Below, one piece after another: positions 1 through 64,000 of a stretch of 64,000 nucleotides of DNA. Below the pieces are notes generated by a model that made no database searches, was not told the origin of the DNA, and saw only the letters and a program-made list of their open reading frames with translations. Each line of letters opens with the position of its first letter. Within the stretch, counting starts at the first letter, position 1. The stretch comes from Candidatus Latescibacterota bacterium. Its GTDB lineage: Bacteria > Latescibacterota > UBA2968 > GCA-2709665. Made by a program: the position numbers and the translations under genes. The stretch covers positions 4,704,001 through 4,768,000 of the forward strand of contig OZ242358.1 of NCBI GenBank assembly GCA_965208835.1. Direction: 5' to 3'.

Positions 1-2
1 GC

Positions 3-920
3 GCGCTCTCCGCAACCGGCCTGGCAGGAACCCGCGAGCCCTATGAACCCCTGCTGCCGGGGTTCTCCCACGCCATGCCCGCGAATTGTTATCGCTGTGA
101 GCTCGGCCTGGATCCCGACACCTGTGCGCTGGCCTGCCTCAAGAATCTGGCGTCCGTTCTGGAATGGGAGGGCCCTCAATCCGTCGCGGCCGTCATCATG
201 GACCCCATCCCGGGATCCAACACGGGCTTTCCACTTCCACCGGATGGATATCTGCAAGGGGTGCGCGATCTCTGCGACCGGCACGGCGTCCTGCTCATCT
301 TTGACGAAATCCAGACGGGTTTCGGCCGCACCGGAAGGATGTTCGCCTGCGAGAACTGGAACGTAACCCCGGACATTATGACCGTCGCCAAGGGTTTCTC
401 GGGGGGTTATGTGCCCATTGGCGCCGCGATTGCGACCGAGGAGATTGCCGAGAACATTCGAAGCGCCGGGACCGGATTCCGCCACATCCACACCTTCTCA
501 GGCCATGCCGCCGCCTGCGCCGCCGCGCTCGCCCATATCGAAATCATCCAGAACGAAGACCTCGTGCAGCGCGCTGCCGATCTGGGTGTCTGGTTCAAGA
601 GAAAACTGGACGAACTCTACCGATATCCTCTGGTGGGAAATGTACGCGGCCTCGGCACGCTCTGGGCCGTCGAACTCGTGGGAAACCGCGAGACGCGGGA
701 GGCCCTGAATCCTCAAGGAAAAGCCGGGAGCTTTATCGCCGATTTCTGCAGGAGAGCCGGCATGATCCTGCGCAACAACGGCGACATCCTCGTCCTGGCG
801 CCCGCTCTTGTCATGACTTTCGCACAGGCAGACCGGATTCTCAACATGCTGCACGATGCCGTCGATTCGGCAATGGGTCATTGTAAACAAAATGGAGACC
901 GGCTCGAGTGGATCGCGTAA
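3..920 (+). CDS. Class III PLP-dependent aminotransferase (5' truncated by window edge)
   Basis: Frame is open from base 3 (ALSATGLAGTREPYEPLLPGFSHAMPANCYRC); motifs LIFDEIQTGFGRTG, PDIMTVAKG (PLP lysine), HIHTFSGH. Confidence 0.92.
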   Translation, partial: ALSATGLAGTREPYEPLLPGFSHAMPANCYRCELGLDPDTCALACLKNLASVLEWEGPQSVAAVIMDPIPGSNTGFPLPPDGYLQGVRDLCDRHGVLLIFDEIQTGFGRTGRMFACENWNVTPDIMTVAKGFSGGYVPIGAAIATEEIAENIRSAGTGFRHIHTFSGHAAACAAALAHIEIIQNEDLVQRAADLGVWFKRKLDELYRYPLVGNVRGLGTLWAVELVGNRETREALNPQGKAGSFIADFCRRAGMILRNNGDILVLAPALVMTFAQADRILNMLHDAVDSAMGHCKQNGDRLEWIA

Positions 921-989
921 GCTTCTTCCGGACCGGCACCGGGACCCGCTTGACGTCGTGACCCTCCCGCAACCGGGGAATACAGGCCA

Positions 990-1988
990 ATGATGCCCGA
1001 TAAAGAAACTTGCCTCGAGATGCTCCGACGGATGTACCTCATCCGCTCGTTCGAAGAGCAGGTAAGGATCCACTACGACTATACCAGCTATCTTCGCGAC
1101 AATCCCGAAAGCGAAGGGGTCATCTCGGGAGCCGCCCACCTGGCCATCGGCCAGGAAGGCGCCGAGGTCGGCGTCTGCGCCGCCCTCGAACCGGATGATT
1201 TCGTGGCCAGCACGCACAGGGGTCACGGCCATGCCATCGCCAAGGGCGCGGAACTCAAGCCGATGATGGCCGAGTTGATGGGGCGGAAACACGGGTACAG
1301 CGGCGGATGCGGCGGTTCCATGCACATATTCAGTTCAGAACTCGGACTGATTGGCGGGAACGGAATCGTGGGCGCTCAGGTCCCCATCGCCACCGGCGCC
1401 GCTTTCTCCGCGAAATACCGCGGCACTCAGCAGGTGGCCGTCGCTTTCTTCAGCGAGGGCGCCGCCAATCAGGGCGCATTCCACGAAGCCCTGAACATGG
1501 CCGCGCTCTGGGACCTCCCCGCCGTCTACGTCTGCGAAAACAACCTCTATGCCGCCACCACCCCCGCTTCCATAACGCTCTCGCCTCCGGATGTCGCCGC
1601 CAAGGCCGCCGCGTACGACATGCCCGGTTGTATTGTCGATGGCCAGGACATTCTTGAAGTCTATCGTGCCGCATCGGAGGCCGTTACCAGAGCGCGCACA
1701 GGAAACGGACCCACGCTTATCGAGTGCAAGACCTATCGCTTCGTGAGCCACGCGGGCGGAGGCCAGGGCGAACACAACAACCCGGAGGAACTGGAGACCT
1801 GGAAAAGCAAGGACCCGATCGCCCTCTTCGAACACAAGCTCTTTGACGCCGGAAACCTCACGGACGAAGAAAAACAAAACGTCATTTCCGAAACCAGGGC
1901 GGCGGCCCGCGAGGCCGTCGCCTACGGTAAGCAATCTCCATATCCTGATTTCGAAGACTTGCCCGTTACTTCAGGGGTCGCCCTCTAA
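990..1988 (+). CDS. TPP-dependent 2-oxoacid/acetoin dehydrogenase E1 alpha subunit
   Basis: HLAIGQE, STHRGHGH, GGSMH, NGIVG, variant TPP motif SEGAANQG...ENN, TYRFVSH. Confidence 0.92.
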   Translation: MMPDKETCLEMLRRMYLIRSFEEQVRIHYDYTSYLRDNPESEGVISGAAHLAIGQEGAEVGVCAALEPDDFVASTHRGHGHAIAKGAELKPMMAELMGRKHGYSGGCGGSMHIFSSELGLIGGNGIVGAQVPIATGAAFSAKYRGTQQVAVAFFSEGAANQGAFHEALNMAALWDLPAVYVCENNLYAATTPASITLSPPDVAAKAAAYDMPGCIVDGQDILEVYRAASEAVTRARTGNGPTLIECKTYRFVSHAGGGQGEHNNPEELETWKSKDPIALFEHKLFDAGNLTDEEKQNVISETRAAAREAVAYGKQSPYPDFEDLPVTSGVAL

Positions 1989-2950
1989 TGCCCCTCGTTA
2001 CGTACGCACAGGCCATTAGCGATGCCATCCGGGAAGAAACCGCCCGCGACGAGCGCGTCTTCACCATCGGCGAGGATATCGGTCCGGTCCGCGAGCGCAA
2101 GCAACTCTGGGACCAGTTCCGCGAACGCCGCACGTGGCAGACGCCCATTTCCGAAACGGGTTTTGTGGGACTGGCGGTGGGCGCCGCCATGACCGGCCTG
2201 CGTCCGGTCGCGGTCATCATGTATTGCGACTTCGTTACCGTTTGCATGGATCCCATCGTCAACCAGGCCGCCAAGATCCACCTGATGTCCGGGGGCAACG
2301 TCAATGTCCCGATGGTGATCCGTACTCCGGGGGGCGCCGGCACACGGGAGGCGGGTCATCACAGCCAGAGCCTTGAGAGCTGGTTCGTGCATGCTCCGGG
2401 ACTGAAGGTGGTCATGCCGGCCACGGCCGCCGACGCCAAGGGGCTGATGAAAGCCAGCATCCGAGACGACGGCCCGGTTGTCTTCATTCAGCACCGGCTG
2501 CTGGGCGATATCGAGCAGGACGTGCCCGAAGGCGATCACGTCGTTCCTCTGGGTACGGCTGACGTCAAACGCGAGGGCGCCGACGTTACCGTTGTCGCCG
2601 TCTCCTACGCCCTGCAAAAGACACTTGAGGCGGCTGAATCCGTAGACGCGGAGATCAGCGTCGAAGTGATCGATCCCCGTACGCTGGTCCCTCTCGACGT
2701 GGAGACCATCCTTCGCTCGGTCAAAAAAACAGGCCGGCTTCTCGCTGTGCACGAGGCCCCGGCGCGCGGAGGGGTCGGCGCCGAAATCGTCCGCCAGGTC
2801 GCCGAACGGGGTTTCGAACACCTTCGCAAACCCCCAAAGGTTCTGGGCGGCTTGAACACGCCAATGCCCTACAGCGCCTCGCTGGAAGACGCCTGCCTGC
2901 CCCAGACCGGGGACATCGCCGAAGCCATCAGAGACTGCGTTTGCGCATAA
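1988..2950 (+). CDS. TPP-dependent dehydrogenase E1 beta subunit
   Basis: TPISETGFVGLAVGAAMTGLRPV, HSQSLE, EVIDPRTLVPLD; TAATG overlap with alpha gene. Confidence 0.92.
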   Translation: MPLVTYAQAISDAIREETARDERVFTIGEDIGPVRERKQLWDQFRERRTWQTPISETGFVGLAVGAAMTGLRPVAVIMYCDFVTVCMDPIVNQAAKIHLMSGGNVNVPMVIRTPGGAGTREAGHHSQSLESWFVHAPGLKVVMPATAADAKGLMKASIRDDGPVVFIQHRLLGDIEQDVPEGDHVVPLGTADVKREGADVTVVAVSYALQKTLEAAESVDAEISVEVIDPRTLVPLDVETILRSVKKTGRLLAVHEAPARGGVGAEIVRQVAERGFEHLRKPPKVLGGLNTPMPYSASLEDACLPQTGDIAEAIRDCVCA

Positions 2951-3022
2951 TCGTATTCGGGTAATGACACCGGTCCCCGCTTTACACTCCCTCGCTGCAA
3001 AACTTCCTTTCGTGGAGGATCA

Positions 3023-3130
3023 GGGCAGGTTTGAAACCTGCCCCTACGATCGCACCTTTGGGCCGTTCCCACCTGCGCTAAGACGCTGTCCAAGCGGGTG
3101 TGAAGGTGGGGCGGACATTCCCGTCTGTCC
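3023..3130. repeat. Two REP-like extragenic palindromes
   Basis: GGGCAGGTTTGAAACCTGCCC-CTAC (3023-3047; GTAG-footed on minus strand) and GTGG-GGCGGACATTCCCGTCTGTCC (3106-3130). Confidence 0.6.
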
Positions 3131-3307
3131 AACGTCGCTGTCACACGATGCCCAACCTGACACGCAGCACGGCCGTTCCTGCTCAGACGACGCTCTGAAT
3201 GACATGTTGCCCGACAACCCTCCGTGAAATCTACCCGCGACACGTGAACATTGCTTTTACGTGACAATTTCGTAACGAGCTCTTTCCCAATGAACTCGAA
3301 TGCCGAC

Positions 3308-3335
3308 TTGCATTTTTTGTAGATCAGGGTACAAT
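3308..3335 (+). promoter_or_regulatory. Sigma70-like promoter for NhaC-family gene
   Basis: TTGCAT-16bp-TACAAT. Confidence 0.5.
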
Positions 3336-3412
3336 AGGGGTACAGAACAGAGGAGAAGCCGTCCGGCATCCCTCCGAATCGTCCCCTCTACATCTTTCAT
3401 CCGGAGAATGAA

Positions 3413-5149
3413 ATGAGCGCAGGTATACGCAAGTTCATCATCTTCGCCATCGCCCTGATCGTATCCTGGATCGTCGGCATCAACGTGGCCCCAACCTGGA
3501 CCGTCGAGCAAATCGCCCTCGATGCTCACGTCGACAGAGACGGAAATCTCTACTACATATATCGGGGAGAGCCGACCTATTTCCACCCCGTACCCATTGA
3601 GGAGGTGCTGCTCAACCCCGAGCGAATGGAAGGCTCGCGCGAGACCCCGGAAGTGAAGAAGGAGTTTGTCTCCGTAGTCAGGCTGGAGGAGGGTGAGCCA
3701 AGGACCTTATATTATCAGCTGCTGGCCAAACACCACTGGGGCTTCTGGTCCCTTCTGCCCGCGGTCGTCGCCGTGCTCCTGTGCTGGCTCACCCGGGAGC
3801 CGGTTACCTCACTCATTGGCGGTATCCTGTCGGGAGCCCTGTTGCTTACCCGCTACGACTTCACCGGCGACGTGCTGATCCCCTCACTGGCCACGACCAG
3901 TTCCGCCGGCGTCCTGCTGCTCTACCTGTGGCTGCTGGGCGGGCTGATGGGGATCTGGTCCCGGACGGGCGCCGCGCAGGCGTTCGCCGAGCTAATGACC
4001 GAGCGCTTCGTGCGCGGCCCCCGAAGCGCGAAGCTCGTTTCCTGGATGCTGGGCGTCATCTTCTTTCAGGGGGGCACGGTCAGCACCGTGCTTGTCGGCA
4101 CTACGGTCAAGCCGATCGCCGATACAGAAAAGGTCAGCCACGAAGAGCTCGCCTATATCGTCGACTCGACCGCCTCGCCGATCGCTTCCCAGCTCGCTTT
4201 CAACGCCTGGCCAGGATATGTACAGGCCTTCATCTTCGTCTCCGGGGTCGGATTCCTGGCCACCGAGACGGACCGCATCGCCTTCTTCTTCCAAAGCGTG
4301 CCGTTCTGCTTCTACGCGATCTTCGCCGTGCTCGGCACCTTTCTCCTCAGCATCGAGAGGCCCCTGTTCCTTGGCAAACGGCTCAAGGCGGCGATGGAGC
4401 GCTCCCGCGCGACCGGCCAGCTCGACGCCGAGGGAGCGAACCCCCTCAGCGCGAAGGAGCTGCAGGGAAGCAACGTTCCCGAGGGCTATACCCCGCACGT
4501 AATGGAGTTCTTCCTTCCCCTGATTTCCCTCATCGGCATCGCCGTCGGCACCTTCATCGTCAGCGGCTCACCCAACGTGCAGTGGGCCTTCGGATCGGCC
4601 CTGGTGCTCGCCGCGGGGATGGCTCTGGCCAAGGGAATGTCGCTGAAGGATCTCGTGGCGGGATTCCACGACGGCCTCAAGGGGGTGGTGCTCGGCTCCG
4701 TCATTCTCCTGCTCGCCATCACCATCGGAGGGATAAACAAGGAGACGGGGGGCGGCATCTTTCTGGTCGAGCAACTCGGGGAGGCCATTCCCTACTTCCT
4801 GCTGCCGGTGCTGCTGCAGATCATGACCATGGTCATCGCCTTCTCCACGGGGACGAGCTGGGGCACGTACGCGGTGGCCTTCCCGCTGGCCATGCCGCTG
4901 GCCTGGGCCGTGGCCGGGGCTCACGGGCTCTCCCATCCCGAGCTGTTCATGACCCTCTGCTTTGCCGCGGTCATGGACGGCAGCGTGTACGGCGACCAGT
5001 GCTCGCCCATCTCCGATACCACCGTGCTCAGTTCCATGTGTACCGGTTGCGACCTGATGGACCACGTCAAGACTCAAATACCCCAGGCGTCCGTCGCGGC
5101 CGGCCTGGCGGCGATCTGCTGGACCGTCGTCGCCTTCTTCACCGCCTGA
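3413..5149 (+). CDS. Na+/H+ antiporter NhaC family membrane transporter
   Basis: Many TM helices; ELAYIVDSTASP, FSTGTSWGT, GDQCSPISDTTVLSS motifs; RBS GGAG. Confidence 0.85.
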   Translation: MSAGIRKFIIFAIALIVSWIVGINVAPTWTVEQIALDAHVDRDGNLYYIYRGEPTYFHPVPIEEVLLNPERMEGSRETPEVKKEFVSVVRLEEGEPRTLYYQLLAKHHWGFWSLLPAVVAVLLCWLTREPVTSLIGGILSGALLLTRYDFTGDVLIPSLATTSSAGVLLLYLWLLGGLMGIWSRTGAAQAFAELMTERFVRGPRSAKLVSWMLGVIFFQGGTVSTVLVGTTVKPIADTEKVSHEELAYIVDSTASPIASQLAFNAWPGYVQAFIFVSGVGFLATETDRIAFFFQSVPFCFYAIFAVLGTFLLSIERPLFLGKRLKAAMERSRATGQLDAEGANPLSAKELQGSNVPEGYTPHVMEFFLPLISLIGIAVGTFIVSGSPNVQWAFGSALVLAAGMALAKGMSLKDLVAGFHDGLKGVVLGSVILLLAITIGGINKETGGGIFLVEQLGEAIPYFLLPVLLQIMTMVIAFSTGTSWGTYAVAFPLAMPLAWAVAGAHGLSHPELFMTLCFAAVMDGSVYGDQCSPISDTTVLSSMCTGCDLMDHVKTQIPQASVAAGLAAICWTVVAFFTA

Positions 5150-5223
5150 TCAGAGTAAAATGCCACTCATCGACACGACCTCGGCACATCAGTCACTTCA
5201 GCGAGGTCGCGCTAAATGGGTTA

Positions 5224-5469
5224 TTATCCGGTTCGTCGTCCCCGCCCTCTTATCCTCCGTCTCTGGTCTCTGATAAGCGTGACGATTTCCCGGCTCGAGA
5301 CGTCAGCCTGGATCGACGGAACGTCCAGCGGCGACGCGGCGGGCCGTTCCGGTACAAGGGCGTAAGTCCTGCCGTCTTTTCGACGAATAATGACCTTGCC
5401 CGTCGCCTCGGCTTTGTCGAGTACGGTTGAGAAATTCTGCCTGGCTTCCGAGTAGGTATACACGTCCAT
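5224..5469 (-). CDS. Phd/YefM family antitoxin
   Basis: MDVYTYSEARQNFSTVLDKA...VIIRRKDG; RBS GGAGG; directly downstream of PIN gene. Confidence 0.85.
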   Translation of the reverse strand: MDVYTYSEARQNFSTVLDKAEATGKVIIRRKDGRTYALVPERPAASPLDVPSIQADVSSREIVTLIRDQRRRIRGRGRRTG

Positions 5470-5470
5470 T

Positions 5471-5869
5471 TCATCCCTCCAGACTGACGAGCTTGATACC
5501 CAACAGACCTGCAGCCCGTCCAAGCGTTCGATCCAACGTCAAAAGTGATGCACCATGCCGTAAAGCGCAGTCCAGAAAGTACGCGTCGTACGCGTATGCG
5601 TTCACCTGTGCTGCGATGGCCAGGACATTTGACATGTCGACGTTCACGTATTGAAGCCTGATGCTTTCCAGAATTTCCAGGCCGCGCTGAGCATCCGCGA
5701 CGCGAACGCGGCGTTGCTTGATCATCGCCGAGAATGCATTGCCGATTTCCCATGGGATGGACCCGGGACCGACAAGCGTATGCCCGGACGTGGCTGCGAC
5801 AATCGAATCTCTCTCCGGCTCGGCTACAATTACCGCAATAATCGCAGAAGTGTCGATCACAATGTTCAC
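5471..5869 (-). CDS. PIN-domain (VapC) toxin
   Basis: IVIDTSAII, E(IGNA), YDAYFL, LLTLD acidic PIN motifs. Confidence 0.88.
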   Translation of the reverse strand: MNIVIDTSAIIAVIVAEPERDSIVAATSGHTLVGPGSIPWEIGNAFSAMIKQRRVRVADAQRGLEILESIRLQYVNVDMSNVLAIAAQVNAYAYDAYFLDCALRHGASLLTLDRTLGRAAGLLGIKLVSLEG

Positions 5870-5891
5870 GTTTACCTCTCCCTGATACTAT

Positions 5892-5921
5892 CAATTGTAC
5901 AATTGTCGGAAAAATTGTCAA
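5892..5921 (-). promoter_or_regulatory. TA operon promoter with palindromic operator
   Basis: Minus strand TTGACA-16bp-TACAAT; perfect 14-bp palindrome CAATTGTACAATTG (5892-5905) over the -10 box. Confidence 0.7.
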
Positions 5922-5995
5922 GTAGTGAATTAAACCTTGGTGATCGCCAACCCGGGGTTCGAACGCATATCTGAGATGTCCCGCGCCCAGCCGCT

Positions 5996-8953
5996 TCACT
6001 CACGCGTCCGTCTGTTTTCTTGGACATCCTTTGAACCTGCCAGCCGTTTCTCCTGGACACTTCGGGTATATTTGCAGTCGGGCCAGTTCGAACAACCGAT
6101 GAACCGTCCATATTTTCCCCTCTTCTCCCGCAGCCATCCAAAGCACGTCGGACATCCTTCAACACCCTTCCGGCAGTCCAGGCAACGGTAGTTCCCATCA
6201 ACTTTAGCCTGTAATCCAGTCCGGCAATGGGGACACCCGGGCTGTCGAAACTCGCAATACGGCCAGAGCGAACAACCGTAGAATATCCCCCTGCCCCGAG
6301 CGCTGCCTCTCCGCTGCAGCCGTCCATGGATGCATCCGGGGCACGGAACATCCCGTTTTGGTTGCTCTCCATGAACCTCTACGTCATAGCCGTCCTTCAT
6401 CAACTCCTCGACGAAAGCCGAAGGCGTTCCCAAATCGGCAAGGAGATAGACGCCGCGCCTGGCGCGGGTGACCGCGACATAGAACAGGCGGCGCTCCTCG
6501 GCGTTTGGAAATGCTTCCGGCGCAGCCAGAACGAGGTCCAGCAGCGGGTCGTCGACGATCCCCGTGGGGAAGCCGTACTTTCCGGAGCACAGGTCAAGTA
6601 CCACCACGTAATCGGCCTCAAGGCCCTTGGATCCGTGGACAGTCATGAACGTGAGTTCAAGATTCAAATGCGCTCGCGCCAACGTGCCTATATTCCGGGG
6701 CCTGTTGTGCCGGTATCGGCCCAGCAGCAGAACCGTAGCGGGCTCGTCGTCACCGGCTGTATGTGCAGCAATTGCGTTCAACGCCTCCGCCAGCGGATCC
6801 GGGCACGTTTCCCGGGCGACCATTATATGCACGCACGGCTCGTCCGCATTGAAGATGGATGAAACACGCTTGCGAATCTGAGCGGGGTTGCTGAGTACGA
6901 ATCGGGTAGCGAGATCGGAGATACGATCCGTACATCTGAACGTCGTCTCCATGTCGACGCGTTCGCTCTCGCCAAAGTGTGCCGCGAACTCTCGCATAAT
7001 GGCGATGTCCGAACCTGCAAAGCGGAAGATGGCCTGCCAGTCGTCGCCGACGGCAAACAGCTGTGCGGTATTCGATGTGTCCAGCAACGCCTTCAGCAGT
7101 CGCGCTCTTCCGGCCGAAATGTCCTGAAACTCATCGACGAGTATGTAGCCATACCGGTTGCGGTAGCGCCCACTTTGCACGTGTTCTGTCGCGATGGTGA
7201 TCATGTCGTGGAAGTCAATTTGCCGCTTCCTTGCAAGCGATTCCTGGTAACGCTCGTATACAGGAATGAAAACGGTCAGGAAGGCCTCTGCCCGAGGACG
7301 GAATGGCGCCTCGGCGGCGCGACGGGCCACGTCGTTTGCCGAAAGTTGCGCACCCTTGTAATGATGGAGGAACGTCGCAACCAGACGCGTGAAAGGGTCG
7401 ATTCGACCCTGCTGTTCAAGTACGGAAAAGGTCTCCTCGGATGGGATCGGAGACAGCGTTACCCCATGGGCGGTTAATTTTTCCTCCAGGTTCAGGGTCA
7501 GTCTGCCCGCTTTCTTTTCGTGACTGTAGGTCTCCACGAGTACGGTGCCATGTTCAGCGTGCAGGCGTCTCTTCCAGTCCAATGACCTGAGGTATTTTCG
7601 GCGGTCGATAAAGGGGGGTGTATTGTTCGATTCCGAAAGTGCAATGTGTTCAATGTATATCCCCGCGTCGGGAAGGTAGAAGTCGGGCTGGTATTGCCTC
7701 TTCTCCGGCGTGGCGGTTTCGTGTTCGTAATCGCGTTCGTACTCATAGGCCACGCCGTTGAGGTAAAGGAAGTTGGCGATCTCGCATTCTTCGAAACTCT
7801 TGAGTTTCTCGCCTTTCAGGGACCGGACGCCGTTGTCCCGGAGATAGGCCCAATACGCTCCCTGCGTCTGAAATTCGAACTCGCTTCGGTACGGAGCGAA
7901 GTGTTCCGCGAACCATTTGAGCGTGACCTCCGAGAACCTGGGATCGGCGACGAGGTCGCGAACGATGCCCCTCAGCAGATCGTACAGCGCTTGCTCATCT
8001 ACCGCGGCCCTGGCCACGGCCGGGCGCCTGCGTTCCACTTCGCCGATAATCGACATTCCCAGGCTGTGGAACGTTCGGACCGTGAGCTCGGCTCCCACCC
8101 GATCCCCGAGGCGTTTCCGGATCCTTTCCACCATTTCTTCCTGGGCATCTTTGGCAAATGCAAGCAGAAGCAGTTCCGATGGACGCCGGTAACCCTTCTG
8201 AATGAGCCAGCCCGCCTTGGCAACGATGACCGACGTCTTGCCGCTCCCGGCCGCTGCAACGATCAGGTTGCGGTCTTCATCAACGACAACCGCTCTACGC
8301 TGCTCGTCCGTGAGCGGCCTCGCCTCGATCCCGTCGAAGAATTCCCTGGATCGCAACAGCTCGTTGGCCACAAACGTGTCGCAGGCTCTCGTCCGCCAAC
8401 GTTCGGAGTCATCCGAGAAGTCCTGAATCGCCTTCAGCATTCGGATTTCCGCGAGGTCGGACAGCTGTTCGGGCCACTGGGAGGGGAACCGTGCGGCCAC
8501 GTCATTGGCGTCGTATTCGATTGGGGAAAAGACAGTGCGCGCCACATACCTCGGCGGATCGGTAAACCGGGCCAGGCGGTCGTAAACGGATTCTATCGTT
8601 TCAATGTGTGAATCCAGGGCGTCTTGCCACCAATCGACTCTTGCGCGCAAGAGTGCGTCGCCGAACAATTGCGCGGACGGTTTAGACAGTCCGGACACCG
8701 TTACATCGCCGGAGGCCAGACGTACTCGCAAGCGGCCCCAGAACCACCCAAGCCCCATCTCCGCGGTCTCGATTGCCCGAAAGGGGATAACAATGGACCG
8801 GGACCGGCGTTCCAGGATCAGCCTTTCACCCGTCAGCCTGACCGCTCCGGCCTGTCCCGGACGCAGGAACCGGAACACGAACGAGGCCAGGCCGGATCGT
8901 CCGGCGCACATGGATCTCCCGGGGTCCGAATGACGACTGTGCGTACGGGCCAT
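5996..8953 (-). CDS. UvrD/SF1 helicase (DNA helicase IV-like) with inserted nuclease-like domain and C-terminal topoisomerase-type Zn ribbons
   Basis: AAAGSGKT, LVDEFQD, VGDDWQAIFRF, TVHGSKGLE, EERRLFYVAVTRA; C-terminal CPGC...FYGCSLWPYC and CPTC...FIGCSNWPDC. Confidence 0.88.
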   Translation of the reverse strand: MARTHSRHSDPGRSMCAGRSGLASFVFRFLRPGQAGAVRLTGERLILERRSRSIVIPFRAIETAEMGLGWFWGRLRVRLASGDVTVSGLSKPSAQLFGDALLRARVDWWQDALDSHIETIESVYDRLARFTDPPRYVARTVFSPIEYDANDVAARFPSQWPEQLSDLAEIRMLKAIQDFSDDSERWRTRACDTFVANELLRSREFFDGIEARPLTDEQRRAVVVDEDRNLIVAAAGSGKTSVIVAKAGWLIQKGYRRPSELLLLAFAKDAQEEMVERIRKRLGDRVGAELTVRTFHSLGMSIIGEVERRRPAVARAAVDEQALYDLLRGIVRDLVADPRFSEVTLKWFAEHFAPYRSEFEFQTQGAYWAYLRDNGVRSLKGEKLKSFEECEIANFLYLNGVAYEYERDYEHETATPEKRQYQPDFYLPDAGIYIEHIALSESNNTPPFIDRRKYLRSLDWKRRLHAEHGTVLVETYSHEKKAGRLTLNLEEKLTAHGVTLSPIPSEETFSVLEQQGRIDPFTRLVATFLHHYKGAQLSANDVARRAAEAPFRPRAEAFLTVFIPVYERYQESLARKRQIDFHDMITIATEHVQSGRYRNRYGYILVDEFQDISAGRARLLKALLDTSNTAQLFAVGDDWQAIFRFAGSDIAIMREFAAHFGESERVDMETTFRCTDRISDLATRFVLSNPAQIRKRVSSIFNADEPCVHIMVARETCPDPLAEALNAIAAHTAGDDEPATVLLLGRYRHNRPRNIGTLARAHLNLELTFMTVHGSKGLEADYVVVLDLCSGKYGFPTGIVDDPLLDLVLAAPEAFPNAEERRLFYVAVTRARRGVYLLADLGTPSAFVEELMKDGYDVEVHGEQPKRDVPCPGCIHGRLQRRGSARGRGIFYGCSLWPYCEFRQPGCPHCRTGLQAKVDGNYRCLDCRKGVEGCPTCFGWLREKRGKYGRFIGCSNWPDCKYTRSVQEKRLAGSKDVQENRRTRE

Positions 8954-9386
8954 TTCTGTTTCCCATACATGCGAAGTACATCAGTTGGCGAGTCAAGTGC
9001 CCTTAAGGCGCACTCGAAATGTCGCCCGGCAGCTTGTCCTATTCAAGCTGGGCGAGTTTTTCCACGCAAATCGTACGCCAGGCTGGTCGGAAATCGAATT
9101 TAAAACCCGTCAGGCGGTTGTTGACCTGGGCGCCGGGCTCCGCCTCATCGGCTGCCGCGCACGGCAGAAGCCGTGTGACATGCGGCCTCCAATTCCGCTT
9201 CTGGTTTCCGTTGACACGCTCCCGCAATTCCGCTTTCTTTCGCCATTGGCGTCTGCGTCCTGACTCACGCATGGTCTCGTCGCTTCACAATGCGGTTCTG
9301 CCTTGAGTCGACGCAATAAGGCGCCCGTTCGACCGTTCACGCGGGTGCCGTCCTTTGAGACGTTTCTTGCAAGCGAAAGGCATCCA

Positions 9387-10187
9387 ATGGAAACCGTACG
9401 CGACAGGCTCTGGATCTTCACCTGTGTAGCGGGTTCGGACAACGACTCGCTCACGTCCGCCGGATACACGCAGGGGTCCCGGATGACGCCCGCCGAAGGC
9501 GCGTTATTCCTGGACGTCCCCAATCTCCATATGATCCGGTGGCGCGGCCTGCCCGCGTACCCTTACGATCAGCTTGCCGTTACCTTTTCCTCGCTGAAAC
9601 AGGTCACCTGGTCCATCGTGGGCAGCGGCGGCCAGGTGGAAGGGGACGAACTGCAGCGCGTATTGGATCTTGCCGAGAAGAATTCCAACGTCACGGGCGT
9701 CTATCTGGACGACTTCATGCGAGAGAACGGCAGGGGCGTCCTCAGCGTGGATGACCTCGCCGCCATTCGACCGCGACTGAACGTTGCCGGCAGACGGCTG
9801 GACCTCTGGGTCGTCCTCTACATCAGGCAACTCGATCTTCCCGTCGCCCCGTACCTCGAACACTGTGACGTCGTCAATCTCTGGACCTGGAATTCAGACG
9901 ATCTGAAGGACCTTGAACGGAACCTGGACCGCCTCGAATCGATCAAACCAGGCGGCCGGGTATCCCTGGGGTGCTATCTCTGGGACTTCCATAACCGGCG
10001 CACGGTTTCCGTCCCGCAGATGGAGCACCAGTGCGAACTGGGTCTCAGGTGGCTCCGGGAAGGACGCATTGAAAGCATCGTCTTTCTTGCCAATACCACA
10101 TGCGACATCGGCATCGAATCCGCGCCATGGGCGCAGGCGTGGATCAGAAAAGTCGGCGATATACCGCTCGACGCTTTCAAGGGATGA
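9387..10187 (+). CDS. Hypothetical protein, possible glycoside-hydrolase-like TIM barrel
   Basis: Coding-like composition; alternating beta/alpha pattern with GVYLDDF; ATG after GAAAGG. Confidence 0.6.
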   Translation: METVRDRLWIFTCVAGSDNDSLTSAGYTQGSRMTPAEGALFLDVPNLHMIRWRGLPAYPYDQLAVTFSSLKQVTWSIVGSGGQVEGDELQRVLDLAEKNSNVTGVYLDDFMRENGRGVLSVDDLAAIRPRLNVAGRRLDLWVVLYIRQLDLPVAPYLEHCDVVNLWTWNSDDLKDLERNLDRLESIKPGGRVSLGCYLWDFHNRRTVSVPQMEHQCELGLRWLREGRIESIVFLANTTCDIGIESAPWAQAWIRKVGDIPLDAFKG

Positions 10188-10249
10188 ACCGGACGCGCGG
10201 TACAACAGCCACATGACAGATCACGCCGGACATTGAGGAGACCACCAGA

Positions 10250-11518
10250 ATGAAAGAGAACGAACGAGTCGGCGCAGGCGTTGGCAAAAACACCTATATA
10301 CCCAGCGACGGGCTTCACGCGTTCTACGCCAGCGGCCAGACGTACACGGGTGCGACCGGTGAGAGAATGGTCGAAACCGTGACGTCCGAGCTCCTCCAGT
10401 GGGTGAATCACGACGACGGACGCACAACGCTGGATGCCTGCTACGACGGCAACTGGGTGAGGGTGTCGGACGACAACGGATCGCAGTGGGCGGAATTGGG
10501 ACCGCGGGTACGCTTCGACGTCGGAATCGCCGAAGAACAGTTGATGCCGGCGGGATTCAGCCTGGATACGAAGAACGACGTGCTGGTGAGGTTTTTCAGG
10601 GGGCAAAGGGCAGACAAGCGATGCTACGGTTACATCAATCAGGGCGCTTACCGCGCATTCTACAGCATATCCGCAGACCAGGGAACGACCTGGAGCGATC
10701 CCGTCCAGATTGTCGCCCGGGGGGACGGTTTCGACGCGGACCGCTGGGGCCCCGGCTTCGAGTATGGCGTTCGCGGCGGAATCCTCAACGGAACCCACTG
10801 CATCTGGATGGCGGACGGGTCGGTGCTTGCGCCCTTCACGGAGTACGAACGACTGGACGGTACCAGACCCTGGTGCTTCAGGGTGGTCTGCGCAAGGGGA
10901 CACTGGAATGAAGACCGGAGCGGATTTGACTGGGAATTCGGGGATTTTATCGAAGTACCGCCCGGGAAATCCAGAATTGGATGCTGCGAACCATCGATCG
11001 CAGCGCTGGAATCGGGCGCGCTGTTCGCCACCATGAGATGCCAGGGCAACGAGGCGACCGGCAGCTATACCATCCCCTACTCCGCCGTTTCAGAAGACGG
11101 CGGGATGAGCTGGTCGCAGCCGGAACCACTGGTCTACGACGACGGGTCGAACGTCTGGACGCCCGCCTCCTGTACGGCCTTTTATAATTCCTCCGTTATC
11201 GGCAAGACCTACTGGATCGCCAATATCCTGGATGGCCCGGTTTATGGACAGATCCCTCGATATCCGCTGCAGATCGCCGAATTCGACACGGGTAACGCGT
11301 GTATCGTGAAGGACTCGGTCCGGCTGATTCAGGACCGACCCGACGACGCGCACGAAAACGTGAGATATACCAACTTCGGGTGGTACGAAGACAGAAGGAC
11401 CGGTCAACTGATCATTACGCTTCCGGAGCAGTATCGCCGCATGGGCTGGGCCGACATGGAAAAGCCGGAGGACTTCGCGGCGGATTGCGTCAGATATACG
11501 GTGGACATGGACGAATAG
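10250..11518 (+). CDS. Sialidase-like Asp-box (BNR) beta-propeller protein
   Basis: Asp boxes SDDNGSQW, SADQGTTW, SEDGGMSW; RBS GAGGAG. Confidence 0.75.
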   Translation: MKENERVGAGVGKNTYIPSDGLHAFYASGQTYTGATGERMVETVTSELLQWVNHDDGRTTLDACYDGNWVRVSDDNGSQWAELGPRVRFDVGIAEEQLMPAGFSLDTKNDVLVRFFRGQRADKRCYGYINQGAYRAFYSISADQGTTWSDPVQIVARGDGFDADRWGPGFEYGVRGGILNGTHCIWMADGSVLAPFTEYERLDGTRPWCFRVVCARGHWNEDRSGFDWEFGDFIEVPPGKSRIGCCEPSIAALESGALFATMRCQGNEATGSYTIPYSAVSEDGGMSWSQPEPLVYDDGSNVWTPASCTAFYNSSVIGKTYWIANILDGPVYGQIPRYPLQIAEFDTGNACIVKDSVRLIQDRPDDAHENVRYTNFGWYEDRRTGQLIITLPEQYRRMGWADMEKPEDFAADCVRYTVDMDE

Positions 11519-11565
11519 ACGTTTACTTACAGGGAAAGTGTGGCACGCAACCGTTTGTCGAAACA

Positions 11566-13257
11566 TTATTCCACGTATCCGGAGATGAGATCCACAGTGG
11601 CCTCATCTCCTTTTTTCTGCGCCCAGGCGAGGGGTGTGGCCCATTCGGCTCCGGACAGTATGGGGTCGGCCCCACTTTCCAGGTACAATCGGGCCAGTTC
11701 GTGCTTGCCCCATCTGACCGCCCAACCGAGCGGTGTGGACTGAAGAAGCTCGTCGATGACGTTCAGGTCGGCGCCGTGGTCAAGCAGGATGGTTGCAAAT
11801 GTTATGCGTTCGGGTTCGGTCATAATCGGTTCGCCCCAGACGATCCCGCAGGCCGCCAGATGGTGAGCGAGCCGATACCCGAAACGACCCACAAGATTGG
11901 GGCTGACGCCGTGGGCCAGAATCATCCGGAAGATCTCGGGATAGACCGTTCGGTCGAAGTCGCGGAACTTGCGGTGGGGGTTGGTCCGCCACAGGCGCAG
12001 CGGCTGCTCCAGCAGGCCGAACCACCGCCCGTCGTCCGGTTTCCAGTCGAGTTTCCTCAGGCACATCCCCACGATATCCGGGTCGCCGCCGCATCCGGCC
12101 GCCCAGAGCAGCTTTTCCGCTATCGACGGGTCGTTGTGGAGGGCGACCGCGCCGGCGGCGGTTTCAGCCTCGAGTCCAATGGTAATGTGATCCAGAACGC
12201 CTCCGTATCGGAACAACAGTCCCTTCATCCGATCGTCGCGGTTGTTGTACGCCGCACCCACGGGATTGGCGCTGGCATAGATGCTGGCGTTGGGGTCGGC
12301 GCCCCGCTCGAGCAGGAGTTCGGCGATTTCATGTCGGGAGTTACCTGACGCATCGGACAGGGGCCCACCCCACGAATACGGCTTGGATTCGTAGTGGTGC
12401 AGCTGATGCCGGTCGTCCGGGTGCAGACCGAGGTCCAACAGCAGGCGCACCATGTCGATATTGTCATTCTGGACGGCGATCGTCAGAAGCCCGTTGCGCT
12501 CACTGTCGTTCGCCTGAAAGCGTTCGGGATGCGTCTTCGCGAACGTACGGACAAACTCGAAATCCCCCAGGGCAACGGCGGATTCGATGGATTGCTCGCA
12601 TCCCGCCTGGAGCAGAATTCCCGTGCAGATCAGACACCCTTCGTTGAGCGGCCTGTTGCGGCCGCGAATGTTGTGTACGGCCCCGTCCAGGGGCGACTGT
12701 CCCTCCGGCGTGAGATGGGTGATATCGGCGCCACGTTTAAGCAACTCGCGAACGAGCCTGTAACGGCCGTGCGATGCCGCGGCGTGAATGACGCTGCCGC
12801 CATTGCGATGACAGGCATCCAGCAGTTCGGGCTGCCCATCCAGGACGTCGAGCGCGGCCTCGTCCCTCCCCTCACTGACGGCCTCGAAGAGTGCGTCGTT
12901 CTCGTCGGTGATGGTGATATTCTTGCAGGCAGCCAGCTTGCGTCTTTCGTCTTCTTCCCTGATCACGTGGACGATGTCGTCCAGGCCGCGTTCCCGGGCC
13001 ATGGTATACGCGCCGGTGGCATCGCGGTGGGGATAGATGCCCGAGTTGTGGTCCGCGCCCGCTTCCATAAGAACGCGGACCGCATCGATGTGCCGGTTCA
13101 TCACCGCGTAATGAATCGCGCGGTGTTCGTTGTTCTCCGCCATGTGTACGTTTACCAGGTCGGGCTGTTCGCCAAGTATCTGTTCAATCCTCGAGACGTC
13201 GCCGCTGGCTGCCGCCTCGCAGAGATCGGCGACCCTGAACGATCCGTTGTTGGCCAT
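11566..13257 (-). CDS. Ankyrin repeat protein
   Basis: Repeated ankyrin motifs (AIHYAV...LMEAGAD, IHAAA...LLKRGAD, LLERGADPN, TPLGWAV...GADP); RBS GGAGG. Confidence 0.88.
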   Translation of the reverse strand: MANNGSFRVADLCEAAASGDVSRIEQILGEQPDLVNVHMAENNEHRAIHYAVMNRHIDAVRVLMEAGADHNSGIYPHRDATGAYTMARERGLDDIVHVIREEDERRKLAACKNITITDENDALFEAVSEGRDEAALDVLDGQPELLDACHRNGGSVIHAAASHGRYRLVRELLKRGADITHLTPEGQSPLDGAVHNIRGRNRPLNEGCLICTGILLQAGCEQSIESAVALGDFEFVRTFAKTHPERFQANDSERNGLLTIAVQNDNIDMVRLLLDLGLHPDDRHQLHHYESKPYSWGGPLSDASGNSRHEIAELLLERGADPNASIYASANPVGAAYNNRDDRMKGLLFRYGGVLDHITIGLEAETAAGAVALHNDPSIAEKLLWAAGCGGDPDIVGMCLRKLDWKPDDGRWFGLLEQPLRLWRTNPHRKFRDFDRTVYPEIFRMILAHGVSPNLVGRFGYRLAHHLAACGIVWGEPIMTEPERITFATILLDHGADLNVIDELLQSTPLGWAVRWGKHELARLYLESGADPILSGAEWATPLAWAQKKGDEATVDLISGYVE

Positions 13258-13300
13258 TGCTGTTCCTCCATCTATCCTTGATTCGTCACTTTTCGGGGCT

Positions 13301-13434
13301 CTACGAAACTACGAAAGAGCGAAATTACGAGAAGACGAAACTACGAATTTACGAAAAAGCGGGAATAAATCATCCGTCTACTGGGCTTCTCGTTTATTCG
13401 TCTATTCGTATTCTCGTATTCTCGCCTTTTCGTC
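13301..13434. repeat. Inverted pair of degenerate 8-bp tandem arrays (NNACGAAA ... TTTCGTNN)
   Basis: ctacgaaa ctacgaaa gagcgaaa ttacgaga agacgaaa ctacgaat ttacgaaa, then tattcgtc tattcgta ttctcgta ttctcgcc ttttcgtc. Confidence 0.85.
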
Positions 13435-13435
13435 C

Positions 13436-13993
13436 TCACATTCCGTATTCGAAAGTAAGTTCCCTCTTCACGTCCGTTTTCCCGACGCTCTCCCTTAAAT
13501 CCTCCATCATTTCCAGCCATCTGTGTTCCCTGAATTTGCCGAAGTCAAGGACGAGTCCGGGAAGGGCCCTGCTCTCGACGAGGCCGGCCGGCTCCTGGCC
13601 GAGGACTTCAAACTTGCCTCCCCGAAGCTGGTACCACGTCGCCGGTTTACCGTTTTCCAGGAACAATGCCTCCTGGACTCCCGACGCCTCATAGATCTGA
13701 CGTTTCTTGCCCAGGTCCGTGAATCCGTGCTTGGACTCGATCTCCAGTACGAAGTTCGGCGGCCCTTCGTAGACCTGGTGATCGTGGTTTTTTCTGCAGA
13801 TCTGCCTGGGGCCGTTTCTCCGTACGATCACGCCCACGTTCGGATAGACCATACAGTCCGATTTGCCGCCATAGCTGAGTCGCACCGGCGGGAAGAGAAC
13901 GACGTCCATCCCACCGGCTAACATGCGATAGTAGTTGATCACGGTAAGGATGTCGGCGTGATGTCGCGACACATTCGCATCAGGTACCCACAT
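13436..13993 (-). CDS. Uma2 (DUF820) family endonuclease-like protein
   Basis: EGPPNFVLEIES, DLGKKRQIYEASGVQE, IES/VESRALPGL motifs; RBS AAGGAG. Confidence 0.75.
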   Translation of the reverse strand: MWVPDANVSRHHADILTVINYYRMLAGGMDVVLFPPVRLSYGGKSDCMVYPNVGVIVRRNGPRQICRKNHDHQVYEGPPNFVLEIESKHGFTDLGKKRQIYEASGVQEALFLENGKPATWYQLRGGKFEVLGQEPAGLVESRALPGLVLDFGKFREHRWLEMMEDLRESVGKTDVKRELTFEYGM

Positions 13994-14068
13994 GACTATG
14001 CTCCTTCCACGTCAATTCCGTAAGTGGTCATCCCGTTCCCTATGCGTTCTTTAGCTGGCCGTGCGTCT

Positions 14069-16462
14069 TCATTCGTGGCGCAAAGCTTCTATGGGATTGG
14101 CGCTTGAGGCTCTGAAGCACTGGAATCCGACAACCAGCAGCGTGCCAAGAACAGATCCCAATGCCGTGACAAGAAAGGGGAACAGGCCCATGTTTGCGCG
14201 ATAGGCGAAATCCTGCAGCCAGTCCTGCATAATGACATAAGCGAAGGGCCATGCGATGAGATTGGCGATAAGCACCAGTTTTGTGAACTCGGCGCCCAGC
14301 AGGATCGCGATTTTGCCGATGGATGCGCCGAAGACTTTGCGGATGCCAATCTCTTTGCGGCGGCGCTCGCACGTGTGGGCTGCGAGGCCAAGCAGGCCGA
14401 TAGAGGCGATGAGAAAAGAGACTCCGAATCCAACGGCGAATATGCGCTGGAAGCGCAGGTATTTTTCGTAATTGATCTCCAGCCGGTCGTCGAGAAACGC
14501 ATACATGAACGGACGAACCGGGATATAGGTCTTCCAGATTTCCTCGAGGCCCTGCATGGTTTCACGAATGTTTCCGGCGGCGAGTCGCAGGTTGACCACG
14601 CGAAAGGAACGCGGGCGCAAGACAAAGGCATTGGCGTGGAGTCTTTCGGTCAGCCGACGCATGTGAAAGTCCTCTACAACGCCGATGATCCAGCCCTCAT
14701 TATTGTGAAGTTTAAACGGTTTTCCGACCGGATTTTCAAGTCCGAGTTTCTCCACGGCTGTCTCGTTGAGAACATATGCACTTTCAAAATCACTCTTGAT
14801 GTCAACGGAAAAATTGCGCCCCGCAACGAGATTGACGCCGATCATGCCGAATTGATCTTCGTCAATGGCGTATTGCCGTATCTCGAAAACAGCGCCCGAT
14901 GGATCCAGCACCATTTCCCTTCTGCTGGTCCAGCCTTCGCCCGGAAGGCTGGCGGATGCGGTTGCCGCGAGCACATCGGGGTGTTCGAGAAAGCGCTGTT
15001 TCACTTCGTTGTAAGTATTCCTCAGCGACCCGTCGACGTCGAAGATACGGAGCGCCAGGATGTTTTCTTTGTTGAACCCCAGATCTTTCTTCAGGACATG
15101 GTCGAGTTGGACAAAGGCGACAAGCGCGACGTAAACGAGAAAAACGGAGACGGCAAACTGAAAGATCATGAAAACCCTGCGTGCTAATGATCCGCCGGAC
15201 CCCGTGGCGGTTTGGCTGTGCAATGCGGCAATGGGGGAGACTCGGCTGAGAAGAAAGGCTGGATAGACGCCCGAAAACAGACCGACCAGAACCGTTGCGG
15301 CCACGAGTACAACCGCCATTTGCGGCTCCAAAAATGCAGAGAGCGTATCCGTTTGCCCCACGATATGTTGCCAGTAAGGCCCGGTCATGCCCGTGAGAAC
15401 AAGGGACAGGGGCAGTGCGAGAATGGTAAGCAGGACGGACTCGAGGAGGAACTGGAATGCCAACTGCCGCTGACCTGCACCAACGACCTTTCGCATACCC
15501 ACTTCCTTAGACCGAAGGGCCGCGCGCGCGGTGGAGAGATTGACGAAGTTGATACAGGCGACGAACAAGACGAGCATGCCAATGGACGCGAGGGAGCGAA
15601 CCGCCTTGAGATCGCCGGCGCCAATGCCGGTGCCCGGACCACTGATGCCTTCTGGAAAATCTTCCCGACCATAGAGACGCGTACGCAAGAGCGATTGAAG
15701 GCGATGGCTGGTTGTGTTTTCCGGGTTTTCTTCGGGTATCGCCAGCGCTCGCAATTTCTGTTCGGTTCGTTCCGGGTCGGCATCCTTGCGCAGACGGACA
15801 AAGGTCTGTACCCACCGAAATGACGTGCGGAGTTCCCAATTGGACCAGGCATCGCGGACGCCTGCCGGCAGGGTTGCAGTTACAAAGTGGGGATTGAAAT
15901 GCGTGTTGCGCGGCTGCTCTTCTATAATTCCAGTGACGATGTAATCGCCCCACTGGCCTTCGAGTACCCTGCCCATGGGGTCTTCCCCGGTCGGGAAGAA
16001 TTCGGCGACCGCCTCTTGCGAAAGGACTACGCCGCCCGGTTGCTTTAGCGCTTTGTGGAGATCGCCGCGCTTTAGTCTGATCCCCCAGAATGCGAGATAG
16101 TTGGGATCGGTATACCAGAACGCGCGGCGCTGTGCAAACTGTCGATATCCCACCCAACGATGGCCCGGACGGATGCGGTTGGCAGATTCGATTTCGGCGA
16201 TGGATCCGATCAATTCGGGGGTGAGGGCAGCGTGAGCCTCGATCTGGTAATCCATTTTGTAGGGGGTGGTCAGTTGCCGCAATACCCGATACGTGCGTTC
16301 GGCCCCGGGGCGAAACGCGTCGAAGCCGGTTTCGTGGGCGACGTAGAGCCAAGTCAGGAGCATGCACGCGAGACCAACGCTCAGGCCGAGGAGATTGGCC
16401 AAAGCATACAAGCGATGGCGAATGACGTGCCGGACGGCGACTGTGAAAACGTTGCGTAGAAT
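14069..16462 (-). CDS. MacB/FtsX-type ABC transporter permease (probable ATT start at 16462; first canonical TTG at 16411)
   Basis: ACINFVNLSTARA..RSKEVGMRKVVGA, KDLGFNKE, RRKEIGIRKVFGAS, ANPIEALRHE; family-like N-terminus ILRNVFTVAVRHVIRHRLY lies upstream of TTG. Confidence 0.88.
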   Translation of the reverse strand: MLRNVFTVAVRHVIRHRLYALANLLGLSVGLACMLLTWLYVAHETGFDAFRPGAERTYRVLRQLTTPYKMDYQIEAHAALTPELIGSIAEIESANRIRPGHRWVGYRQFAQRRAFWYTDPNYLAFWGIRLKRGDLHKALKQPGGVVLSQEAVAEFFPTGEDPMGRVLEGQWGDYIVTGIIEEQPRNTHFNPHFVTATLPAGVRDAWSNWELRTSFRWVQTFVRLRKDADPERTEQKLRALAIPEENPENTTSHRLQSLLRTRLYGREDFPEGISGPGTGIGAGDLKAVRSLASIGMLVLFVACINFVNLSTARAALRSKEVGMRKVVGAGQRQLAFQFLLESVLLTILALPLSLVLTGMTGPYWQHIVGQTDTLSAFLEPQMAVVLVAATVLVGLFSGVYPAFLLSRVSPIAALHSQTATGSGGSLARRVFMIFQFAVSVFLVYVALVAFVQLDHVLKKDLGFNKENILALRIFDVDGSLRNTYNEVKQRFLEHPDVLAATASASLPGEGWTSRREMVLDPSGAVFEIRQYAIDEDQFGMIGVNLVAGRNFSVDIKSDFESAYVLNETAVEKLGLENPVGKPFKLHNNEGWIIGVVEDFHMRRLTERLHANAFVLRPRSFRVVNLRLAAGNIRETMQGLEEIWKTYIPVRPFMYAFLDDRLEINYEKYLRFQRIFAVGFGVSFLIASIGLLGLAAHTCERRRKEIGIRKVFGASIGKIAILLGAEFTKLVLIANLIAWPFAYVIMQDWLQDFAYRANMGLFPFLVTALGSVLGTLLVVGFQCFRASSANPIEALRHE

Positions 16463-16465
16463 GTC

Positions 16466-18841
16466 TTATTCCCGACTCAAGACATCGACGGGGTTGGTAC
16501 GGGCCGCCGTTCTGGCAAGATGAACAACAGTTCCGACGGCGATAAGGAGCGTGACCGCCACACTGAGAAGGAACGGCCAGACGGTGAGGTCGATCCGGAA
16601 TGCAAAGTTCCGCAGCCAGTTCTGCGTCAACAGAAGGGCAAACGGACACGCAGCCGCCCCGGCCAGGAGTGCGAGCATCGGAAATTCCCGGGCAACCCGC
16701 AACAGGAGATGACCCTCGGACGCCCCCATCACTTTGCGAATCGCAATCTCACGGGTGCGTCGCTCGGCCGCGAATGCCGCGAGCCCCATGGTACCCAGGC
16801 AGGCCAGAAGGACGGCAACAATGGCGGACCGGACGACCAGCGCCCCCTGCCGGGACTCATGGCTGTATTTCGAATCGACGTAGTCGTCGATGTAGAAGCT
16901 GTCGAATGGAACGGTGGGGACAAGCTGAGCCCAGATCCGCATTATGTCCGATAGCGTTTCCTGCTCGCGATCCTCCCTGATCTTCAGATGCAGATATTTC
17001 AGATTCGATCCCGCTGCCGATATCACCAGGGGGACCATGGGCTCTCTCAGCGAGCGTACGTGAAAGTCACGGGTCACCCCGACGACCTGCGCGGGTCGCC
17101 CATGCAGCAGTAGCGCCTGTCCGACGGGCCGGGTCCAGCCCAGTCGTTTCGCGGCTGTTTCGTTAATCAGTACCTCGGTTACGTCGTCCCAATCGGTTGT
17201 CCGTTCGGCGTAAGCCTGCGAGAAATTCCGTCCCGCCAGTAACGGAATATCATAGCAATCGAAAAATGCTTCATTGGCCCGAAACACCCGGGCTTCAAAC
17301 TCGCGGTTCGGCGAATCGACTGGAGATACGAATCGCCGTTTGGGCCAGCTGTGCCCCGGCAGATCCAGGCTCGCCGCGGCCGCTATGATATCCGGATGGT
17401 CCGCAAACCGCTGTTTGACTGTATTGTAGCGGCTGTTCAGCGGGAGCCGCTCGGCATCGGGTCCGAAGATCTTGACGACCAGGACCCCTTTCCGGCTGAA
17501 TCCCAGGTCCCTCGTCCGCACCAGGTCCATCTGCTGATAGACGACGAGCGTGGTCGCAATGAGGACAGTGGATGCCGCGAACTGCAGAATCACCAGGGCC
17601 CGGCGAACCCAGAGGTCCCTCGGGAGTCCGCCGCGCAGGCCCCTCAATATAGCCACCGGCTGCTGGGCGGACAGATAGAGACCGGGGTAGATTCCGGATA
17701 CAAGGCCGGTAATTATGGTAACGACGAGAATCCAGTGAATCTGTTCGACGACGTTGAAGACAAGCGGCTTGCCCATCAGAGTCGCATACTGCGGCAGGAG
17801 CGCCTGCGTCAACCCGATGGATACCGGCAGCGCGGCAATGGTAAACAGAAGGGACTCACACAGGAATTGGCCGACCACGTATCGGCGGTGTGCGCCGGAG
17901 ACCTTGCGAAGGGCGGTCTCGCGGGCGCGAAGGGCCGACCGCGCGGTGGCCAGATTCATGAAGTTGATACACGCGATGATCAGAATGCCGAGACCGAGGA
18001 CCGATAACGGATAGAGATTGCGAACGTCGCCGTACAACATCCCCGAATCACCCTTGAAGCCCTCCAGGTCAATCCTGGAATAAAGGTGAATGCGCGGCAT
18101 GGGTTGGAGCCGGTACGTCGCGCGGCCGGATGCCGTGGGAAACCGGGCGGAAAGCGCCCGCTCGACCGCCGCCGGGTCCGCGCCCGGTTGCAGACGGATA
18201 AAGACAGGCGCCGCCCGGATCGCCCAGTTGCCCGAAGCAAAGCGCGTGACGCTGTCGAACTCAAAGCGCGTATTGGTGGGAAGATCTTCCATTACCGCGA
18301 TGACATTGAACGCCTGAACATGGGTCTCGCGCTGAACTTCCACTGTCCTTCCCACGGGCTCCGCGTCCCCGAAGAGCTTTTCGGCAAGGCTCCGCGTCAG
18401 CAAGATAGACGCGTCCTCCCGCGAAAGCGAGGCGGCGTCTCCGCGAATGACGTCGAGCCCGAAAAAGCCCAGGGCGTCGCCTTCGACGGGACAGAGCCGC
18501 TGGCGAAATATCCGGCCTTCCGCGCGAAACCAGGAGCTGATCTGGCGGTATTGGACCACATCCTCCACCTGGGGATGGTCATTGCGCAAACTCGCGGCGA
18601 CCTTTGCCGGCAGCGCGCTCTGCCACCGGATGCGTCCGCGCTCGTCGATGTTCTTCCTCATGACTCGGTAGACGCGGTCTGCATGAGGACGAAATGCGTC
18701 ATAGCTCATCTCGTAGCGGATAAACAGCATGATGAGCATGGCACAGGTCAATCCGATCACCAGGCTGGCAACGCTGATCGCGGTGTAGGTCTTGTTCCGG
18801 ACCGCGTTGCGAATCGCGACTGTAAGAATGCTGTGAAGAAT
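16466..18841 (-). CDS. MacB/FtsX-type ABC transporter permease (probable ATT start at 18841; first canonical GTG at 18760)
   Basis: ACINFMNLATARS, RDLGFSRK, RTREIAIRKVMGAS, TNPVDVLSRE; N-terminus ILHSILTVAIRNAVRNKTYTAI upstream of GTG. Confidence 0.88.
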   Translation of the reverse strand: MLHSILTVAIRNAVRNKTYTAISVASLVIGLTCAMLIMLFIRYEMSYDAFRPHADRVYRVMRKNIDERGRIRWQSALPAKVAASLRNDHPQVEDVVQYRQISSWFRAEGRIFRQRLCPVEGDALGFFGLDVIRGDAASLSREDASILLTRSLAEKLFGDAEPVGRTVEVQRETHVQAFNVIAVMEDLPTNTRFEFDSVTRFASGNWAIRAAPVFIRLQPGADPAAVERALSARFPTASGRATYRLQPMPRIHLYSRIDLEGFKGDSGMLYGDVRNLYPLSVLGLGILIIACINFMNLATARSALRARETALRKVSGAHRRYVVGQFLCESLLFTIAALPVSIGLTQALLPQYATLMGKPLVFNVVEQIHWILVVTIITGLVSGIYPGLYLSAQQPVAILRGLRGGLPRDLWVRRALVILQFAASTVLIATTLVVYQQMDLVRTRDLGFSRKGVLVVKIFGPDAERLPLNSRYNTVKQRFADHPDIIAAAASLDLPGHSWPKRRFVSPVDSPNREFEARVFRANEAFFDCYDIPLLAGRNFSQAYAERTTDWDDVTEVLINETAAKRLGWTRPVGQALLLHGRPAQVVGVTRDFHVRSLREPMVPLVISAAGSNLKYLHLKIREDREQETLSDIMRIWAQLVPTVPFDSFYIDDYVDSKYSHESRQGALVVRSAIVAVLLACLGTMGLAAFAAERRTREIAIRKVMGASEGHLLLRVAREFPMLALLAGAAACPFALLLTQNWLRNFAFRIDLTVWPFLLSVAVTLLIAVGTVVHLARTAARTNPVDVLSRE

Positions 18842-18889
18842 CCTGGAACCTCGTGGTCTGTCTCCCAGACAGGTCGCCTGGTCAGAACA

Positions 18890-19318
18890 CTAATGTCGTG
18901 CGTTCAGCGCCCGTTCGCGGAGTTCCTCCGCGGTCAGATTCTCCACGCGCGTGGCAATCCACCAGGTGATGCCCTGGCTGTCCTTCACGCCGGCGTTCCG
19001 GTCCCCATAGAACTGGTCCGCGGGCTCCATCAGGGATTCCGCACCGGCATCGAGCGCGGATGCGTAGGACGCATCGGTATCTTCGACGTACATATAAAGC
19101 GCGGCCGGCAGGGGCGGATACCCCTCCTGTGCTGCGCCCATCATGACAACAGAATCCCCAATTCGGACCTCGGCATGCCTGGTGGCTCCGTCCGGGCCGG
19201 GAACGCGTTCGGTCTCTTCAGCCCCGAATGCGGCCTTCAGGAAAGAAATGAGCGCTTCAATATCCTCAACGACGAGATAAGGGGTGATCGTATGGAATCC
19301 AGCAGGTGCAGGTGACAT
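18890..19318 (-). CDS. VOC/glyoxalase (PhnB-like) family protein
   Basis: GFHTITPYL, HAEVRIGDSVVM, DQFYGDRNAGVKD..G..WWIAT; RBS AGGAGG. Confidence 0.88.
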   Translation of the reverse strand: MSPAPAGFHTITPYLVVEDIEALISFLKAAFGAEETERVPGPDGATRHAEVRIGDSVVMMGAAQEGYPPLPAALYMYVEDTDASYASALDAGAESLMEPADQFYGDRNAGVKDSQGITWWIATRVENLTAEELRERALNARH

Positions 19319-19337
19319 GGTTTACCTCCTTTCCAAT

Positions 19338-20126
19338 CTATGATTCCCAAACATAGACCTTCTTGTAGTAGGCGATCTCGAATCCGTTGCGCTGGAGATT
19401 GCCCAACGAAGTCTTCAGCCTGGCAAGCGTTTCACTGCAGGCCGCCCGGCATCCCAGTTCCGCGGCGCGATTCAGGCGCGCCCTGATCAACGCGTTCTGC
19501 CCGCCCTTCTTCCTGTGGTCCTCGGCCGTACCCGCCCAACCGAGATACGCAAAGTCGCCTTCGTACGCGAGTATGGCTGCGCTGACGGGCGCGCCGGCCT
19601 CGTACGCCATGAAGTGCTCGAATCCGGTCTTTTCGACGCTCTCGAAGAAGAATGAACTTGGCCAGGGATCGAAAATGCGCAGAATCGCATCCTTCCGGCT
19701 CTGTACCTCAGCCCGGGATACGCGGCGCACGTCAAGTGGGGTCTTGAAAGGCGCCAGGGGTTCCACGGAACGAATCAGCGTCGGATACGTGGACCCCTTG
19801 AATGGTTTGAGGCCGCTGCCCCGCAGCCACCCGCTGATTTCCTCTATCTGGGGATTCGGGCTCAGCCAGAAGAAAAACCGCTGAATCTCCGATTTTCTGA
19901 ACAGATCCAGGACGTTCAGGAAGTCGTTGTGGGAAACCTTCGTCCGGCATCCGAAGAAAAACACGCCGTTCCGATTCGCCGATGGATACGGCGATGCAGC
20001 GGAAGGAGGATCCAGTGTGACGACGGCGGTTTCGGAAGGCACCTGAATGCTCGAATCGAGCGGAGCGCAGTCGAGTTGCCTATGCCTGATCGCGATTAGT
20101 CGCCGCGCAATCTCATCCGGTTTCAT
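19338..20126 (-). CDS. GNAT family N-acetyltransferase
   Basis: [22 protein letters not shown] acetyl-CoA motif, S..NLQRNGF; ATGA overlap with uvrA stop. Confidence 0.75.
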
Positions 20127-23011
20127 CTCGGCGGGGAACACGAATTCCCTTCCAGTTGCGGCCTGAGAAACTGACCGGTATATGACTCGCCGACCGCGGC
20201 CACGGCCTCCGGCGGGCCGGTGGCAATGACGTCGCCTCCGTTGTGTCCGCCCTCGGGGCCCAGGTCGATCACATAGTCGGCGGTCTTGATCACGTCGAGG
20301 TGATGTTCGATGACCACAACGGTATGCCCGGCGTCGACGAGGCCATTGAGCGCGTCGAGAAGCTTCTGGATATCCGCCAGGTGCAATCCGGTGGTCGGCT
20401 CGTCGAGAATGTATAGATTGTGTTTGCCGCGTTTGATCTTGCCGAGTTCGCTGGCGAGTTTGATGCGCTGCGCCTCTCCGCCGGAGAGGATGGTGGCCGG
20501 GTGGCCGATTTTCAGATAGCCCAGGCCCAGGTTGTCGAGCACGGCCAGTTTGTGGGCAATGAGGTTGTTTCCAGCAAAGAACGCGACACCCTCTTCAATG
20601 GGCATGTTCAGGACGTCGGCAATCGTCTTTTCCCGGTAGGTGACCGCCAGTGTCTCGTCGTTGTAGCGTGCGCCCTTGCAGGTTGGACAGGGTATGGAAA
20701 CGTCGGGCATAAAGGCGAAACTCGTCTTGATCTCGCCTTCGCCGGCGCACTCCTCGCAGCGGCCCCCCTTGACGTTGAAGCTGAATCGGGAGGCGGTATA
20801 GCCTCGTTCCCTGGCTTCGCCGGTGGATGCGAAACACTTGCGAATATTGTCGTAAAATCCGATGTAGGTGGCGGGATTGGACCGTGGAGACCGGCCGATG
20901 GCGGACTGGTCGATGTTGATGACGTCTCCCACGTGTTCGTGGCCTGAGAGCTCATCGTGATCGCCGGAAAAGACGCGGCTGTCGTGAAACAGGTTGTATA
21001 GTTTCTTGTAGAGCACTTCGTGAACGAGGGTGCTCTTTCCCGATCCGGACGCGCCGGTGATACACGTAAAGATCCCCAGCGGAATCTCGACGTCGATGTT
21101 GTTAAGGTTGTTCGCGCGCGCGCCTCTGATACGAATCACCCTGGCGTTCTTCTCGCGTCGCTGAGGGGGAACGGCGATTGTTATGCTCCCGCTCAGATAT
21201 TGCGCGGTTGGCGATTCCCGACACTTGAGAACGTCCCTGAAAGGACCTGCTGCGACAACGCGGCCGCCATGCACTCCGGGACCGGGACCCATTTCAATGA
21301 TGTGATCGGCGGAGCGGATGGTCTCCTCGTCGTGTTCGACGACAATGACCGTGTTGCCGATGTCTCTAAGGCGCCTCATGGTGCTGATCATCTTGACGTT
21401 GTCTTTGGGGTGCAGGCCGATACTGGGTTCATCCAGAACGTAAAGCATGCCCATCAGCCCCGAGCCGATCTGGGTGGACAGGCGAATGCGCTGGGACTCG
21501 CCGCCCGAGAGCGTGCCGGTAGGGCGATTAAGGTTGAGATAGTCCAGGCCGATGCCGATCAGGAGCTCGAGACGGGACGAAATCTCGTGGATGATCTGTG
21601 AGACCACCTCCTTCTGTTTCGCAGGGACGGCGAGCTCCGAGAGAAAGCAAAGCAGTTCCGGGAGATGCATTTCACCGAGACCGTGGATGTTGTGATTGTC
21701 AATTGTGACCAGAAGGCGCTGTTTCTTCAACCGCTCGCCGCCGCAGTCCGGACACCGATTCTCAACCATGGTCTTGCGCAGATAGTCTTCCATGCCCCCG
21801 TGCGCCACGCCCTTCTGCCTGTATCGGCGGTACTGGCGTTCGATCTGGTTGATGACGCCGTCGTAACGAAACTCGCGCCCGATGTATTTCGCGCCGACCT
21901 TGGCGTCCGGAGGCTGTTCGATGACCACGCTTTCGCCGCGCGTCCCGTAGAGAAGCAGGTCCCTTACGTCGTCGGACAGATCCTTGTATGGGGTATCGAG
22001 GTCGAAGCCGTATTTCCTGGACAGGCTGTAGAGGATGCGCCCGCCCCAGGTATTGACATCGTACTTCAGCGCTTCCTTTACGAACGCGCCCTCCCGCAGA
22101 CTGCGGTCCTTGTCGGGGGCGACCAGGTCGGGGTGCGCTTTGAGATAGGTACCGAGGCCGGAGCATGTCACGCAGGCGCCCGCAGGGTCGTTGAACGTGA
22201 ACATCCCGTGATGCATGCGGCCCGCGACGACGCGTGCGGAGGAGGCACCAAGCCTTCGGTGGAACGTATCGACCGCTGTCTTGCCGATATCGGAGAGAAC
22301 CCGGAAACTCAGGAACCCCTCGCCAATGACCTCGAGCCCGTGCGTGAGGGACGTGACGATCTGTTTGTCGAGGCCTTCGCGTACAAAAAAGCGGTCCACG
22401 ATCACTTCGATCCGGTAGTCTTCGTTTTCATCGAGATCGATTTCCTCGCTCAGGTCATTAGCCTCTTCGTCAATACGCACCCGGCGGTAACCCTTGGTGC
22501 GAACGTCGTCGAAGAGGTAGGCGTAGTCCTCGCCATAGATCTTGAGAACCGGTGCGCAAACTTCGACCTCCGCGCCGTCCGGCAGGGCGAGCAGGTTTTC
22601 CATCATCTGATGCGGTGTCCATACCTTGACTTTCTCGCCGGTGACCGGACATCGCGGCTGTCCGATATTTGCAAACAGCATTCGCAAATAGTCTGAGAGG
22701 TCCGTCATCGTCCCCACGGTCGAGCGGGGATTCTTCATCACGGTCTTCTGTTCAATGGACACGACCGGAGAAAGGCCGTTCACGAAGTCGACGTCGGGCT
22801 TCTTCAGCTGGGAGACGAATCGCCGGGCGAAGGTGGATAGCGATTCCATGAATCGCCGCTGTCCTTCGGCATACACGGTATCGAACGCGAGGGAGGATTT
22901 CCCTGAGCCGCTTACGCCGGTGACAACGACCAGCTTGTCGCGAGGGATTTCGAGTTGGATATTCCGCAGGTTGTTTTCGCGGGCGCCCTTGACTTCAATG
23001 GTGGATCTCAT
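20123..23011 (-). CDS. uvrA: UvrA family excinuclease ABC ATPase (possibly a second paralog)
   Basis: [80 protein letters not shown]. Confidence 0.92.
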
Positions 23012-23022
23012 CAATGGCCTCG

Positions 23023-23203
23023 GAACAAAACTACGAGACTACAAAACTACGAGACTACGAGACTACGAAGGAACGAAAGAGCAGGAATACACCAGACATT
23101 TTTCGCCTCTTCATCTCTTCGTCTATTCGTATCCTCGTTTTTTCGTATTTTCGCTTTCTCGTATTCTCGTCTATTCGTATTCTTGTCTATTTGTCTACTC
23201 GCC
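23023..23203. repeat. Inverted pair of degenerate 8-bp tandem arrays, same family as 13301-13434
   Basis: ctacgaga ctacaaaa ctacgaga ctacgaga ctacgaag gaacgaaa, then ~13 units such as tcttcgtc tattcgta ttttcgta ttctcgta ttctcgtc. Confidence 0.88.
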
Positions 23204-24118
23204 ATCGTAGTAATAGGCGGGTTCTTCAACTTCAATCCGGCTCTTCTCGGTCAGGTGAATGGGGCTCGAAAGCTTCTGGATGACTTCCTGCCCTACGAGC
23301 CATTCGCAGGCCGCTTCAAGGCCGCCTCCCTGGATCTTCTTCCGGAAATAATCGTTGATTTCCGAGAGTTTGCGTACTTCTGACGATTCCTCGAGGTAGT
23401 CCAGCAGCGGGAGAAAGAGGTCCGGCGTCCTTTCCTGGAGATAGCGGTTGACCAGATCGAGTACACGTTTGACGGATTCGTGGGTCTTGGGTTGATTTAC
23501 AAAGTCCGTGTAGACGGCGTTGAACAACTCCGGATTGTACCTGAGCGCCTGATGGACCACTTCCCGGCCCGGCGCCTCGTTGTGAAGGAGCACCTGGATC
23601 GATGCGAGATCCCGCACGACCTGCATGAGCCACCAGAAGCTGTACTCGAAATCCTTCTTCAGGTAGAAGTACTTTTCCGCTTTGTTGAGCGACGGTATCA
23701 GAAAGATCGCGTGTCTCAACAGCTGGAATGACCGGTCCCGGGTTCCGATGTGATCGATGGCATCGTACCACTTCGCCACGGAATCGTCTTTGGTGAAAAG
23801 AAGCGTGCTCTTCGAAAACGTAAAGTCCAGCCACCCGCCGGCGAGGTCGCCTTCGATTCGGCGTTTGAAGACGCCGCGGGGAATGCGTTGCGCCTGGATG
23901 TTGACGTCGTCTTCACAAAGTGTTACATGTCCTTCTTTCACCCCATCCTGCATGATGATCCACAGATCGATATCCGAGTTCACCCAGACTTCGTCGTAGG
24001 ACAGACTCCCGAACAGAATCGCAGCGAGTACCGTCCGGTCGTTTTCGAGTTTTCCGACCAGAGACGAAAGCGCGCCCCGGTAATGTTTCCGGATTTCATC
24101 AGGCGTCGCAGCAGACAT
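23195..24118 (-). CDS. Pol-beta-like nucleotidyltransferase domain protein
   Basis: LFGSLS...SDIDL (GS...DxD) followed by a helical domain. Confidence 0.75.
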
Positions 24119-24436
24119 CGATAACCCCTTCAACGCTACATTTATGAACGCGAGAGAACACATGATATACGCAGGTACAAATCAGGTGTCAAGGTCAATT
24201 CCCGGAATTCACCGGCATCCGTCCCGGGAGCGAAAATTCGCTTGTAGACAAAGAATCTGACAATCAGCCGGATGATCACATGTCTGTAACTCAGGGCTTT
24301 CAAACCGGTGTATTCCAACACGCTGCTGCAACCTTGACGGGATATCAAATCCTACGAAAATCGTCGTGCAGTCTTTCGTTCCCAACAACCGGCGCTCGCA
24401 TCAGGCCGCTTTCCACCACATCCGACGGAGGAACCG

Positions 24437-26842
24437 ATGTTTCATCAAATCCGGTCATGGGGTCCGACTGTCGTCCTGTTGATCTGTCTGCTTGCGGCAT
24501 CCGGCGCAGCGTCCGCCGGCGAGTTCAGACTCACGATTCTGCACAACAACGACGGCGAGTCCCAGTTGATAAACGCCGGCGACGGCCTGGAAGACTTCGG
24601 CGGCGTGGATCGATTCAAAACCGTGGCAGATCAGCTCAAAGCCGAAGCGCGGATGGACGGCGGCGTACTCATGGTTTCATCGGGCGACAACTTCCTCGCA
24701 GGCCCCGAATTCAACGTCAGCCTCCGGCTCCCCGAATCCGCCCCCTTCTACGACGCCCTTGCGATGGACCTGATCGGGTACGATGCCGTATGCATCGGCA
24801 ACCACGACTTCGACTTCGGACCGGACATTCTGGCGAGGTTCATCTCCGGCTACAGTCTCACCCGCCCGCCATATCTCAGCGCCAACCTGGATTTCGGGGA
24901 TGAACCGGAGCTGGCAGGCCTCGTCGCTTCCGGCCAGATTGCCGGGAGCGCGGTCGTCAGTGTCGACGGCGAACATATCGGCATCGTGGGCGCCACCACA
25001 CCGGACCTGGCGTTCATATCCAGCCCGCGAAACGTGAGAGTGGACGGCCGGCTGCGGGAAGCCATCCAGGCCGAGGTGAACGGTCTGGCGCGACGCGGCG
25101 TGAGAATCATCGTCCTGATCAGCCACCTCCAGTCCATTGACAACGATCTGGAGCTCGTCCGGGAATTGCGGGGCGTGGACGTGGTGATTGCGGGCGGCGG
25201 CGGCGACATCCTGGCAAACCCCGGCACGCGCCTGATTCCCGGCGACGAAGTCGAGATTTCAGGACCTTACCCCATACTCGAACAGGACGCGGACGGAAAC
25301 GACGTCCACGTTGTCACCACTGCGGGGAACTATCGGTACGTCGGCCGGTTCGTAGCCAGTTTCAATGCTGCCGGCGTGATTACGTCAGTCGACCGGGACG
25401 CCAGCGGCCCGGTGCGTGTGGCGGGCGGCGGCCAACCGGATGCCGTGGTCCCGGACGCCGATGTCCGGAACCGGGTCGTCCGCCCGGTCAGCGATGCCCT
25501 TGCCTCCCTGGCTTCAAATCAGGTGGGAACGTCGGAAGTTGTACTCGACGGCGTAAGAAGCAGAATTCGGACCAGGGAGACCAACGAAGGCAACCTGGTG
25601 GCCGACGCCCTCCGATGGCAGAGCGCACAGCTTGCGTCGGCGTTCGGCGTCCCCGTTCCACAAGTGGGCATCGTGAACGGAGGGGGAATTCGCAACGCCA
25701 GCGAAATTCCCGTCGGGGCGATATCTGAACTCACGACCTTCGACATGCTGCCGTTCCCCAACTTCGTCACCGTCGTGCCCGCCGTTCCCGCAGCGCAATT
25801 CAGGGAAATCATGGAGAACGCGGTCTCGAAGGCAGAACGCACCTCTGGCCGGTTCGCCCAGATTTCGGGCTTCACGATGGTCTGGAATCCCGATGGCTCC
25901 GCTCAGGAACTGGATGAGAGTGGGAGCGTGACAAGAGGCGGCAGCCGTATCGTGGCGATCACTCTGGACAACGGCGCCGGCATCGTCAGAAACGGAAACG
26001 TCGTATCCGGCGCGCCGGACATTCACGTGGCAACAGTTGACTTCCTCGCCAGGGGCGGTGACCAGTATCCCTATCGGGGCGCCCGCTTCACGCGTCTGGA
26101 CGTAACCTACCAGCAGGCGCTGGCCAACTTCATCAGGGAAGGCCTCGGCGGCCGCATCACGGCGGCGGCATATCCGGAAGGTGGGCAGGGCCGGATTACC
26201 ACCGGGCAGCCGAAACATGCGGACGAGTCGAACGTCGCGAACCGCTCTGTCGCGCACGTGTTCCTGACGCGGGACGGCGGGCCAATACCGAACGTACGGG
26301 TTGAATTCTCACGTTCCGTCTCCGGCCGCGCGAGGGACTACCGGTGGAAAGGCACAACCGACGCCGATGGCGGCGCCACAATAGAAATCCGATCTGAAGG
26401 TCGCCAAAGCGTCTCGGGCTACTACGCGGTTCGTGCGGTGGATATCGCGGGCAATACGATCTCCAGATGGGAGAGCGTCCCGATCAACAGCGGGCGGGAA
26501 ATCACGCTCCTCCTGCCGGTGGGTGGCGTCGCCCGCGTCAAGGCGGAACAACTGCTCGCTCCGGAGACCCTGGCGCTCTACCCGAACACACCCAACCCGT
26601 TCAATCCTTCCACCCTGATTACCTACCGGCTCCCGGAGCCCGGGCAGGTCAACCTCACGATTTACAACCTGCTGGGCCAGCAGGTCCGGGTTCTGGTACA
26701 GGATCATCAGAGCCAGGGCCGGTACGAGGTCCTGTGGGACGGAAGGGACGGGTTCGGAAGCTTCGTCTCCAGTGGCGTCTATTTCTATCGACTCGGGCAT
26801 CCAGGCGGCGTACTAATCAACCGCATGCTCCTGGTCAAATAA
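24437..26842 (+). CDS. Secreted 5'-nucleotidase/metallophosphoesterase with C-terminal FlgD-Ig/T9SS-like domain
   Basis: Signal peptide; LHNND, SGDNF, GNHDFD, ISHL, NGGGIR, LPFPN, GRFAQISG, FLARGGDQY; YPNTPNPFNPST...IYNLLGQ...SSGVYFYRL tail. Confidence 0.88.
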   Translation: MFHQIRSWGPTVVLLICLLAASGAASAGEFRLTILHNNDGESQLINAGDGLEDFGGVDRFKTVADQLKAEARMDGGVLMVSSGDNFLAGPEFNVSLRLPESAPFYDALAMDLIGYDAVCIGNHDFDFGPDILARFISGYSLTRPPYLSANLDFGDEPELAGLVASGQIAGSAVVSVDGEHIGIVGATTPDLAFISSPRNVRVDGRLREAIQAEVNGLARRGVRIIVLISHLQSIDNDLELVRELRGVDVVIAGGGGDILANPGTRLIPGDEVEISGPYPILEQDADGNDVHVVTTAGNYRYVGRFVASFNAAGVITSVDRDASGPVRVAGGGQPDAVVPDADVRNRVVRPVSDALASLASNQVGTSEVVLDGVRSRIRTRETNEGNLVADALRWQSAQLASAFGVPVPQVGIVNGGGIRNASEIPVGAISELTTFDMLPFPNFVTVVPAVPAAQFREIMENAVSKAERTSGRFAQISGFTMVWNPDGSAQELDESGSVTRGGSRIVAITLDNGAGIVRNGNVVSGAPDIHVATVDFLARGGDQYPYRGARFTRLDVTYQQALANFIREGLGGRITAAAYPEGGQGRITTGQPKHADESNVANRSVAHVFLTRDGGPIPNVRVEFSRSVSGRARDYRWKGTTDADGGATIEIRSEGRQSVSGYYAVRAVDIAGNTISRWESVPINSGREITLLLPVGGVARVKAEQLLAPETLALYPNTPNPFNPSTLITYRLPEPGQVNLTIYNLLGQQVRVLVQDHQSQGRYEVLWDGRDGFGSFVSSGVYFYRLGHPGGVLINRMLLVK

Positions 26843-26901
26843 CGATCGGCACTGACCTGACGCGCAGTCGAAAATCCGGCTGCTTTCCGCCCTCCGTTCT
26901 C

Positions 26902-26930
26902 TTGACGGAGCCGTCCGTTTCCGGTATATT
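26902..26930 (+). promoter_or_regulatory. Sigma70-like promoter upstream of RAPP leader ORF
   Basis: TTGACG-17bp-TATATT; predicted start site coincides with ATG at 26937. Confidence 0.6.
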
Positions 26931-26936
26931 TTCGGG

Positions 26937-27260
26937 ATGGATCCCGGTAAGTCCTGTACTCTTCCGGAGACGGTAGGGATGTTTTTTTCCTACAGACGGA
27001 GTCGCCCTGTTGTCGTTTTCGCGCTGGCGATATTCACGGGCTACCTGGTGTGTTTTCTACTTGCCGCCTTCCCCGGACACGTTCACGATCACGATCAGCA
27101 ATGTACTGTCTGCGCCTGGTTCAACAACCTGAGCATTAATCTGCCTGCAGTACTGGTCTTGCAACTATGCTTTCTGTATTTCAGGCAAGGGTTTTTCTCG
27201 TTTCGTTCCCCTCTCTCTTCTCTCCTTCTGCCGGACGGACGCGCACCTCCCGTGTCCTGA
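26937..27260 (+). CDS. DUF2946/CruR/CutF-like leader peptide (TM segment, His-rich CxxC, C-terminal RAPP); alternative start 26979
   Basis: Hydrophobic segment, HVHDHDQQCTVC, terminal GRAPPVS. Confidence 0.72.
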   Translation: MDPGKSCTLPETVGMFFSYRRSRPVVVFALAIFTGYLVCFLLAAFPGHVHDHDQQCTVCAWFNNLSINLPAVLVLQLCFLYFRQGFFSFRSPLSSLLLPDGRAPPVS

Positions 27261-27439
27261 TCCATCCTGGTGTCCTGTCCCGGAAATTCCTCACAATTCG
27301 ACAGCCGATTCATCCCGTATCGCTGCGTTCCCCTCGCTCGACGACCTTACGCAGGTCGCCTGCGCTCCGGCGCTGGTTTCTGAGCCTGTAGAAGGATGCG
27401 AGCCGGACGACTCAGCTGTCGAATTCAGGCAACTTAATT

Positions 27440-27496
27440 CCTGGACAGAACACTGGCGTGTCTTCCTGACACGTCTTCCGTATTTCCAGGTTTTTT
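27440..27496 (+). terminator. Possible attenuator/terminator in lipoprotein leader
   Basis: CCTGGA...GCGTGTC-ttcct-GACACGT...TCCAGG followed by T6. Confidence 0.35.
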
Positions 27497-27762
27497 CAAA
27501 CAGGTCGTTCCAGGTCGGCCCTGGCTCGATTCCGCATGCAGAAATGTGGATCGGTTCTGCTCGCGGATAGACTCTCGGGACCGCGTATTGCGCCGTCCCG
27601 CCCCTCACCGGGTTAGGCTACATCCGCAATGGCGGAAAATCAGCCCGGCGATTTGGCACTTATCGCCAGCATGCCGGCAAATCCGCAGTTCCTTTACCGC
27701 GCCGGCGGATGCTCACGCGAGAATCGGGGCGAAGTGAGATTCCGGTACACAGGAGAACATTA

Positions 27763-29016
27763 ATGTTCAGCATGCTGAAGATGAAAACAACCAATCGATT
27801 GATTGCAACGGCGGCGGTTCTTGCCGTGTTCGCGTCCGGTTGTGGAAAAGAAGACCCCATTACGCAACAGGAAGAACATTATGAAGCTGAAGGCCTCGTC
27901 CTCCTCGACTCCGGCCAGCGGTTCTTCCGATATTTCCAGGGCAGGATCGACTCGGGCGATGGTCGTGCGGAAGCTTTGGACGTCGCCCATGGCGAAGTCA
28001 CCAGCAAGTGGAGCATTCGCTTCCTTGACAAAGACGGAAACGAAATGGCGCCCCCCACTGGCGAGGGTTTCAGTTTCACGTGGGAAATCGCAGATAAGGA
28101 TATTGTGGAAGTCGTCCAGGACGCGGCCGAGGTGGGCAAATTCGTCTTCGCCCTGCGCGGCCTCGAAGATGGCGAAACCACCATCAAGCTTCAGATTGCG
28201 CACGAAGGTCACATCGACTTCACCACGGTGCCGCTGCCGGTACACGTGGGAGGAGAGTTCGAGGCGGAAGGGCTCGTCATTATCGAATCCGGCGTTCGAT
28301 TCTTCCGTTACTTCCAGGGCGAAATCGACTCTGGCGAAGGTCGGGTTTCGGAACTCATGGCGCCGATCGGCATGACGCCCCACTGGCGCATCATGTTTCT
28401 GGACGAACACGGCGATGAAATAGATCCGCCGGACTATCCCGAATTCACGTTCGGCTGGACCATCGCCGACCCCGACGTCGTCGAAGTCGTCCAGGACGAG
28501 GGTGACGAAGGTTTATTCGAGTTTCACCTGCGCGGCTTGAAGGGGGGCGAAACCACCATCGTGTTGAAGGTCGAACACGATGGACACACGGATTTCAGCA
28601 CCCAACCCATTCCCGTACACGTGGAGTCACAGGAGGGCCAGCACGGCGAACCCGCGGGCTTGCGGCTTAAGGAAGAAGACAGCGGTGAAGTGCTGGTAGA
28701 GGCGCCCGTGGCGGGAGAAGGCACAGCCGGCGATGCGCTGTCGGTCGCCGTTGGTGACACAACCGACCACATCGCGACGTTCTTCTTTGACGAAGACGAC
28801 GTGGAGTTCCAGCCGGAAGCGCCCGATCACACGCTGGGCATCGCGGTGGCCGACACCTCGTTGCTTGCCATCGATCCGCCCGCAGCGCCCGAATACTGGG
28901 CGTTCAGACTCATCGGCAAAAAGGCCGGCACGACCACCATAACGCTTTCCATTCTCCACGACGGCGAGGAGGAAGAAGAATTCGCGCCCATTTCGGTGGC
29001 GATCACCGCACAATAG
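27763..29016 (+). CDS. Acidic lipoprotein with three ~120-aa Ig-like repeats, putative metal-binding
   Basis: RBS AGGAG; lipobox FASGC; repeats EAEGLV..SG.RFFRYFQG...GETTI.L...H(E/D)GH.DF. Confidence 0.8.
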   Translation: MFSMLKMKTTNRLIATAAVLAVFASGCGKEDPITQQEEHYEAEGLVLLDSGQRFFRYFQGRIDSGDGRAEALDVAHGEVTSKWSIRFLDKDGNEMAPPTGEGFSFTWEIADKDIVEVVQDAAEVGKFVFALRGLEDGETTIKLQIAHEGHIDFTTVPLPVHVGGEFEAEGLVIIESGVRFFRYFQGEIDSGEGRVSELMAPIGMTPHWRIMFLDEHGDEIDPPDYPEFTFGWTIADPDVVEVVQDEGDEGLFEFHLRGLKGGETTIVLKVEHDGHTDFSTQPIPVHVESQEGQHGEPAGLRLKEEDSGEVLVEAPVAGEGTAGDALSVAVGDTTDHIATFFFDEDDVEFQPEAPDHTLGIAVADTSLLAIDPPAAPEYWAFRLIGKKAGTTTITLSILHDGEEEEEFAPISVAITAQ

Positions 29017-29106
29017 CAGGAAGCACGGCGGGAGGGCGAGGCTGCGCTTGCTCGCCTCTCATAGCCGGCTTCACCCGTCGGCGCTGCGCGCCCCTCGTGC
29101 CTCTTA

Positions 29107-29161
29107 ACCGCCACTTTTTCGCTCGCTCTCGGGAACTCACCGGTAATTTTAAAACAGCTTC
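29107..29161. repeat. Partial copy (right end) of the MITE at 33816-33977
   Basis: 54/55 identical to 33923-33977, including the terminal inverted repeat. Confidence 0.85.
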
Positions 29162-29908
29162 TTAGTTTTTTCCGAGCATCGCCCGCCGCATCACCCGTTC
29201 TACAACGCGTGGAAACAGGGTACCCAGAACAGCCGCCGTACGGTTTCCGAAACCCGGGACAAGCAGACGCCTTCTCTTCCCGATGCCCCGATGGATGGCA
29301 TCTGCCAACGTTTCCGGCGGCATGCGTTTTTCCTCCCGCGAGTTATCAGGGCTGTACCGACGGGCATGGGCGGTGCGTGTCGGTCCCGGAAAGACCGTCA
29401 TGACGTGTATGTCACGCGGAGCGAGCGCAACCGAGAGACTTCGCGCGTACGACGCCAGCCCGCTCTTGGTTGCCGCGTACGCCGCGGCGCCAGGATAGCA
29501 TACGTAGTGCGAGAGTGACGAAATGAAAACCAGGGACCCGCCGGAGACAATGCGGTCGGCCTCCAGCAACCTCGCCGTCAACAACAGGGGCGCCTGGAAG
29601 TTTACCGCGACCACCTTCTCCTGATCCTTCAATCCCACGCGGGGAAACCGCCCCACGGCGTTGATACCCGCGTTGTGTACCAGGACGTCGATCGGATCCA
29701 TCGAGCCCAGTTCATCGTGAACACGCGCAATGCCAGCATCCGTACTCAAATCGGCCAACACAAACCTGGCCCCCATTTCCGGCTGGAGATCGGCGGCGCG
29801 TTTCGCGTCCACGTCCACACCGGTCACGGAATATTCCGCGCGAACGAGCCTGCGTGCGAGCGCCTCGCCGATTCCATTCGCCGCCCCGGTTATGACCGCG
29901 TGTTTCAT
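29162..29908 (-). CDS. SDR family oxidoreductase
   Basis: ITGAANGIG, HNAG, YAATK; ATGA overlap with upstream SDR. Confidence 0.88.
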   Translation of the reverse strand: MKHAVITGAANGIGEALARRLVRAEYSVTGVDVDAKRAADLQPEMGARFVLADLSTDAGIARVHDELGSMDPIDVLVHNAGINAVGRFPRVGLKDQEKVVAVNFQAPLLLTARLLEADRIVSGGSLVFISSLSHYVCYPGAAAYAATKSGLASYARSLSVALAPRDIHVMTVFPGPTRTAHARRYSPDNSREEKRMPPETLADAIHRGIGKRRRLLVPGFGNRTAAVLGTLFPRVVERVMRRAMLGKN

Positions 29909-30648
29909 CTCGCCCGCCATCGCATCAGGGCTTCGATTGCGCCTTCGCAATAACGCCCGCAGAACCTCAGGGAACTGTTTCTCAAGCCGATTGTCACGAC
30001 GGATCGTCGCCCGTCGATCGCCCGCGCGATCCGCCGGGCGACGCGTTCCGCCGGCGGGAAGGGTCTGGATTCCTCGTCCTGCCATCCTGACTTTCGATGA
30101 ATGCCCGTTTGCGTCGCCCCCGGGTGTATGACCTGGACGGTCACATCGCCCTCTGCGCGCAGATTGCGCCCGAAGACATCGAGCGCCTCCTTGGTCGCCG
30201 CATACACTGCGAATTCGGGACACGGGAATGCGTGGGCGATGGAGCCAATGAGTACGTGTTTGCCCCGCACATTGTTCACAAATGGTACAAGCGCATGGGT
30301 CAGACGCAACGGCGCCAGAAGATTGACGGCCAGGATTGTTCGAATGTCTGCTTCGGTCTGATTGGCGACGGAACCGTAGTATCCCGTCGCCGCATTCTGA
30401 ATTGCCAGATCCAATGCATCAATTCTCCGCGATCTCAGAAACGAACACACTCTTTCCGCGCAATCCGCCTCCGACAAGTCCGCCTCGCAATACGTCTTGT
30501 CGCTGTAGAGCCCGCATTCAAACGAATCCAGCGCGCGCCTGCCCACCAGCACCAGCCGCTCACCACGCCCGCGATAGATTTCGGCAAGCGCTCGGCCGAT
30601 ACCATCCGTCGCACCGGTAATCAGCACGGTTTTTCTTACCCGGGCCAT
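29905..30648 (-). CDS. SDR family oxidoreductase
   Basis: ITGATDGIG, QNAA, YAATK, IHPG. Confidence 0.88.
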   Translation of the reverse strand: MARVRKTVLITGATDGIGRALAEIYRGRGERLVLVGRRALDSFECGLYSDKTYCEADLSEADCAERVCSFLRSRRIDALDLAIQNAATGYYGSVANQTEADIRTILAVNLLAPLRLTHALVPFVNNVRGKHVLIGSIAHAFPCPEFAVYAATKEALDVFGRNLRAEGDVTVQVIHPGATQTGIHRKSGWQDEESRPFPPAERVARRIARAIDGRRSVVTIGLRNSSLRFCGRYCEGAIEALMRWRAR

Positions 30649-30881
30649 CAATTGCCCTTCCTTCGTCGCGCCCGTGCCCTAGTGGGTGTGTCGCGAACAG
30701 CCCCGGTCTGGGTCTGTACTGGAATGACCGTCCCATCCATGTCTTGCTCTGAGGCGGGCTAGATCTTATCTTTTCCCGATCACGGATTAACAGCGCAGCC
30801 GCCCGGTACAATTGACACCCTCCATTGGCAGCGGAAACCGGGAACACTATCGGAGGCGACGCGGAGTGACGAGACGAGACA

Positions 30882-31841
30882 ATGGATGATTCGCAGATGT
30901 TGACCGAAAGCGTTTCCGAGAAGCGGGCGTGGCGGACAGGTAGCATCGATGATTCCGCAACCTGGCACTATACGCTGTCCGATGATTTTCTCTCCAACAC
31001 CGAGCGCATCATACGCGAAGTGCGGGGTCGTGACCTGCCCATTACGGAGATTTCCCGCCAGGCCATGTCGTCCAACAACGGCGGCGAATACCTTCAACCG
31101 GTACTTGACGCTCTCAGATCGGGGCGTGGATTTGCCATCGTCAATCGCGTGCCGATCGATGGATATGATATTGAAGAAGCGCAGTTGATGTACTGGATGA
31201 CTGGCCAGCACCTCGGCACGCCAATGGAGCAGAATATAGAGGGGACGTTATTGTACGACGTCCGGGATACGGGCGAGAATGTGACACAGGGAGCCAGGTT
31301 TTCGGTGACCAACGCGGAGAGTACGTTTCACAACGACAATGCCTTCGGCGAACCGCTGCCCGACATTGTGGGACTGCTCTGTCTGCGCACGGCGAAATCA
31401 GGCGGCCAGAGTCAGCTTGTCAGCGGCTGCGCCCTCCATAATGAACTTCTGGAGAATCACCCCGATGCCCTCGAAACCCTCTATCAGCGATTCTATTTCG
31501 ATCGTCGAGGACAGTTCAGGGCCGGGGAGTCACCGACGTCTCATTTTCCGGTTTTTCAGTGGAGCGGGGGTGAATTGACGCTCCGATACCTGTACTATTA
31601 CATCCAGGTGGGTCACGAGTGCGCCGGCGAACCGCTGACCGCCGATCAGAGCAGCGCACTGGAAATTGTGGAAACGTTGCTTCGCCGCGCGGATTTCAGG
31701 GTGGAGTTCAATCTGCAACCCGGACAGATGCTGTTTACGAACAACCGCTGGATACTTCACAATCGCACCGCGTTCGAGGACGATGCCGACCCTGCACTTC
31801 GGCGGCACTATGTACGACTCTGGTTGCGGCACCGGGACTGA
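30882..31841 (+). CDS. TauD/TfdA family Fe(II)/2-oxoglutarate dioxygenase
   Basis: FHND (HxD), GLLCLRTAKSGG, NNRWILHNRTAF, RHYVRLWL. Confidence 0.88.
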   Translation: MDDSQMLTESVSEKRAWRTGSIDDSATWHYTLSDDFLSNTERIIREVRGRDLPITEISRQAMSSNNGGEYLQPVLDALRSGRGFAIVNRVPIDGYDIEEAQLMYWMTGQHLGTPMEQNIEGTLLYDVRDTGENVTQGARFSVTNAESTFHNDNAFGEPLPDIVGLLCLRTAKSGGQSQLVSGCALHNELLENHPDALETLYQRFYFDRRGQFRAGESPTSHFPVFQWSGGELTLRYLYYYIQVGHECAGEPLTADQSSALEIVETLLRRADFRVEFNLQPGQMLFTNNRWILHNRTAFEDDADPALRRHYVRLWLRHRD

Positions 31842-31897
31842 CGGATACAAATCACAATAAACGGTCGCTCGTTACGACCACGCGTTCACGCCTTTCG

Positions 31898-32371
31898 CTA
31901 ATCTACAATCTCGTAGACCCCTGAATTGTTCATATTCTCCCTCGTCTCCACCCTGTAGACCCAGCAACGTCCGTTCGTCGTCTCGCGTATCATTCGATCT
32001 GCGTAGTCGAACGCAAATTTGGAGGAGGCCTCCATTCCGACGTTGGGAATCACGCGCAGGTCCACAATCCCCCTGCGGTGCATTTCCTCGAACAGTTCAC
32101 GTTCGGGGTCGTTTTCGTTGATCAGCATCGTGTGGTCGAACATGTGATCCAGCCAGGCCTTCAGGTCCTTGAGCTTTCCGAAATCCACCACAAAGTGATT
32201 CTCATCCAGTTCGTCGCACGTAAAATGGAACGTAATATCCCGGTTGTAACCGTGGATAAACTGACAGTGCCCGTCGTGATGCGCCTGTCGGTGCGAACAC
32301 GGCAGATTGTGAAATGTCTTGGTGGACGAAAACCGTCCTTTTCCCCTGGTCATAGCCGCGTCTTTCTGCAT
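31898..32371 (-). CDS. queD: 6-carboxytetrahydropterin/6-pyruvoyltetrahydropterin synthase (QueD family); start uncertain
   Basis: CSHRQ...HCQFIHGY, VVDFG, FDHT. Confidence 0.75.
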   Translation of the reverse strand: MQKDAAMTRGKGRFSSTKTFHNLPCSHRQAHHDGHCQFIHGYNRDITFHFTCDELDENHFVVDFGKLKDLKAWLDHMFDHTMLINENDPERELFEEMHRRGIVDLRVIPNVGMEASSKFAFDYADRMIRETTNGRCWVYRVETRENMNNSGVYEIVD

Positions 32372-32458
32372 AGTCAAGTTCAGACAGCTCCATAGAAAAT
32401 ACTCAATCCACTCTCTCTGTCAAGATTTCAGCATCGGACAGACACGAGGAGCGCGCAG

Positions 32459-33295
32459 ATGATCATCGACACCCACACCCATTTCTACGATCCCTACCGC
32501 CCGGACGGAGTGCCCTGGCCGCCTCAGGACAACACGCTGCTCTATCGCCGTGTGCTTCCTGAAGACTATAAAGCCGTCGCCGTTTCCGAGGGAGTGACCG
32601 GTACTGTGGTCGTGGAAGCCAGTGAATGGGTTGAAGACAACCGCTGGATCCTCGATCTGGCTGCAACGGAGGCCTTCATTGTCGGCTTCGTCGGCAATCT
32701 TGACCCGGAATCGGACGACTTTGAGAAACACCTCGCGAGCCTGGCTGGAAATCCCCTCTTCCGGGGTATCCGCCTTCACAGGAACGAGGTTCAATCCGTC
32801 AGCGACTCGCTGTTTTCCAGGCTCGAGTCGCTCGCGAGGAACGACCTGTCGCTCGACCTTCTCATCGACGTCGAGCAACTGCACTCCGCCGTCCGAATTG
32901 CCGAGAGGCTGCCGGACTTGCGCATCGTACTCAATCACGTAATCCATGTACCCATTGACGGCAAGACGCCGGACCCCGAATGGATCGACGGCCTGCACAA
33001 GGTCTCACGGTACCCGAACATCTTCTGCAAGGTGTCCGGCCTGGTTGAAACCGCCCGGGAGAAACCTGCGCCGCCCGAGTTGATCTACTACGCGCCTACC
33101 CTGGACCACCTTTGGGAAATACTCGGCGTGGACAGGCTCATTTACGCCAGCAACTGGCCCGTATGCGAACACGGCGCAGATTACAAAACTGTACAGCGCA
33201 TCCCTATGGAGTACTTCAAGGCCATAGGAGAAGAGGCCGTCGAGAAGGTATTCTGGAAGAACGCAAAAGCGGCCTACAAGTGGCCCGATCAGTGA
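32459..33295 (+). CDS. Amidohydrolase_2 family (sugar-lactonase-like)
   Basis: IIDTHTHF, FRGIR, LNH, CKVSG, ASNWPV. Confidence 0.85.
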   Translation: MIIDTHTHFYDPYRPDGVPWPPQDNTLLYRRVLPEDYKAVAVSEGVTGTVVVEASEWVEDNRWILDLAATEAFIVGFVGNLDPESDDFEKHLASLAGNPLFRGIRLHRNEVQSVSDSLFSRLESLARNDLSLDLLIDVEQLHSAVRIAERLPDLRIVLNHVIHVPIDGKTPDPEWIDGLHKVSRYPNIFCKVSGLVETAREKPAPPELIYYAPTLDHLWEILGVDRLIYASNWPVCEHGADYKTVQRIPMEYFKAIGEEAVEKVFWKNAKAAYKWPDQ

Positions 33296-33400
33296 GCATT
33301 AGAAACCGCGAGCCAATGGAAGCGCGCCGCTCTGACGGCCTCGCCAGATGGAGAACGCCGTCCGGGCGTCAATCCCTTCCCGCCGGTCCGCGGTCTGCGG

Positions 33401-33757
33401 TTATTGCCGCAGAGTGAGCATGGGCCCGAGCGGCCGTCCGCCGAGCAGGTGCATATGCAGATGGTAGACCTCCTGGCCCCCGTGTTTCCCGCAGTTCACG
33501 ATCAACCGGTACCCGTCTCCGGAAAGCCCTTCCTGTTCCGCGAGCCGGGCCGCCACGGTAAACAGACGGCCGAGCGCGGCCTCGTCTTCGCACGATACAT
33601 CACTGGCAGTTTGAATCACCTTATTGGGGACGATTAGAATGTGAGTCGGCGCCTGCGGGTTGATGTCTCGAAACGCCGTGACCAGTTCATCCTGGTAGGT
33701 CATTTCCGAAGGTATCTCCTTCCGGATAATCTTGCTGAAGATCGTCTCTTCCGCCAT
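33401..33757 (-). CDS. hinT: HIT family purine nucleoside phosphoramidase
   Basis: [37 protein letters not shown]; RBS AGGAG. Confidence 0.92.
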
Positions 33758-33815
33758 GAATTCTCCTTTCGGTGATTGCTCCATTTTGCTATCTTTTGTT
33801 GCCAATATGGGCTAA

Positions 33816-33977
33816 GAAGCTGTTTTAAAATTCCCAGCGGTCTTCGCGCGGCTGCAAAAGCACCGGTCGGCGTTGGTCAAACCCACCCGTATAGACAAAT
33901 ATGGGCGGATTTGCCCGCCTTGACCGCCACTTTTTCGCTCGCGCTCGGGAACTCACCGGTAATTTTAAAACAGCTTC
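33816..33977. mobile_element. 162-bp MITE with 17-bp terminal inverted repeats and TAA flanks
   Basis: taa|GAAGCTGTTTTAAAATT ... AATTTTAAAACAGCTTC|taa; second partial copy at 29107-29161. Confidence 0.75.
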
Positions 33978-34043
33978 TAAAAAACATCTCGTCATTCGCA
34001 AATATAACCAACTCCCGACTCTTGCCCGAAAGTTCGCCGAAAC

Positions 34044-34307
34044 ATGCTTTCTGCCGTCGACCGCATTCTGACCGGTTTAACGATTGTCCTCCTCCGGTTC
34101 TACCGATTGCTTGTCTCGCCTTTTTTTCAGGTCGTTTTCGGTCCCGGCAGCGGGTGCCGGTTTCATCCCACGTGCTCCCGGTACGCCCGTGACTGCTTTC
34201 GGCAACATTCCTTTCCGGTCGCCCTGTTTCTATCGGTCTCACGAATTCTCAAATGTCATCCCTACCATCCCGGCGGATATGATCCCGCCCCGCCGAAAAG
34301 TCCATAG
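34044..34307 (+). CDS. yidD: Membrane protein insertion efficiency factor
   Basis: CRFHPTCSRY, RILKCHPYHPGGYDP. Confidence 0.9.
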   Translation: MLSAVDRILTGLTIVLLRFYRLLVSPFFQVVFGPGSGCRFHPTCSRYARDCFRQHSFPVALFLSVSRILKCHPYHPGGYDPAPPKSP

Positions 34308-34318
34308 ACCGGTTTCTT

Positions 34319-35128
34319 ATGTTCGGAATCGCCCAGATCCATTGGAGTGCGGATCCCGAAATCTTCCGCATCGGACCGGTTGTCCTGCGCTGGTACAGCT
34401 TGTGTTTTCTGGTCACTTTCGTCCTCGGCTTCTTCATTGTGCGCCGTATGTTCCGGCTCGAAGAGAAGTCTGCAAAGGACCTGGACAGCCTGGTGAACCA
34501 TATGGTTCTCGGCACCCTCATTGGCGCGCGGCTGGGACACTGCCTGTTTTACGATCCCGTATTCTACCTGACAAACCCCATTGAGATCTTCAAGATCTGG
34601 CGAGGAGGCCTTGCCAGCCACGGCGCGGCCATCGGCATCTTTGCTGCGCTTTATCTGTACGCCCGAAACCGGCCGGATCAGTCGTACCTCTGGATCCTCG
34701 ACCGCATTGTCGTTACGGTTGCCCTGGGCGGGTTCTTCATCCGTATTGGTAACTTCTTCAATTCCGAAATATACGGCACCGCGACCACTCTGCCCTGGGC
34801 GATCGTCTTTTCGCACGTGGATGCCGTCCCAAGGCATCCGGCGCAACTCTACGAATCCTTCGCCTACGGGCTGATCTTCCTCCTCCTTTATGCCGCGTAC
34901 TCAAGACAACGGGCCCGGACACCGCCGGGATTGCTTCTCGGCCTGTTCCTCGTATCGGTATTCTCATTCCGGGTGGTCGTCGAATTCGTCAAAGTCCGCC
35001 AGGCCGCTTACGGCCACGGCTTCCCCCTCAGTGTTGGACAATGGCTCAGCGTCCCACTCATCATCCTGGGCATCGTCCTGCTCGTATACGCACTAAGAAA
35101 AAGTCGCTCGACGGCCTCGACGCAGTAG
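34319..35128 (+). CDS. lgt: Prolipoprotein diacylglyceryl transferase
   Basis: LRWYS, GARLGHCLFY, GGLASHG, RIGNFFNSE, HPAQLYE. Confidence 0.95.
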   Translation: MFGIAQIHWSADPEIFRIGPVVLRWYSLCFLVTFVLGFFIVRRMFRLEEKSAKDLDSLVNHMVLGTLIGARLGHCLFYDPVFYLTNPIEIFKIWRGGLASHGAAIGIFAALYLYARNRPDQSYLWILDRIVVTVALGGFFIRIGNFFNSEIYGTATTLPWAIVFSHVDAVPRHPAQLYESFAYGLIFLLLYAAYSRQRARTPPGLLLGLFLVSVFSFRVVVEFVKVRQAAYGHGFPLSVGQWLSVPLIILGIVLLVYALRKSRSTASTQ

Positions 35129-35182
35129 GCACGGAGAGGGAAAAACGGCCGTTCCGAAACCCACACAGAAAGGCGGGACTCC

Positions 35183-35938
35183 ATGAACTCCTATACAGCC
35201 ATTGCCGGCGCACTGCAGAAATCACTCAGCCTTGCCCTGCCTCCCATTGCCGTCAGCATATCGAACGAAGTGCCCGAGGGCGTACCCGAATACGACGGTC
35301 GGGCGCCCGCCGGCTGTCTGTTCTGGCAGGAGGCAGTAAAGGGTCCCTTTGCCACCCGGACCTCCCACCACGAACTGTGCGCCATCGGCGTGTACACGCA
35401 CAATATGGCCAACCCTCCTGCTTCGTACGAAGCCGAGTTGGGCGACGTCCTGAAGACCATGTCCGGAATGGATTACGTTCGTGAACAGGACGTCCAGGAG
35501 ATCCCGGTGCTGGAAAACGAAACGAAGCATGTAATTTACGCCCCGCTGGACAAAACGCCACTCGAACCGACCGTGGTACTGCTCTTCGCGCATTCCGGGC
35601 AGAGCCTGATCATTACCGAAGCCGTCCAGCAGGTGGAACCCGCCGTTCCGCCCGCAATGGGAAGACCGGCGTGCGCCGTGGTTCCCCATGCCGTCAAGAG
35701 CGGACGGGCTGCTCTCAGCCTGGGCTGCTGCGGCGCGCGGGCATACCTGGATACCCTTTCGGACGACGTCGCCCTATGGGCACTGCCTGGTGACAAGGTG
35801 AACCTGTACGCAGCACGCATCGACATCCTCGCCAGGTCCAACGCCGTCCTGGGCGAATTCCATTCCCTGCGTCGAAAGGACATCGAAGCCGGTCTTCAAC
35901 CTACGGTTATGGAGTCTCTCTCAAGGCTGGAGAACTGA
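35183..35938 (+). CDS. DUF169 family protein
   Basis: Conserved-looking Cys pattern GCLFW, LCAIG, PAC, SLGCCGAR. Confidence 0.7.
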   Translation: MNSYTAIAGALQKSLSLALPPIAVSISNEVPEGVPEYDGRAPAGCLFWQEAVKGPFATRTSHHELCAIGVYTHNMANPPASYEAELGDVLKTMSGMDYVREQDVQEIPVLENETKHVIYAPLDKTPLEPTVVLLFAHSGQSLIITEAVQQVEPAVPPAMGRPACAVVPHAVKSGRAALSLGCCGARAYLDTLSDDVALWALPGDKVNLYAARIDILARSNAVLGEFHSLRRKDIEAGLQPTVMESLSRLEN

Positions 35939-36058
35939 CTCCGCACCATCAATTTCACGGCGCGCACGTCTTTCGCTTGAAACAGCACCGATGCGTGGTA
36001 TATTGAGAAAACGCGCGGCCATTTGCAGACTCATTTTCACGTCAGACGGAATCTCCCG

Positions 36059-36781
36059 ATGCATTCTACTTCCAAAGAACAAAACCTGGATCTGCGTGAA
36101 AAGGGCAAATCCATCAATGGACAGATACAGGCCAGCAACCGGCGGCTGTTTATGCAGTTGCACGTCTTCGAAAACTGTACTCGCACGGACACCCTTGCGG
36201 ACGCACTCGCTGAATCCGGGGTCGACGCCGTCCTTTACGTGGACGTGAACAATCCATCCGGCGTCGGGGTTCTCACACTGTCCGAATCTCCAGACGCGTT
36301 CGTGGGGGAAATCCGCTCATTGATGAACACCCGTTCCTTCGCTGAACTCCATCGAAATCCTGACCTTACCATGTTCGGGAGAACCTACGCCCACGGGTAC
36401 GAACCCGATCTTGAAGAAACGCTGCTGCGAAAGCCGCGCCGCAAGGTCCTGAACCCGGACTGGCCCTGGGCCGTGTGGTATCCGTTGCGGCGCAAGCCTG
36501 AGTTCGGGCTGCTAAGTGGTGAGGATCTACGCGGGATTCTGGGTGAACACGCCAGAATCGGGAGGGCCTACGCCGAGGCCGGTTTTGCACAGGACATCCG
36601 CCTGGCCTGTTATGGCCTGGACCGCAGCGACAACGACTTCGTCATCGGCCTGCTCGGCCCCGAGCTGCATCCTCTCTCACACGTTGTGCAGGAAATGCGA
36701 AAGACCCGGCAGACGGCGCAGTACGTACAATCTCTGGGACCGTTTTTCGTTGGTAAAGCCATCTGGCAAACGCCGCTATGA
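36059..36781 (+). CDS. Chlorite dismutase/coproheme decarboxylase-like heme protein
   Basis: WYPLRR, EHARIG (proximal His), YGLD...DFVI, GPFFVG; upstream TTGAAA-16-TATATT promoter. Confidence 0.75.
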   Translation: MHSTSKEQNLDLREKGKSINGQIQASNRRLFMQLHVFENCTRTDTLADALAESGVDAVLYVDVNNPSGVGVLTLSESPDAFVGEIRSLMNTRSFAELHRNPDLTMFGRTYAHGYEPDLEETLLRKPRRKVLNPDWPWAVWYPLRRKPEFGLLSGEDLRGILGEHARIGRAYAEAGFAQDIRLACYGLDRSDNDFVIGLLGPELHPLSHVVQEMRKTRQTAQYVQSLGPFFVGKAIWQTPL

Positions 36782-36829
36782 AACCGGAAACGAGAAACAA
36801 CGAGTTAACCTGACCCACGGCAGGCTGAC

Positions 36830-38083
36830 ATGATTCGCAAGATTGAAGCCCTCCGCTACGGCTGTCTGCGCTACATCAGCCGACCGCTGGATGCGTTCCA
36901 CATTCTGGTTGGACCCAATGCGAGCGGAAAAACGACCCTTCTTGACGCTATCGCTTTCCTCGGCGACCTCGTTTCCAATGGTTTGGAGGAGGCCGTGGGT
37001 AGACGCGCCGCGGACCTGCGTGATCTTGTCTGGCGTCGCACGTTCGACCCTCTCGAAGTCGCCATCGAACTGAGCATACCATCGCAGAAGGCTGACCTCT
37101 TCGAAAACCGCCAATACGTTCGATGCCGGTACGAAGTTACCATCGGGACGACACCCGATACCGATGAGACCGCCATCCTCGCCGAACGTGTTCTGCTTCT
37201 TCCGAACGACTCACGGAGCGATCCTGAGTGCGAACAGCAGACGCTCTTCCCCATGGACCGCCCCATGCCGGACACGCTCGCCCTGCCCCGTCTGAGAGGC
37301 GCCAGGACCATCGTACACAAGGTTCACGGGAGCAACGACAACTTCTACTACGAAACCGGCACGGGATGGGACCACTCTTTCAGGCTGGGTCCCCGGCGGT
37401 CCGCTCTGGCCAATCTGCCCGAAGATGAAACCCGATATCCGGTAGCAACCTGGCTGAAAGGCGTACTAAACAAAGGAATCCAGCGCCTGGTACTGAACAG
37501 CGCCAGCATGCGTCGTCCCAGCCCGCCCGGTCGTCCCGCCGCGTTTCAGCCAGACGGTTCCAATCTTCCCTGGGTCGTCTCCTCACTGCAGTCCAATGCG
37601 CCCGACCGATTCGCGGCCTGGGTCACATCCCTGCAATCTGTCCTGCCCGACCTGAAATCCATCCGCACAGTCGAACGCAGCGAGGATCGTCACTGTTATC
37701 TGATTTTCCAGGATCGAAACGGACTGGAAGCGCCCTCCTGGACAATTTCAGACGGCACCCTCCGCCTTATGGCGCTTACTCTCCCTGCATACCTGTCTGA
37801 TTTCGGAGGCGTGTATCTCGTTGAGGAACCCGAAAACGGGATCCATCCCCGGGCCGTGGAGACGGTTTTTCTGGCGCTCTCATCCATTGAAGATGTGCAG
37901 ATCCTCCTGACCACCCACTCACCCATTATTGTGAGCCTGGCGGAAGGCAACCAGGTCATCTGTTTTTCCAGGACCGAATCCGGCGCCACCGACATGGTCC
38001 TCAGCACGGAGAACCCCGCGCTTCGCGAATGGCAGGGCGAAACCGATCTGGGTTCGCTGTTTGCCGACGGCGTGTTGGGTTAG
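36830..38083 (+). CDS. AAA_21/ABC-type ATPase (resembles MADS Mad3 type)
   Basis: GPNASGKT, ISDGTLR, VEEPENGIHP, LTTHSP. Confidence 0.8.
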   Translation: MIRKIEALRYGCLRYISRPLDAFHILVGPNASGKTTLLDAIAFLGDLVSNGLEEAVGRRAADLRDLVWRRTFDPLEVAIELSIPSQKADLFENRQYVRCRYEVTIGTTPDTDETAILAERVLLLPNDSRSDPECEQQTLFPMDRPMPDTLALPRLRGARTIVHKVHGSNDNFYYETGTGWDHSFRLGPRRSALANLPEDETRYPVATWLKGVLNKGIQRLVLNSASMRRPSPPGRPAAFQPDGSNLPWVVSSLQSNAPDRFAAWVTSLQSVLPDLKSIRTVERSEDRHCYLIFQDRNGLEAPSWTISDGTLRLMALTLPAYLSDFGGVYLVEEPENGIHPRAVETVFLALSSIEDVQILLTTHSPIIVSLAEGNQVICFSRTESGATDMVLSTENPALREWQGETDLGSLFADGVLG

Positions 38084-38146
38084 AGAACCTGACGCTCCCC
38101 TGCTCGAGATTTCGAGGAATACCGTGGACTTTCAAGGACATGCGCC

Positions 38147-39316
38147 ATGGCTGAACTCGCCCTGAAATACGGCTGCAACCCGCACCAGATATCCGCAAGA
38201 ATACTCAACCCGCACGGGCCGCTTCCCTTCAACGTCCTGAACGGAGCACCCGGCTATATAAACCTGCTCGACGCGCTAAATTCCTGGCAACTGGTGAAGG
38301 AACTGAGGGAGGCGCTGGATACACCCGCCGCCGCCTCCTTCAAACACCTCAGTCCCGCTGGAGCCGCGGTTGCCGAGCCTTTGAACGACGACCTGAAAAA
38401 AGCGTATTTTGTCCAGGACATGGACCTTTCGCCCCTGGCCGTGGCGTACGCCCGCGCCCGGGGGGCCGACCGGCTTTCTTCGTATGGCGATTGGGCGGCC
38501 CTGAGCGACACGGTTGACGTCGCCACGGCCAGACTCCTTCGCCGCGAGGTGTCCGACGGTGTTATTGCGCCGGGATATCGTCCTGAAGCCCTGGAAATAT
38601 TAAAACAGAAAAAAGGGGGCGCCTACCCGGTCCTTCAAATCGATCCGGATTACATGCCCCGGGATACGGAACGACGGGAGGTATTCGGACTCACCTTTGA
38701 ACAGCAATCCAACGACCTGATCGCTGGTCCGGAGATCCTGAAAAACGTGGTTACACGGCGAAAGGAAGTCTCCGCGGAAAAGGCTCGAGATATGCTGGTG
38801 GCCACAATAACGCTCAAGTTCACCCAGTCAAACTCCATCTGCTTCGCATTGCAGGGCCAGGCCATCGGCGTGGGCGCGGGCCAGCAAAACCGCCTTGCGT
38901 GTACGGACATTGCAGCCGGTAAAGCCGAAGCCTGGTTTCTGCGCCAGCACCCTGCGGTATTGGGTCTGGAATTCAGAAAGGGCGCGAGGCGGCCCGAAAA
39001 GATAAACGCCATCGAACTCTATCTCAGAGGAAACATGACTTCCGAAGAGCAGAGCGCGTGGCGCGTTTCATTCCGCAAAGCACCGCCGCCCTTCGGTGAA
39101 GCGACCAGACGGGAATGGCTGCGGCGTCTGGAGGGTGTGACGCTGGGCTCCGACGCGTACATCCCCTTCCGCGACAACATCGACCGCGCCGCCCGTACCG
39201 GCGTGGAGTACGTTATCCAGACGGGCGGCTCCGTACAGGACGATGCAGTGACCGCGGCCGCCGATGAATACGGCATGGTTATGGTCAATACCGGGATCAG
39301 GCTCTTTCATCACTAG
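38147..39316 (+). CDS. AICAR formyltransferase (PurH C-terminal domain only, no IMP cyclohydrolase)
   Basis: LKYGCNPHQ, YINLLDA, SFKHLSP, TQSNS, GAGQQNR, SDAYIPFRD, GIRLFHH. Confidence 0.88.
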   Translation: MAELALKYGCNPHQISARILNPHGPLPFNVLNGAPGYINLLDALNSWQLVKELREALDTPAAASFKHLSPAGAAVAEPLNDDLKKAYFVQDMDLSPLAVAYARARGADRLSSYGDWAALSDTVDVATARLLRREVSDGVIAPGYRPEALEILKQKKGGAYPVLQIDPDYMPRDTERREVFGLTFEQQSNDLIAGPEILKNVVTRRKEVSAEKARDMLVATITLKFTQSNSICFALQGQAIGVGAGQQNRLACTDIAAGKAEAWFLRQHPAVLGLEFRKGARRPEKINAIELYLRGNMTSEEQSAWRVSFRKAPPPFGEATRREWLRRLEGVTLGSDAYIPFRDNIDRAARTGVEYVIQTGGSVQDDAVTAAADEYGMVMVNTGIRLFHH

Positions 39317-39586
39317 GTCGGTGAAAAGCAGCAAAAACAGCTCTCAGCTCTCAGCCATCAGCTTGAATCAAAAACGAAAGACAAACAACAAAGAGCAGCA
39401 GGCGGAACTACAGCGAATCCATCGAATTGACCTGCCGGAAATTCCTTTCGCCCGTTCGGTTGTAAGGATGGGGCCGTTGTTCGCGGAGAACTGTATCTTT
39501 TTCCCGGCGCCGAACGGGAACCAGGCGATCCGAAGACAACATTGTCGTATATCTTCGAATTGTCGCAAAACGCGACGAATTTTCCG

Positions 39587-39615
39587 TTGACGGCCGCGCA
39601 AACGGGCGTTATATT
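39587..39615 (+). promoter_or_regulatory. Sigma70-like promoter for sigma-factor gene
   Basis: TTGACG-17bp-TATATT, ~210 nt upstream of ATG. Confidence 0.6.
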
Positions 39616-39828
39616 GGTCGTCCGGCGCAGTTCGTTTTCCGGTAGTCTAGGCGACTGTTGCGCGGAGTTTTGTCTTTGAATACAATCGACATGTGTTAGA
39701 GTCGATCAGATTCGGTTCCACGATGCGGCGCCAGACGCCGCCGATGCAGAGTGAACATCAACAAGGCTTCCAGTTGAATGAACGGGTGTACCTGAGGCAT
39801 ACACCGTCGCATATGGGGATTATTGCAC

Positions 39829-40656
39829 ATGAATGTTAAGTCTTCGGACGGCAACGCAGACATCTATCTGCGGGATATCAGAAAATTCACGCCGCTGAGC
39901 AAAGAAGACGAAAGGGACGTGATTGCGCACGCTCAGAAGGGTAACCGTCGAGCCCTCGACCGTCTAATTACCGCCAACTTGAGATTTGTGGTCCGAATCG
40001 CCCGGGAGTACAGCGGACGGGGACTGCCCCTGTCAGACCTGATTGCCGAGGGCAATCTGGGCCTGATCCGAGCCACACGGACATTCGATCTTGCACGTGG
40101 GCACAAATTCATCACTTACGCGGTCTGGTGGATCCGTCAGGCCATCCTGTCTGCGCTTAATCGGTGTGTACACCCGGTTGTGTTCCCTGTGAATCAAATC
40201 GACGACCTCGACGTCATCAACAGGGCCAAAAACGCCCTTTCGCAATCGCTGGGCCGGATTCCCGATCTGGGTGAACTGGTTGAGAAAACCGGCATGCCCC
40301 TCAGAAGGCTGCGCCGTGCCCTCGAAGCCAACCGAACGACCGTGTCGCTCGACAGCCCCACGCACGACGGTTCCTCGGGAGTATACGCCGATACGCTACC
40401 CGCGCAGGAGTCCCGCCCGGACGAGCAGTTTGAAGATGCCCGGATCAAAAAGCTGTTGAGAGAATGCCTGAACCGGTTGCCCCAGCGCGAGGCGAGAATA
40501 TTGAGTCTGTATTTCGGCCTTGACTCGGATAAGCCGGAGCCTCTCGAACGAATTGGCAAACGCCTGCAGATCAGCAGGGAGCGGGTTCGGCAACTCAAAG
40601 ACAGAGCGCTCAGCAGACTCCGGCTCAATTTTGTGCAGGAAAACATGATCTCGTAG
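39829..40656 (+). CDS. RNA polymerase sigma factor, RpoD/SigA family lacking region 1.1
   Basis: ANLRFVV, DLIAEGNLGL, KFITYAVWWIRQAI, ISRERVRQ. Confidence 0.92.
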   Translation: MNVKSSDGNADIYLRDIRKFTPLSKEDERDVIAHAQKGNRRALDRLITANLRFVVRIAREYSGRGLPLSDLIAEGNLGLIRATRTFDLARGHKFITYAVWWIRQAILSALNRCVHPVVFPVNQIDDLDVINRAKNALSQSLGRIPDLGELVEKTGMPLRRLRRALEANRTTVSLDSPTHDGSSGVYADTLPAQESRPDEQFEDARIKKLLRECLNRLPQREARILSLYFGLDSDKPEPLERIGKRLQISRERVRQLKDRALSRLRLNFVQENMIS

Positions 40657-40675
40657 ACAAGGATATGCGGCGCAC

Positions 40676-40718
40676 ACAAATAAAGCGGGCGGCCAGCATG
40701 GCCGCCCGCTTTATTTGT
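40676..40718. terminator. Bidirectional intrinsic terminator
   Basis: Perfect 20-bp arms ACAAATAAAGCGGGCGGCCA-gca-TGGCCGCCCGCTTTATTTGT between convergent genes. Confidence 0.85.
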
Positions 40719-40734
40719 TACACGTGGTATTCGC

Positions 40735-41928
40735 CTATTGCCCTGGGAAAGCCACCGGTTTCTTGATCATCTGCTGCTTCAACAACTGCATTTCCCGCTG
40801 CAGACGGAGCACTTCCCGAAACAGGGCCTGGTTGCTTTCCTGCATGCTAAGCTGTGACGAGACCGCAAGCGCGTCATAACCGGCCGCTGGGAATTGACCA
40901 GGTTCTACCGAGAGTTCGCCCAACTCCACACGGGGGGTGTCGGGCTGTTCACCTCTCTTGATTTTAATGCGAACCTCGGTTCCCGGAGGTGTGGAAAGGA
41001 CGAGGCTCTTAAGATGCTCGGCGCTTTCCACCTGATGCTCCTGGAACGAAATGATTAGATCACCCCGGAGAATGCCTCTCTTCGACGCGGGGCCGTTCGG
41101 CGCAATGCTATCGACCCGGACGCCGTGATAATCGGGATCGTACTCTCCGGTTACACCCAGCCATCCGTATACCGTCTGTGAACCGTCCAGAAGGCGTTGG
41201 GCGACACGAATTGCGCGGTTGACAGGTACTACGAATACGAAGTTTGTCTCCTGCATCATTCGGGCGCCCGGAGCCCCTTCGGGCAGAATACCGGACAATG
41301 GATCGAGCAACGCCCAGACCAGGCCAAGAATCTTACCAGTACTGCAGAATACCGGTGCGCCGCCAAAACTGAGATGCACCGGTGCCGCAACGTGTATCAG
41401 GTCCTGCGCGCGGTCAACCTTGTAAACAACCCCAATCGAAGGAGTCAGGTTTCCGAAACTGTTGCCCAGGATAAACGCATAGTGACCGATGCGGACCCTG
41501 TCGGAATTCCCGATAGCAATCGGTTTCAGCCCCTCGGCGTCAACCCGGATGACTGCTACTTCCGAAACCGGATCCGATGCGACGAAACGGGCGGGGAGAC
41601 GATGCCCCGTATCCAGGGTTACCCAGATTTCCTCGGCGTCTTTAACGGCACGAAGGACCGTGACGATGGTACCACTCGAATCCAGAACAAACCCGGTGCC
41701 ATGCATGAATCCCTTGCCGTACTGAAGCCCTTCCACGGCCCCTGTCTGGGTATAGCTAGCATGAATGCGGACGACGCCGGCCCGGTTCTTTTCCAGAATC
41801 TCGGCTCTTTCTTCTTCGATTCCTTTGAGCACGCTACCGGCACGGCAATCCGTCGCACCCGGACCGGACAAAAGGATTCCCACAACTATGGGAACCGTCC
41901 ACAGCGTTTTAGACCGTTTTGCTTTCAT
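40735..41928 (-). CDS. HtrA/DegP-like trypsin+PDZ protein, catalytic triad degenerate
   Basis: Signal peptide, GTGFVL, IGNSDRVRIG, GWLGV, GPA...GI..GDLI PDZ; His/Asp/Ser positions read R/E/G. Confidence 0.85.
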   Translation of the reverse strand: MKAKRSKTLWTVPIVVGILLSGPGATDCRAGSVLKGIEEERAEILEKNRAGVVRIHASYTQTGAVEGLQYGKGFMHGTGFVLDSSGTIVTVLRAVKDAEEIWVTLDTGHRLPARFVASDPVSEVAVIRVDAEGLKPIAIGNSDRVRIGHYAFILGNSFGNLTPSIGVVYKVDRAQDLIHVAAPVHLSFGGAPVFCSTGKILGLVWALLDPLSGILPEGAPGARMMQETNFVFVVPVNRAIRVAQRLLDGSQTVYGWLGVTGEYDPDYHGVRVDSIAPNGPASKRGILRGDLIISFQEHQVESAEHLKSLVLSTPPGTEVRIKIKRGEQPDTPRVELGELSVEPGQFPAAGYDALAVSSQLSMQESNQALFREVLRLQREMQLLKQQMIKKPVAFPGQ

Positions 41929-41961
41929 TGTTCTCGTAGGCTTTCTCTCCCGAAAGTTTCA

Positions 41962-42564
41962 CTAAAAAGACACCCGGCGCACGTTGGCCATGTGCCTGCC
42001 CGGCCGCGTGCGCACCGTTGACGCGGCCTTTGCGGAATCCGCCCGGCCTGCCAGGTAAGCTTGCTGTGAAACCGGATTGTACGTTTTCCGGGGCAGCATC
42101 TTCAGCGCCCCGCGCAGGTCCGCGGCAGGAAACGTTGAAGACGCTGGCGCAACCAGCGTCATCTGGTGTACACGATCCGTGGTGACCGCGCGCGTTGTCG
42201 GCGCCTCGTCCAGCCCCGTGGTCATGCCAAGCGCGATCAGCACGACGGCCGCGGCCGTTGCGAACGCTCTTGGCATGGTCGGAACGAATACGTCCGGCAG
42301 CCTGTTCCAGAACGAGGACTTTTGGGCCGCCTCCATCATCAGGCGGCTGCGCAATGCAAAATCGAATCCGGCGGACGGCCGTACGCGCGACATCCGGGCC
42401 AGCCGCCCGGTAAGGTCCCTGACCCCTTCCAGCGAACTGGCGCAGGTGGGGCATTCTTCCAGGTGGCGATCCATCTGCGTCTTCTTTGCGCCTGCTACCT
42501 CGTCTTCGAGATAGGCCGATAATCGGGCCGCAAACTCACCGCAAGTTATGTGACCCTTACCCAT
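41962..42564 (-). CDS. Zinc-finger (zf-HC2/ZAS) anti-sigma factor with TM helix
   Basis: LSAYLEDE...HLEECPTC; hydrophobic AFATAAAVVLIALG; RBS GGAGGAG. Confidence 0.85.
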   Translation of the reverse strand: MGKGHITCGEFAARLSAYLEDEVAGAKKTQMDRHLEECPTCASSLEGVRDLTGRLARMSRVRPSAGFDFALRSRLMMEAAQKSSFWNRLPDVFVPTMPRAFATAAAVVLIALGMTTGLDEAPTTRAVTTDRVHQMTLVAPASSTFPAADLRGALKMLPRKTYNPVSQQAYLAGRADSAKAASTVRTRPGRHMANVRRVSF

Positions 42565-42632
42565 ATATCTCCTCCAATGGTTCCATTTCAATTTACGAAT
42601 GCCCGTGTGTTTCGGAAGACGGGGTAACGCTG

Positions 42633-43238
42633 TCAGATCGCCAGCCCCACGTCCCTTCCCTCATTTTTCAGCTTCTGCTGCAATTTCAGTCGGGCCCTGT
42701 TCACGCGAGACTTTACCGTCCCCACCGGACACCGGCTGATCTCTGCAATCTCCTGGTAGGACAGCCCTTCAACGTCTCGAAGCAGGATGACCTGCCGGTA
42801 GTTTTCCGACAGAGACATGATCGCCCGATGAATCTGCACATCCGCGATCGAAGATTCCGTAATTCGATCGGGCCGGTAGGACTCGTCCGGCAATTCCATC
42901 CCCGTATCGCTCTCTTCATCCCGGTGAAGCGGAAACAGCCGCCAGCGTTTTCGACGTCTTAACTCGCTTTTGGCCAGGTTGCCGGCAATGGTAAACAGCC
43001 AGGTGGAGAAGTTCGCAATTGCCCGATATTCATTCCGCTTTCTATAAGCCCTGAGAAATGCCTCCTGAACGATATCTTCGGCGGTCTCCCGGTCTCCGAC
43101 AAATCGAAATACAAAATTGTAAAGCCTTCCTCTGTAACGATTTACAATCTTCCCATAAGCTTCGATGTCGCCGTTGGCAACATCAGTGAGAATATCGACA
43201 TCCGACGCTGCTCCGTTATCCGTGTTGACCATAAGCAT
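42633..43238 (-). CDS. ECF RNA polymerase sigma factor (RpoE/SigW-like)
   Basis: AEDIVQEAF, FSTWLFTIA, LSYQEIA, GTVKSRVNRAR. Confidence 0.92.
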   Translation of the reverse strand: MLMVNTDNGAASDVDILTDVANGDIEAYGKIVNRYRGRLYNFVFRFVGDRETAEDIVQEAFLRAYRKRNEYRAIANFSTWLFTIAGNLAKSELRRRKRWRLFPLHRDEESDTGMELPDESYRPDRITESSIADVQIHRAIMSLSENYRQVILLRDVEGLSYQEIAEISRCPVGTVKSRVNRARLKLQQKLKNEGRDVGLAI

Positions 43239-43320
43239 GGTCTTTCCCCCCTTTCACCTGCTACACCCTCGGGAATGGGGTATACATAACCCACAATCCA
43301 GACAACCGCCTAACGCCCAT

Positions 43321-43347
43321 TAAACCCTCTGGATTGAGAAAGGTTCC
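43321..43347 (-). promoter_or_regulatory. Candidate ECF autoregulatory promoter
   Basis: Minus strand GGAACC-16bp-GTTTA upstream of the ECF gene. Confidence 0.35.
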
Positions 43348-43516
43348 CGAAAAGCGAAAAATCGGAGCCGGTGCCCGGAACAAAGCCAACTTACACCTTG
43401 AAAGCGCTCGAAGACAGGATTGGCAGATCAAAAGATCCAAGGCTGGCAGTCCGTTGACGATAATTATCACTAAAGAAAACAGTCGAATAACCACGCCCTC
43501 GATCCGGTTTCTCCGC

Positions 43517-43544
43517 TTGACTTCCGCTTTGGATGTGGTATAAT
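43517..43544 (+). promoter_or_regulatory. Sigma70-like promoter for acs
   Basis: TTGACT-16bp-TATAAT with TG extension. Confidence 0.65.
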
Positions 43545-43616
43545 TATAGCCGCTCCATCTAGGAATTGCAAGACCTGCTTTTAGAAGCTGTTTTAATCCG
43601 AAAGAAGGGGTTTTCA

Positions 43617-45617
43617 ATGGCGGCATATCCAGACCGGACTCTCGAGCAGGGCGGACGATATATCCCGCCCCGGGACCTCAGCACGCAAGCCCATGTAGGT
43701 AGTTTCGATGAATACCAGCGGCGGTATCGGGAATCCATAAGAGACGTCGAAGCATTCTGGGCGGACGTGGCGGAAGACTTCCACTGGTTCAGAAAATGGG
43801 ACAATGTCCGCGCGTATAACTACAACGTCGACGAGGGTCCTGTTTCCATCAGATGGTTCGAAGGGGCGAAGACGAGCATTGTCTACAATTGTCTGGACCG
43901 CCACCTCGAAACGCGCGGGGATCAGCTTGCGATCATCTGGGAAGGCAACGAACCGGGTGAAGACGGCAGGCTAACCTACCGGGAACTCCATCGGCAGGTC
44001 TGCAAGTTCGCCAACGTGCTGAAGTCACGCGGGGTGAAGAAAGGAGACCGCGTTTCCATTTACATGCCAATGATCCCCGAACTGGCGATCGCTATGCTCG
44101 CCTGCGCCAGGATCGGCGCCGTTCACTCCATCGTCTTCGGCGGTTTTTCCGCGGATGCGCTTGCCGACCGCATTGTCGATTCCACCTGCCAGGTTGTGAT
44201 TACGACCGACGGCATGTTTCGGGGCGACAGACCGATGGAGCGCAAGGCATTTGCCGATAACGCCATTGCGAATGCCGATGGACGCATGGACGGAAGAACC
44301 GTAGATACCTGCATCGTCGTCCGTCGGGTGGGCGAACATGCGGACATTTCCTGCCCCATGCAGGAGGGCAGGGACATCTGGTGGCACGACGCGATGGAAA
44401 ACGCCAGCCCGGATTGTCCCTGTGAGGAAATGGACGCCGAAGACCCGCTTTACATCCTTTATACGTCTGGGTCGACGGGGAAACCCAAAGGGGTGCAGCA
44501 CAACGTGGCCGGCTATATGGTTTACACCGCCTACACCCACAAGAACATCTTCGACTACCACGATGGCGACATCTACTTCTGTGCCGCCGACATCGGCTGG
44601 GTTACCGGACATTCGTACATCATCTACGGACCGTTGGCAAACGGCGCGACGACGGTTATGTTCGAAAGCACCCCCGTGTATCCGGATCCGGGGCGTTACT
44701 GGCAGGTTATCGATAAATACAAAGTCAATCAGTTCTATACGGCCCCCACGGCGATCCGGGCGGTTGCAAAAGAGGGAGAAGCGTGGCCGGCCAAATACAA
44801 CCTTTCGTCTCTGAAGCTTCTGGGGACCGTTGGCGAACCGATCAACCCGGAAGCCTGGCTATGGTACCACAACAACGTGGGTAGAGGCCGCTGCCCGATC
44901 GTCGACACATGGTGGCAAACCGAGACCGGCGGCATCCTCATCACACCGCTTCCTGGCGCAACGGCCACGAAGCCCGGCTCTGCGACCTTTCCGTTCTTCG
45001 GCATAAAACCCGTCGTACTCGATCCGGAGTCCGGCACCGAACTGGACGGCAACGACGTCAGCGGCGTACTGGCGATCGCGGAGCCATGGCCGGGGCAGAT
45101 GCGCACGGTTTACGGCGACCACAAACGTTTCGAGGAAACGTACTTCCATCAATACAAGGGATACTATTTCACCGGAGACGGCTGCCGCAGAGACGAAGAC
45201 GGCTATTACTGGATCACCGGGCGGGTGGATGACGTCATCAATATCTCCGGGCACCGCATGGGCACCGCCGAAGTCGAGTCCGCCCTTGTCTCTCACGACG
45301 GCGTGGCCGAAGCCGCCGTCGTGGGCTTCCCCCACGAAATCAAGGGTCAGGGTATCTACGCCTATGTAACACTGAACGTCGGCGTGGAATACATCGATGC
45401 ATTGAAGGACGAACTGAAGGCATGGGTTCGAAAAGAGATCGGTCCTATCGCCACACCTGACGTCATCCATTGGGCGCCGGGATTGCCCAAGACGCGGTCC
45501 GGCAAGATTATGCGCCGTATCCTGCGGAAAATTGCCGCCGACGATACCGGCGATCTCGGTGACACGTCAACGCTCGCGGAACCGGCGGTCGTGGATCAGC
45601 TCCTGGAGAATCGCTAG
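43617..45617 (+). CDS. acs: Acetate--CoA ligase (acetyl-CoA synthetase)
   Basis: [52 protein letters not shown]. Confidence 0.96.
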
Positions 45618-45641
45618 CAATCGGAATTGATTGCGCAAATA

Positions 45642-45669
45642 CAAGAGGGAGCCTTCCGGCTCCCTCTTG
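45642..45669 (+). terminator. Stem-loop after acs
   Basis: CAAGAGGGAGCC-ttcc-GGCTCCCTCTTG. Confidence 0.6.
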
Positions 45670-45677
45670 ACATTTAT

Positions 45678-46439
45678 ATGGAAAAGGTCCCGCTCTCCAT
45701 GACCGCCCTGCCCCGGAAATCCGTGCTTCTGCTCTCCGGAGGGATGGATTCCACCACGCTGCTCTGGTGGATGCGAGACCGTGGTATTTCAGAGATCCAC
45801 ACTGTTTCGATCGACTATGGCCAGCGCCACGCTGTTGAGCTCGAATTCAGCTCAAGCCTTTCCAGGTTGGCCGATGCGGACTCCCACCGCTGTTTCAAGG
45901 TCGATCTCCGGCAGATCGGCGGGAATCCCCTCACGGAAATCGGGTGCCCCGTTCCCACGGCGGAACAGGATCAACAGACGCTGACCGTCGTGCCTTTCCG
46001 CAACCTGCTCTTCGTCACGGTAGCAGCCGCCTGGGCAGAGATGAGGGGCTGCAATGATCTCTTTCTCTCGCCAGTGCGGGACGATTTTCAGATCTACCGG
46101 GACTGCCGCCGCGAATTTTACGACATGCTGGAAAAAACCCTGTGCCTGGGCGCCACGCGGCAGACCGACTACCGTGTTCATACCCCGTTTGTGGAGAAAT
46201 GGAAAGACGAAATCGTGAGCATGGGCCTGGACCTGGGGGTGCCCTACGCAGAGACCCACACCTGCTATGAAGGCAGACGCCCCGCCTGCGGCCGTTGCGA
46301 CGCTTGCGTGGAACGCATCAATGCCTTTCGGGCCAATCGCACCGCGGATCCCCTGGCTTACGAAATCGACGTCGACTGGACAACGTCCCGGCCGCCGCAT
46401 CAACGACCGGCCCGCGGGACGACCTCTCGAACCGATTAG
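45678..46439 (+). CDS. queC: 7-cyano-7-deazaguanine synthase (start 45678 or 45699)
   Basis: LSGGMDS, YGQRH, VPFRN, YRDCR, TCY...CGRCDAC. Confidence 0.92.
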   Translation: MEKVPLSMTALPRKSVLLLSGGMDSTTLLWWMRDRGISEIHTVSIDYGQRHAVELEFSSSLSRLADADSHRCFKVDLRQIGGNPLTEIGCPVPTAEQDQQTLTVVPFRNLLFVTVAAAWAEMRGCNDLFLSPVRDDFQIYRDCRREFYDMLEKTLCLGATRQTDYRVHTPFVEKWKDEIVSMGLDLGVPYAETHTCYEGRRPACGRCDACVERINAFRANRTADPLAYEIDVDWTTSRPPHQRPARGTTSRTD

Positions 46440-47485
46440 GCGTTCTTCAATGCGGTCACGGTGTCGATGAGACGCCGGTCCGCATTGTATCGGAGCTGGA
46501 GTATGTGAACGAGCTTCTCGGGACTGGCGTCCCGGGACGTCAACCGATAGACCTCAAGTCTGTCCGCCAGTGCGTTTATCACCATATCGAGCAGGATGAG
46601 ATCCGATGCATCGTCCTCGACCATACACTCGTCGGCCAGCACGCGGCGAACCACCTTCAGGCGATCCCGCAACGCTTCCTCGTCTATCTCGTCGACCTTT
46701 TTCCGACTGACCAGCGGGGTGGAAAGCGTCGCCAGAAAACCGTCGCTCAGGTATTTTCGGGCTTTTTCTTCAGTCCAGGTGTCCGCCAGGATTTCCATGA
46801 CGGACTGTGGGATCCGCTCAGCCCGCTCCCGGCTTTCCGCGCCCCCCCCACCGTCGTTCTGACGACGGGGCTGTCGGCGCCGTCTCGTCCGGCGTTGTTC
46901 CTGTGAAGCGCCTCTGGCGGGAGACTCCTGCGTCCTTTCAGCCGTGGCTTCCGAGGGCGCGCCCGCTGCCGAATCGGGTGGTGAAGGCGCTGCGGCCTCC
47001 GTGGTCTCCGCTGCAGGCTCCACAACGGATTCACTGGCGTTCGCCGGCTCAGGGGGCGTGGCTCCCTCAGCAGCCGTTTCTGACGGCTCCTCCGTCTTTT
47101 CAGCCTCTTTCCCGGTTTGATTCTGCTGCTTGTCTCCCGTTTTCGCGCGTGTCGTGGGCTTCGCGGATTTTGTCGATGCCCTCGTCCGTTTCGCGGGCCG
47201 TCGGGATATCACGCGCTTCTCAGGAACCTCCGCTGTTTTCCCGGTTGACTCATCTGCGTCTTCCGGGGCGTCGGCGTCGGGTGTCTCCTTCTTTTCATCC
47301 ACCGATGCTGCCCGGCTTCGAGTTGTCCTTGCCGGTTTTTTGCTGCCGGCCCGAGTACGCCTGGCGGGCCGCCGTGACACCACGCGTCTTTCGGAGCCCT
47401 TGGCTTCTTCCTTCTTCTCCCCGTCCGGGGATTCGGAAACGGGTTGCTCGTTCTCCTCGGTTGGGGAATCCTGAATAACGTCCAT
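46436..47485 (-). CDS. Hypothetical protein: long disordered charged N-terminus plus helical C-terminal domain
   Basis: RBS GGGAGG before ATG 47485; E/A/P/R/K/S-rich; duplicated (K/R)RV(V/I)SRRPA(R/K)RTRA. Confidence 0.7.
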   Translation of the reverse strand: MDVIQDSPTEENEQPVSESPDGEKKEEAKGSERRVVSRRPARRTRAGSKKPARTTRSRAASVDEKKETPDADAPEDADESTGKTAEVPEKRVISRRPAKRTRASTKSAKPTTRAKTGDKQQNQTGKEAEKTEEPSETAAEGATPPEPANASESVVEPAAETTEAAAPSPPDSAAGAPSEATAERTQESPARGASQEQRRTRRRRQPRRQNDGGGGAESRERAERIPQSVMEILADTWTEEKARKYLSDGFLATLSTPLVSRKKVDEIDEEALRDRLKVVRRVLADECMVEDDASDLILLDMVINALADRLEVYRLTSRDASPEKLVHILQLRYNADRRLIDTVTALKNA

Positions 47486-47812
47486 ATACCTCCCTTCGGG
47501 CCGCAGACGAAGCATTACCGGCCGTTTCGTCTCCAACCCTCCTCAACATTTAACCTGCCCGATAACATCAAGGCGACGCACTAACCTTGATTCGTAGTTT
47601 TTCGGGAACGTAAAACCGAATATATGCAAGTTGATACAGGCGATTCGGCTTCGGATTACCAGAATACACCGGGTCACTGGACGTGAACTGAAAAAACGTC
47701 CTTTTGGACTACCCTTACGCCCCGTTTCAGGGGATCTTGGTCGCGCCGTCGCGTTGCTGTTTTTTTGGAATTGGAGCTAATATAAGCAAATATGATGATG
47801 ATTTACCAGACG

Positions 47813-47842
47813 AAAAAAGGCCGGCCGTTATCGGCCGACCTT
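47813..47842 (-). terminator. Intrinsic terminator of groESL
   Basis: Minus strand AAGGTCGGCCG-ataa-CGGCCGGCC followed by T6. Confidence 0.7.
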
Positions 47843-47868
47843 CGAACAGCTGCCCGATGTAACGGCCA

Positions 47869-49497
47869 TTAAAAGTGATCGTGACCGTGGCCGTGACCCT
47901 GGGGCTCTTTTTCTTCTTCCGGAACTTCCGTTACCAGTGCCTCCGTTGTCAGCAGAAGCCCGGCGATGCTCGCCGCATTCTCAACCGCGGAACGCACGAC
48001 CTTGGTGGGATCCGCCACGCCGGATTCGATCAGGTCTTCGTAGGTTTCGGTAAGCGCGTTGAACCCGAAGGCGCCATCTCCCTCCTTCACCCGCTGCACA
48101 ACAAGGCTGCCTTCGTGGCCCGCGTTATCGGCAATTTTCCTGAGCGGCGCCTCCAGCGCCTTGTTCAGAAGGTCCACGCCCGTTTTCTGATCTCCGCGAA
48201 CCCGGCTGCGCACCGTATCCAGCGACGACATACACCGCACGAGGGCGACGCCGCCACCAGGAACGATGCCTTCCTCCACGGCCGCCCGGGTCGCGTGCAG
48301 GGCATCTTCCACCCTCGCCTTTTTCTCCTTCATTTCGGTTTCGGTCGCGGCGCCGACGTTCACCACGGCCACTCCGCCGGCAAGCTTTGCGAGCCGCTCC
48401 TGAAGTTTTTCCCTGTCGTAGTCCGAGGTCGTTTCCTCGATCTGCATGCGGATCTGGCTGACACGCCCCTGTATGTCGTCGGTTGCGCCGGCGCCTTCGA
48501 CGATTGTCGTATTGTCCTTGTCGATCACGATCCGCTTGGCCTGCCCAAGATCGTCGAGTTGGATATTCTCCAGTTTTATGCCCAGATCTTCCGAAATCAC
48601 TCTACCGCCGGTGAGAATGGCAATATCCGCAAGCATCTCGTTCCGTCTGTCGCCGTATCCGGGAGCCTTCACCGCCGCCGCTTTAATGGTCCCCCGGACT
48701 TTGTTCACGACAAATGTTGCAAGCGCCTCACCCTCAACGTCTTCGGCGATCACCAGCAGCGCCCTGCCCGTTTGAGCCGTCTTCTCAAGCAAAGGCAGAA
48801 GGTCTTTCATGTTAGACAGTTTCTTCTCGTAGATGAGGAGGTAGGCATCTTCCAGAGCCGCTTCCATGTTGTCCTGGTCGGTCACGAAGTACGGTGAAAT
48901 ATATCCCCGGTCGAACTGCATGCCTTCTACGACGTCGAGCGTCGTCTCTATCGACTTGGCCTCCTCGACCGTAATCGTACCGTCTTTACCCACCTTTTCC
49001 ATGGAATCCGCAATTATGTCACCAATGCCACTGTCGTTGTTGGCTGAGATCGTCGCCACCTGCGCGATTTCTCTTCGACCCGTGACTTCCTGTGACTGTT
49101 TCTTCAAAGCCGAGGTCACGGCCGACACACCCTGATCGATTCCCCGCTTGATATCCATGGGATTGGCGCCAGCCGTTACGTTCTTGAGGCCCTCGCGGTA
49201 AATGGCCTCCGCCAGTACCGTTGCCGTGGTGGTGCCGTCGCCTGCCACGTCGGAGGTCTTGGAGGCGACTTCCTTCACCATCTGAGCGCCCATATTCTCG
49301 TAAGGGTCCGGCAGTTCGATCTCCTTGGCCACCGTTACCCCGTCTTTGGTAACGGTAGGCGAACCCCACTTCTTGCCCAGAACCACATTTCGCCCGCGCG
49401 GGCCCAGCGTGGCCTTGACTGCCTTGCTCAGAATGTCCACACCGTCCAAAACCTTTGACCGGGCGTCGATCCCGTAGCTCAGTTGCTTGGCTGGCAT
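47869..49497 (-). CDS. groEL: Chaperonin GroEL (His-rich C-terminus)
   Basis: [42 protein letters not shown]. Confidence 0.98.
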
Positions 49498-49629
49498 TTT
49501 TGTCCTCCTGTAAACGCTAGTGAATGATAGCTCGTTGGATCCGGATCCATGGGCGACATTTCCGGCTCGTAATCGCCCGTCCCCATCTTAAAGGGATTGA
49601 CTCACGATTTCCATGTCACGCCGGATTCT

Positions 49630-49920
49630 CTATTCAAGAATACCCAAAATGTCGTCTTCAGAAGCAATCACCAGTTCTTCTCCGTCGACCTCGACCTCAT
49701 TCCCCGCATACTGGCCGATCAGAACGCGATTGCCCGCATTTACCGACACCGGTATCGGATCGCCCGTCTTGTCATTGACTTTCCCGGGACCCACCGCGAC
49801 CACTTCGGCTTCGAGAGGTTTTTCTTTGGCCGTGTCGGGAATGATGATGCCGCCGTGAACCTGTTCGTCCGCTTCAATCCGCCTGAGAAGCACCCGGTCG
49901 GCCAGAGGCTTCACCGTCAT
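49630..49920 (-). CDS. groES: Co-chaperonin GroES
   Basis: KPLADRV, GGIIIPDTAKEKP, VVAVGPG; RBS GGAGG. Confidence 0.97.
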   Translation of the reverse strand: MTVKPLADRVLLRRIEADEQVHGGIIIPDTAKEKPLEAEVVAVGPGKVNDKTGDPIPVSVNAGNRVLIGQYAGNEVEVDGEELVIASEDDILGILE

Positions 49921-49986
49921 CCGCCCCTCCTTCACGAGAATATAACTCACATTAACTTATTAAATTATATATATTTTCGCCAACAA

Positions 49987-50013
49987 TTAGCACTCAAAAC
50001 AATCGAGTGCTAA
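49987..50013. promoter_or_regulatory. CIRCE operator (HrcA site)
   Basis: Perfect TTAGCACTC-N9-GAGTGCTAA; minus-strand promoter TTGCGC-17-TATATT at 50021-50049. Confidence 0.96.
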
Positions 50014-50147
50014 CAGCACCAATATACATGCTTCGGCTTCCTGGCGCAAGGACAAATTCCGCAGAATAAGAAAAAGCGCATTACGAATTGTAATGCGCCT
50101 CGGGCAATATCGGGTGCGTCTGCTAATGCATGTCCGCAATGGTCCTC

Positions 50148-50624
50148 TTATGGTATGGATCGCTTCAGCTGTTGTTTCTTTCGCGCGATCCGTTTCTCCA
50201 GGTGCTCTATTTCAGCCTCCAGGAGTTCGGGACGATCCAGATCGTCATCTTCTTCAGGCGCCGGCGGCTGTTCCGACGGCAGGCCGGCGTCCGCCCAGTC
50301 CTCGTACCCGCCGGCCATCGAAATCACCCGCGCATAACCCAATTCCTTCAACGCATCCGCAGCCAGAAGCGAACGCACTCCGCCGGCGCAATACACCACC
50401 ACTTCCCGGGACTTGTCCGGAATGGAGGATTCAGCCTCAGCTTCGAGACGGCCTCGCGGAATGTGAACCGCTCCCCGCAGATGACCCGACTCCCATTCAT
50501 CCATTTCGCGCACATCCAGCAGAACCGGGCTCGCACCGCTTTCCAGATGATTGTGAACCTCCTGCACGCTCATCTCCGGAATCACGCCGCGGGCCTCACT
50601 CAACAGGTCATCTCGGGATTTCAT
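50148..50624 (-). CDS. Rhodanese-domain protein with C-terminal coiled coil
   Basis: LLDVRE..EW..GHL.GA, YCAGGVRS, GGYEDW; RBS AGGAG. Confidence 0.85.
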   Translation of the reverse strand: MKSRDDLLSEARGVIPEMSVQEVHNHLESGASPVLLDVREMDEWESGHLRGAVHIPRGRLEAEAESSIPDKSREVVVYCAGGVRSLLAADALKELGYARVISMAGGYEDWADAGLPSEQPPAPEEDDDLDRPELLEAEIEHLEKRIARKKQQLKRSIP

Positions 50625-50697
50625 CGCCTGAAAGCTCCTATGCGTTGTATTGGCCGGGTCTCTCATTGAACGGAGCTGACCCGACCGGCGTGGCGGT

Positions 50698-53600
50698 TCA
50701 CGCCGGAACCCGACCCGCCTGACCGTGACACTTCTTGTATTTTTTCCCGCTTCCGCACGGACACGGGTCGTTTCTGCCCACCTTCTGCACCCGAATCGGA
50801 CGTTGTCGGGGCGGCCCCCCTTCCGAAGTGGCGGCGACGGTATCCGACATCGGCGGCGCCTCAACGCCGTGGGCGAATCCCATGCCGGTGGCATCCTGGT
50901 GCGTGAGCGAGACCCGCTGAGGCTGCCGGCCTCCGGGGCTTGTCAGTTCCTCTTCGACCGGAATGCGAAAAAGGGTCTTCAATGTCTCACGGTTGATTTC
51001 GTCAAGGAGATCGACGAACATTTGAAACCCTTCACGCTTGTATTCGATCAGCGGGTCCTTTTGTCCGTATCCCCGCAGGCCGATGCCTTCCTTGAGGTCG
51101 TCCATCTCCCTGAGGTGGTCCTTCCACTTCTCATCGGTTACCCCCAGATAGACCATTCGCTCGATGTCCCGCATCCTTCCCGCGCCGATCAGGCTCTCCC
51201 GGCGCCTGTACGCAGACCTGATTCCATCGAACAATTCATGCCTGAATCCATCCTCCTTCAGTTCGGGCAGCGCCTCGGGAGGCACTTCCGGGACCTGAAG
51301 GAAAATCTGGCGCAGGTCGCGATAGAGCCCGTCCAGATTCCAGTCCTCCTGGGTGCCTTCATCGGGAAGGTGGCTCTCGAACGAAGCGTTCACCACCTCC
51401 TCCATCTCTTCCTCGATCTGCTCGTAGATATTGTGCTGTTCCAGCGCGTGGCGGCGCCGATCGTAGACGACCTCCCGCTGCTGGTTCATCACGTCGTCGT
51501 ATTCCAGGAGATGTTTCCGCACCTCGAAATTCCGGGCTTCCACGCGCTTCTGCGCCCGCTCGATGGATCGGGTCACCATCCGGTGCTCGATCACCTCGCC
51601 GTCTTCGGCGCCCAGCCGGTCCATGATCCGGGCAATCCGCTCGGAGCCGAAGAGCCGCATGAGGTCGTCTTCCAGTGAGATGAAAAACCTTGAATTCCCA
51701 GGGTCGCCCTGCCGGCCGGCCCGTCCACGAAGCTGCCGGTCTATCCGTCTTGCCTCGTGCCGCTCGGTTCCGATGATATGCAGTCCGCAAGGAACGTCAT
51801 CCCGGCAACCGTATTCTTCCAGGTGCGGGCACACCGGATGACCGCCGTTGGTTCCGGGTATCAGCGCGCATTGATGGTCTTGCGGCGCCTTGACCACGCC
51901 ATCGCCCAGTTTGATATCCGTACCTCGACCCGCCATATTGGTGGCAATGGTCACGGCGCCCGGCTGTCCGGCTCTGGCAACGATCTGGGCTTCCTGCTGG
52001 TTGTGACGTGCGTTGAGCACCGAGTGTTTGATCCCCTTGCGCTTTAACATGCGGGATAACAACTCCGACATCTCGACGCTGATGGTACCCACGAGAACAG
52101 GCAGGCTTCTGTCGTTCAGCCGCTCGATCTCGTCCACGATGGCGTTATACTTCTCCCGTTTGGTTCTGAAGATCAGGTCTTCCGAATCGATCCGCCGCAC
52201 AGGTTCGTTCGTAGGCATCACCACGACGTCCAGCTTGTAGATCTGAAACAGTTCCGCCGCCTCGGTTTCGGCAGTTCCCGTCATCCCCGCCAGTTTGTGG
52301 TACAATCGAAAGTAATTCTGCAGTGTAATTGTGGCAATCGTCTGGGTGTCCCGTTCCACCTTGACGCGCTCTTTCGCTTCCAGAGCCTGGTGCAAACCGT
52401 CCGCAAATCGCCGACCCGGCTGGGGACGACCCGTGAATTCGTCGACGATAATCACCTGGCCGCCGTCCACGATATACCTTACATCCTTCTCATAAAGCGT
52501 ATAGGCGACCAGAAGCTGTTGTACGCTGTGAATCGCCTCGCTCTTCCGGGCGTAGTCCTGATAGGCGTCATCCTGGGCTCTGGCCTTCTCGTCCGGCGCA
52601 AGCGCATCGTCCGCCTCGATTTCGTGCAGGACTTCATCCAGGTCCTGAAGCACGAAATCGTCCGGCTTCCGGCTGATCTCAACCCGTCCCTTGTCGGTCA
52701 GGTCGATTACGTGGCTCTTCTCGTCCACGCTGAAGTAGAGGTCTTCGTCAATCTCGCCCATTCGTTTGTCACGCAGATAGTCGGCCTCAACCCGTTGGAT
52801 CAGACGTTTGGTCCCCTCTTCCTGGAGTAATTTCATGAACCGCCGGTTCTTGGGCATCCCCCGTTGAACCTGAAGCAGCCGGATACCCGCCTCGTATTCG
52901 TCCTCTTCAAGGATTTCCTCCGCTTCGTTCAGCGTTCCGGTTACCACCCGCGTCTGCGCACGGACCAACCGCTCCACCAGCGGCCGCATCTCATCGTACC
53001 GTTGATTGTCGGCCTCCGCCACCGCTCCTGAAATAATCAGCGGCGTCCTCGCTTCGTCGATCAGTATGCTGTCGGCCTCGTCGATTATCGCGAAATAATG
53101 TTCGCGCTGCATCAGGTCGTCCGGGCGTACCGCCATGTTGTCGTAAAGATAGTCGAACCCGAACTGGTCCTTCGTGCCGTAGATGACATCCGCCCTGTAG
53201 GCTTCCTGATGATCGCACTCCCGCAGACGGTACCCGCCCTCGCCATCCTCCTCCATGAGATACGCGTCCGCCTCCATGGACCGATCCTGGATGATACCCA
53301 CGCTCATCCCGAGATAGAGATAGACGGGCCCCAGCCACATGGCGTCTCGTTTTGCGAGATAGGAGTTCACCGTAACGAGATGTACGCCCCGTCCCGTCAA
53401 TCCGTTCAGATAAAGCGGCATTCCCGCGACGAGCGTCTTGCCCTCGCCGGTGGCCATCTCGGCTATTTTTCCGTGGTGAAGCACGATACCGCCGAGCAGC
53501 TGTACGTCGTAAGGCACCATATCCCAGACAATGGACTCACCGGCGCGCTCCCACTGTTTCCCGTCCGTTTTGAACCGGCGGCAAACCTCTTTGTAGACCG

Positions 53601-53928
53601 CGTATGCCTCCGGCAAGATTTCCTCCAGAGCTTCCGCCTCGAGTTCCCTGACTTCACCCTCCAGTTCCGAGATTTCGTCCAGCAGCGAAGAGCGATCCAT
53701 TTCCTCCTCGCTCTTCAACTCCTCCCGCATCCCATCGAGCTGTACCGTGTATTCTGCCGTCGCGTCCCGCAGCCTCTGCTTGAATTCGGCCGTCTTGCCG
53801 CGCAGGCTCGCTTCGGAAATGGGAGCGTAAGACTCGCAATGCCCGTTGATTCTCTCGACCGTCGGCCAGAGTTTCTTCAGATCCCGATCGTACTTGGTCC
53901 CGAAGACTTTTTTGATCACGCCCATCAT
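50698..53928 (-). CDS. secA: Preprotein translocase subunit SecA
   Basis: [71 protein letters not shown]. Confidence 0.98.
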
Positions 53929-54380
53929 AAGCTGTTATCCACCGATAATCGACAATCCACCGGTTTTTCGATGACTCCCTTCTGCCTGACCAGCGCATCC
54001 AGAATTCCGTTGATGAACGTAGGCGCCTTCTCCACGCTGTACCGCTTTGCGAGTTCAATCGCTTCGTTCATCGATACCTTGACCGGAATATTGTCGAATG
54101 CGAGCATTTCCGTAAGCGCCATCCACAGCAGGATCCGGTCGATCCTCGAGATGCGATCCAGTGCCCAGTTTCTGGATATCCCCTCTACCAGACCGTTCAG
54201 CTCTTCTTTCCGCGTCCAGGTCTCCCGGCCAAGCGCATGGGCGAATTCGGCGGCGTCCTCCGTCAACCCGGCGCGAAGCGCGACGGCGTCGAGCGTCCGT
54301 TGTACGGGGTCTCCCGAACTCTCGCTCCAGTACAGCGCCTGCAGCGTAACTTCACGGGCTTTTCGTCGAGAACCCGTCAT
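53925..54380 (-). CDS. nusB: Transcription antitermination factor NusB
   Basis: [34 protein letters not shown]; ATGA overlap with ribH. Confidence 0.95.
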
Positions 54381-54856
54381 GCGTCTTCTTCGTTCAAGGA
54401 TGCCAACAGATTTACCATCTCGACAGCGGCAAGGGCGACCTCCCATCCCTTGTTGCCGGCCTTGGTTCCCGCCCTTTCGATCGCCTGTTCGATCGTATCG
54501 GTTGTCAGAACGCCAAACAGACATGGCACACCCGACTCCAGCCCGACCGATGCGATCCCCCTGGAGACCTCGTTGGCCACATAATCGAAGTGGGGAGTAC
54601 TCCCTCGAATCACGGCGCCCAGGCAGATCACCGCGTCGTAACGTCCGCTACGCGCCATTTTCCCGGCCACCAGTGGAATCTCGAACGAACCCGGAACCCG
54701 GACCACATCGACATCATCCGGTTCGCCTCCATGTCGTCTCAGGCAATCCTCGGCGCCTTCCAGCAACTGCTTGCTGACCAGGCTGTTGAATCGACTCACC
54801 ACAATGCCGAATCGTTTGCCATCCGCGCGCAATCCACCTTCAATCGTTCTGGCCAT
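54377..54856 (-). CDS. ribH: 6,7-dimethyl-8-ribityllumazine synthase
   Basis: [38 protein letters not shown]. Confidence 0.96.
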
Positions 54857-56114
54857 ACGTTTCCTCCGGGGAGCCATCGGCCAACTTCAGATCTTCTTCG
54901 TCAAATATGTGTCCCATCTTCTTCTGTTTGGTACGCAGATACCGGATATTCCACGGCGTCGATACAATCTTGACGGGGACCCGCTCCACGATTTCGATCC
55001 CGTAAGCCTCCAGCCCCACGCGCTTGGCGGGGTTGTTGGTGATCAACCGGGCTTTCCTGACGCCAAGGTCCAACAGAATCTGCGCGCCGATGCCGTAATC
55101 CCGCTCGTCCATCTTGAATCCGAGCTTCAGATTCGCCTCTACCGTATCATAGCCTTCTTCCTGAAGCTGGTATGCATTGATCTTTGCGCGCAAGCCGATG
55201 CCGCGACCCTCCTGGCGCATGTAGACAACCGCGCCACGACCCTCCCGCTCGATCATTTCGATCGCCGAATGCAGATTCGTGCAGCAGTCGCACCTCAGCG
55301 ACCCGAATGTGTCGCCCGTGAGACACTCGGAGTGCATCCGCACCAATACCGGATCTACCGCTGTCAGCGTTCCCTTGGAAAGCGCCACGTGATCCCGCCT
55401 GTCGACTTCGCTATCGTAGAGATGAAGCTTGAACTCCCCGAACCGGGTGGGGAGGCGGACCGTCTCCAGACACTCGACCAGCTTTTCCGAACGGCGCCGG
55501 TACGCAATCAGATCGCGGATGGTGATGATCCTCAGGCTGAACTTCCTGGCCATTTCGACAAGCTGCGGCAGCCGCGCCATCGTCCCGTCGGGATTCAGGA
55601 TTTCGCACAGGACGCCTGCAGGATAGAGGCCCGCGAGCCGCGCCAGGTCCACAGTCGCCTCCGTGTGCCCGGCCCGCCGTAACACACCTCCCGGACGGGC
55701 GGATAAAGGAAAGACGTGGCCGGGTCTGGCAAAATCGGGAGGCCGGGCGTCCGGATCCGCAAATCGCTGAATTGTAACCGCACGATCCTGCGCCGAGATC
55801 CCGGTCGTTGTGCCCTCAACCGCGTCGATGCTGACCGTGAAAGGGGTTCCATGCAACGCGGTATTCTTGCCCACCATCATCTCCAGTTCCAACTCCTGCA
55901 ACCGTTCCGGCGTTGCCGGGAGGCAGACCAGCCCGCGCCCGTGAAGGGCCATGAAGTTGATGATTTCGGGCGTGACCTTTTCCGCCGCCGTGATCAGATC
56001 CCCCTCGTTTTCACGGTCCTCATCGTCCACGACAATCACGAGCTTGCCCGCCCGGATGTCGTCCAGCGCTTCCTCGATGGACGCGATATGGAATCCGTCG
56101 TCGACCTCAGACAT
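54840..56114 (-). CDS. ribBA: Bifunctional DHBP synthase / GTP cyclohydrolase II
   Basis: [27 protein letters not shown]...[12 protein letters not shown]. Confidence 0.96.
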
Positions 56115-56173
56115 GAAATGCCGCTCCCGGCGAAGTAAAAGTTAAAGATGTACAGGTCGAGGTTCCACGATTC

Positions 56174-56827
56174 TCACGAAACCCCTTCTCTTTCGCTTCC
56201 AATCCCCACGTTCCGAAACGTCGCGAGATTTCCGTTCTCCGTGCGTCCGATAAGCCTTTCCAGGTACCGCGCCACCAGGTCGACCTCCAGATTGACCGCG
56301 TCGCCGACCCGGCGTTCGCCGATCGTCGTGGCTTCCATCGTATGCGGAATGACCGTCACTGTAAAATCTCGCGCACCGGCGGACACAATCGTCAGACTGA
56401 TGCCGTCTACGGCGATCGATCCCTTGTCGGCCAGATACGCGGCGAGTTCGGCCTGCATCCCAATCCGGAACACCATGTTGTCCGACCAACGCCTGCGTTC
56501 CAGCACCCTGCCCATCCCATCCACATGACCGGCTACCAGATGGCCGCCCAGGCGATCCGACAGCTTCATTGACCGTTCCAGATTTACCCTGTCTCCCGTT
56601 TTCAGCCTTCCAAGAGTCGTCCGTTCCAGGGTCTCAGAGACGGACTCGAACGAAAACGACCGGCGCTCCGCTTCGACAACGGTGTGGCAGGCGCCGTCGA
56701 TGGATATGCTGTCGCCGATTGAGACATCCTCCAGCACACGCTTCGCTTCCACCGTCGTTCGCTGATACCCCTTCCGCCTCTGAATCGCGCGCACCAGCCC
56801 CACTTCCTCGACAATCCCGGTAAACAT
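56174..56827 (-). CDS. ribE: Riboflavin synthase (alpha)
   Basis: MFTGIV, VNLER, GGHLVAGHVD, KGSIAVDGISLT, IPHT. Confidence 0.95.
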   Translation of the reverse strand: MFTGIVEEVGLVRAIQRRKGYQRTTVEAKRVLEDVSIGDSISIDGACHTVVEAERRSFSFESVSETLERTTLGRLKTGDRVNLERSMKLSDRLGGHLVAGHVDGMGRVLERRRWSDNMVFRIGMQAELAAYLADKGSIAVDGISLTIVSAGARDFTVTVIPHTMEATTIGERRVGDAVNLEVDLVARYLERLIGRTENGNLATFRNVGIGSEREGVS

Positions 56828-56915
56828 CGAGACCATCCTTTCGCGGGCCTCGTGGACTCAACAAACCCGAGCAGTGCCGGACAAAGGATCCGAGGCTGCC
56901 GTCCCGGCGCCCGGT

Positions 56916-58015
56916 TTATGTAGCCCGCGGCAGAACTGCATCGCCCTTCAGCCGTGCCGTGTAGAACAAGTCGCGGCCGGTCCAATCCACATCGACCTCA
57001 TTCAGAAGAATCGCATCGGCTATTCTTGTAATTCCCAGGTCGCCCACCGACTCAATCCCTTTTCCCAGAATCGCCGGGGCGATAAACACCGCCAGGCGGT
57101 CGACCAACCGGTCGCGCATCGCCGAAGCAGCCACCGTGCCCCCACCTTCGATCAACACGTGGGTTATGCCTTCGGCGCCCGCCCGGGAAAGTACGTCCCG
57201 AAGCATGGGCCTACCATTCTTTGGGGTACAGACCCATACGCGCGCGCCGCGCTCCTCCATCGCTTCGATTTTTTTTTTGAAACCCCGTGCGCGGCGGCGA
57301 AAATCAGCGCCTCCCCGTCGAATATCCTTGCGTCTCTTGAAATCTCAAGGCGACTGTCCAGCACGATTTTTGCCGGATCGGGACCGTCCGCGTGCCGAAC
57401 CGACAGCGCCGGATCGTCCGCGTCGACAGTCCCCCGACCGACCAGGACCGCGGACGCTTCAGCACGCAGCCCGTGGGCCTTTACCCTGGATGCGCCAGAC
57501 GAAATCCATTTCGATTCGCCCGATGCCGTCGCGATCCGACCGTCGAGGGTCTGCGCCAGCTTCAGGGTAACGAATGGAAAGCCCGTTGTGCGGTGTTTTA
57601 CGTAAGCCTCGTTCAGCCGACGCGCCTCTTCCTCTAGTACGCCAACCTCCACCCGTACACCGGCCTCCCGCAACCGGGCGATGCCTCTGCCGGAAACCCG
57701 TCGGTCCGGGTCCACCATGCCGCATACGACCCTCGCAACCCCTCTTTTGATCAACAAATCGACACACGGCGGCGTACGGCCGGTATGGGCGCAAGGTTCG
57801 AGGGTCACGTACAGCGTAACATTGGGGGTTCCGTCGGCCAACCCTTCAAGCGCGTATACCTCCGCGTGCGGTTTTCCGGATTCAGGGTAATACCCCTTTC
57901 CAACAACCTGCCCGTCCCGAACCGTCACCGCACCCACCAGAGCGCCGTCCCGTACCCGACCGCGTCCATTTTCGGCCAGCGACAACGCCAGCCTCATATA
58001 GTCCACATCCGTCAT
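56916..58015 (-). pseudogene. ribD: RibD deaminase/reductase, frameshifted at an A10 tract (57269-57278); may be a sequencing artefact
   Basis: 5' ORF has HAE, TLEPC...TPPC, KLAQTLDG; 3' ORF in another frame has LIEGGG, FIAP; junction is the homopolymer. Confidence 0.85.
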
Positions 58016-58063
58016 ATACTGACCTGTATCGCCGGGAAGGTGAAACGCAAAGCGTGGACGGGC

Positions 58064-60133
58064 CTATTCAAGATCGATCGTCGCTGTGCCCACGCCCACG
58101 TTGCCCAGCGCATCGGTCGCTCGTACGACGACAGTATATTCTCCCGCCGCCAGATCCTGGATTTCGAAACGCAAGGTCTCCGTCCTGGAGTCGAAAATAC
58201 GATCAACAGGAAAGATCACCTTCCATTCACCTGAATTCACCGCATAGGCCGCACTCCAGAGCGGGCTCGCAGCGTCGTTCAGCGATCCCTGGACTTGTAC
58301 TGACCCGCCCGCCGGCCGTATCTGCAGCACCACGGAGGGCGGTGTGTGGTCAAGATCGAACGGCTGGCTGACCATCTCGCCAACCAGCGCGAGTTCCTCC
58401 GGATTGGTCAACCTGTCCGATGCCACCACGCGGACCAGCATCGTCCCCTCGGGCGCGGACTCGGTATGCCACTCGTAGGAATTGGTGCGGAGATCTTCCT
58501 TCAGCAGTTTCCAATTCTTCTCGGGCAGACCCCGATAGTACAACGTGTACACCAGCGCGTCGTTATTCGCGTCTTCCGCTTTCCATGCGATCCGCCAGAG
58601 GCCTTTCGAGTTACCCGGCGCGTTTCGACCATTTCCCGTGTCCTTCGGCGAAGCGCCGTTTCCCTGGGCCTCAACGGGCGAGGCGACGAGTGCGAGGACC
58701 CGCGGGCCCATGTTTTCCTGGAGTCCCACAAGACTTACCTCGCGAATCGTGGGCGTGGTCTCGCCCGCCTCCGATCTCAACTCGGCTCGATACTGCAGGA
58801 ACCTGGCGGGCGGACTGTGTATCTGTCCCCCCTGGGAGACCGAAGACCATTCACTCCAGGTGTTGTCCGGTTTCTCGCTGTTTCCCGAACGGGTCTTGAA
58901 TTGAATGGATGCATCCGGGGCGGGTTGTGAATCCCAGGTAATCTTACCCCATCCGGATACGAGGTGAAAATCCCTCACCCTGGATTCCAGCCTGCCTTCG
59001 CGCGCGTACGCCTTAGCCAACCGATACACTCTCCCGCCTCCCGCGGTTCCCAGCCAGAAATCCCCGGACTCGGACCCGCAGAACGCCCACGGTTGTAAGT
59101 CTTTCAGGCGGGTCAGCAGCGTGGCCCGGCCGGACAGGTCCAAACGATAGATGCTCCCCTTGTCTCCCGTGAGCACCGTAATGTTCCGATCATCCGCATG
59201 TAATGCCAGAAGCATCGGCTCGTCCACCGCCCAGAGACGCACCGTCGCACCCGATGGACGTATCGCATAAAGCACGGAACCCTGTTGGGACGCAGAGGAC
59301 CCCTGGCCCTTTGCGGTTTGCTGGGATCCACCCTTTCCGCCCCCTTTGGAACGCCTGGACATTGCACCCGCGAACAGGACTCCGTCCGGTCCCATCGCCA
59401 GGGCGCGGATTTCATCTTCCGACGCGTCGTACAGTACTTCCACTTCACCTATTGCGTTGACACGGTAGACCAGCCCGCTCTGGTCCGTGCCGGCGTACAC
59501 CTGGCCGTGGGCGTCCCGAATCAGCGACACCACATTGTGGTCATCGCTTTGATAGACTTCGTCAACCTTTCCGTCCTTGGAGATACGCAGGATGCGCCCG
59601 TGTCTGCCGCCGGTGGCTGCGTACAGGCCTCCCTTTCCGTCCACAGCCAGCGCCCAGACGTGTTCGTCTCCGGTTCGACAGAACGTCTCGGGTTCTTTGC
59701 CCGGAACAATCCGGTATACGATCCCGTCCGGTGATGAGCCGGCATAAAGTGTCCCGTCCGTTCCGACGGCAAGACTGAAGATGGCCACTTCGGGAGAGTC
59801 GAAGAGGAGCGTGGGCTCTCCGGAGCCATCAAATGCAAAGATCTTTCCGCCATTGCCCGTTGCAATATACAGACGACCGCCTCGCCCCTCCGCGAGCGCC
59901 CACACGAATTCTTCTCCCGTATTCGCCGCAGCCTGCAATTCGGGCGCCAGCAACACCGCGCCTTCTCTCGTTATCGAGACGCCGTCGGCTTCGCCCCTGG
60001 CGAAAGCTTTCTGCGAGTGGTCGCGCCACACGATCGGCTCGACGCCGTCCGCTGAAATCGGAAGGCAGTTGAGAACGATGCAGAGGCTAATCAGCAAAAT
60101 CCGGTTGATCACATTTCCGTTTTCCCGATCCAA
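58064..60133 (-). CDS. Secreted beta-propeller repeat protein with C-terminal Ig/FN3-like domains
   Basis: Signal peptide; repeats (W/S)LA...G.LY(A/I)(A/G)T...G.(I/V)YR(I/V); beta-rich C-terminus. Confidence 0.75.
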   Translation of the reverse strand: MDRENGNVINRILLISLCIVLNCLPISADGVEPIVWRDHSQKAFARGEADGVSITREGAVLLAPELQAAANTGEEFVWALAEGRGGRLYIATGNGGKIFAFDGSGEPTLLFDSPEVAIFSLAVGTDGTLYAGSSPDGIVYRIVPGKEPETFCRTGDEHVWALAVDGKGGLYAATGGRHGRILRISKDGKVDEVYQSDDHNVVSLIRDAHGQVYAGTDQSGLVYRVNAIGEVEVLYDASEDEIRALAMGPDGVLFAGAMSRRSKGGGKGGSQQTAKGQGSSASQQGSVLYAIRPSGATVRLWAVDEPMLLALHADDRNITVLTGDKGSIYRLDLSGRATLLTRLKDLQPWAFCGSESGDFWLGTAGGGRVYRLAKAYAREGRLESRVRDFHLVSGWGKITWDSQPAPDASIQFKTRSGNSEKPDNTWSEWSSVSQGGQIHSPPARFLQYRAELRSEAGETTPTIREVSLVGLQENMGPRVLALVASPVEAQGNGASPKDTGNGRNAPGNSKGLWRIAWKAEDANNDALVYTLYYRGLPEKNWKLLKEDLRTNSYEWHTESAPEGTMLVRVVASDRLTNPEELALVGEMVSQPFDLDHTPPSVVLQIRPAGGSVQVQGSLNDAASPLWSAAYAVNSGEWKVIFPVDRIFDSRTETLRFEIQDLAAGEYTVVVRATDALGNVGVGTATIDLE

Positions 60134-60281
60134 CAGCCTGATCTCCTATCCTTCCGAATCGTCCGTTCCCGCCGGTTGTCCTTGCCGGGCCGATTGCGGT
60201 CCATTCGCACAGGGAGCGCCGATCGCGTCCGCGAAAGGCTCCCAACGCCCGGGCGTCCGGAGGCGGCGATCCCGGGATCAC

Positions 60282-62087
60282 CTACTTCCCTTTTTCGCCA
60301 GCGCTTCCACCCCCGGCGAAAATGACGCCGTTTGGTTTCCTGTTCACGTTCAGTACGACGATCTGACTTCCCGACAGCACATAGTCCGTTGGAATCCGTG
60401 CTCTCTGCACGACTGTCTGCCGAACCTGTTTTACCGCATCGGACGAGCGGGAAAATTGAAGCGCCGAGAGCACCGACGACGGCAGCCTTGACACCTCCCG
60501 TCCCTCGATCGTCACGCCCTGAGCCCCGGACAGCAGTTCAACAACCATTTCGTTGTTCCGGCCGGCGCGCCCCAGCAGGCGGATGAGATGATCCAGGTTT
60601 CTGGCGCTGTATTCACCCGGCGCTCGCTTGGCCTCCTGTTTCACGTGGGCGGATGCGCTGGAAACCCTGAGAACCAGCCGGCCGCCCGGCGTTTGATTCG
60701 GAATGACCATGGCTTCCTCGACCTGCCGCAGTCCTCCCCAGTAGGGCCGCAATGAAACCGTGACACGCACCGTATCGCCCGGCTGGAACGATGTCTTCTG
60801 CAATCCGATAGCCTGGATGTGGGCGGTGTGCGCCCTTTCGGCTTCCACATCCAGGTCGAAGGTGACCCGCTCGATCCTGATCGGCTGGAACGGATTCCGG
60901 ATCAGGTTCGCGAACGGCGTGGTGACCCCCAGTACGGCACTACCCAGCCCCAATGCGCCGGCATAGACGTTCTCGGCCTCCACCGATGGACGTCCATTCA
61001 GGTCGATTCTTACACGGGATTTCACCGTCACCTCGCCCGTCAGCTTCTCGGACGAAACCATCGCGCTGAAGACCGCGATCCGCAATAGAGTCGGACTGAG
61101 GTCGCGGTCTCGCAAGACCTCCATCCGGAACTGCGCTTCCTTGCCCGGCGAACGCAAGTTGATCTGTACGGGCATCATGTCAACTTCGAGGCCGATGGTG
61201 CCGGCGATGCCGGGGGCTCGATCCTGAACGATGGCGCCCATGGTCCGCCCGGCCACTCCCAGCTTGAACGACGCAGACTGGCTGGGCAACACTTCGTGAA
61301 TATAGGCTCCCGTCATCGGAAACGCAGTCGCACCGCCAAAAATCATGGAATGCCCGAATCCGACCACCCGATCCCCATCCCGATGGGTCAGCGTTCCGAT
61401 TCCCGTCACGCTGAGGTCGCCCCGTACCAGCTGCACGCCAAGGGCGGCGCCAGGTTCGAACCCACCCGCGGGCAGGCCGGGATCCACGCCGCCACCCCCC
61501 TGGACCGGCGTCCATCCTAAATCCGAAAACGCCTGTCGAAAATCTTCGACCGCCTGCGGCGCAAAACCGGAAATCACGATCGGAAGGCTGATCGGCGTCA
61601 ACTCCGCCGCATCCATACCCGCGAGATCGATCAGTCGCCGCGCGCCGGCTTTCGTCAGGCGGGCCGTCGAGCTGACGCCTTCAGGTGCTGCCGGCCGGTT
61701 GAACAGATCAACCATTGCGGCAATCGGCGTAATGCCGGCGATGGGTTCCTTGGCAAAAGCGCCAACCCGATACGATACCGCGCCGATCAGCTTGCCATCG
61801 ACGTAAACCGGACTGCCGCTCATCCCCAGGATCACTCCCGTATTGGACAGGGGGCCGCCGGACAGCCGGGCCAGAATCAGATCGCTACGTGGACCGATCG
61901 CATTGTGCAATACACCCAGAATCTCGACCTGAAACGTATCAATTCGCGTTCCCTGGAAGACCGTCCGGCCGATGCCCTGCATCCCTCTGCGGAGTTCTTC
62001 GACGGGCATTGTCTCCACGGCCGCCCGGGCATTGCCGGCAACAGCGCACCACAACACAGCGGGCAGCGATATCTTCAGCAGACGCAT
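60282..62087 (-). CDS. SpoIVB-like peptidase S55 domain protein
   Basis: Signal peptide; F.VEILGV, GVILGMSGSPV..DGKLIGAV, FGH. Confidence 0.85.
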   Translation of the reverse strand: MRLLKISLPAVLWCAVAGNARAAVETMPVEELRRGMQGIGRTVFQGTRIDTFQVEILGVLHNAIGPRSDLILARLSGGPLSNTGVILGMSGSPVYVDGKLIGAVSYRVGAFAKEPIAGITPIAAMVDLFNRPAAPEGVSSTARLTKAGARRLIDLAGMDAAELTPISLPIVISGFAPQAVEDFRQAFSDLGWTPVQGGGGVDPGLPAGGFEPGAALGVQLVRGDLSVTGIGTLTHRDGDRVVGFGHSMIFGGATAFPMTGAYIHEVLPSQSASFKLGVAGRTMGAIVQDRAPGIAGTIGLEVDMMPVQINLRSPGKEAQFRMEVLRDRDLSPTLLRIAVFSAMVSSEKLTGEVTVKSRVRIDLNGRPSVEAENVYAGALGLGSAVLGVTTPFANLIRNPFQPIRIERVTFDLDVEAERAHTAHIQAIGLQKTSFQPGDTVRVTVSLRPYWGGLRQVEEAMVIPNQTPGGRLVLRVSSASAHVKQEAKRAPGEYSARNLDHLIRLLGRAGRNNEMVVELLSGAQGVTIEGREVSRLPSSVLSALQFSRSSDAVKQVRQTVVQRARIPTDYVLSGSQIVVLNVNRKPNGVIFAGGGSAGEKGK

Positions 62088-62289
62088 CACGACGCACACC
62101 CTTTCTCGTCGATCGGTACGGGAGCCACGAAATCTACTGCGCGCCTTCGGAAAAGTCAAGCGCTGCAACGGCCTAAGTAATTGCAAATTAACATCCGAAC
62201 CCTGTTTTGTTTCCCCAGATATAATACCCGTTTTCGCAATATGGAACAAGCCCCTTGTGCAAATCGGATCTTGTCCTTATCATAACCCA

Positions 62290-62760
62290 ATGCAAATCTT
62301 GCTGCTGGCGGTTGGCAAATGCCGAAAGCCGTATCTGAGAGTTGGTGTCTCGGACTACATCGATCGCATCCGGAGATACGCCAGCCTGGAGCATATCGAA
62401 GTCAAAGAGGAACCGACACCGGGGAGGGGTACCGCTCCGAACGGCCTCTGCAAGGAAGGCGAACGTATTCTCCGACGGGTTCCGCAGAACGCATCTATAA
62501 TTGCTCTGGACCCGGCCGGGGAGTCCTGCAGTTCCGATGGCCTCGCCCGGCGCATCTCCAGAATCGGTCTGGAAGGAACTGGTCGAATCGCGTTTGTCGT
62601 TGGCGGTCCATCCGGCCTTGCCGCCCGGGTTATCCGGCGCGCTGACTGGCGCCTTTCGCTTTCTTCCCTTACCTTTCCGCACGAGATCGCCCGTCTGGTT
62701 CTCCTGGAACAGATCTACAGGGCGTTTACCATCATGCGCGGCGAACCGTATCACAGGTAG
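62290..62760 (+). CDS. rlmH: 23S rRNA (pseudouridine1915-N3)-methyltransferase
   Basis: LLAVGK, FVVGGPSG, SLSSLTFPH, EQIYRA, GEPYHR. Confidence 0.95.
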   Translation: MQILLLAVGKCRKPYLRVGVSDYIDRIRRYASLEHIEVKEEPTPGRGTAPNGLCKEGERILRRVPQNASIIALDPAGESCSSDGLARRISRIGLEGTGRIAFVVGGPSGLAARVIRRADWRLSLSSLTFPHEIARLVLLEQIYRAFTIMRGEPYHR

Positions 62761-62821
62761 TCGTCGCAGCAGCCGGACCCGTAACACCGTGGCAGGCGCT
62801 CTTCCGCCGGCCGGCCGAAAC

Positions 62822-63061
62822 AAAAAAGCCCGGAAAACAGGTTCACGCGACAGCCGTGGAGAGATGATTCCGCCACTGGAATCCGGCTGCCGGGTACGTC
62901 TCCTGTTTCCGGGCTTTTTAAATGCAGTCCGAAATGTCAGGATATGCAGTTTCGGGGGAACGGAGGATATCCGAATCCGGTAACCTCGGAGAACGGCCGG
63001 AGGGGTATCGGCCCCGGGGTTCCGGAAGAAGGGTTGTCTCAATCGCCTGCCTGTTGAGAAC
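62822..63061 (-). ncRNA. Candidate ~240-nt structured small RNA (unassigned family)
   Basis: Promoter TTGACT-17-TATCTT (63096-63068), four successive hairpins, terminal long stem with U6, no credible ORF. Confidence 0.5.
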
Positions 63062-63438
63062 ACTTGAAAGATAAGCCAATGTTTTTATTCAGTCAAGGGG
63101 AAGTTTGCCCTAATATACTGTTTTACATTATCTTGTGGTCCATCGGTCGAGTCATACCTTATATAGATTTCCGTGCGGCGGTCCATCGGAATCAGCATCT
63201 CCCCCCATTCGCCGCGCGTGGTTTTGCGCATACGCTGGACGAAGTCGGCCTTCCCGCCGCTTCCGGTACCGTCACAGCCCGGAAAGAAACCATATCGACC
63301 CGTTGACCCCGGAAGGTGGGCATTCCAACCTCACGCAATGACAGATACTTGTGGACAGAATTCCTGATCAGCGCTATCTTCAACACGCCTTTACACAGAC
63401 TGAGCTTCCACGTTTATCATCGTTGACGCAATCGACCC

Positions 63439-64000
63439 ATGCCGCATACGCTTACCATAACACAGGCGGCGGAGGAAATCCGGTCGGGCCGTCTTTCTCC
63501 GCTGGAGCTTCTTCAAGCCTGTCTCTCACAGATCGACGCCCTGGACAGCCGCCTGCATGCCTGGGTCCACGTCGACAGGGAAGGCGCCGAGCAACGCGCA
63601 CGGGTTCTTCAGGAGGAACTTGCCCGCGGCCGGTACCGTGGTCCCCTTCATGGGATTCCAATCGGGATAAAGGACATCATCGACGTGGAGGGCCTGCCCA
63701 CCGCCGCCGGCGCACGGCATCTCTACAACCGGGTTCCGGATGAAGATGCAGCGGTGGTCGCCCGATTGCGCAGGTCCGGCGCGGTCATCCACGGCAAAAC
63801 GGTTACCACGCCATTTGCGTGTTTCGATCCGGCGGAAACCAGGAACCCCTGGAACCCCGATCATACGCCCGGCGGCTCCAGCAGCGGTTCGGCCGCCGCC
63901 GTCGCGGCGCGCATGTGTCCCGCCGCCCTGGGGTCCCAGACCGGCGGATCCATCAGCAGACCCGCGGCGTATTGCGGCCTCGTGGGTCTGAAACCCACCT
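63439..64000 (+). CDS. Amidase signature family protein (3' truncated by window edge)
   Basis: Own translation: MPHTLTITQAAEEIRSG...GPLHGIPIGIKD...PGGSSSGSAAAV...GSQTGGSISRPAAYCG. Confidence 0.92.
   Translation, partial: MPHTLTITQAAEEIRSGRLSPLELLQACLSQIDALDSRLHAWVHVDREGAEQRARVLQEELARGRYRGPLHGIPIGIKDIIDVEGLPTAAGARHLYNRVPDEDAAVVARLRRSGAVIHGKTVTTPFACFDPAETRNPWNPDHTPGGSSSGSAAAVAARMCPAALGSQTGGSISRPAAYCGLVGLKPT

Follow-up and report, generated by a model that had tools for sequence, protein, structure and literature searches.

A 93-residue open reading frame at positions 26979..27260 of the stretch analyzed here (the window: 64,000 nucleotides of one contig from a Candidatus Latescibacterota bacterium) is proposed to encode a CruR-type metal-responsive arrest leader peptide, a distant relative of DUF2946 (PF11162) that would control a metal-uptake module; the probability of this reading is put at about 60%. 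The candidate leader begins at a conserved start codon, carries an N-terminal anchor, a His/Cys motif and a second hydrophobic stretch, and ends with LLLPDGRAPPVS and a stop codon. All coordinates refer to the plus strand unless stated otherwise.

The small ORF and its conservation

The N-terminal hydrophobic anchor spans residues 10-31 of the 93-aa form (27006..27071; Kyte-Doolittle 19-residue means 1.7-2.65) and is preceded by RRSR. It is followed by HVHDHDQQCTVC (27078..27113), a candidate metal-binding motif for which alignment A3 of 27 sequences shows no variation at H36, H38, C42 and C45 (93-aa numbering); both Cys residues belong to CTVC (27102..27113), the CxxC of the small ORF. A weaker hydrophobic stretch, NLSINLPAVLVLQLCFLYF (27126..27182; mean hydropathy 1.65), lies between CxxC and RAPP, and most of it would still be within the exit tunnel at the predicted stall. 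RAPP is encoded by CGC GCA CCT CCC (27240..27251) and followed by Val-Ser and the stop codon (27258-27260); by analogy with CruR toeprinting (PMC12992588), the ribosome is predicted to stall when CCT occupies the P site and CCC the A site.

Upstream of the ORF stands a sigma-70-like promoter, TTGACG-17 nt-TATATT (26902..26930), with 10/12 consensus matches and a predicted start site at ~26937. It is the sole such site that a promoter scan found in 26700-29300; the match by itself is not significant because shuffled sequences yield 0.9 sites on average. The -35/-10 pair is conserved in 17 of the 21 aligned copies, the remaining four being internal units of tandem pairs. The elements listed in a first-pass annotation of this DNA (promoter, small ORF, hydrophobic membrane segment, HVHDHDQQCTVC and terminal RAPP) are all present at the coordinates given, and the ATG at 26937, which opens the 107-aa reading of the ORF (26937..27260), does lie at the predicted start site, 7 nt downstream of the -10 hexamer. 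The suggestion that translation might be leaderless from this ATG did not survive comparison with the other copies: the codon is unconserved, with an equivalent in 0 of 20 other aligned copies and hence unique to the window, and for that reason leaderless translation is unsupported. Homologs all begin at the equivalent of M15, which is ATG 26979 in the window (GTG in three copies), and a Shine-Dalgarno sequence, GGAG (26966..26969), is found 9 nt 5' of this conserved start codon in 20/21 aligned copies, L019 having GGGA instead; the leaderless start was rejected on these grounds.

Database searches returned 27 homologs of the small ORF (E 1e-27 to 3e-43) and 19 related genomic loci, all in MAGs labelled Gemmatimonadota, Ca. 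Latescibacterota or uncultured bacterium. RAPP is present in 25 of 25 copies (the 24 tabulated ones plus L010b), with three to four synonymous codons in use at each of Arg, Ala, Pro and Pro, and the codon-position diversity of the small ORF (0.153/0.139/0.267) makes the third position the most variable. The spacing from CxxC to RAPP is 42 residues in 51 of 53 sequences, relatives at ~30% identity included, and two residues follow RAPP in 49 of 53; conservation spans the entire peptide and is not confined to its C-terminus. The first-pass annotation had let its proposal depend on conservation of the ORF and of RAPP, and both are seen in these 27 homologs, 19 loci and 25 copies. Judged by sequence, the small ORF is more than a chance feature.

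Conservation of the entire peptide would also suit a stable small membrane protein, for instance one that assists the lipoprotein/receptor system as a chaperone or by binding metal, in which RAPP would be a mere translational pause or structural motif with no part in regulation. The two hydrophobic stretches around a His/Cys loop would fit a membrane hairpin, and the HDHDxQC module occurs in one to three copies among relatives of the small ORF, a variation in number like that of metal-storage or metal-capture loops. A stable protein is nevertheless an unlikely explanation: RAPP is one of the tetrapeptides that bacterial proteomes avoid most, and it concentrates close to the C-terminal end of small uORF products (PMC12992588), it is invariant here at two residues from the stop and at the fixed distance of 42 from CxxC, the second hydrophobic stretch is marginal (1.65), and the CruR and CutF products are reported to be short-lived or undetected.

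Remote relation to DUF2946 and comparison with arrest peptides

DUF2946 is the sole Pfam family matched by the small ORF family, and the register of the match is constant (profile 45/55-117). A search against this profile, which the first-pass annotation had named as a check, aligns residues 47-105 of the window peptide with profile positions 55-117 in the matching register, at a score of 14.1 bits (E 0.081) that lies below the gathering cutoff of 23.7. Its relatives P0074, P0012 and P0027 score 16.3, 14.8 and 7.5 bits, and the distant relative P0076 alone passes, with 25.5 bits. In a search of 1.84 billion proteins the family profile A3 matched P0076 at E 7.2e-6, and alignment of A3 with P0076 by hhalign gives a probability of 96.5% (E 7.2e-10, 74 columns) with CxxC and RAPP in register; P0076 itself has a spacing of 45 and a tail of 3, both canonical for DUF2946/CruR. 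None of the eight matches of the A3 search in the 1.84 billion proteins is a canonical proteobacterial DUF2946 protein, and a search for canonical DUF2946 sequences started from P0076 returned P0076 itself as its sole match. These alignments show remote homology and link the small peptide to DUF2946 through the intermediate P0076. With DUF2946 it shares CxxC, RAPP near the C-terminus, an N-terminal anchor and a position as first gene before a long intergenic region; its spacing lies outside the 45 ± 1-2 residues of DUF2946 and is fixed at 42 instead. The ESM Atlas also gave unnamed small-protein clusters, mostly from Acidobacteriota, in one of which 17% of the members carry DUF2946; they count as leads and no more.

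Among DUF2946/CruR proteins, more than 95% of members have a signal peptide or an N-in/C-out anchor, and arrest at the RAPP of CruR has been demonstrated in vitro (PMC12992588). The likeness of the window module to CruR (Bp2923, Bordetella pertussis; PMC9426467) includes a small ORF in first position whose product begins with an export or anchor segment, an invariant CxxC and, a few residues short of the stop, a RAPP whose distance from CxxC is fixed, a long intergenic region with a C>G bubble that begins in the second half of the ORF, as at the cruR Rho-dependent terminator, a TonB-dependent receptor downstream (here in paralogous copies), and the remote homology via P0076. The differences are those of size (93 aa here, 145 aa in CruR), spacing (42 versus 45 ± 1-2), tail (2 versus 3 residues) and leader length (287-631 nt versus 162 nt); in addition, the peptides described here have an extra His/Asp-rich module of variable copy number and a second hydrophobic stretch between CxxC and RAPP, the window peptide falls under the Pfam cutoff, the target in the window is an Ig-repeat lipoprotein, and the receptors resemble ZnuD more than OprC/CrtA. 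The first-pass description of a CruR/CutF-like leader with His/CxxC and RAPP is retained in part: it is supported computationally by the conserved ORF, RAPP and spacing, by the remote homology, by the position at the head of a leader and by the C>G bubble, and it is qualified by the sub-cutoff score and by a spacing of 42 and not 45. The hosts here are MAGs labelled Gemmatimonadota or Latescibacterota, and neither phylum is named in the text and three searchable supplements of PMC9426467, or in the main text and ten supplement files of PMC12992588.

ApdP, ApdA and the RAPP/RGPP uORFs likewise place a C-terminal RAPP in a small peptide, secreted or of the membrane, that is encoded upstream of another gene; in a survey of these uORFs, TonB-dependent receptors are among the enriched downstream genes across Gram-negative phyla (PMC12992588). 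ApdP and ApdA precede Sec-pathway genes and sense translocation, whereas here a His/Cys ligand motif and metal-uptake-type targets are found. The N-terminal anchor combined with a C-terminal RAPP is the ApdP/ApdA type of architecture, and the peptide could on these grounds be a substrate for monitoring Sec or YidC, as with ApdP, ApdA or SecM, whose stall is freed by membrane insertion and reports secretion capacity and not metal. Such a role is very improbable, as the downstream genes encode a lipoprotein or a TonB-dependent receptor and never sec or yidC, the secA gene of the window (50701-53928, minus strand) has no RAPP uORF, and a His/Cys motif that is invariant and fixed in its spacing suggests a ligand. 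SecM of Escherichia coli resembles the proposed leader in being a secreted leader peptide that carries an Arg-Ala-x-Pro arrest core close to its C-terminus and whose stall gives way when the nascent chain is pulled. It differs in that its motif is RAGP and in that it unmasks the nearby secA ribosome-binding site and senses SecA activity rather than metal.

The downstream genes and the leader RNA

The gene that follows in the window (27763..29016) encodes a 417-aa lipoprotein with lipobox Cys27, three Ig-like beta-sandwich domains and conserved His/Asp motifs (HxxHxD). Its AlphaFold2 model is confident (pLDDT 84.7), Foldseek returned generic Ig-repeat proteins only (TM-scores ≤0.30), and all matches to Pfam and NCBIfam were under cutoffs. 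Synteny with lipoprotein homologs, another check named at the outset, shows a fixed gene order: 19 of the 25 small-ORF copies precede a lipoprotein gene, five precede a TonB-dependent receptor gene (four of them Pfam-confirmed) and one precedes another copy. The receptor gene lies directly 3' of the lipoprotein gene in L015, L019 and L017, and probably in L018. The downstream gene had been called unusual, as neither a TonB receptor nor a multicopper oxidase; the Ig-repeat lipoprotein of the window is less unusual than it seemed, as paralogous leaders precede TonB-dependent receptors and the loci just named pair lipoprotein and receptor. This uncharacterised lipoprotein family is a likely partner of TonB-dependent receptors.

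For the receptors the best-matching family is ZnuD (NF038289), at 189-197 bits that remain below the curated cutoff of 950, and the best solved structure is ZnuD 4rdr (E 7.9e-34); they are closer to ZnuD than to the copper receptors OprC/CrtA. None of eight receptors has a His-rich loop, defined as ≥4 His in any 15-residue window. A Pfam search covering the window and the flanks of 8 of the 19 loci (35 of 79 candidate ORFs) found no metalloregulator or other metal gene near the module. A metal link for the lipoprotein is suggested only by its conserved His/Asp residues and its adjacency to receptors.

The small ORF is first in the cluster in all 19 loci and in the window, and every copy is followed by a long conserved leader, of 502 nt in the window, 287-316 nt in most relatives and 287-631 nt overall. 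Between the stop codon and a conserved hairpin, the window carries a MITE-like insertion of ~185 nt with internal inverted repeats (27267..27451) that is missing in orthologous loci. The palindrome or hairpin itself, CGTGTC-N5-GACACG (27457..27473), lies ~10 nt 3' of the stop in loci without the insertion; 94% of its cells are paired, with one compensatory pair only, and its covariation score is equalled by 31 of 500 shuffles. The conserved leader continues to the lipoprotein gene (27474..27762; GGAG at 27752-27755), and over its last ~85 nt lipoprotein and receptor leaders hardly differ. An intrinsic terminator after the ORF was considered and rejected, as the scan gave no plus-strand terminator-like site in 27261-27762; the T-run past the conserved hairpin is 17 nt away and is lost in L011, L014 and L016. 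A conserved leader fold was rejected as well (RNAalifold -24.8 kcal/mol for 13 sequences and -11.1 kcal/mol for 18, covariation term -0.37, almost no covariation).

A C/T-rich, G-poor, rut-like C>G bubble occupies the 3' half of the ORF and the first ~125 nt past the stop (27146..27386), where C/G reaches 2.38, the window's 99th percentile. Scored with the same 78-nt-window signature that located the cruR rut site, such a bubble extends from about -110 to +70..130 nt around the stop in 21/21 copies, ranking in every case at the 98th percentile of the locus or higher; these are not 21 independent observations because the copies are related, and the bubble is partly an effect of the Ser/Leu/Pro/Phe-rich coding sequence.

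Control could alternatively be translational, of the CutF or SecM type, with metal inducing or prolonging a stall in which the ribosome melts a helix that hides the lipoprotein Shine-Dalgarno and so turns the gene on. CutF of Rhodobacter capsulatus, the other studied member of DUF2946, works by helix melting (10.1101/2025.02.05.636593). Like the leader proposed here, it is a nascent peptide directed to the membrane that carries a Cys motif and, at its C-terminal end, a proline stall site, and it controls the next gene in response to a metal. CutF differs in having CxxxC and an EF-P-sensitive PPP and in melting an adjacent stem-loop over the cutO ribosome-binding site to induce a detoxifying oxidase, whereas no such helix is found here and the targets resemble proteins of uptake. 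Across 19 copies, the predicted structures leave the downstream GGAG largely paired (P(unpaired) 0.02-0.53), and RNAalifold pairs a UCCU in the Ser-Leu-Leu-Leu-Pro codons with the Shine-Dalgarno AGGA; however, this pairing lies outside the stalled footprint and, being invariant, gives no covariation evidence. The predicted Shine-Dalgarno partner varies between copies, no helix masking it is consistent across the 19, and when the ribosome footprint was forced to be unpaired, accessibility rose in 2/19 copies and fell in 2. Translational control has a low probability: 287-631 nt separate the start codon from the stall site, the leader has a weak consensus structure, and metal repression is more natural than induction for uptake-type genes such as TonB-dependent receptors.

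The 3' part of the leader might instead control the lipoprotein gene independently, through its own promoter or operator or as an RNA element, with the small ORF a separate transcription unit. Because its 3' ~190 nt recur without the small ORF at three places (L004, L017 and L018), this part may hold an independent control element or a promoter of a type outside the scan; near-invariance of the last ~85 nt in lipoprotein and receptor leaders alike is consistent with such an element, as is a palindrome, GAACATTAATGTTC, that overlaps the lipoprotein start codon. Against it, the scan, which covered sigma-70-like promoters, found none between the small ORF and the lipoprotein gene, an Rfam search of the leader gave a single match at chance level (E 6.6), the three orphan leader copies are all 3' of a co-oriented gene of the same cluster, and the small ORF heads the cluster in the 19 loci and the window with no plus-strand terminator-like site between ORF and gene. 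Independent control is for these reasons improbable, and the arrest leader is preferred.

A proposed metal-responsive switch

If the small ORF is a CruR-type arrest leader, transcription would begin at the 26902-26930 promoter and the leader ORF would be translated. Its N-terminal anchor would reach the membrane, and the ribosome would stall while Arg-Ala-Pro is held in the P site and the second Pro codon occupies the A site. By then the His/Asp/Cys motif would have just emerged from the exit tunnel, because it lies 42 residues upstream of RAPP. The stalled ribosome would cover the C-rich, G-poor 3' end of the ORF and hinder Rho, and RNA polymerase would then continue to the end of the long leader and transcribe the lipoprotein gene, or the ZnuD-like receptor gene in paralogous copies. 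When the cognate metal is plentiful, it would bind the nascent His/Cys motif, the stall would be released and the ribosome would terminate; the exposed C-rich RNA would load Rho, transcription would stop inside the leader, and the uptake genes would be off. Presumptive elements of this scheme are the stall, the binding of metal, the identity of that metal (Zn, Cu, Ni or Co), whether it raises or lowers expression, and the part played by Rho. The fixed spacing of 42 parallels the spacing constraint shown for CruR (PMC9426467).

A narrower version can be put forward tentatively, although it is probably not the correct one: the family would form a separate branch in the FCB group that responds to a metal other than copper, most likely zinc, through an HDHDxQC module of variable copy number and a CxxC exactly 42 residues from RAPP, and that switches an outer-membrane uptake pair not described before, in which the Ig-repeat lipoprotein, at the cell surface and with HxxHxD sites, would work together with the ZnuD-like receptor.

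To our knowledge, experimental work on metal-sensing arrest peptides (CruR and CutF) has been confined to Proteobacteria and to copper. The same design is found here in uncultured Gemmatimonadota-like bacteria, where an anchor and a Cys motif set at a constant distance from RAPP are combined with a long leader and a C-rich stretch. It differs in its geometry (42 residues), in the addition of a His/Asp module whose number of copies varies, and in its targets, which suggest that a metal, perhaps one other than copper, is taken up. The family is a natural comparison for what sets the distance rule and the metal specificity. Surveys based on PF11162 undercount such relatives, because the Pfam model misses them. 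If the zinc branch proves true, it would provide the first zinc-responsive nascent-peptide sensor and a new family of metal-capture lipoproteins.

The small ORF and its start

A promoter scan finds a sigma-70-like promoter (TTGACG-17 nt-TATATT) at 26902-26930 on the + strand, the only such site in 26700-29300; shuffled sequences average 0.9, so the match alone is not significant, and its hexamers are kept in 17 of 21 aligned copies, the four exceptions being internal units of tandem arrays. Translation in the 107-aa reading of the small ORF (26937..27260, +) gives a basic N-terminus followed by a 22-residue hydrophobic stretch, the His/Cys motif HVHDHDQQCTVC (nt 27078-27113, +), a second, weaker hydrophobic stretch, and finally LLLPDGRAPPVS, in which RAPP occupies 27240-27251; the stop codon is 27258-27260 (+). 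The promoter, hydrophobic segment, motif and C-terminal RAPP reported in the first-pass annotation are thus all present in the window.

Searching 5.8 billion proteins brought up 27 homologs (E 1e-27 to 3e-43), all of 91-104 aa except for one frameshifted entry; the two that are named both come from Gemmatimonadota MAGs. The scan of genomes identified 19 loci, of which 11 are titled Ca. Latescibacterota, 6 Gemmatimonadota and 2 uncultured bacterium; these are not all separate genomes since several genomes gave two loci each, and together with the window they hold 25 copies of the small ORF. Leaderless translation from ATG 26937, proposed earlier as a possibility, is not supported: every homolog starts at the residue aligned with M15 of the 107-aa reading, a GGAG lies 9 nt upstream of ATG 26979, and none of the 20 other aligned copies has an ATG at the position of 26937, while the M15 position is ATG in 21 copies and GTG in 3, plus the second copy in locus L010. 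Judged by its conservation, the small ORF is real and starts at ATG 26979.

Selection, as read from the codons, acts on the peptide. In an alignment of 24 copies spanning 90 codons, the three codon positions have diversities of 0.153/0.139/0.267. RAPP, whose lack of conservation had been named beforehand as grounds for refutation, is invariant, yet its Arg, Ala, Pro and Pro use 3, 4, 3 and 4 codons respectively; in the 25th copy, whose stop is lost, the sequence reads RAPPVSHVSS. Measured in a redundant set of 53 sequences (21 from locus ORFs, 26 from database homologs, 6 from distant relatives), the last CxxC Cys and the RAPP Arg are 42 residues apart in 51, and the tail after RAPP is 2 residues in 49. 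An HDHDxQC-like module upstream of CxxC occurs in 1, 2 or 3 copies, giving forms of 91-93, 97-100 and 103-104 aa.

Three other ORFs in the window end in RAPP-like motifs (1351-1494, 12281-12394 and 57086-57280) and look spurious, lying inside or opposite annotated-type genes. The window's secA stands directly after nusB (50701-54524, -), and no RAPP-type upstream ORF was found ahead of it.

Kinship with DUF2946

Pfam matches the window peptide to one family alone, DUF2946, with a score of 14.1 bits (E 0.081), under the 23.7-bit cutoff; the match aligns peptide residues 47-105 with profile positions 55-117 of 117, the part containing CxxC and RAPP. When 1.84 billion representative proteins were searched with the family's profile, 8 matched at E <= 1e-3, with no canonical proteobacterial DUF2946 member among them: two were the family's own clusters, one was a spurious repeat protein, and the other five were peptides (92-107 aa) that share the family's layout and carry RAPP or RSPP. 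One of the five, the distant relative P0076, exceeds the DUF2946 cutoff (25.5 bits) and has the canonical geometry (spacing 45 residues, tail 3 residues). Aligned to it by hhalign (probability 96.5%, E 7e-10), the family profile places CxxC on CxxC and RAPP on RAPP, and three gaps account for the difference between spacings of 42 and 45. The ESM Atlas yields unnamed small-protein clusters as well as a cluster with DUF2946 on 17% of its members, which is a lead only. We conclude from these alignments that the leader-peptide family is a remote relative of DUF2946. The first-pass comparison with DUF2946-like uORFs, followed up here by its suggested HMM search, holds as distant homology through P0076, but the family itself lies below the Pfam threshold and outside the published spacing rule.

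Genes and leader behind the small ORF

Every copy of the small ORF is followed by a long leader and then by a gene with a conserved 5' end, which encodes a lipoprotein after 19 of the 25 copies and a receptor-type protein after 5, and is another copy of the small ORF in one case (L001a). The next same-strand ORF in the window is the lipoprotein gene (27763-29016, +), with its true start at ATG 27763, GGAG at 27752-27755 and the lipobox Cys as residue 27. The downstream gene in the window is, as stated earlier, not a TonB receptor gene, but this is less exceptional than first supposed. Five other copies precede receptor genes, and in some loci a receptor gene follows the lipoprotein gene: directly after a one-domain lipoprotein in L015 and L019, after a three-domain one in L017, and probably likewise in L018. 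The receptor-type proteins (798-855 aa) have CarboxypepD_reg, Plug and TonB-dependent beta-barrel domains, confirmed by Pfam for four of the five; the fifth, in L010, is a putative receptor judged by its 855-aa ORF. Their best family is ZnuD (NCBIfam E 1e-55 to 1e-58, ~190 bits against a cutoff of 950), and in the PDB they match 4rdr best (E 8e-34), the copper receptor OprC scoring E 3.5e-11; none of 8 receptors examined has a His-rich loop. Receptor N-termini behind the leader (L001 7353-, L013 8717-) carry a decayed lipoprotein signal peptide with the lipobox Cys changed to Arg, which suggests that leader and signal-peptide region were duplicated as one block before different genes.

A protein search gave 46 lipoprotein homologs, with 1 to 4 Ig-like repeats (189 aa in L015/L019, 298 aa in L016, 542 aa in the database homolog P0028), and no mention of 'PF26181', their precomputed Pfam label, was found in a literature search. 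The AlphaFold2 model has three beta-sandwich domains (pLDDT 84.7, pTM 0.44), and Foldseek matched it to generic Ig-repeat proteins only. Invariant or near-invariant residues include H39, H255, H272, H275 and D277, with an HxxHxD motif at a domain end, and in some homologs the C-terminus is a His-rich tail. Together with the gene order, these residues lead us to infer that the lipoprotein may capture metal beside the TonB-dependent receptor. CGK[DE]DP, made up of the lipobox Cys and the residues behind it, may resemble the surface-export signal of Bacteroidota lipoproteins. Just upstream of the small ORF, and syntenic in 10 of the 19 loci, is a 5'-nucleotidase/metallophosphatase of 801 aa (24437-26842, +) with Ig-like and type IX secretion C-terminal sorting domains, which fits an FCB-group organism; the remaining window is ordinary chromosome (uvrA, secA, groEL, lgt and riboflavin genes among others).

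The leader is 502 nt long in the window (27261-27762) and 304-329 nt in eight orthologous loci. Directly after the leader-peptide stop, the window and several paralogous units carry a ~185-nt insertion (window 27267-27451; internal inverted-repeat arms 27295-27315 and 27405-27425; flanks CTGGTGTC and CTGGCGTGTC). Its relatives (L004 8551-8732; L007 5088-5267 and 7436-7703; L010 6355-6535; L013 8236-8415) also include two at unrelated sites on the opposite strand (L015 1716-1881 and L019 1216-1293, both -), and it looks like a small non-autonomous mobile element favouring this spot. The ninth ortholog, L017, owes its 511-nt leader to a different insertion of ~200 nt (~6360-6560), which splits the CGTGTC-N5-GACACG element, so the leader tolerates or attracts insertions at this point. 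That element (window 27457-27473) is the most conserved after the stop and may act as a hairpin in RNA or as a palindrome in DNA: 94% of cells are paired, with one compensatory pair and a covariation score reached by 31 of 500 shuffles. No Rfam match, terminator-like site on the + strand or convincing consensus fold was found in the leader. Its 3' ~190 nt (window 27591-27780) recur without the small ORF in L017 (8084-8270), L018 (7902-8088) and L004 (10314-10493), between a lipoprotein gene and the gene behind it, which in L017 encodes a TonB-dependent receptor, and the last ~85 nt before the start codon, within which palindrome GAACATTAATGTTC overlaps the ATG, are near-invariant across lipoprotein and receptor leaders; the 3' part would thus have a function of its own.

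Mechanism, metal and place among known leader peptides

Two models exist for DUF2946 peptides, those of CruR and CutF. For CruR, a ribosome arrested at RAPP under copper scarcity covers a rut site, which lies in a C>G bubble that begins in the ORF's second half; copper, acting via CxxC, frees the ribosome, after which Rho terminates transcription within the 162-nt intergenic region (PMC9426467). Arrest of CruR at RAPP in vitro was demonstrated later (PMC12992588). For CutF, copper induces a stall at PPP, which opens a stem-loop covering the cutO ribosome-binding site (bioRxiv 10.1101/2025.02.05.636593). Scanned at the 78-nt window size applied to CruR, 21 of 21 copies show a C>G bubble, extending from about -110 to +70..130 nt relative to the stop; its C/G ratio peaks at 2.2-3.5, no lower than the 98th percentile of the respective locus, in copies that are related to each other, and it is partly due to Ser/Leu/Pro/Phe codons. 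In partition-function folding of 19 whole leaders the partners of the Shine-Dalgarno sequence vary from copy to copy, and holding the stalled footprint unpaired raises Shine-Dalgarno accessibility in only 2 of 19 and lowers it in 2, equilibrium folding being a weak test. Given the bubble, the lack of consistent Shine-Dalgarno unmasking and regulated genes that look like uptake genes, the CruR-type model is favoured for the small ORF with moderate confidence, with predicted stalling, metal binding and Rho involvement: a stall would keep the genes ON, and metal, by freeing it, would turn them OFF through Rho. In the window's own genome, the ~185-nt insertion may change the coupling.

As to the metal, we lean towards zinc, possibly nickel or cobalt, rather than copper, because of the His/Asp/Cys chemistry, the resemblance of the receptors to ZnuD and the lipoprotein's HxxHxD motif; against this, the receptors have no His-rich loops, and no Zur-type or other metal gene was found near the module, either in the window or in the flanks surveyed with Pfam (8 of 19 loci; of 79 candidate ORFs, 35 scanned). 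In Caulobacter, DUF2946 genes have been noted beside zinc/cadmium efflux genes (PMC4176598).

Roy et al. (PMC9426467) place DUF2946 chiefly in Proteobacteria, adding a few members in Planctomycetes, Firmicutes and Deinococcus, and a 2025 EMBO J survey (PMC12992588) reports TonB-dependent receptors enriched downstream of RAPP/RGPP uORFs across Gram-negative phyla. Neither 'Gemmatimonad' nor 'Latescibacter' occurs in the main text and 3 supplement files of the former or the main text and 10 supplement files of the latter, and a full-text literature search found no paper with 'Gemmatimonad' together with 'arrest peptide'. The kind is already known, CruR and CutF having been characterised; the present family is a divergent newcomer to it, differing in its 42-residue spacing, variable His module, lipoprotein target and very long conserved leader.

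Follow-up and report, generated by a model that had tools for sequence, protein, structure and literature searches.

A probable new family of small RNAs, convergent with rlmH, in one order of the Latescibacterota

In the 64,000-nucleotide stretch of Candidatus Latescibacterota DNA that was analysed here (the window), the minus strand between rlmH and an amidase-like gene very probably carries an RNA gene, that is, a conserved, structured and non-coding unit bounded by a sigma-70-type promoter and a covarying hairpin terminator. This strand displays a promoter, four local stem-loops, a long three-tier terminal hairpin and a U-run ending at 62822. The predicted primary transcript is non-coding and ~240 nt long (239-240 nt; 62822..63061, minus strand), its start being placed from the -10 box and its end from the U-run. 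It is flanked on the promoter side by the amidase-like gene (63439 onward, plus strand) and on the other side by the convergent rlmH (62290..62760, plus strand, 156 codons), which has the terminator hairpin in common with the RNA and is not part of it. Its own promoter and terminator, its position outside any mRNA, its non-coding nature and its convergent downstream gene are the hallmarks of a generic trans-encoded sRNA. The RNA is of a known kind, and it is the founding member of a genuine new family, not previously catalogued, which is order-wide, single-copy and near-universal and whose function we infer. A stand-alone RNA gene of this size, non-coding and endowed with its own promoter and terminator, had been proposed in a first-pass annotation of the same DNA, and this proposal stands, 63096 being the first base of the -35 box and the RNA itself running from ~63061 to 62822. 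RNA regulation is almost wholly undescribed in the Latescibacterota (formerly WS3), a phylum without cultured members, and a full-text literature search combining the phylum name with 'small RNA' found no published account of this RNA. The family is order-wide and ready for alignment, with a defined promoter, a structure supported by covariation and an explicit, testable seed hypothesis, and it provides annotators with a marker RNA of the order.

Folded as a single sequence, the minus strand reaches -94 kcal/mol (z = -4.1), a value equalled by 1 of 200 shuffles. Because the plus strand folds nearly as well (z = -3.7), the fold alone cannot assign the strand. The consensus fold of 15 species of the genus recovers the CUCAA/UUGAG stem, a stem-loop with outer CCGG/CCGG and inner GGCCG/CGGCC pairings, the CCGAA/UUCGG stem and the three-tier terminal stem; all the stems named in the first-pass annotation are therefore present in both the single-sequence and the consensus folds. 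Per 20 nt, the identity of 14 congeners to the window's genome (G000) is 0.80-1.00 within an island extending from 63138 to 62819; outside this island it is ~0.56 in the spacer towards rlmH and 0.25-0.8 upstream. On one side the island is bounded by an A/T-rich element immediately before the -35 box, and on the other its limit (62819) matches the end of the U-run. No conserved ORF was found in the RNA: the longest sense ORFs of one genus are unlike those of another in frame, position and sequence, and one-base indels occur within the genus in the 15-species alignment. A 48-codon minus-strand ORF (63231-63085) that runs into the promoter was judged spurious, its stop not being kept in congeners. 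A cmscan search of window positions 58000-64000 with all 4227 families of Rfam 15 returned no match at E <= 1, and loci from six other genera returned none at E <= 0.5 (17 related loci were scanned in all). The absence from known families, for which the first-pass annotation had suggested an Rfam scan as a check, is consequently borne out.

The distribution of the family was established with R1, a covariance model of the 96-nt 3' hairpin. Exactly one sense-strand copy was detected in 50 of the 53 genomes of the window's order, and G000 itself holds a single copy of the RNA. The three misses are assemblies of 430-820 contigs, in one of which the promoter lies ~200 nt from a contig end. Elsewhere in the phylum, R1 found no copy in the 102 genomes searched, 64 of which belong to the sister family of the same class. 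When bacteria and archaea were scanned for the exact pattern, each species being represented by one genome, the hairpin core was recovered in 23 records: 19 Candidatus Latescibacterota, three 'Gemmatimonadota' and one 'uncultured bacterium'. According to their coordinates, the three 'Gemmatimonadota' records are genomes placed in the window's own genus.

The convergence with rlmH that had been noted in the window is a general feature of the family: in 46 of 50 genomes, the region immediately downstream of the RNA contains an RlmH match on the opposite strand. The gene is not adjacent in G015, G019, G034 and G016, and the match covers residues 1-44 only in G002. A protein query did not find RlmH in any of five genomes from sister families (G094, G105, G093, G102, G155), and Pfam PF02590 did not find it in four of the five. 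In G105, a two-frame RlmH remnant is followed by a plain terminator and no such RNA. Judging from this small sample, the taxonomic range of rlmH may be the same as that of the sRNA. The start of rlmH (window positions 62245-62292, compared over 46 related loci) is itself unusual: 6-8 nt separate the end of a -10-like TATCAT/TATAAT from the ATG, AACAAGnnnCTTGTG is conserved upstream and no Shine-Dalgarno word is present there. The gene looks leaderless across the order.

The sigma-70-type promoter (63068..63096, minus strand) consists of a -35 box TTGACT (63096-63091), a 17-nt A-rich spacer and a -10 box TATCTT (63073-63068), exactly as first annotated. It was recovered by a consensus scan which detected five promoter-like sites in 2 kb for 1.1 expected. 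The 29-nt element, spacer included, is found 225-343 nt upstream of the hairpin end in all 50 genomes and is almost invariant, the conservation extending to the A-rich spacer and to a GGC preceding the -10 box. With up to 3 mismatches, the pattern is present in 52 of the 53 genomes of the order and in none of 115 outside it, and the same pattern read backwards gives 1 match in all 168 genomes. It occurs once in G000. The near invariance of this promoter, including its spacer, would imply tight transcriptional control. Upstream, at the edge of the conservation island, lies an A/T-rich region (63097..63138, minus strand) resembling an UP element or a regulator site, in which identity to G000 is 0.91 at 63099-63118 and 1.00 at 63119-63138 among the 14 congeners. 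None of the 14 congeners departs from G000 in the latter 20-nt stretch, which may act as an UP element or bind a regulator; A-rich tracts are also seen upstream of the promoter in other genera. Farther upstream, a segment of ~199 nt before the amidase start (63228-63426) is present in G000 and missing from G005, G002, G006 and G009, where its flanks are only ~7-14 nt apart.

The 3' module delimited by R1 (62823..62918, minus strand) is a three-tier hairpin followed by the U-run. Its outer stem pairs GCCCGGAAACAGG with CCUGUUUUCCGGGC, its middle stem CAGCCG with CGGCUG and its apical stem GGAUUCC with GGAAUC. The alignment of the 50 sense rows shows that the internal loop AUCUCUCCA (62857..62865, minus strand) has an invariant 7-nt core, UCUCUCC, identical in 50 of 50. 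A 40-nt core, GCAGCCGGAUUCC-loop-GGAAUC(A/G)UCUCUCC..GGCUGU, is almost invariant across the order, and the outer stems covary. Over the hairpin, 97.0% of cells are paired (90.6 +/- 0.6 in shuffles), nine pairs carry compensatory changes (5.7 in shuffles) and the cells with such changes number 43 (14 in shuffles). The resulting covariation score was reached by none of 500 shuffles and slid controls all scored far lower, so that the search for covariation in related genomes, which the first-pass annotation had also suggested, gave a positive answer; in a wider alignment, one further pair switches from G-C to A-U in one genus. In the window's genus, the hairpin has a G+C-rich stem with a U-run on each strand (AAAAAAGCCCGG...CCGGGCTTTTT), as is characteristic of intrinsic two-way terminators, and it is such a terminator, common to the RNA and to the convergent rlmH. 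The strength of the U-run on each strand differs between genera; in the sister family, the better of the two U-runs is that on the rlmH strand, the one after the hairpin on the RNA strand being weaker.

The 5' domain varies in length and sequence across the order, yet one design is retained. In the window, where all the following features are on the minus strand, stem-loop 1 (CUCAA/UUGAG; 63037..63059) has pairs 4-9 with 22-27 that are kept in the 15 species with one-sided G-U changes. The pyrimidine tract CAACCCUUCUUCC (63024..63036) is unpaired in single-sequence and consensus folds. Stem-loop 2 (62976..63026) folds with an apical loop AUACCCCUC (63008-63000) containing the CCCC/CCUCC motif and with a GUUCU(CC) bulge (62994-62990). 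The unpaired probability of the apical loop is 0.95-1.0 for 13 of the genus's 15 species, with 0.58 and 0.96 for the other two, and a hairpin with CCC(C/U) in its loop is found at RNA positions 38-62 in 47 of 50 genomes. The stems of these hairpins vary between genera yet remain paired (GGCCG/CGGCC in the window; CCGAU/AUCGG, GGUUGAU/AUUGACC and AUCCCG/UGGGAU in others). Another pyrimidine tract, UCCUCCGUUCCCCC (62954..62967), containing CCUCC and C5, lies partly in a small hairpin and is partly single-stranded. The CCCC near position 103 has an unpaired probability of 0.5-0.9 in 14 of the 15 species (0.29 in G007), and a comparable unpaired CCCC exists near RNA position 100 in other genera. 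Stem-loop 4 (CCGAAA/UUUCGG; 62929..62955) appears in single-sequence and consensus folds. Across genomes, the C-runs are mostly unpaired and occupy matching places (~25, ~55 and ~100), with a second C-rich loop at ~position 25 in most of the sister family. The composition of the 5' domains of the 50 RNAs is strongly biased: CCCC occurs 222 times and GGGG 14 times, and CUCC/CCUC/UCCC occur 283 times for 37 occurrences of their purine complements. The count of CCCC is threefold that of composition shuffles (72 +/- 11, maximum 101), and 49 of the 50 RNAs have at least two. The repeated pyrimidine motifs reported in the first-pass annotation are thus present, resemble the anti-Shine-Dalgarno sequence, and are conserved and unpaired across the order.

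RoxS/RsaE is an RNA of ~100 nt whose C-rich motifs pair with G-rich Shine-Dalgarno regions independently of Hfq, and both RsaE/RoxS and 6C are names of Rfam families. The unpaired, Shine-Dalgarno-complementary C-rich motifs of the window RNA also characterize RsaE/RoxS, a resemblance that is functional only. This sRNA is one of the Firmicutes (PMC4409812, PMC6158497). The window RNA is likewise trans-encoded, with its own promoter and terminator, wide conservation and several unpaired C-rich motifs. However, it matches no Rfam model in the scan, it is 225-343 nt long, it belongs to a different phylum and only it has the invariant 40-nt three-tier 3' module with the UCUCUCC internal loop. A second point of comparison is the 6C sRNA of the Actinobacteria, which is reported to bind multiple mRNA targets via C-rich loops independently of RNA chaperones (PMC6486639). 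Both RNAs have C-rich hairpin loops, a G+C-rich lineage without Hfq and high conservation in a large group, but the window RNA has no Rfam match, more modules (2-4 C-runs and the UCUCUCC loop), C-runs of 4-6, a much greater length and a variable 5' domain. It may therefore be regarded as analogous to RoxS/RsaE and 6C, while being a member of neither family.

The reading that we favor, with a probability of roughly 0.5, is that of a chaperone-independent, multi-seed anti-Shine-Dalgarno base-pairing sRNA. In that case, the RNA would act in trans through seeds formed by its single-stranded C/U motifs, namely the CCCC/CCUCC loop of stem-loop 2, the CCUCC-C5 tract, the CUUCUUCC tract and the UCUCUCC loop. 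These seeds would pair with the purine-rich Shine-Dalgarno regions (GGAG/GGGG) of several mRNAs; such pairing would block ribosome loading and probably alter mRNA stability, and thanks to strong G-C pairs it would require neither Hfq nor ProQ. The genome provides matching partners: its Shine-Dalgarno sites are canonical, GGAG peaking ~10-fold over background at -12 to -9 and GGGG and GAGA being raised, the 16S 3' end carries CCUCC, and the unpaired tracts of the RNA are exact complements of G000 Shine-Dalgarno words. No CsrA (PF02599), Hfq or ProQ was found in G000, a single-contig assembly that is 97.8% complete. If this reading is correct, the RNA would be an independent case of a chaperone-free design that opposes C-rich loops to G-rich ribosome-binding sites, known so far from Firmicutes and Actinobacteria, and would argue for its repeated origin.

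The first-pass annotation had suggested target prediction as a further check on a trans-acting role, and the outcome is mixed: the start regions are enriched in complements, no conserved target emerged and the trans-acting role continues to be inferred. Among 3888 genes, 38 start regions contain exact complements of at least 9 nt to the unpaired tracts; two control windows yielded 10 and 8, and a composition-matched control in which the purine words were put in reverse order yielded 15 start regions. In this count the start was the first ATG, because choosing starts by their Shine-Dalgarno score would have been circular. The enrichment is as expected of any anti-Shine-Dalgarno-like word. An RNAduplex scan of 3778 start regions gave the same energy distribution as coding controls (1207 versus 1228 at <= -20 kcal/mol), and it is uninformative because the scored segments included G+C-rich stems. 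Three individual genes were considered and not accepted. The best candidate is the start of a gene for a coxM-like FAD-binding subunit (G000:C1:1840253-1840292, outside the window), which carries CGTGGAGAGA(T), complementary to the invariant loop; the site is conserved in 12 of the genus's 15 species, but in only 2 of 15 in the sister family. Its GGAGAGA is the conserved word, and the sister family has the gene within an operon. A site at a dipeptidase gene persists in 5 of the 15 species of the genus and in none of nine outside it, and the start region of rlmH, which looks leaderless, has no complementarity to the RNA. No target conserved among orthologues was thus found by the duplex scan, the complement count, the two candidates or rlmH.

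Several other scenarios may explain the features of this RNA. The main one, rather unlikely in our estimation, is that it binds or sequesters proteins: the 40-nt 3' module would dock a lineage-specific RNA-binding protein, and the C-rich loops would titrate a protein with affinity for C-rich single strands, instead of mRNAs. In the 3' core, the sequence of the stems is itself invariant, beyond what pairing demands, over an order in which RlmH drops to 42-50% protein identity. Such invariance is not required for base-pairing regulation and suits a protein-binding site better. Repeated similar loop motifs are also the design of known sponge RNAs, a novel chaperone is plausible as no known sRNA chaperone was found, and the RNA is single-copy and near-universal like housekeeping RNAs. 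Nevertheless, the analysis yielded no candidate protein, the gene next to the promoter varies between genera (11 clusters among 49 genomes), and the motifs exactly complement the Shine-Dalgarno words of the host, for which base-pairing needs no further assumption. A more elaborate proposal, which we hold to be quite unlikely, would make the RNA the hub of an undescribed RNA-protein system, in which the 3' module CAGCCGGAUUCC...GGAAUCAUCUCUCC..GGCUGU docks a protein replacing Hfq/ProQ and the whole acts as a global brake on translation. If it were true, Shine-Dalgarno-led mRNAs would be braked via multiple motifs and leaderless ones, such as rlmH, left untouched, and the common spacer-conserved promoter would tie the RNA to a second locus (described below) in a small regulon.

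The same exposed C-rich motifs that would serve as seeds could instead make the RNA a decoy or sponge for G-rich RNAs (sRNAs, tRNA fragments or leader RNAs) and not a direct translational repressor. The second locus, with the same promoter and C-loop hairpins before a gene, suggests that related RNAs might form a small network. However, no G-rich partner RNA is known, and the present data do not separate a decoy from the anti-Shine-Dalgarno reading; we deem the decoy improbable.

We consider it more improbable still that the locus is mainly a two-way terminator and 3'-end antisense element for rlmH, its upstream part being a by-product. The convergent rlmH is adjacent in 46 of the 50 genomes, its match reaches into the outer stem of the hairpin in two genera, and the plus strand bears the better U-run in the sister family. 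Yet this scenario does not account for an invariant promoter located 225-343 nt from the hairpin end, for a C-rich 5' domain whose hairpins covary or for the invariant internal loop. Moreover, the RNA is retained in the four genomes without an adjacent rlmH, and in the transcript of rlmH an invariant G.U pair of the hairpin would turn into an A.C mismatch.

That the RNA is a very divergent 6S-like RNA, with RNA polymerase as its binding partner, is highly improbable. The window RNA shares with 6S RNA (RF00013) its single copy, its near-universal presence in the group and a strong-looking promoter, and the 6S model gives no match at E <= 1 in G000 and none in any searched genome of the class. 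Contrary to 6S RNA, it has no rod-like fold and no central bubble; it forms a row of local hairpins, its 3' end lies in a covarying hairpin and no stem closes the 5' and 3' ends. Identity with 6S RNA is excluded by this architecture. The 5' domain is, in addition, conserved neither in sequence nor in length, and this RNA was not found in sister families either. Little can be concluded from the silence of the Rfam 6S model, which is nearly insensitive in this phylum: it yields six weak sub-threshold matches in 151 phylum genomes, none of them in the window's class. The 6S RNA of the phylum is either very divergent or missing.

The strand of the RNA is indicated by several lines of evidence. Read on the minus strand, the hairpin contains 90 G.U/U.G cells and 34 A.C/C.A cells, and one of its G.U pairs, found in 43 of 46 distinct rows with A-U taking its place in the remaining 3, favors the minus strand because it would be an A.C mismatch on the plus strand. 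A hand count from the consensus pair table gives 26 G-U cells against 9 A-C in the 5' domain of the genus. The promoter is oriented along the minus strand, and R1 scores 112 bits in sense and 33 bits in antisense in the window, a difference that is partly by construction. A plus-strand transcript would meet the hairpin and U-run first, directly after rlmH, and transcription would stop before the rest. The repeated short motifs in hairpin loops recall the CsrB/RsmZ sponges, but the motifs of the transcribed strand are CCCC and CUCC instead of GGA (37 purine words versus 283) and no CsrA was found, so that the strand and the absence of CsrA exclude a CsrB-type function. The CsrA-like GGA sites proposed for the opposite strand in the first-pass annotation are likewise abandoned, no CsrA gene having been found and the plus strand having neither promoter nor 3' end. 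A functional plus-strand RNA, either a CsrB-like sponge rich in GGA/GGGG or an rlmH 3'-UTR RNA, is scarcely credible: the fold is nearly as good and the loops would show GGA/GGGG, yet it would have no CsrA, no fitting promoter or terminator and a stop at the hairpin before its G-rich part, and the G.U and A.C counts favor the minus strand.

One of 12 RNA runs contained 48% of the sampled words. In the same run, a single metatranscriptome contig of 185 nt, 100% identical to 62856-63040, lies wholly inside the predicted RNA, and no contig covers the flanks (62300-62855 or 63041-63600). This contig is a weak pointer to expression, since contigs cannot show strand, ends or level, depth is low and DNA carry-over is possible. 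Runs X2 and X4 have no contig at the locus, and in run X9 a 641-nt contig of a relative spans the hairpin and is uninformative on transcript ends.

A second set of loci (L108-L117), one per genome, was observed in seven other genera (g3, g4, g7, g8, g9, g10 and g11; for instance G020:C1:542900-544200); neither the window's genus nor g6 yielded one. These loci have the same promoter type, TTGACnnAAAAAAAACAAAGGCTTAT, and no Rfam match or copy of the 3' hairpin was found in them. The promoter is followed by 165-283 nt with CCCC hairpin loops and then by an ORF with a signal-peptide-like start, and one of the loop hairpins, GUCGUACCCCUUCGAU, resembles that of the g8 sRNA. This second locus could encode a sibling of the RNA, or else a leader of common ancestry with it.
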